From: Candidatus Diapherotrites archaeon CG08_land_8_20_14_0_20_30_16
GTDB taxonomy: Archaea; Iainarchaeota; Iainarchaeia; Iainarchaeales; 0-14-0-20-30-16
DNA length: 10,028 nt
Direction of reading: 5' to 3'
Assembly: GCA_002779075.1 (NCBI GenBank)
Contig: PEXK01000008.1
Location: 1-10,028 of the forward strand
Both the position numbers and the translations under genes were made by a program. Positions 1 through 10,028 of this stretch are shown here, piece after piece. How positions within the stretch are numbered: position 1 is the stretch's first letter; each line of letters starts with the position of its first letter. The notes beneath the pieces were generated by a model, which saw nothing but the letters and a program-made list of their open reading frames with translations, was not told where the DNA came from and made no database searches.

Positions 1-219
1 TATGCATTAGTAGGCTATGGTTTGCTTTGGTTATTGGCTCACTTTTGGCTTTATGGCATAATGAACTATTATGTTATGAAAGTAATCCAAGCTGTATTGT
101 TCACTATCTGGTATAGCCCCATATTATGGAAAATAGAAAAAGAGCATAGGATAATAAAGATAATTTGGGCAGGTATTAAAGGAAAAATAAAAGGAAAAGA
201 ATTGAATATTGAAATGTAA
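1..219 (+). CDS. 3-prime end of a CDS entering from upstream of the window; hydrophobic, aromatic-rich membrane protein tail of unknown function (its position next to wecB/wecC suggests a surface-glycan membrane component)
   Basis: Frame 1 is open from base 1 to the TAA at 217-219 (YALVGYGLLWLLAHFWLYGIMNYYVMKVIQAVLFTIWYSPILWK...). The listed 22..219 ORF is only the part after the first possible start. The hydrophobic stretches look like TM helices. The stop lies 15 nt before wecB. Confidence 0.4.
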   Translation, partial: YALVGYGLLWLLAHFWLYGIMNYYVMKVIQAVLFTIWYSPILWKIEKEHRIIKIIWAGIKGKIKGKELNIEM

Positions 220-234
220 TAAGAAGGGGTACAA

Positions 235-1329
235 ATGAAAATTATATTAATTGCAGGTACTAGACCTAATTTTATGAAAATTGCGCCTTTGTTAAAGGTT
301 TTAGAGTCTAATGATAACAAAAACTATTTTGATGTTAAATTAGTACATACAGGTCAACATTATGATCCTAATATGTCAGAAATATTTTTCCAAGAATTAG
401 CTATTAGAAAACCTGACTTTTATTTGGGTGTTGGTTCAGGAACACATGCTGAAATATCTGGTAAAATAATGATGGATTTAGAAAAGATACTTTTAGTTGA
501 AAAACCAGATTTGATTGTAGTTGTTGGAGATGTAGATTCAACAATGGCTAGTGCAATAAGCGCTAAGAAATTACATATTAAAGTTTGTCATGTTGAAGCA
601 GGACTAAGAAGTTATAATGAACAAATGACTGAAGAATGGAATAGAGTAATAACTGATCACATTTCTAATTTATTATTTGTAACTGAAGAATCAGGGCCTA
701 AAAATTTAAAAAAAGAAGGAATAAAGAAGAATGTTTATTTTGTTGGAAATGTAATGATCGATAGTTTATTTAATTGTTTAGATAGAGCAAAGCAAAAAGA
801 TACTTTACAAAGATTAGGTTTGCAAGAAAAGAAATTTATTTTTTGGACTATGCATAGACCAGAAACTGTTGATTATAAAGAATTATTACAAAAAGGTATG
901 AATATATTATATGAAGTTCAAAAGAAAATTAAAGTGGTTTGGCCTATTCATCCTAGAACTAAAAAAAGATTGCAAGAATTTGGAATTAAAACTGATTTTG
1001 AAAATGTTGTTTTTACTGAGCCTTTTGGTTATTTGGATAGTGTTAATTTAGAATTTAACGCTTTATGTATTCTTACTGATTCTGGCGGGATGCAAGAAGA
1101 AGCTAGTGCCTTGAATGTTCCTTGTTTAACTATGAGACCTCAAACTGAAAGACCAATAACTGTTAAATTAGGTACAAATATTATTGTTAATTTAAACAAG
1201 AAATTAATACTAAAAAATTTAGATTTAATATTAACTGGAAAATATCCTAAAATGCATTCTAATATCCCTTTATGGGATGGGAAAGCGAGTGAAAGAATTG
1301 TTCAAATCTTAAATGGGTTGAAACAATGA
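235..1329 (+). CDS. wecB: UDP-N-acetylglucosamine 2-epimerase (non-hydrolysing), WecB/MnaA family
   Basis: 364-aa ORF. The blocks MKIILIAGTRPNFMKIAPL, HTGQHYD, GVGSGTHAE, PDLIVVVGDVDSTMA and HVEAGLRSYN..EEWNRVITDH are hallmarks of this family. An SD-like GAAGGGGT sits at 223-230, just upstream of ATG 235. Confidence 0.9.
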   Translation: MKIILIAGTRPNFMKIAPLLKVLESNDNKNYFDVKLVHTGQHYDPNMSEIFFQELAIRKPDFYLGVGSGTHAEISGKIMMDLEKILLVEKPDLIVVVGDVDSTMASAISAKKLHIKVCHVEAGLRSYNEQMTEEWNRVITDHISNLLFVTEESGPKNLKKEGIKKNVYFVGNVMIDSLFNCLDRAKQKDTLQRLGLQEKKFIFWTMHRPETVDYKELLQKGMNILYEVQKKIKVVWPIHPRTKKRLQEFGIKTDFENVVFTEPFGYLDSVNLEFNALCILTDSGGMQEEASALNVPCLTMRPQTERPITVKLGTNIIVNLNKKLILKNLDLILTGKYPKMHSNIPLWDGKASERIVQILNGLKQ

Positions 1330-2591
1330 AGATTTGTGTTATTGGGCTAGGATATGTAGGGTTGCCAATTTATTTTCAAGCCAAATTCAAAGGCTTTGAT
1401 GTATTTGGGTTTGATGTTAACAAAAAGAAAATAGAAGAATTGAAAGATGGAATAACTGAAATAAAAGGTAGAATTCCTGAACAAGGTTTTGCAAAGTTTA
1501 AAGAAAATGATTTTACTTTTGATGTGACAAGACTAAAGGAGGCAGATGTTTATATTATCTGTGTTCCTACTCCAATAGATGAATTCAAAAACCCAGATTA
1601 TAGTTTTGTTATTGGGGCAACACAGTTAGTCATAGATAATGGAAAAAAAGGGTGTTTGGTTTGTGAAGAATCAACTGTTAATCCAGGAACTATGGAAGAA
1701 ATAGTAATGCCTCTTTTTGATAAAGCAAATTGGATAGTTGATAAAGATTATCATTTAGTTCATTGTCCGGAGAGAATTGACCCAGGAAATGAAAACTATG
1801 AGGTTGATAATATTCCTAGATGTATTGGTGGTTTGACTGAAAAATCTTTGGAAAAAGGTTATGAATTATATTCTAAACTGATTGATGCCCCTATTAAGAA
1901 AATGAGTTCTATAAGAGCAGCTGAAATGACTAAAATTGTAGAGAACACTTTTAGAGATGTAAATATTGCTTATGTGAATCAATTGGCAAAGATTGCAGAT
2001 GTAATTGATGTGGATATAAAAGAAGTAATTGAAGGTGCTGCAACTAAGCCTTATGCATTTATGCCTCATTGGCCTGGAATAGGTATTGGTGGGCATTGTA
2101 TTCCTGTTGATCCATATTATTTAATTGAATATTCAAAACACAAAGGTTTGGACCCCAAATTTTTATCTTTATCTAGGGAAGTAAATGATTCTATGCCAAA
2201 ATATAGTGTTGGTAAAGTTCAAGAAATCTTAAATGAATTAGGAAAGCCAATGAAAGATACAAAAGTTCTGATTTTGGGTTATTCTTATAAAGCAAATGTA
2301 AGCGATGAAAGAGAAACTCCTGCAAAAGAAGTAATTAAGATATTAAAAGAAAGGCTTGCAGATGTAAAAGTATATGATCCCTTTATATTAAACAAATCAG
2401 AATTTAATAATTTGCAAGACGCATTGAATTGGTCTGAAGCAGTAATTTTATGTACTGCTCATAATGAATTTGTTGATAATGTTCCTAAATTAATTAAAAA
2501 TAATGTTATTTTATTATTTGATGGTAGAAATGTATTTGACAAAGAATTATTTGTTAAAAAAGGAATTAGATATAAAGGTATAGGACGATAA
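1326..2591 (+). CDS. wecC: Nucleotide-sugar dehydrogenase of the UDP-glucose/GDP-mannose dehydrogenase superfamily, probably UDP-N-acetyl-D-mannosamine dehydrogenase (WecC/Cap5O-like)
   Basis: 421-aa ORF overlapping the wecB stop by 4 nt (ATGA at 1326-1329). It has an N-terminal Rossmann motif MKICVIGLGYVGLP, the catalytic-Cys block GIGIGGHCIPVDPYYL, and a C-terminal ILGYSYKANVSDERETPA. Substrate is inferred only from pairing with the 2-epimerase. Confidence 0.8.
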   Translation: MKICVIGLGYVGLPIYFQAKFKGFDVFGFDVNKKKIEELKDGITEIKGRIPEQGFAKFKENDFTFDVTRLKEADVYIICVPTPIDEFKNPDYSFVIGATQLVIDNGKKGCLVCEESTVNPGTMEEIVMPLFDKANWIVDKDYHLVHCPERIDPGNENYEVDNIPRCIGGLTEKSLEKGYELYSKLIDAPIKKMSSIRAAEMTKIVENTFRDVNIAYVNQLAKIADVIDVDIKEVIEGAATKPYAFMPHWPGIGIGGHCIPVDPYYLIEYSKHKGLDPKFLSLSREVNDSMPKYSVGKVQEILNELGKPMKDTKVLILGYSYKANVSDERETPAKEVIKILKERLADVKVYDPFILNKSEFNNLQDALNWSEAVILCTAHNEFVDNVPKLIKNNVILLFDGRNVFDKELFVKKGIRYKGIGR

Positions 2592-2596
2592 TTAAA

Positions 2597-2657
2597 ATTA
2601 TTCCAACAACTTACTAATAGATCTATTGTGATTCAAATTGAAAACAACTTTTGCAAA
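2597..2657 (-). repeat. Displaced copy A of the prs 3-prime end (pseudo C-terminus ..FAKVVFNLNHNRSISKLLE-stop)
   Basis: 55/61 nt identical to 6344-6404 with no indels. Reading frame and TAA stop are retained. It starts 5 nt after the wecC stop. Confidence 0.85.
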
Positions 2658-2854
2658 TCCTTTATAACTAATTTGCATTATTTGATAATTTAACCCAAGA
2701 TTATAAACATAATAAATGGCAATTTATAATCATTTAAGCGAAAACACATATAAATATATTATTTATAGGATTATAATGCGAGAACGCCAACCTAAAGGTA
2801 CACCAGGGTAGAATCCATTTATAAACAAATCCTATATTAAATACTTTTTGTTAT

Positions 2855-2907
2855 TTATAAGCATATTTCCGAAAAGGTATATAAACATTTCGATTTTATG
2901 CTTATAA
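2855..2907 (+). promoter_or_regulatory. 53-bp palindrome centred on a TATA-like box (arms TTATAAGCATA / TATGCTTATAA; inner CGAAA / TTTCG); candidate operator/promoter copy 1
   Basis: Perfect 11-bp inverted arms at 2855-2865 and 2897-2907, symmetric about base 2881 inside GGTATATAAAC. It contains the 23-bp core CGAAAAGGTATATAAACATTTCG (2870-2892), which recurs exactly at 2976-2998. Confidence 0.5.
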
Positions 2908-2965
2908 TTAAAATTGTAAGTGGTTTTAGACATAATTTCTTAAACATAAAAACCAATAATTTATT

Positions 2966-3008
2966 ATCATTTGAGCGAAAAGGTATATAAACATTTCGCT
3001 CATATGAT
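2966..3008 (+). promoter_or_regulatory. Promoter/operator of the 547-aa gene: BRE/TATA-like CGAAAAGGTATATAAAC embedded in a 43-bp palindrome
   Basis: The arms ATCATTTGAGCGAAA (2966-2980) and TTTCGCTCATATGAT (2994-3008) are reverse complements with one mismatch. They are symmetric about base 2987 in TATATAA, which lies 27 nt upstream of ATG 3014. That spacing is typical of an archaeal TATA box driving a leaderless mRNA. Confidence 0.55.
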
Positions 3009-3013
3009 TTTAT

Positions 3014-4657
3014 ATGAACAATTCTACAATAAAAGTTTTGGAAGTAATATTGCGAAAAAATTATGAATCTTTAAAAGAATTTAATCGAGACCTTGGTTTA
3101 AGTTTAAGTACCATAAGTGAAGCAATATTGAATTTAAAGAATTATAGCTTTGAATTTGATAACTCAGGCTATAAACTAATATCTAATAAAATGCTTACTA
3201 ATTTTAATAATTTATTAAATAATTATAATTTAAATATATTTAAAGATGCCAGAGAATCTATTTTGTATTCGTTGCTATTTTTTAATAAATTAAATGATAT
3301 ATCTGGATATGTTAATCTTTCAGATATTCACATTTTACGAAATTTAAATTATTTGCGTGAAAAAGGTGTAGTATATATAAAAGATGAAAGTTATTTTCTG
3401 AAAGAAGATCTAAAGCCAATTATTAAAGATATTTTTGAAACTATAATTGCCAAAAGCCAAGAATCAGATGCAGAATTAATAATAAAAAAAGGAATTATTT
3501 TTAAAATACTCCCTAAAGGTAAATTGTTACAAGGGAAATTAACCGCATTTTCTAAATTTAATGATTATGGGTTAATTTATTATACTGTATCTGATTATGG
3601 TGTAGATACCAAAGAACAATTATCAATAGAAGATATTTTTGTTCACGCTTTATTATTATCTAATTCTAAAAAAGATCTTGTATTATGTACTTGTTTTTAT
3701 CTAAAAAATAAATATAGATTAAATTTGACAAAATTAAGAAAGAAATTATCGCATTTTGAAATATATCCTGTTTATGAAAAAATGATTGATTATATTCGTA
3801 CGGGTGCTGATTTTGGTTTATTCTTGCCAAAGAAAGAATTTATCAGAATTTTAAATGAATATGACTTGTCTTTAGATCTCTTAACTCATAAAGAAAATTT
3901 AATCTCTTTTTTTGAAGATTTAGAAAAATTAATAAATATCCCGTTGAAAGTTTATTTGATTGGTGGTTGTAATTTAGTATTGAGGAATTTAAAGAATGTT
4001 ACTAAAGATATTGACGTTATTGTAAACTCCGAAACAGAATATCTTTATTTAGAGAAAATACTATTATCATTACAATTTGTTAGAGATACTAAACTTTCAA
4101 ATCAGACTGAACATTTACGAATAAGAATGGTTTTTAAGAAAGATAATAATCAAATAGATGTTTTTGTAAAAAGAGTTATGAATCAAATATTTTTAAATGA
4201 TTCTATGATTAAAAAAAGCGAAACAAAAAATTTTGGAAAATTAGATATAAAATTAGTTTCTTTAGAAGATATAATTTTATTTAAAGCAATTGCTGGTAGA
4301 GAAGGGGATATCGAAGATATATCTCGAATTATTGAAAGAAAAGATATAAATTGGAACTATCTATATAATCAATTCATATTACAATTTGATAACTCTAATG
4401 ATTTGTTATTTTTATCAATATTAGATACATTTGATATTATTAATAAAACAAATCCAATTCCAATTTTAAGTAAAATAGAGAGATTTGTTTTGGAAAAATC
4501 AATATTATTTGTTTGCAAAACTCCTAAATCCATTCCTAAAATTAAAAAAATATTGGAATTCCCAGATCATACTATAAGAAATGTAATAAATAAGCAAGTA
4601 AAAGACGGATTATTAAAATCAATTCTGGGAAAACCTATGTTATTCCAAACAATTTAA
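3014..4657 (+). CDS. Multi-wHTH / nucleotidyltransferase fusion protein (AbiEi-like regulator region fused to a polymerase-beta-fold NTase, plus a C-terminal wHTH); family not recognised
   Basis: 547-aa ORF. Two N-terminal wHTH-like segments are present (..LKEFNRDLGLSLSTISEAILNLK.., ..NLSDIHILRNLNYLREKGVVYIKD..). The NTase signature is IGGCNLVLRNLKNVTKDIDVIV (nt 3959-4024; G-G/S x9-13 D-x-D), followed by a third acidic motif QIDVFV and a helical LEDIILFKAIAGREGDIEDISRII. The C-terminus is wHTH-like (..IPKIKKILEFPDHTIRNVINKQVKDGLLK..). The protein is colinear with the 276-aa plus 230-aa pair downstream. Confidence 0.6.
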   Translation: MNNSTIKVLEVILRKNYESLKEFNRDLGLSLSTISEAILNLKNYSFEFDNSGYKLISNKMLTNFNNLLNNYNLNIFKDARESILYSLLFFNKLNDISGYVNLSDIHILRNLNYLREKGVVYIKDESYFLKEDLKPIIKDIFETIIAKSQESDAELIIKKGIIFKILPKGKLLQGKLTAFSKFNDYGLIYYTVSDYGVDTKEQLSIEDIFVHALLLSNSKKDLVLCTCFYLKNKYRLNLTKLRKKLSHFEIYPVYEKMIDYIRTGADFGLFLPKKEFIRILNEYDLSLDLLTHKENLISFFEDLEKLINIPLKVYLIGGCNLVLRNLKNVTKDIDVIVNSETEYLYLEKILLSLQFVRDTKLSNQTEHLRIRMVFKKDNNQIDVFVKRVMNQIFLNDSMIKKSETKNFGKLDIKLVSLEDIILFKAIAGREGDIEDISRIIERKDINWNYLYNQFILQFDNSNDLLFLSILDTFDIINKTNPIPILSKIERFVLEKSILFVCKTPKSIPKIKKILEFPDHTIRNVINKQVKDGLLKSILGKPMLFQTI

Positions 4658-4708
4658 ATAAAATTGGCAAAACATGGAATTCTTTATAAACAATTTCACT
4701 TTTTATTA

Positions 4709-4780
4709 ATTATTCCAACAACTTACTGATTGAAACATTGTGATTTAGATTGAAAATAACTTTTGCAAAGTCTTTTGCAA
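4709..4780 (-). repeat. Displaced copy B of the prs 3-prime end (pseudo C-terminus ..AKDFAKVIFNLNHNVSISKLLE-stop)
   Basis: 68/72 nt identical to 6344-6415 (59/61 over the first 61) with no indels. Frame and TAA stop are retained. It ends in an inverted repeat, TTGCAAA-GTCT-TTTGCAA. Confidence 0.9.
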
Positions 4781-4801
4781 TGCTAATCTCTATTTTGGAC
4801 C

Positions 4802-4855
4802 TAAGTATACCAGTATAGGAGTTATTTATAAGCTTTTCCTATCTTAGTATACTTA
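4802..4855 (+). promoter_or_regulatory. Promoter/operator of cassette 2: concentric inverted repeats centred on TTATTTATAAGC
   Basis: The outer arms TAAGTATAC (4802-4810) / GTATACTTA (4847-4855) and inner arms ATAGGA (4815-4820) / TCCTAT (4837-4842) share one symmetry centre at 4828/4829, inside TTTATAAG. That centre is 26-27 nt upstream of ATG 4855. The 12-mer TTATTTATAAGC also occurs at 2851-2862. Confidence 0.5.
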
Positions 4856-5685
4856 TGTTAAAGAAAGGAGAATTAAAAGTACTTTTGGAATTAATAAGTA
4901 AAAAGCAAAAAGATTTTAAATTAAGTGCATCTCAAAGGTATCTTTTAATGAATTCTTTAAAAACTAAAGGTGTTTTACTTAAGAATTCAACAATATGTTC
5001 TGATTTGATCTTAAAAATGTTGTTACTATGTGAGAAATACCCCAAATTACAAGAATTAATCTGTGATGGAAAATTATCAATATTATTTATTCTAATCAAT
5101 CCAAAATCTTTAGATGACCTAATTTTTTTAACACAATACACAAAAGCATATATATTACGAGTAATCAAAGAATCAAAAAGAATAGGTTTGGTAAGAAAGA
5201 TTGAAAACAAATATGTTCTCAATTCGGAAATATGGCAAGAATTTATTTCTATTTTGCCACATTATATGAGTATTTTCATGCAAGAATATAATGTTAATAA
5301 AGAAGCAAATCTTTATTATATTTCACCAAAGAAAATATTGTTTTCGTCTAAAAAGAAATATTCAGATTATTATATTGCTTCATTTTCTATATTACATAAA
5401 CACAATTTATTGATATATACTTTGGAAGAATATTATTCAAACATAAAAACAGAACAAATATTAGATATATTTAGAGACTTGCTTCTGGTTTTAGAAAAAG
5501 ATACTGATCATAGATTAAAAACCATTGCAGTTTTGTTTTATAAAAAATATGAATCATTATTAAAAGATCTAAATCTTTCTTTTGTAAATGATGTTAAATT
5601 AGTTTTAAAAGGACAAAAAGTTGCTGGTTTTTTGCCATTAAAGGAAATAATTGAAAAGGGCGAAGTTTATGATATCGAATTTTGA
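4855..5685 (+). CDS. wHTH-containing protein, paralogue of the N-terminal half of the 547-aa protein (AbiEi-like candidate regulator/antitoxin)
   Basis: 276-aa ORF. wHTH-like segments are ..SASQRYLLMNSLKTKGVLLKN.. and ..TKAYILRVIKESKRIGLVRKIENKYVL... Blocks EQILDIFRDLLLV, LFYKKY and GFLPLKEIIEKGEVYDI align with LSIEDIFVHALLL, CFYLKNKY and LFLPKKEFIRILNEYDL of the 547-aa protein. The ATG sits at leaderless distance from a TATA-like box. Confidence 0.6.
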   Translation: MLKKGELKVLLELISKKQKDFKLSASQRYLLMNSLKTKGVLLKNSTICSDLILKMLLLCEKYPKLQELICDGKLSILFILINPKSLDDLIFLTQYTKAYILRVIKESKRIGLVRKIENKYVLNSEIWQEFISILPHYMSIFMQEYNVNKEANLYYISPKKILFSSKKKYSDYYIASFSILHKHNLLIYTLEEYYSNIKTEQILDIFRDLLLVLEKDTDHRLKTIAVLFYKKYESLLKDLNLSFVNDVKLVLKGQKVAGFLPLKEIIEKGEVYDIEF

Positions 5686-6343
5686 ATCAATAAAATCTTT
5701 ATTTGTAGAATTGGATAAAAATGTAGAATCAAAAATAAATGTTTATATGCTGGGTGGCGGGGCATTATTGTTTTATGGTTCAAAACCAGAAACCAAAGAT
5801 ATTGATTTAGTTTGTGATGCAAATGATTATTTCAAATTATATTTTGCTTTAAAAAGAATTGGGTTTATTGCAAAAAATCCTTCAAGAGGGTATTTGAGAT
5901 TAAATATTGCAGAAATATTAGTGCGAGATGATTTTAGAATTGATTTATTTAATAATAAAGTTTGTGGTAATTTATCCTTAAGCGACACTATAAAAACAAG
6001 AAGTAAATTAGCTATTGATCTAAAAAATCTTAAACTTTATTGTTTTTCTCCAGAAGATATTTTTGTTTTTAAATCAATTACAGAAAGAGATGGAGATATA
6101 TTAGATTCAGAAAAAATAATTCAAATAGGTATAGATTGGAGTATTATATATTCTGAGATTTTATCACAAATCAAAGAGCATGACAAAGAAGCATGGGTTA
6201 CTTATTTTGTTGGAAGATTAGAAGCACTCATAGATAAAGGATTTGATATACCAATTTACAAAGATTCTAGAAAATTGGCAGAAGAATATTACGATCAGTT
6301 AGAATCAAGAATAACAAAGCTTAAAAAACAAAAGAGAATGTAG
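5651..6343 (+). CDS. Polymerase-beta-fold nucleotidyltransferase (AbiEii / DUF-type minimal NTase-like), paralogue of the C-terminal half of the 547-aa protein
   Basis: The ORF opens at TTG 5651, but the likely start is ATG 5669 (or entry by frameshift from the upstream ORF). The NTase signature is LGGGALLFYGSKPETKDIDLVC (nt 5750-5815), with a third acidic motif RIDLFN and PEDIFVFKSITERDGDILDSEKII matching the fused paralogue. It overlaps the upstream ORF by 17-35 nt. Its TAG stop at 6341-6343 lies 1 nt from the prs stop. Confidence 0.65.
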   Translation: MKRAKFMISNFESIKSLFVELDKNVESKINVYMLGGGALLFYGSKPETKDIDLVCDANDYFKLYFALKRIGFIAKNPSRGYLRLNIAEILVRDDFRIDLFNNKVCGNLSLSDTIKTRSKLAIDLKNLKLYCFSPEDIFVFKSITERDGDILDSEKIIQIGIDWSIIYSEILSQIKEHDKEAWVTYFVGRLEALIDKGFDIPIYKDSRKLAEEYYDQLESRITKLKKQKRM

Positions 6344-6415
6344 ATTATTCCAACAACTTACTGATTGAAACATTGTGATTCAGATTGAAAACAACTTTTG
6401 CAAAATATTTTGCAA
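6344..6415 (-). repeat. Functional copy C of the repeat, i.e. the authentic 3-prime end of prs (..VAKYFAKVVFNLNHNVSISKLLE-stop)
   Basis: This is the reference copy for repeats A and B and lies inside the prs ORF. It ends in a perfect 18-bp palindrome, TTGCAAAATATTTTGCAA (6398-6415). Confidence 0.9.
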
Positions 6416-7364
6416 CCGAAACTTCTTTGTACCATTTTGTGTTATTAACAAAACTATCTGGTTGATGAACAGCATCTGTTCCAATTACTAATTCAATAAT
6501 GTCGTCTTTATGTGCGTTTTCCATTAATTGTTTTGCTTCTCCATCTAAAAATGCTAAAGAGCAGGCAACATAGATTTTGTTTGCTTCATTTTCTTTAAGA
6601 GTTTTTGCAACATTAATTATTGTGCCACCAGTTGCAATCATATCATCAACAATTAAACAATCTTGCCCTTGAACTTCACCAATTAAAATTGTTTTTGCAA
6701 CCGTGCTTGGTTTAGAATAATCTCTTTGTTTGTAAACAATTGCTAATGGCCTTTGTAATTTCTCAGCATATTTTTGTGCATTCTTGACAGCACCAGTATC
6801 AGGAGCAATAACAGTTAAATTACTCAAATCTATGTTTGATTGAACATATTCGCAAATATTCTTTTTTGCATTTAATATTTCTAAAATTGCTTTTCGAAAA
6901 AAGCCTACAGTAGCAGGATTGTGAATATCTAAAGTAATAACTCTATTTGCCCCTAATTCTTCAAGTTCTCTTGCAACCAAAGCACAGGTAATACATTCTC
7001 TTGTTATTGCTTTGTCTTGACGAGCATAAGGAAAACTAGGCAAAATAACAGTAACACAGGATGCATCGCTTCTTCGAGCACTATCAATTGCTGTTTTCAA
7101 AGACATTATGTTTTCATCAATACTATATGGCAGATCCTTATTTGCAACATCTTGAATAATGTAAATATCTAATCCTCTTATACTGTTCAAAATTTCTGTT
7201 TTTATTTCTCTATTTGCAAAATGAGTTTCATTTGTTTTAATGTATTTGTAATTTATAGGGGTAGATTCTTTTTCAAAAATTTCAGGTAAGCAATTTAATA
7301 TTTTTTCAGCAAAAGGTTTTCCAGATTCACAAGCAATTATTCCTATTTCACCACGTGTATTCAA
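6345..7364 (-). CDS. prs: Ribose-phosphate pyrophosphokinase (PRPP synthetase)
   Basis: 339-aa ORF with Prs blocks IRGLDIYIIQ, PYARQDK, ITLDIHNP..GFF, VIAPDTGAVKNAQKYAEKL, the PRPP-binding loop LIVDDMIATGGTI and the C-terminal ..HNVSISKLLE. The start is TTG, preceded on the coding strand by a strong SD AGGTGAT (plus-strand 7368-7374) with a 3-nt spacer. Only 15 nt separate it from the HEPN stop. Confidence 0.9.
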   Translation of the reverse strand: MNTRGEIGIIACESGKPFAEKILNCLPEIFEKESTPINYKYIKTNETHFANREIKTEILNSIRGLDIYIIQDVANKDLPYSIDENIMSLKTAIDSARRSDASCVTVILPSFPYARQDKAITRECITCALVARELEELGANRVITLDIHNPATVGFFRKAILEILNAKKNICEYVQSNIDLSNLTVIAPDTGAVKNAQKYAEKLQRPLAIVYKQRDYSKPSTVAKTILIGEVQGQDCLIVDDMIATGGTIINVAKTLKENEANKIYVACSLAFLDGEAKQLMENAHKDDIIELVIGTDAVHQPDSFVNNTKWYKEVSVAKYFAKVVFNLNHNVSISKLLE

Positions 7365-7379
7365 AATATCACCTAATAC

Positions 7380-7790
7380 TCAGAGTTTGTGTTTTAAATT
7401 CGAGAACTCAATTGCAAAATCTAGAATCTCTTTTGCTACGTCTTCTGAATACACTGCATCATAATCTGCATCTTGTCTAGCATACATTGCTGCTTTGAAA
7501 TAAATTATATATTTTGATTCTAGCATTCGTTTTCTACAAAATTCGTCCAATAACAAATATAAAGCATAATGACTTTTTTCTCTATAACCCTTTTTGTAAA
7601 TTAATGCTCTTGCAATATGAAAAATACAATAATATGCTTGGATAATGCTCCATTTGTGGTTTCCATCTTCAAAAGATTCTTTTGCGTTTTTCAAATCTTT
7701 TTCAGATTCTTCCAATTCTTTATTAATCAGTTCGGGAGAACAAGATTCCACTTTCAACAAGCCATTATCAATCATTTCTTGAATATTCAT
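7380..7790 (-). CDS. HEPN domain protein, partner of the upstream MNT (HEPN/MNT toxin-antitoxin module)
   Basis: 136-aa all-helical ORF. WSIIQAYYCIFHIARALIYKKGYREKSHYAL and ARQDADYD..SEDVAKEILDFAIEF resemble the HEPN family paired with minimal nucleotidyltransferases. It has a 4-nt ATGA overlap with the MNT gene (7787-7790). Confidence 0.75.
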   Translation of the reverse strand: MNIQEMIDNGLLKVESCSPELINKELEESEKDLKNAKESFEDGNHKWSIIQAYYCIFHIARALIYKKGYREKSHYALYLLLDEFCRKRMLESKYIIYFKAAMYARQDADYDAVYSEDVAKEILDFAIEFSNLKHKL

Positions 7791-8320
7791 AATAATCTGA
7801 CCTTATTCTTTTCTAATTCTTTGTAAAATGCAGGATTCTTTTTTATCATACTAGCATATTCTAAAGGGGTTTTGCAAATTATATTTAAAGGGAGATTTAA
7901 CATTTTGAATTTAGATTCAACACCCCAGATTAAATTACGATTCTTTGTAACAATAAAAAGATCAATATCACTGTGTTTATCCGAAGTGCCTTTAGCGTAT
8001 GACCCAAATAAATATATTTCTAATTCTTTAGTTTTTAAATCTTTTAATAAAGTAGCAAATAAAAATATAAAATACGCTTTTTTTAGTAGAAAATATGCTT
8101 CAGATTCAATTACAGAGTAAAAATAAGCATTACCTTTTTTTTCTTTTGATATTAAATTACAATTACATAAAGACTCTAAAACTGTTAATAAGGTAACTTT
8201 GCTTTGCTTTGTTTGTTTTTGTATTTCTTTGTAACTTAAGTCTTTTGACTTATCGAAGAATATTTTCAATACGCTTAAATAAGAATTATTAAATAAAAAA
8301 TTTATTGTTCTTTTTTGCAT
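7787..8320 (-). CDS. Minimal nucleotidyltransferase (MNT) with an N-terminal wHTH extension
   Basis: 177-aa ORF. It carries the classic MNT signature LFGSYAKGTSDKHSDIDLFIV (G-S x10 D-x-D). The N-terminal ~90 aa look like a wHTH (LSYKEIQKQTKQSKVTLLTVLESLCNCNLISKEKKGNAYFYSV). It is the first gene of an apparent MNT-HEPN-prs operon. Confidence 0.8.
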   Translation of the reverse strand: MQKRTINFLFNNSYLSVLKIFFDKSKDLSYKEIQKQTKQSKVTLLTVLESLCNCNLISKEKKGNAYFYSVIESEAYFLLKKAYFIFLFATLLKDLKTKELEIYLFGSYAKGTSDKHSDIDLFIVTKNRNLIWGVESKFKMLNLPLNIICKTPLEYASMIKKNPAFYKELEKNKVRLL

Positions 8321-8490
8321 AAAATATATATGACAGATTGGTTTAAAAAACTATCCCGTTTGGTATAGAAAACTATACTGCTTTTAAAATTGCATTTGAA
8401 AATTATTTCCAAAAACTATTTAAATCTAGCTAACTTTTATATTATAACATTAACTTCTATATATGTAATTGGTTGTATTTGTTGATCCCT

Positions 8491-9024
8491 ATGGATATTA
8501 TAAAGGTTATTTTTTGGGGCAGAGGCGGACAAGGTGTTAAAACTTGTGCAGAAGTGCTGGCAAGAGCTGCTTTTAATCAGGGCTTAGAAGTGCAGGCATT
8601 TCCTGAATATGGTCCAGAACGCTCTGGGGCACCTGTTAGATCCTTTTTGAAAATATCTTCAAAACCTATAAAAGAACAGTGCCAGATAACTGATGCTGAT
8701 TTTGTTGTTATTTTAGATAGCTCTTTATTGCAAACAAATCTTAAAGAGGGTATTTTAAACCAAAAAACAGCCAAATATTTAATAAATTCTAAAATTTCCT
8801 CAGAAATAGCAAATGCTAAATTTATAGATGCATCAAGTATAGCAATTAGACATTTAGGCAAAGATCTACCAAATATTGCATTGTCTGGTGCACTCATTAA
8901 AATGATAAATATAATTAAATTAGAGAGCTTGGAACAAGCAGTAAAAGAAGTTTTAGCAAAGAAACCAGATTTAATAGATGTAAACATAAAAGCATTAAAA
9001 GAAAGTTATAATTTGATAAAGTGA
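8491..9024 (+). CDS. porG: 2-oxoacid (pyruvate):ferredoxin oxidoreductase gamma subunit
   Basis: IIKVIFWGRGGQGVKTCAEVLARAAFNQGLEVQAFPEYGPERSGAPVRSFLKIS matches the conserved G-x-G-G-Q-G / E-x-R-G-(G/A) N-terminal half of POR/VOR/KOR gamma subunits. The ORF opens at TTG 8473, but ATG 8491 is preferred because it gives the usual short N-terminus. A TATATAT box lies at 8458-8464. Confidence 0.8.
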   Translation: MDIIKVIFWGRGGQGVKTCAEVLARAAFNQGLEVQAFPEYGPERSGAPVRSFLKISSKPIKEQCQITDADFVVILDSSLLQTNLKEGILNQKTAKYLINSKISSEIANAKFIDASSIAIRHLGKDLPNIALSGALIKMINIIKLESLEQAVKEVLAKKPDLIDVNIKALKESYNLIK

Positions 9025-9047
9025 ATATTGATGAGTGAATATTGATG
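9020..9047 (+). repeat. Perfect 14-bp tandem duplication AGTGAATATTGATG x2 spanning the porG stop / porD start junction
   Basis: Bases 9020-9033 and 9034-9047 are identical. Each copy carries a TGA and an ATG. The first ATG (9031) opens a 4-codon mini-ORF (MSEY) whose TGA overlaps the porD ATG at 9045. Confidence 0.9.
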
Positions 9048-9305
9048 GTTAAGAAGAAAATAGGATTAGGTTTGAGTATTTCAGCAAAAGATTCTGAAGA
9101 TTATCAAACAGGTTCATGGCGGAAACAGATACCTGTTGTAAAGAACAGAGCTGAATTGGATAAACATCCTGAAATTGCTCTTTTTTGCCCAGAAGCAGCA
9201 ATTATTTATCAAAAGGGCAAATTCATGAACATAGATTACAGATACTGTAAAGGCTGTGGAATTTGTGCACAGCAGTTGAAAGATGCAATAATGATGAAAT
9301 CTTGA
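9045..9305 (+). CDS. porD: PorD-like (2-oxoacid:ferredoxin oxidoreductase delta / ferredoxin-like) protein with only four cysteines
   Basis: GSWRKQIPVV, ..LFCPEAAII.. and IDYRYCKGCGICAQQ are colinear with POR delta subunits, and the gene sits immediately after porG. Only the CP of motif 1 and the CxxCxxC of motif 2 are retained. The ORF opens at TTG 9042, but ATG 9045 is preferred. Confidence 0.65.
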   Translation: MVKKKIGLGLSISAKDSEDYQTGSWRKQIPVVKNRAELDKHPEIALFCPEAAIIYQKGKFMNIDYRYCKGCGICAQQLKDAIMMKS

Positions 9306-9367
9306 CACTAAACAGTACAGTTATGTGTTGGTATAATTTATATATCCAAATTATGATTTGATTTTGT

Positions 9368-10028
9368 ATGTTGATAAATATGAATAAAGAAAATGCAATG
9401 GTTGTGTTTGAAGGAAAAAAGATTAGAAATCAATGGTATAATAATGAATGGTATTATTCTGTTATTGATGTAATTGGTATTTTAACAAATAGTGAAGATC
9501 CTAGAAATTATTGGAAAGTGTTAAAATATAGATTAAATGGAGAAGGTTCTGAGTCGGTTACAAAATGTAACCAACTGAAATTGCAAGCATCTGATGGTAA
9601 ATTTTATGAAACAGATTGTGCTAATACCCAAAATATGTTTCGAATAATTCAATCAATACCCTCTTTAAAAGCTGAACCGTTTAAGCTTTGGTTAGCCCAA
9701 ATAGGTTATGAAAGAATACAAGAAATAGAAAATCCAGAATTAGCACAAGATAGAGCTAAAGAATATTATGAATTAAAAGGTTATCCTAAAGATTGGGTTG
9801 ATAAAAGAGTAAGAGGTATTGCAATTAGGCAAGAATTAACTGATGAATGGAAAAATAGAGGAATAAAAGAAAATAGAGATTTTGCAATATTAACTAATGA
9901 AATCTCTAAAGCAACTTTTGATAAAACAATAGAAGAATACAAACAATTCAAAGGTTTGCCAAGCAAGAAAAATGCAAACTTAAGAGATCATATGACTGAT
10001 TGGGAATTGATATTAACAATGGTTGGAG
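9368..10028 (+). CDS. Bro-N domain protein (phage antirepressor / DinD-like family), 3-prime end beyond the window
   Basis: The frame is open from ATG 9368 (alternative ATG 9380) to the window edge; it is absent from the ORF track because no stop is reached. VVFEGKKIRNQWYNNEWYYSVIDVIGILTNSEDPRNYWKVLKYRL, LKLQASDGKFYETDCANTQNMFRIIQSIPSLKAEPFKLWLAQIGYERIQEIENPELA and RGIAIRQELTDEW match this widespread family closely. TTTATATAT at 9338-9346 is centred 26 nt upstream of ATG 9368. Confidence 0.8.
   Translation, partial: MLINMNKENAMVVFEGKKIRNQWYNNEWYYSVIDVIGILTNSEDPRNYWKVLKYRLNGEGSESVTKCNQLKLQASDGKFYETDCANTQNMFRIIQSIPSLKAEPFKLWLAQIGYERIQEIENPELAQDRAKEYYELKGYPKDWVDKRVRGIAIRQELTDEWKNRGIKENRDFAILTNEISKATFDKTIEEYKQFKGLPSKKNANLRDHMTDWELILTMVG

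Follow-up and report, generated by a model that had tools for sequence, protein, structure and literature searches.

Archaeal integrative elements and proviruses with SSV-type or pNOB8-type integrases encode an integrase of the tyrosine family and insert at tRNA genes, and both serial integrations and decayed remnants are known among them. Campbell-type pop-in/pop-out of non-replicating circles is the routine means of gene replacement in Haloferax, Thermococcus and Sulfolobus. A CIME retains attL and attR without genes for integration or transfer; it descends by decay from an ICE or IME and is mobilised when the integrase of a related element acts on the shared att site. A tandem accretion model has been put forward for such elements (PMC5704250). 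An example of tandem accretion is given by ICESt1/ICESt3-related elements at the 3′ end of fda in Streptococcus thermophilus.

We analysed a 10,028-nt window, the whole stretch of DNA studied here, from a Ca. Diapherotrites (DPANN) MAG from Crystal Geyser. The left chromosomal flank holds wecC (1326..2591, + strand, from the ORF list), a gene of the UDP-ManNAc/UDP-glucose dehydrogenase family with Pfam UDPG_MGDP_dh N, central and C domains (E = 4e-40 to 2e-19). The target gene prs (6345-7364, − strand) is intact and encodes a ribose-phosphate pyrophosphokinase of 339 aa with Pribosyltran_N, Pribosyltran and Pribosyl_synth domains, whose homologs are annotated as ribose-phosphate diphosphokinase. 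The 3.8-kb islet between wecC and prs has a GC content of 0.20-0.25, with 0.28-0.33 in the flanks, and its sequence supports a reading as accessory DNA. In the ORFs of the islet, Pfam identifies HTH and NTase domains and no others. As the earlier note had it, Pfam and tRNA searches found no integrase or transposase domain and no tRNA in the window. Between 2592 and 6343 there is no ORF of at least 100 aa besides the cargo genes and no integrase remnant was seen; cargo genes and promoters fill the islet throughout, leaving no spare coding room. The sole Rfam match, a mir-26 hairpin below the gathering score on the cassette-2 promoter palindrome, was judged spurious. No flanking duplication was found around a neighbouring HEPN-MNT insertion.

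Repeat search and MAFFT alignment identify three direct, ungapped copies of the prs 3′ terminus, all on the − strand, that delimit two cassettes: copy A (2597-2668), copy B (4709-4780) and copy C (6344-6415), the last being the working terminus of prs. The matches counted in the earlier note are reproduced. Copy B agrees with C at 68/72 positions (94%), with 2 mismatches in the first 61 nt (59/61), and copy A at 55/61 (90.16%), its similarity decaying over 2658-2668. The first 19 nt are identical in all three copies and the first 37 nt in B and C. A search with the 61-nt pattern allowing ≤3 mismatches returns 2 sites as against 0.00 expected (200 shuffles). Translated on the minus strand, all three copies give the prs C-terminus and a stop codon, copy A reading ...KGFAKVVFNLNHNRSISKLLE, copy B IAKDFAKVIFNLNHNVSISKLLE and copy C VAKYFAKVVFNLNHNVSISKLLE, each before the stop. 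The outer boundary of every copy lies exactly 1 nt beyond the prs stop, and a gap of 5 nt separates the wecC stop from copy A, the spacing that had been claimed. The differences from C (6 sites in A, 4 in B) are too few to locate a crossover or to demonstrate a hybrid element/host composition. Beyond 72 nt, copy B and prs (EIS vs EVS) agree at 7/16 nt, which is not significant, and tblastn with the full prs protein detects no other prs fragments.

The arrangement recurs in at least 12 contigs from separate assemblies of other samples: L001/L027 and L026 cover A, B and C, and nine more (L002/L028, L025, L029-L034) cover B or B and C. An assembly artefact is thus ruled out, since contigs from other samples show the identical order. 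Some strains carry one SNP in copy B. All population contigs (>10 samples) have the fixed arrangement; none shows the window's own cassettes as a circle or excised, or the locus without a cassette. A 21-nt core was found in IMG/VR and JGI metagenome contigs only at this organism's prs locus and as chance 21-mers, and a dispersed short repeat (MITE/REP-like), raised in the earlier note as an alternative origin of the 61-nt sequence, is rejected by these scans. They also returned no free element with a prs-end attP and an integrase.

The islet is like CIME/ICE accretion in that its units stand in tandem at one gene end, no integrase is encoded and the target gene is intact; it keeps its repeats and lacks recombination genes as a CIME does, a match that is descriptive only. 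It differs in its DPANN host, in units of only 1.6-2.1 kb, and in having neither decay debris nor a known cognate integrase. With the SSV/pNOB8-type elements it shares repeats of tens of nt that duplicate a host gene's 3′ part, but it lacks a tRNA and an integrase and its target is protein-coding. Of the features of an autonomous integrative element, it has the gene-end duplication and lacks the internal integrase, and a relative free of the insert exists for cassette 2 only.

Cassette 1 begins with three promoter-like 72-nt units on the + strand, identified by repeat search (2704-2775, 2835-2906 and 2941-3012). Units 2 and 3 are palindromic around an A/T-rich, TATA-like loop and fold as DNA with z = −3.1 (2835-2912) and z = −5.0 (2941-3013), respectively; unit 1 was not folded. 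Unit 3 abuts the ATG of cargo1. Over 53 nt, unit 1 matches the promoter of a 53%-identical cargo1 homolog in contig L023 at 90.6% identity. The three units are likely to be an autoregulated promoter/operator for the winged-helix protein. The cargo1 gene (3014..4657, + strand) encodes a 547-aa fused protein in which Pfam recognises winged-helix domains, an HVO_2833_C-like middle, a DUF2204/DUF6036 nucleotidyltransferase and a C-terminal TrmB-like HTH. An identical protein, annotated hypothetical, occurs in a Ca. Diapherotrites CG08_land MAG. The family comprises 547 cluster representatives at E ≤ 1e-3, mostly single fused proteins of ~550 aa. A T5 run lies just before copy B, from which we infer that cargo1 transcripts probably end before that copy.

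Cassette 2 carries an imperfect palindrome with a TTATTTATAA loop (4790..4867, + strand; repeat search and fold) directly upstream of and overlapping the start of cargo2a, a putative promoter/operator whose fold is energetically weak (z = −0.84); the homologous module on contig L035 has an analogous upstream palindrome with a different arm sequence. Cargo2a (4855..5685, + strand, 276 aa) corresponds to the N-terminal half of the cargo1 family (winged-helix and middle), aligns with the N-halves of fused homologs and is 68% identical to protein P0137 of the gatE-locus organism described below. Its AlphaFold model is poor (pLDDT 64). Cargo2b (5651..6343, + strand) is a DUF6036 nucleotidyltransferase (Pfam E = 2e-7) of 230 aa from the TTG at 5651 or 224 aa from the ATG at 5669, overlaps cargo2a by 17-35 nt and is 72% identical to its homolog on L036. 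The packing is tight, with 74 nt between copy B and the cargo2a start and the cargo2b stop codon abutting copy C. BLASTP gives 26% identity between cargo2a and residues 78-215 of cargo1, and 29% (E = 2e-17) between cargo2b, the NTase half, and residues 289-457, so the earlier description of the cargo as homologous at motif level only holds approximately. Each cassette is, by domain prediction, a self-contained promoter plus winged-helix/DUF6036-DUF2204 nucleotidyltransferase module, fused in cassette 1 and split in cassette 2.

PLSDB has 93 records with the HTH + DUF6036 module, among them pHV4 and a Thermococcus plasmid, which both also carry the overlapping two-gene operon form; on this distribution it is a frequent plasmid passenger in archaea. 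The cargo had no match in viral collections (IMG/VR, GenBank phages), cargo1 and cargo2b had none in a PDB sequence search, and nothing relevant was found in the literature on DUF2204, DUF6036 or HVO_2833. Cargo2, as overlapping HTH and Pol-beta-superfamily NTase genes, resembles AbiE (AbiEi wHTH + AbiEii NTase) and adjacent HEPN-MNT pairs, as do the palindromic promoter, the plasmid-borne relatives and the variable hot spots. It is unlike AbiE in that the NTase is DUF6036/DUF2204 and not DUF1814/AbiEii and that most family members are single fused proteins. PADLOC returned no AbiE match and nothing significant, the best being NDT_II-A (E = 0.005). We regard the module as putatively toxin-antitoxin-like. 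The cassettes are also reminiscent of integron cassettes in being small single-function units in one orientation at one site and presumably able to circularise, but they lack an attC-like end, IntI and attI, have their own promoters, and are bounded by repeats that are host gene ends.

The same locus in relatives reveals a one-cassette state. In the closest prs relative (L042, 81% identity) the order is POR followed by an intact prs convergent with a cargo1 homolog, and cassette 2 is absent. The end of cargo1 and copy B in the window are collinear, at ~80% identity, with the end of the L042 cargo1 homolog and its intact prs end. Since L042 has the cargo1 homolog convergent with prs without cassette 2, copy B represents a displaced old prs end. 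In relatives at 77% identity a different cargo, a PIN-RHH pair, abuts the prs stop; in L007, L008 and L011 it does so with no repeat, and no prs-end copies lie beside this pair in L007 and L011. The prs 3′ site is, by these comparisons, variable among relatives; the three-repeat arrangement is absent from them, L042 lacking cassette 2 and L007 and L011 lacking the repeats. The empty wecC-prs junction predicted by the earlier note, which would be the convergent state before cassette 1, was found in no relative examined, and L007 has four other genes and the PIN-RHH pair between wecC and prs. In L023 a cargo1 homolog lies within the same wecB...POR frame without prs or repeats, so cargo1 may be an old resident and not a recent arrival. 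No gene-end repeats surround the cargo homologs in L023, L024, L046 and L047. The identity of wecB (44%) was considered as a clock for horizontal transfer of cassette 2 and dropped, as the wecB genes may not be orthologous; against L023 the window wecB likewise reaches no more than 44%, although the POR-gamma there is 73% identical.

A parallel system occurs in a second Crystal Geyser archaeon, where direct repeats of the 5′ end of gatE lie on either side of the cassette-2 module (68-72% aa identity). These repeats are ~193 nt long and 77-86% identical, with a spacing of exactly 2475 nt. The right one is that of the intact gatE, and the left one forms a fusion with an unrelated ORF. Contig L035 self-closes by a 141-nt overlap (= k) to a unit of 2475 nt and has one hybrid repeat, right-type in its 5′ part and left-type in its 3′ part, as recombination between the two gatE repeats would be expected to produce. 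L035 could be a tandem amplification instead of a free circle. Among 99%-identical strains, right-copy haplotypes switch from left-type to gatE-type at different points, so crossover points at gatE are variable. The use of a different host gene end and these varying crossover or conversion tracts are more in keeping with homologous recombination than with a fixed att core. The module common to both systems spans only 4819-6297 of the window and ends short of both cassette ends, and thus there are no conserved element termini for a dedicated recombinase to recognise.

The reading that we lean towards, at somewhat better than even confidence, is that two separately acquired cassettes were stacked at the prs 3′ end by Campbell-type pop-in/pop-out through captured gene ends. 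Each acquisition would be a single-crossover insertion of a small circular DNA carrying the last ~60-80 nt of prs. A crossover within the prs-end homology would leave prs with a complete terminus (now copy C) and push the previous terminus outward, copy A having been displaced first and now lying beside wecC, copy B second and still beside cargo1. On this reading the cassettes were presumably gained and not lost. Recombination between the flanking copies, which are direct repeats, could excise a cassette as a circle or amplify it. The driver would most likely be gene-end homology acted on by host homologous recombination, the alternative being a site-specific recombinase encoded outside the contigs (≤12 kb) of this organism covered here. 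As in laboratory pop-in/pop-out, a single crossover in a host fragment would yield direct repeats around the insert, recombination between the repeats would release it, and a fragment with the gene end would leave one intact gene copy; unlike the laboratory procedure, the prs cassettes would be a natural and recurrent lifestyle. Points against the Campbell-type model are that it gives no account of how a first circle with a host gene end arose, that the population contigs yielded no excised form of these cassettes, and that the relatives yielded no convergent wecC-prs state. Serial insertion is supported by the cargo identities: cargo1 and cargo2 share 26-29%, but each is far closer to homologs in other genomes (73% and 53% for cargo1, 68-72% for cargo2), so the cassettes have separate origins. 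Together with the one-cassette state in L042, this bears out the earlier view of separate insertions as opposed to simple tandem duplication.

The earlier note saw in the duplicated gene ends the footprint of site-specific integration; the repeats are indeed displaced prs ends, but the site-specific part does not follow, with no integrase or remnant seen and crossover tracts that vary at gatE. A CIME-like origin of that kind, which we consider fairly unlikely, would have two integrase-encoding elements integrate serially at a prs 3′ att and then lose all but an addiction-like module and the att repeats, so that present mobility would need an integrase in trans. Points in its favour are that direct repeats of 60-70 nt at a gene end are what attL and attR classically leave behind, that the copies agree exactly over their outer 19-37 nt, and that decayed elements typically keep a TA-like module to the last. 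Against this, there is no integrase pseudogene or remnant in a tightly packed islet (cargo2b stop on copy C, 74 nt from copy B to cargo2a), and three independent units, two here and one at gatE, must all have decayed to the same module. Tandem accretion of integrase-less elements is documented (PMC5704250), but the related module at gatE sits at a different gene and at its opposite end (5′, ~193 nt), with crossover tracts that vary by strain and suggest homology-driven recombination, and the modules have no conserved ends in common.

It is improbable that a whole donor prs came with each cargo by homologous replacement, leaving A and B as pseudogene stubs after deletion. Recombination with DNA of relatives that have cargo beside prs, as in L042, is plausible, and copy B matches the relatives' prs and not C at a few states (ATT, a TAC-derived GAC codon). 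Two independent deletions, however, must both have stopped 61-80 nt from the stop codon with the terminus kept exactly, the tblastn search detects no other part of prs, and the hybrid-repeat product of exact unit length at gatE indicates recombination between short repeats.

We think it very improbable that the copies are functional instead of neutral scars, for example as terminators, or on the + strand as antisense to the 3′ end of the prs mRNA. They sit in the 3′ regions of + strand genes, and A is 90% identical to C even though cargo1 and prs were already neighbours before the split from L042 (prs end ~84%, hand count), but these numbers (6 vs ~10 differences in 61 nt) are too small to argue constraint. 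Copy B is polymorphic between strains, the T5 run suggests that cargo1 transcripts stop before reaching it, and the origin of the copies would be left unexplained. In-situ tandem duplication of a prs end plus cargo, with later cargo divergence and gene conversion from prs keeping the repeats alike, is rejected as scarcely credible: cargo1 and cargo2a+2b are one family, share an orientation and have units of similar architecture, and conversion between gene-end repeats occurs at gatE, but the units are not each other's closest relatives (26-29% vs 53-73% to outside homologs, a split older than these organisms), cassette 2 is missing from L042 and both cassettes from L007 and L011, and by its geometry simple duplication cannot yield copy A upstream of the first unit.

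How small toxin-antitoxin-like or defence-like cassettes move between genomes without a recombinase of their own is an old open question, and to our knowledge the mobile elements of DPANN archaea are barely known. The prs and gatE loci, both from the deeply and repeatedly sequenced Crystal Geyser, provide a concrete natural case of cassette-sized units bounded by duplicated essential-gene ends, for which a relative shows an intermediate state and a recombinant product, circular or tandem, has been assembled. Tentatively, and with some doubt, we propose an integrase-free family of mini-elements (1.6-2.5 kb) in DPANN archaea that would combine an autoregulated winged-helix + DUF6036 module with a captured essential-gene end (prs 3′, gatE 5′), move in and out through borrowed homology, and be able to stack, to circularise and, at gatE, to put an essential gene behind the cassette promoter. 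The module proteins might take part in maintenance or recombination. If true, accessory genes would have a way to enter streamlined genomes without a recombinase, by borrowed gene-end homology, and short orphan copies of a gene terminus would be a practical marker for such cassettes elsewhere.

Three direct, ungapped copies of the prs 3' terminus divide the DNA between wecC and prs into two cassettes. The DNA is archaeal and AT-rich. According to the ORF list and Pfam, wecB (235-1329) and wecC (1326-2591) are followed on the plus strand by cargo1 (3014-4657, 547 aa), cargo2a (4855-5685, 276 aa) and cargo2b (5651-6343, 230 aa); prs (6345-7364), HEPN (7380-7790) and MNT (7787-8320) lie on the minus strand and POR-gamma (8473-9024) on the plus strand. 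A repeat search and MAFFT alignment placed the copies at 2597-2668 (A), 4709-4780 (B) and 6344-6415 (C, the working end of prs), with cargo1 between A and B (cassette 1) and cargo2a and cargo2b between B and C (cassette 2). Copies B and C match at 68/72 positions, with no mismatch in the initial 37 nt, A and C match at 55/61, and the first 19 nt are common to all three. Translated from the minus strand, each copy yields the prs C-terminus and its stop codon. The repeat 61-mer occurs twice at ≤3 mismatches, as compared to 0.00 expected (200 shuffles). The coordinates and identities claimed in the earlier note were reproduced, as was its placement of copy A 5 nt past the wecC stop, and a tRNA search, Pfam and an ORF check of the islet found no tRNA or integrase in the window, in agreement with that note.

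Proteins identical to those of the cargo carry the name 'Candidatus Diapherotrites archaeon CG08_land_8_20_14_0_20...', which is a MAG of the DPANN group recovered at Crystal Geyser. Separate assemblies of other samples contain at least 12 contigs with the order cargo1, copy B, cargo2, prs, and three of these (L001/L027 and L026, from the same population) span all of A, B and C; the arrangement is therefore genuine and fixed in the population. A scan of IMG/VR and JGI metagenome contigs with the 21-nt repeat core returned only contigs of the same organism and chance 21-mers, so the prs-end repeat is not a dispersed one, the case the earlier note had asked to be checked, and no free element bearing the core was found in either collection. 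Several assemblies stop at a prs-end copy or shortly past it: a contig of a 99%-identical strain 4 nt past copy A (L021:2597-2672), another 12 nt past the prs stop (L003:1-2027), and L042:1-1799 likewise. These breaks are consistent with either the repeats or strain variation as their cause.

The cargo1 protein contains, by Pfam, winged-helix domains, an HVO_2833_C-like middle, a DUF2204/DUF6036 Pol-beta-type nucleotidyltransferase and a C-terminal TrmB-like HTH. The same architecture is divided between the overlapping genes cargo2a (26% identity to cargo1 residues 78-215) and cargo2b (29% identity to residues 289-457, E = 2e-17). The family is of modest size, with 547 cluster representatives at E ≤ 1e-3 among 1.84 billion, mostly fused proteins of ~550 aa; it is uncharacterised, a literature search on it finding nothing and a sequence search finding no PDB relative of cargo1 or cargo2b. 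Its architecture is similar to that of TA and AbiE systems, but Pfam and PADLOC did not assign it to the AbiEii family, the defining feature of AbiE, and PADLOC gave no significant match to the cargo. Its putative function is read from the domains. Archaeal plasmids often carry the family (93 PLSDB records), and overlapping HTH and DUF6036 operons are found on pHV4 (L048, 10786-12518) and on a Thermococcus profundus plasmid (L049, 20716-22375). The pHV4 copy is flanked by IS elements and TnpB, which together with the recurrence on plasmids suggests that the module spreads horizontally. Plasmids of many haloarchaeal genera carry a DUF6036 match (residues 298-527) of identical score, with 30.1% identity to the query.

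Each cassette carries a promoter-like palindrome of its own that encloses a TATA-like loop, and cargo1 is preceded by three tandem promoter-like 72-nt units (2704-3012). Over 53 nt, unit 1 shares 90.6% identity with the promoter of the cargo1 homolog on contig L023 (L023:9925-10005), although the proteins are just 53% identical; the comparison also covered L024:27-100. Units 1 and 2 are separated by 60 nt of higher GC content (2776-2834) that include an 11-codon ORF. The units may be what is left of earlier cassettes, or an operator under strong constraint. An Rfam mir-26 match at 4789-4868, whose 39.8 bits do not reach the gathering score of 57, falls in the palindromic cassette-2 promoter region and was discarded as chance, not a miRNA.

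The closest relative at the prs locus is contig L042 (prs 81% identity), where POR-gamma and prs are followed, 7 nt past the prs stop, by the end of a convergent cargo1 homolog (terminating in RNVVNKLIKDGLLKSISGKPILFQTIK), and cassette 2 is absent. In the alignment, the cargo1 end, 51 nt and copy B of the window are collinear with the homolog end, 7 nt and intact prs end of L042, which points to copy B as the former working end of prs, now separated from the gene by cassette 2 (4781-6343) and the new terminus C. Be it a gain in one lineage or a loss in the other, cassette 2 acts as an indel unit with the repeats at its borders. In contigs L007, L008 and L011 (prs 77% identity), which have no HEPN-MNT and no repeat, a VapBC-like PIN-RHH pair (L007:7256-7908, L011:2408-3060) abuts the prs stop at the position of the window's cargo2b, with no prs-end duplication; this different cargo marks the prs 3' flank as a variable site for TA-like cassettes. 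Four further genes and the PIN-RHH pair separate wecC and prs in L007. Cargo1 itself may be an old resident, since its homolog holds the same frame in L023 (wecB, homolog, POR-gamma). Another cargo1 homolog, in L024, adjoins a HAD gene; neither L023 nor L024 contains prs fragments.

On its other side, prs adjoins the HEPN-MNT pair (7380-8320, minus strand; PADLOC PDC-M05-like), so TA-like cassettes flank prs on both sides. The insertion lies between the prs start and a conserved POR-prs promoter block, which is still present at about 8401-8452. L042, L003, L007 and L011 lack the pair, and no duplication flanking the insertion was found. Within the pyruvate:ferredoxin oxidoreductase cluster, a Bro-N domain gene lies between the delta-like and alpha subunits (9368-10028, continuing into L025:6498-7355), and the POR-beta/TPP subunit of ~675 aa has a faint LAGLIDADG match, perhaps an intein; the 77% relative shows conservation of both features (L007:4373-5302 and 1180-3204). 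A winged-helix-nucleotidyltransferase module stands directly downstream of wecB or wecC in three different DPANN genomes (L023:8420-12200; L039:1-810; window 235-2591). This may reflect a hot spot at the 3' flank of the sugar-nucleotide operon, or synteny that was inherited.

Proteins that cluster with the closest cargo2a homolog are encoded in the chromosome of another archaeon from Crystal Geyser, where a module with 68% (2a) and 72% (2b) identity to cassette 2 is found at gatE. The order there is a gatE'::X ORF of ~247 aa, ORF43, the 2a-like gene, the 2b-like gene and intact gatE (L036:1529-5836; also L038, L039, L043, and L035:1-2616). The first ~65 codons of gatE'::X encode the GatE N-terminus (NCBIfam E = 5e-21), and the reading frame of this left copy runs on into an unrelated part of ~180 aa. 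The two gatE 5' copies, direct repeats of ~193 nt, are 77-86% identical and recur at an interval of exactly 2475 nt. Intact gatE starts 22 nt behind the 2b gene, so it may be transcribed from the cassette. Two strains are 99% identical rightwards from 17 nt inside gatE' and have unrelated left flanks, with an RNA ligase in one and wecB in the other; the breakpoint falls exactly at the repeat boundary, and the initial gatE-like codons are strain-specific (MDYKKIGLK versus MTNYSELGLK; L036:1-1545 versus L043:1-135 / L039:1-826). Among 99%-identical strains, the point at which the right copy switches type varies. Contig L035, from another sample, closes on itself: its two ends overlap exactly over 141 nt, the k of the assembler, and its unit measures 2475 nt. 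Its one gatE' copy has 2b before it, like the right copy, and X after it, like the left copy; site by site it follows the L039 right copy as far as column ~121, and from column ~158 onwards it is of the left type. L035 is a product of recombination of the two gatE repeats, either excised as a circle or amplified in tandem; it may be a tandem array. Its isolated cycle in a de Bruijn assembly suggests that this form may outnumber chromosomal junctions in its sample.

Serial insertion that duplicates a gene terminus fits all of these data. This part of the interpretation in the earlier note stands; the empty wecC-prs junction that it predicted was not found among the relatives' contigs examined, and in place of site-specific integration we favor a homology-driven mechanism. 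We lean towards Campbell-type pop-in/pop-out via gene-end homology because the islet holds neither a recombinase nor debris, the cassettes are closely packed and reduced to a minimum, one module occupies two host gene ends of very different length (repeats of ~70 nt and ~190 nt), and the crossover tracts are variable, with one hybrid-repeat product that has exactly the length of the unit. Only a fragment reaching the very end of an essential gene would let a single-crossover insertion keep that gene intact, which would place the outer repeat boundary at the stop codon. For the window's own cassettes, neither an excision product nor an empty site was seen in the contigs compared, and copies A and B are too little diverged from C to prove hybrid composition.

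The main rival, which we regard as doubtful, is accretion of decayed integrase-dependent elements, CIME-like as defined in PMC5704250. The sequence shared by cassette 2 and the gatE unit (window 4819-6297) ends short of both cassette ends, and the two units have no conserved element termini. It is unlikely that the prs copies were co-transferred with the cargo and are now pseudogene stubs. A functional role of the repeats, as antisense or terminator sequences, is very improbable. Tandem duplication, a possibility raised in the earlier note, is rejected as equally improbable: each cargo is far closer to its homologs in other genomes than to the other cargo, the relatives do not have the arrangement, and duplication in situ would fail to create copy A.

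Gene-end att-like repeats with tandem accretion are known, and the window locus shares these features. New here are the occurrence of such accretion in DPANN archaea, its integrase-free mini-cassettes, and the evidence of homology-driven recombination.

What the first reader, a model, noticed from the sequence alone, without database searches (positions are those of the whole stretch)
3014..6343. Two diverged wHTH + nucleotidyltransferase modules, one fused and one split: candidate undescribed AbiE-like defence/addiction system
The 547-aa protein is colinear with the 276-aa plus 230-aa pair.

- Regulator half: LSIEDIFVHALLL / EQILDIFRDLLLV; CFYLKNKY / LFYKKY; LFLPKKEFIRILNEYDL / GFLPLKEIIEKGEVYDI.
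- Enzyme half: VYLIGGCNLVLRNLKNVTKDIDVIV / VYMLGGGALLFYGSKPETKDIDLVC; QIDVFV / RIDLFN; LEDIILFKAIAGREGDIEDISRII / PEDIFVFKSITERDGDILDSEKII.

Both enzyme halves keep the full polymerase-beta-fold signature (hG[GS]-x9-13-DxD plus a third acidic residue), so both look catalytically competent. A wHTH autoregulator encoded just upstream of, and overlapping, an NTase is the layout of AbiEi/AbiEii type IV toxin-antitoxin and abortive-infection modules.

Several things differ from that layout here. Each protein has two or three wHTH-like units. One version is a single polypeptide with an extra C-terminal wHTH. By eye the sequences do not match any family I can name. Both modules sit in att-like cassettes with private palindromic promoters. 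Fused-versus-split paralogues side by side argue that the two halves function together.
Basis: partly seen in the sequence, partly recalled or inferred. Interest (0 to 1): 0.85.

Follow-up and report, generated by a model that had tools for sequence, protein, structure and literature searches.

The report
Archaeal wHTH–nucleotidyltransferase modules in mini-cassettes
Two diverged copies (one fused, one split) of an archaea-only, functionally uncharacterised gene module, a multi-winged-helix DNA-binding protein plus a nucleotidyltransferase, each sit in a small integrase-less insertion at the end of the prs gene; the module looks like a toxin–antitoxin/addiction system, but it is not a member of the AbiE family.

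Summary
ORF547 (3014-4657) is colinear with ORF276 (4855-5685) plus ORF230 (5651-6343). The enzyme halves match at BLASTP E=2e-17 and the regulator halves at E=6e-4.

The enzyme halves belong to Pfam DUF6036/DUF2204, so the family is catalogued, but no function is known for it. GG, DxD, a third Asp and a K-x4-R-x2-D-x2-D helix are 95-100% conserved in 115 diverse relatives.

The family appears only in archaea: DPANN, Thermoplasmatota, Methanomassiliicoccales, ANME-1, haloarchaea and Thermococcus. It is always paired. Fused and split forms interconverted about 8 times.

It is not AbiE. There is no DUF1814/AbiEi/AbiEii HMM or profile match, and the partner's middle domain has no structural match in the PDB.

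A toxin–antitoxin-like role is inferred, not shown. The evidence is the gene order, overlapping genes, a TATA box at the centre of a 57-61 bp palindrome, plasmid and integrative-element carriage, and multiple copies per genome.

The 'att-like cassettes' are real and are the most interesting part. Three copies of the last ~23 codons of prs bound the two modules. Relatives in seven other genomes are likewise flanked by duplicated 3' ends of host genes or a tRNA (0 of 55 control segments). Other relatives are cargo of elements that carry an integrase.

The parts
2597..2668 (-). R1: displaced pseudo-copy of the prs 3' end. Read on the minus strand it gives ..FAKVVFNLNHNRSISKLLE*. It is the outer boundary of cassette A and lies 5 nt from the ugd stop codon.
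   Evidence: 81% identical to R2 over 72 nt and 90% to R3 over 61 nt. The in-frame stop is kept, and 3 of the substitutions are synonymous.
2851..2911 (+). Upstream copy of the palindromic TATA-box operator/promoter. A degenerate third copy lies at 2722-2775.
   Evidence: (family D2). 24-nt arms, 13-nt centre AGGTATATAAACA, z=-3.9.
2959..3015 (+). Promoter of ORF547. The TATA box sits at the centre of a 57-bp palindrome that ends at the ATG, which suggests a leaderless transcript.
   Evidence: z=-5.3. A similar promoter sequence lies upstream of the 53%-identical homologue in L006.
3014..4657 (+). ORF547, the fused module. Domains: wHTH1 (aa 1-70), wHTH2 (80-136), middle domain of the HVO_2833_C type (150-290), DUF6036/DUF2204 NTase (291-460), C-terminal wHTH (486-547).
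4709..4780 (-). R2: second pseudo-copy of the prs 3' end (..FAKVIFNLNHNVSISKLLE*). It is the junction between cassettes A and B and ends in the inverted repeat TTGCAAA-GTCT-TTTGCAA.
4799..4858 (+). Promoter of the split module. The TATA box (TTATTTATAA) sits at the centre of a ~60-bp palindrome that ends at the ATG.
   Evidence: z=-2.7.
4855..5685 (+). ORF276, the N-half of the split module: wHTH1, wHTH2 and a diverged middle domain.
5651..6343 (+). ORF230, the NTase half of the split module (the start may be the ATG at 5669). It overlaps ORF276. It has a helical tail and no C-terminal wHTH.
6344..6415 (-). R3: the functional 3' end of prs (6345-7364, minus strand), i.e. the att copy next to the target gene. 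Its inner end, 6398-6415, is a perfect 18-bp palindrome TTGCAAAATATTTTGCAA.

Best explanation
The locus holds two independently acquired, integrase-less mini-cassettes of 2.1 kb and 1.6 kb. They are stacked in tandem at the 3' end of the PRPP-synthetase gene prs of a Diapherotrites (DPANN) archaeon. Each cassette is att copy, private promoter, one module, att copy.

The module belongs to an archaea-specific, obligately paired family.
- The N-half has two wHTH domains and a middle domain with no solved structural relative.
- The second half is a DUF6036/DUF2204 Pol-beta-fold nucleotidyltransferase.
- The two halves are encoded either as overlapping genes or as one polypeptide.

Most likely mechanism (inferred):
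1. The wHTH part binds, probably as a dimer, to the palindrome centred on the module's own TATA box and represses transcription.
2. The catalytically competent NTase nucleotidylates a cellular target, by analogy with DUF1814 toxins (AbiEii/MenT), which act on tRNA acceptor ends, and arrests growth unless the N-half holds it in check.
3. The module thereby stabilises (addiction) or protects (abortive infection) the plasmids and integrative elements that carry it. This would explain why it survives as the only gene of minimal att-flanked cassettes.
4. Integration was by site-specific recombination with an integrase supplied in trans, at a core site with the inverted repeat TTGCAAA..TTTGCAA. The element's own copy of the prs tail keeps prs intact.

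Shown: anatomy, homology, conserved catalytic residues, repeated fusion/fission, the palindromes, the att duplications, and the mobile contexts.

Inferred: DNA binding, toxicity, neutralisation, the substrate, and the recombinase.
For: Module.
- Pfam DUF2204 E=3.4e-9 and DUF6036 E=1.4e-7 and 2e-7.
- The AF2 model has pLDDT 88.5. Its NTase domain matches TM1012 and 5uvd at Foldseek probability 1.0.
- GG/DxD/D/K/R/DxxD are 95-100% conserved.
- The family has 2219 cluster representatives at E<=1e-3 and 317 at E<=1e-30. About 90 are fused; the rest include N-half-only and NTase-only forms.
- Wherever the upstream sequence is on the contig, the pair has the same order. In most split loci the two genes overlap or abut.
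- A rough NJ tree implies about 8 fused/split switches.
- The K-R-DxxD helix parallels AbiEii motifs III and IV, whose mutation abolishes toxicity (PMC3985639).
- The palindrome-over-TATA design recurs in L006, L008, L009 and haloarchaeal plasmids.

Mobility.
- The three prs-tail copies carry coding-preserving substitutions.
- ORF230 is closer to foreign split NTases (40-44% identity) than to ORF547 (29%).
- Flanking direct repeats at E<1e-5 occur in 7 of 26 other genomes and in 0 of 55 control segments.
- Those repeats are the 3' ends of tRNA-Met, an Lhr helicase gene, a peptidase C1 gene and a CARDB-protein gene.
- L019 is a 7-kb element: tRNA-Asp, integrase, other genes, the module, then a 16-nt tRNA repeat.
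- Integrases lie next to the module in L020, L021, L032 and L054.
- 93 plasmid records carry the module. A 2.0-kb block is 83-93% identical across about 10 haloarchaeal genera in different contexts.
- Multiple copies per genome occur (window; L027 and L030).
- One relative lies beside a genuine AbiE pair.
Against: - There is no experimental datum for any family member. Searches for DUF6036, DUF2204, HVO_2833 and the Pfam accessions found no paper on the family.
- Single-polypeptide forms are common, and these fit classical toxin–antitoxin logic (differential stability) poorly.
- The N-half is large (~290 aa) and has conserved polar residues (T177, S180, H211, E275, Y283). These suggest an activity or ligand site of its own.
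- Some homologues sit between housekeeping genes with no repeats (L006, L057).
- Most loci (19 of 26) show no flanking repeats.
- No homologue was found in phage or IMG/VR collections, so there is no direct link to viruses.
- The recombinase is not identified.
- No empty-site allele was found.
Confidence: 0.5

Rival explanations
1. Reverse polarity, MntA-like (type VII logic). The NTase is the controller rather than the toxin. It nucleotidylates the N-half, for example at the conserved Y283, T177 or S180 of the middle domain. This switches the N-half's DNA binding or some harmful activity on or off.
For: - HEPN/MNT systems work this way (PMC7641770, listed).
- The middle domain carries near-invariant Thr, Ser, His, Glu and Tyr.
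- Frequent fusion puts enzyme and putative substrate in one chain.
- A classical wHTH-MNT/HEPN pair lies 1 kb away.
Against: - The middle domain has no HEPN or other known toxin fold.
- The NTase carries the K..R..DxxD helix typical of DUF1814 toxins rather than the minimal MNT layout.
- There is no structural evidence that the conserved residues face the active site; pTM is only 0.54.
Confidence: 0.15
2. The module is the mobility or replication engine of the mini-cassette. It would be a DNA-binding protein with a nucleotidyl-transfer domain that integrates, excises or replicates the 1.6-2.4 kb element on its own.
For: - In nine cassettes the module is the only gene, or nearly so, between the att repeats, with very tight spacing: 57-100 nt upstream in most and 0-51 nt downstream.
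- The att sequences differ in every genome while the module is constant.
- The protein has three DNA-binding domains.
Against: - No known recombinase or Rep protein uses the Pol-beta NTase fold (own knowledge).
- Neighbouring repeat-bounded cassettes carry unrelated cargo and no module (L035 cassette 2, L012).
- Related modules ride on elements with their own tyrosine integrase.
- Most family members show no flanking repeats.
- On plasmids it sits beside normal Orc1/Cdc6 or PolB replication genes.
Confidence: 0.06
3. An ordinary regulated enzyme. A wHTH transcription factor controls a small-molecule or antibiotic-type nucleotidyltransferase (KNTase/Lnu-like), with no addiction or defence role. 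The cassettes merely reflect horizontal transfer of a useful gene.
For: - ORF230 has a weak NCBIfam similarity to lincosamide NTase Lnu(E), E=0.023.
- Some homologues lie in housekeeping surroundings.
- NCBI annotates the N-half as an ArsR/MarR regulator.
Against: - Repeated fusion of the 'regulator' to the enzyme, plus an extra C-terminal wHTH on the enzyme, is unusual for a repressor–enzyme pair.
- Copies are multiple and highly diverged within one genome.
- The module is enriched on plasmids and integrative elements and persists as sole cargo.
- The Lnu hit is far below its cut-off: 14.9 bits against 350.
Confidence: 0.1
4. The two modules arose by an in-situ tandem duplication of one cassette, followed by divergence and a gene fission or fusion, rather than by two separate insertions.
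For: - The units are adjacent, in the same orientation, and bounded by the same repeat.
- Unequal crossing-over between att copies could duplicate a cassette.
Against: - The proteins are only 26-29% identical while the non-coding repeat copies are 81-94% identical.
- The promoters are unrelated in sequence.
- Each NTase has closer relatives in other organisms than in its neighbour.
- L035 shows a repeat-bounded array in which the module cassette sits beside a cassette with unrelated cargo.
Confidence: 0.05

Closest known systems
AbiE / MenAT (AbiEi–AbiEii, COG5340–DUF1814) type IV toxin–antitoxin and abortive-infection systems
   Same: - A wHTH protein is encoded directly upstream of, and overlapping, a Pol-beta-superfamily NTase.
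- Inverted repeats lie at the promoter.
- hGG..DxD, a third acidic residue, and a C-terminal helix with Lys, Arg and DxxD are all present.
- Carried on mobile elements, with a patchy, multi-copy distribution (PMC3985639).
   Different: - The NTase is DUF6036/DUF2204, not DUF1814. No HMM hit was found, and hhalign aligns only the catalytic core.
- The GG–DxD spacing is 13 residues rather than 15, and K–R is x4 rather than x6.
- The partner has two wHTH domains and a middle domain with no PDB match, instead of one wHTH plus the AbiEi CTD.
- Single-chain fusions are frequent, and a further wHTH is often added at the C-terminus.
- Found only in archaea here.
Pfam DUF6036 (PF19502), DUF2204 (PF09970) and HVO_2833_C (PF24271); NCBI 'DUF6036 family nucleotidyltransferase'
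   Same: ORF547 and ORF230 score above the curated cut-offs of DUF6036/DUF2204. Homologues carry precomputed HVO_2833_C hits.
   Different: These entries are names only. No function, partner relationship, fusion/fission pattern or cassette behaviour was found in the literature searched.
HEPN/MNT (HepT/MntA) type VII toxin–antitoxin systems
   Same: A two-gene module that includes a nucleotidyltransferase, sometimes fused, and abundant in archaea. A wHTH-MNT + HEPN pair lies at 7380-8320 in this window.
   Different: The module has no HEPN partner. The NTase is larger and carries the extra K/R/DxxD helix. The partner is a multi-wHTH protein.
CIMEs (cis-mobilizable elements) and tandem accretion at the 3' end of a target gene, as in Streptococcus ICESt1-type islands
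   Same: Integrase-less units keep attL/attR. They are stacked in tandem next to the 3' end of a housekeeping gene whose tail is duplicated (PMC5704250).
   Different: - The host is an archaeon.
- The units are only 1.6-2.4 kb and hold a single module with tight spacing.
- The same minimal form recurs in at least seven other lineages with different att sites. This fits a dedicated minimal element better than random decay.
Integron gene cassettes carrying toxin–antitoxin genes
   Same: Compact one-operon cassettes lie in a tandem array separated by a recurring repeat. The cargo looks like a toxin–antitoxin module with its own promoter.
   Different: The repeat is a copy of the coding tail of prs, not an attC hairpin. 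Its folding z-scores are -0.2 to -1.0. No IntI or attI was found.

Membership tests
AbiE (AbiEi/AbiEii) | The toxin is a DUF1814 (PF08843, COG2253) nucleotidyltransferase. | tested here: not met
   No PF08843 hit at E<=1. No PADLOC AbiE model at E<=10. hhalign of the family NTase profile against an archaeal AbiEii (L056) aligns 40 columns of the GG..DxD core only, probability 2.6%.
AbiE (AbiEi/AbiEii) | NTase motifs I/II (hGG-x15-R..DhD), III (K..R) and IV (+DxxD). | tested here: inconclusive
   Analogous residues are present and 95-100% conserved: G317 G318-x13-D332xD334, D382, K424-x4-R429-x2-D432-x2-D435. Spacings differ from those in PMC3985639. The motif II Arg is replaced by conserved Lys327/Lys331.
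AbiE (AbiEi/AbiEii) | The antitoxin is COG5340: one N-terminal wHTH plus the AbiEi C-terminal domain. | tested here: not met
   Only a wHTH aligns with the AbiEi of L056, probability 34%. The middle-domain model (pLDDT 92.5) has no PDB match; the best Foldseek hit is E=0.45, probability <=0.1.
AbiE (AbiEi/AbiEii) | A bicistronic operon with the regulator upstream of the NTase, and a promoter with inverted repeats. | tested here: met
   ORF276 and ORF230 overlap. The same order is seen in 23 split loci. TATA-centred palindromes have z=-2.7 to -5.3.
AbiE (AbiEi/AbiEii) | NTase toxicity, neutralisation by the partner, and abortive infection. | not testable with these tools
   This needs expression and phage or virus challenge experiments.
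Pfam DUF6036 / DUF2204 (clan of Pol-beta NTases) | Score above the curated gathering threshold, with an NTase fold. | tested here: met
   ORF547 scores DUF2204 37.0 bits (cut-off 20.3) and DUF6036 31.9 bits (cut-off 23.6). ORF230 scores DUF6036 31.4 bits. Foldseek matches TM1012 and 5uvd at probability 1.0.
HEPN/MNT type VII toxin–antitoxin | A minimal NTase paired with a HEPN RNase. | tested here: not met
   No HEPN domain occurs in ORF547, ORF276 or ORF230. The HEPN gene at 7380-7790 pairs with its own wHTH-MNT at 7787-8320.
CIME-like integrase-less integrated element / tandem accretion | Flanked by att repeats that include the 3' end of the target gene. | tested here: met
   Three copies of the last ~23 codons of prs, each with an in-frame stop. 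Analogous duplications occur in L011, L022, L026 and L034.
CIME-like integrase-less integrated element / tandem accretion | No integration or transfer genes of its own. | tested here: met
   Each cassette holds only the module. No tyrosine recombinase was detected in the window or in the same-genome contigs held at the time (L001-L005) by jackhmmer seeded with two archaeal integrases.
CIME-like integrase-less integrated element / tandem accretion | Excision or mobilisation by an integrase acting in trans. | not testable with these tools
   Support is indirect only: relatives sit on integrase-bearing elements. No empty site or circle junction was found.
Integron gene cassette | An attC hairpin recombination site and an IntI integrase. 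| tested here: not met
   The repeat is coding sequence of prs. It does not fold better than shuffles, z=-0.2 to -1.0. No integrase is present in the window.

The most novel reading that the evidence does not exclude
These are a previously unrecognised class of minimal archaeal integrative cassettes of 1.6-2.4 kb, built as att, promoter, one module, att. They insert at the 3' ends of housekeeping genes or tRNAs, stack in tandem, and depend on integrases supplied in trans. Their only cargo is a new archaea-specific toxin–antitoxin family: a DUF6036 NTase toxin plus a multi-wHTH partner whose neutralising domain has a fold not seen in the PDB. A more radical version, in which the wHTH–NTase protein itself catalyses integration, is not excluded, but I put it at about 0.05.
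Probability: 0.3. Interest if true: 0.75.

Novelty: new variant of a known kind. Interest (0 to 1): 0.6.

Why it matters
- If the module is a toxin–antitoxin or abortive-infection system, it adds an archaea-specific branch to the NTase toxin world (AbiE/MenAT, HEPN/MNT). DPANN and other archaea have few recognised defence systems.
- The partner domain has no solved structural relative.
- Many natural fused versions exist that could show how neutralisation works within one chain.
- The att-flanked single-module cassettes recur in seven other lineages with different target genes. This points to a simple, unstudied way in which small archaeal genomes acquire and stack selfish or defensive genes without disrupting the target gene.
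- Cultivable hosts that carry the module (Haloferax volcanii pHV4, Thermococcus profundus plasmid) make the hypothesis directly testable.

Tried and rejected
- The first related-locus scan with the 9-sequence alignment failed for lack of a conserved stretch. A 6-sequence alignment worked.
- Rfam and the tRNA scan of the window found nothing.
- The sigma-70 promoter scan was uninformative: 33 sites against 31.5 expected, and the organism is an archaeon. No intrinsic terminators were found.
- Searches for an empty prs–ugd site or alternative cassette content all returned the same genome: exact-protein look-ups of prs and ugd, and a metagenome scan with the att pattern.
- The phage collection and IMG/VR gave no relatives.
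- PHROGs gave only a weak unknown-function hit.
- Diversity-generating retroelement (template/variable repeat at a gene 3' end): rejected. The repeat differences are not adenine-specific, prs is not a DGR-type target, and no reverse transcriptase is in the window.
- Integron attC: rejected.
- Long target-site duplication: disfavoured, because the pseudo-copies differ mostly by synonymous changes and keep in-frame stops (window; stops also in L011 and L026).
- The haloarchaeal 2-kb block has no sharp common ends or flanking repeats.
- Literature searches for the family names returned nothing relevant.

Full report
**1. What is in the window**

The window is AT-rich (21-33% GC). It comes from a Candidatus Diapherotrites (DPANN) archaeon, CG08_land; the source name is attached to the identical protein P0001.

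Gene order:
- UDP-GlcNAc 2-epimerase (235-1329)
- UDP-glucose dehydrogenase ugd (1326-2591)
- ORF547 (3014-4657, + strand)
- ORF276 (4855-5685, +), overlapping ORF230 (5651-6343, +)
- PRPP synthetase prs (6345-7364, - strand)
- HEPN (7380-7790, -) with wHTH-MNT (7787-8320, -)
- pyruvate:ferredoxin oxidoreductase genes

**2.

- ORF547 aligns with ORF230 over its enzyme half: 29% identity over 170 residues, E=2e-17.
- ORF547 aligns with ORF276 over wHTH2 and the following domain: 26% identity over 145 residues, E=6e-4.
- Pfam places ORF547 aa 295-452 and ORF230 aa 24-168 in DUF6036/DUF2204, above the curated cut-offs. ORF547 aa 176-284 gives a sub-threshold HVO_2833_C hit.
- A PDB profile search sees three ArsR/HlyU/MarR/Lrp-like winged helices in ORF547, at aa 1-70, 80-136 and 486-548.
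- An AlphaFold model built on nine homologues is confident (pLDDT 88.5). Its NTase domain matches TM1012 (2ewr/2fcl) and the 5uvd NTase-like protein at Foldseek probability 1.0.

**3. The family**

*Size and architecture.* A profile search of 1.84 billion cluster representatives found 2219 relatives at E<=1e-3 and 317 at E<=1e-30. About 90 are full-length fused proteins of 510-730 aa. Others are N-half-only (~240-320 aa) or NTase-only (~190-290 aa).

*Distribution.* In one-genome-per-species contigs all 34 hits are archaeal: Iainarchaeia/Diapherotrites, Micrarchaeota, Woese-, Pace- and Nanoarchaeota, Methanomassiliicoccaceae, ANME-1, Thermoplasmatales and haloarchaea.

*Pairing.* Domain-wise HMMs run on all loci show a strict pattern:
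- The split form is an N-half of ~290 aa (wHTH, wHTH, middle domain) followed by an NTase gene of ~218 aa, overlapping or abutting it in most loci. It occurs in 23 loci.
- The fused form has an added C-terminal wHTH. It occurs in about 12 loci.
- No locus shows an NTase without the N-half where the upstream sequence is on the contig.

*Fusion and fission.* A rough NJ tree of the NTase domain needs about 8 fused/split switches. That is strong evidence that the halves act together.

*Catalytic residues.* In 115 diverse members:

| Residue | Conservation |
|---|---|
| G317 | 98% |
| G318 | 98% |
| D332 | 97% |
| D334 | 99% |
| D382 | 95% |
| K424 | 100% |
| R429 | 99% |
| D432 | 99% |
| D435 | 100% |

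*Middle domain.* It has its own near-invariant T177, F179, S180, H211, E275 and Y283.

**4. Relation to AbiE**

The defining features were taken from Dy et al. 2014 (PMC3985639): a DUF1814 NTase with motifs I-IV, and a COG5340 wHTH + CTD antitoxin.

Sequence tests fail:
- No PF08843 or AbiEi-family hit at E<=1.
- No PADLOC AbiE model at E<=10.
- A fused homologue (P0009, locus L056) sits next to a genuine, frameshifted AbiEi/AbiEii pair. I used that pair for profile comparison.
- The family NTase profile aligns with that AbiEii only over the 40-column GG..DxD core, at probability 2.6%.
- The AbiEi aligns only with a wHTH.
- The middle domain, modelled alone at pLDDT 92.5 and pTM 0.88, has no Foldseek match in the PDB; the best hit is E=0.45, probability <=0.1.

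So the module is not an AbiE member.

It does resemble AbiE in design:
- the gene order and the overlap;
- palindromic promoter elements;
- a K-x4-R-x2-D-x2-D helix analogous to AbiEii motifs III and IV, which are needed for toxicity and GTP binding.

**5. Promoters**

The ATG of each module abuts a 57-60 bp palindrome with a TATA box at the dyad centre:
- 2959-3015, with a second copy at 2851-2911 and a degenerate third at 2722-2775;
- 4799-4858.

Folding z-scores are -5.3, -3.9 and -2.7. The two modules' palindromes differ in sequence.

The same design appears elsewhere:
- upstream of the L006 homologue;
- in L008 and L009;
- in haloarchaeal plasmid copies, as GTTGCA..TTTATATA..TGCAAC.

Autorepression by the wHTH protein is the natural inference. 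It is not shown.

**6. The cassettes**

*In the window.*
- A 72-nt direct repeat occurs at 2597-2668 (R1), 4709-4780 (R2) and 6344-6415 (R3).
- R3 is the real 3' end of prs.
- Read on the minus strand, all three encode the prs tail with an in-frame stop:
  - R3: FAKVVFNLNHNVSISKLLE*
  - R2: FAKVIFNLNHNVSISKLLE*
  - R1: FAKVVFNLNHNRSISKLLE*
- Three of the substitutions between R1 and R3 are synonymous; the other three fall in one replaced codon. This suggests each copy once served as a coding tail.
- R1 lies 5 nt from the ugd stop. R3 starts 1 nt after the ORF230 stop.
- All three keep an inverted repeat TTGCAAA(N4-12)TTTGCAA at the inner end. In R3 it is a perfect 18-bp palindrome. This resembles a recombinase core site.
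- The repeats do not fold like attC hairpins; z is -0.2 to -1.0.
- The proteins are 26-29% identical while the repeats are 81-94% identical. ORF230's nearest relatives are foreign split NTases at 40-44% identity. Two independent insertions therefore fit better than an in-situ duplication.

*In other genomes.* The pattern recurs.

| Locus | Flanking repeat | Target |
|---|---|---|
| L011 | 32-38 nt | 3' end of a convergent CARDB-protein gene; both copies keep a stop codon |
| L022 | 33 nt | 3' half of a convergent tRNA-Met |
| L026 | 53-60 nt | 3' end of an Lhr helicase gene; 3 of 4 substitutions synonymous |
| L034 | 40-43 nt | 3' end of a peptidase C1 gene; the cassette also holds an HNH gene |
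| L035 | three copies of 150-195 nt | bound a split module and a second cassette with an unrelated Zn-ribbon repeat protein |
| L033 | 23 nt | not determined |
| L009 | 26 nt | not determined |

In total 7 of 26 loci have flanking repeats at E<1e-5, against 0 of 55 random 1.7-kb control segments from the same loci.

**7. Links to integrases and plasmids**

A jackhmmer search seeded with two haloarchaeal integrases found tyrosine recombinases near the module:
- L019 is a 7-kb element. Its order is tRNA-Asp, integrase, membrane protein, reverse transcriptase, a further gene, the module, then a 16-nt repeat of the tRNA 3' end lying 89 nt after the module.
- In L020 the integrase is directly upstream of the module.
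- Integrases are also close in L021, L032 and L054, and about 5 kb away on pHV4.

On plasmids:
- 93 PLSDB plasmids carry the module. Those listed are haloarchaeal, plus Thermococcus profundus.
- A 2.0-kb block (270 nt upstream plus both genes) is 83-93% identical across about 10 haloarchaeal genera.
- Its neighbours differ from plasmid to plasmid: IS200/605, TnpB, DUF262, amidase, Orc1/Cdc6.

No relatives were found in phage or IMG/VR collections.

**8. Interpretation**

The best-supported reading is a mobile, autoregulated, two-part NTase module that behaves like an addiction or abortive-infection cargo of archaeal plasmids and integrative elements.

In this window it is present as two integrase-less mini-cassettes accreted at the prs 3' end. 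This is conceptually like the CIMEs of streptococcal ICE islands (PMC5704250).

The steps 'wHTH represses', 'NTase is toxic', 'N-half neutralises' and 'integrase in trans' are all inferences.

Arguments against the reading:
- fused forms are abundant;
- the N-half is large and has conserved polar residues;
- some loci are in housekeeping contexts with no repeats (L006, L057);
- there is no experimental work on the family.

**9. Verdict**

- I class it as a new variant of a known kind.
- Its interest comes mainly from three things: the recurrent minimal cassette architecture, the archaea-only distribution, and the partner domain without a solved relative.

Noticed in passing
window 7380-8320 (minus strand): A classical wHTH-fused minimal nucleotidyltransferase (7787-8320) overlaps a HEPN gene (7380-7790). 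It matches PADLOC candidate system PDC-M05 (M05A E=9e-17, M05B E=3e-6) and NCBIfam MntA weakly. This is a second, unrelated NTase toxin–antitoxin pair immediately beside prs.
   Followed up: partly
window 9368-10028 (runs off the end); L001 6498-7355: A Bro-N domain gene (285 aa) is inserted inside the pyruvate:ferredoxin oxidoreductase operon, between porD and porA. The related genome L006 has two small ORFs there instead. A Bro-N gene also borders the repeat-bounded cassette in L012.
   Followed up: no
L001 8549-10576 (same genome, downstream of the window): The TPP-binding POR beta subunit is 675 aa and has a faint LAGLIDADG_3 hit, against 321 aa in the relative L006. This suggests an intein or homing-endonuclease insertion.
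   Followed up: no
L035 5607-7190: A repeat-bounded cassette next to a split module encodes a 527-aa basic protein made of about 10 tandem CxxC..CxxC zinc-ribbon units (Pfam Stc1, E=1.6e-10). A Fic-domain gene (HPFxDANGRTGR motif) lies just outside the array.
   Followed up: partly
L019 2548-3732 and L020 4101-5320: The integrase-bearing elements that carry the module in two DPANN-type genomes also encode a reverse transcriptase (RVT_1, E=1e-19). In L020 it is split into two ORFs. Its type (group II intron, DGR or defence RT) was not determined.
   Followed up: no
L056 3120-4578: A genuine AbiEi-like gene and an AbiEii gene (PF08843), the latter broken into two overlapping ORFs by a frameshift, lie 250 nt downstream of the fused homologue P0009.
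   Followed up: partly
L005 (JGI contig Ga0066650_10047277), L052, L001/L004 ends: Several independent assemblies of this genome break at or next to the att repeats or the promoter repeats. L005 starts at base 2 of R1 and ends 37 nt after R2. L052 ends 4 nt after R1. This could be simple repeat-induced fragmentation or a sign of strain-level cassette variation.
   Followed up: partly
L034 2265-2879: In one Micrarchaeota genome the repeat-bounded cassette holds an extra HNH endonuclease gene (204 aa) directly after the NTase gene.
   Followed up: no
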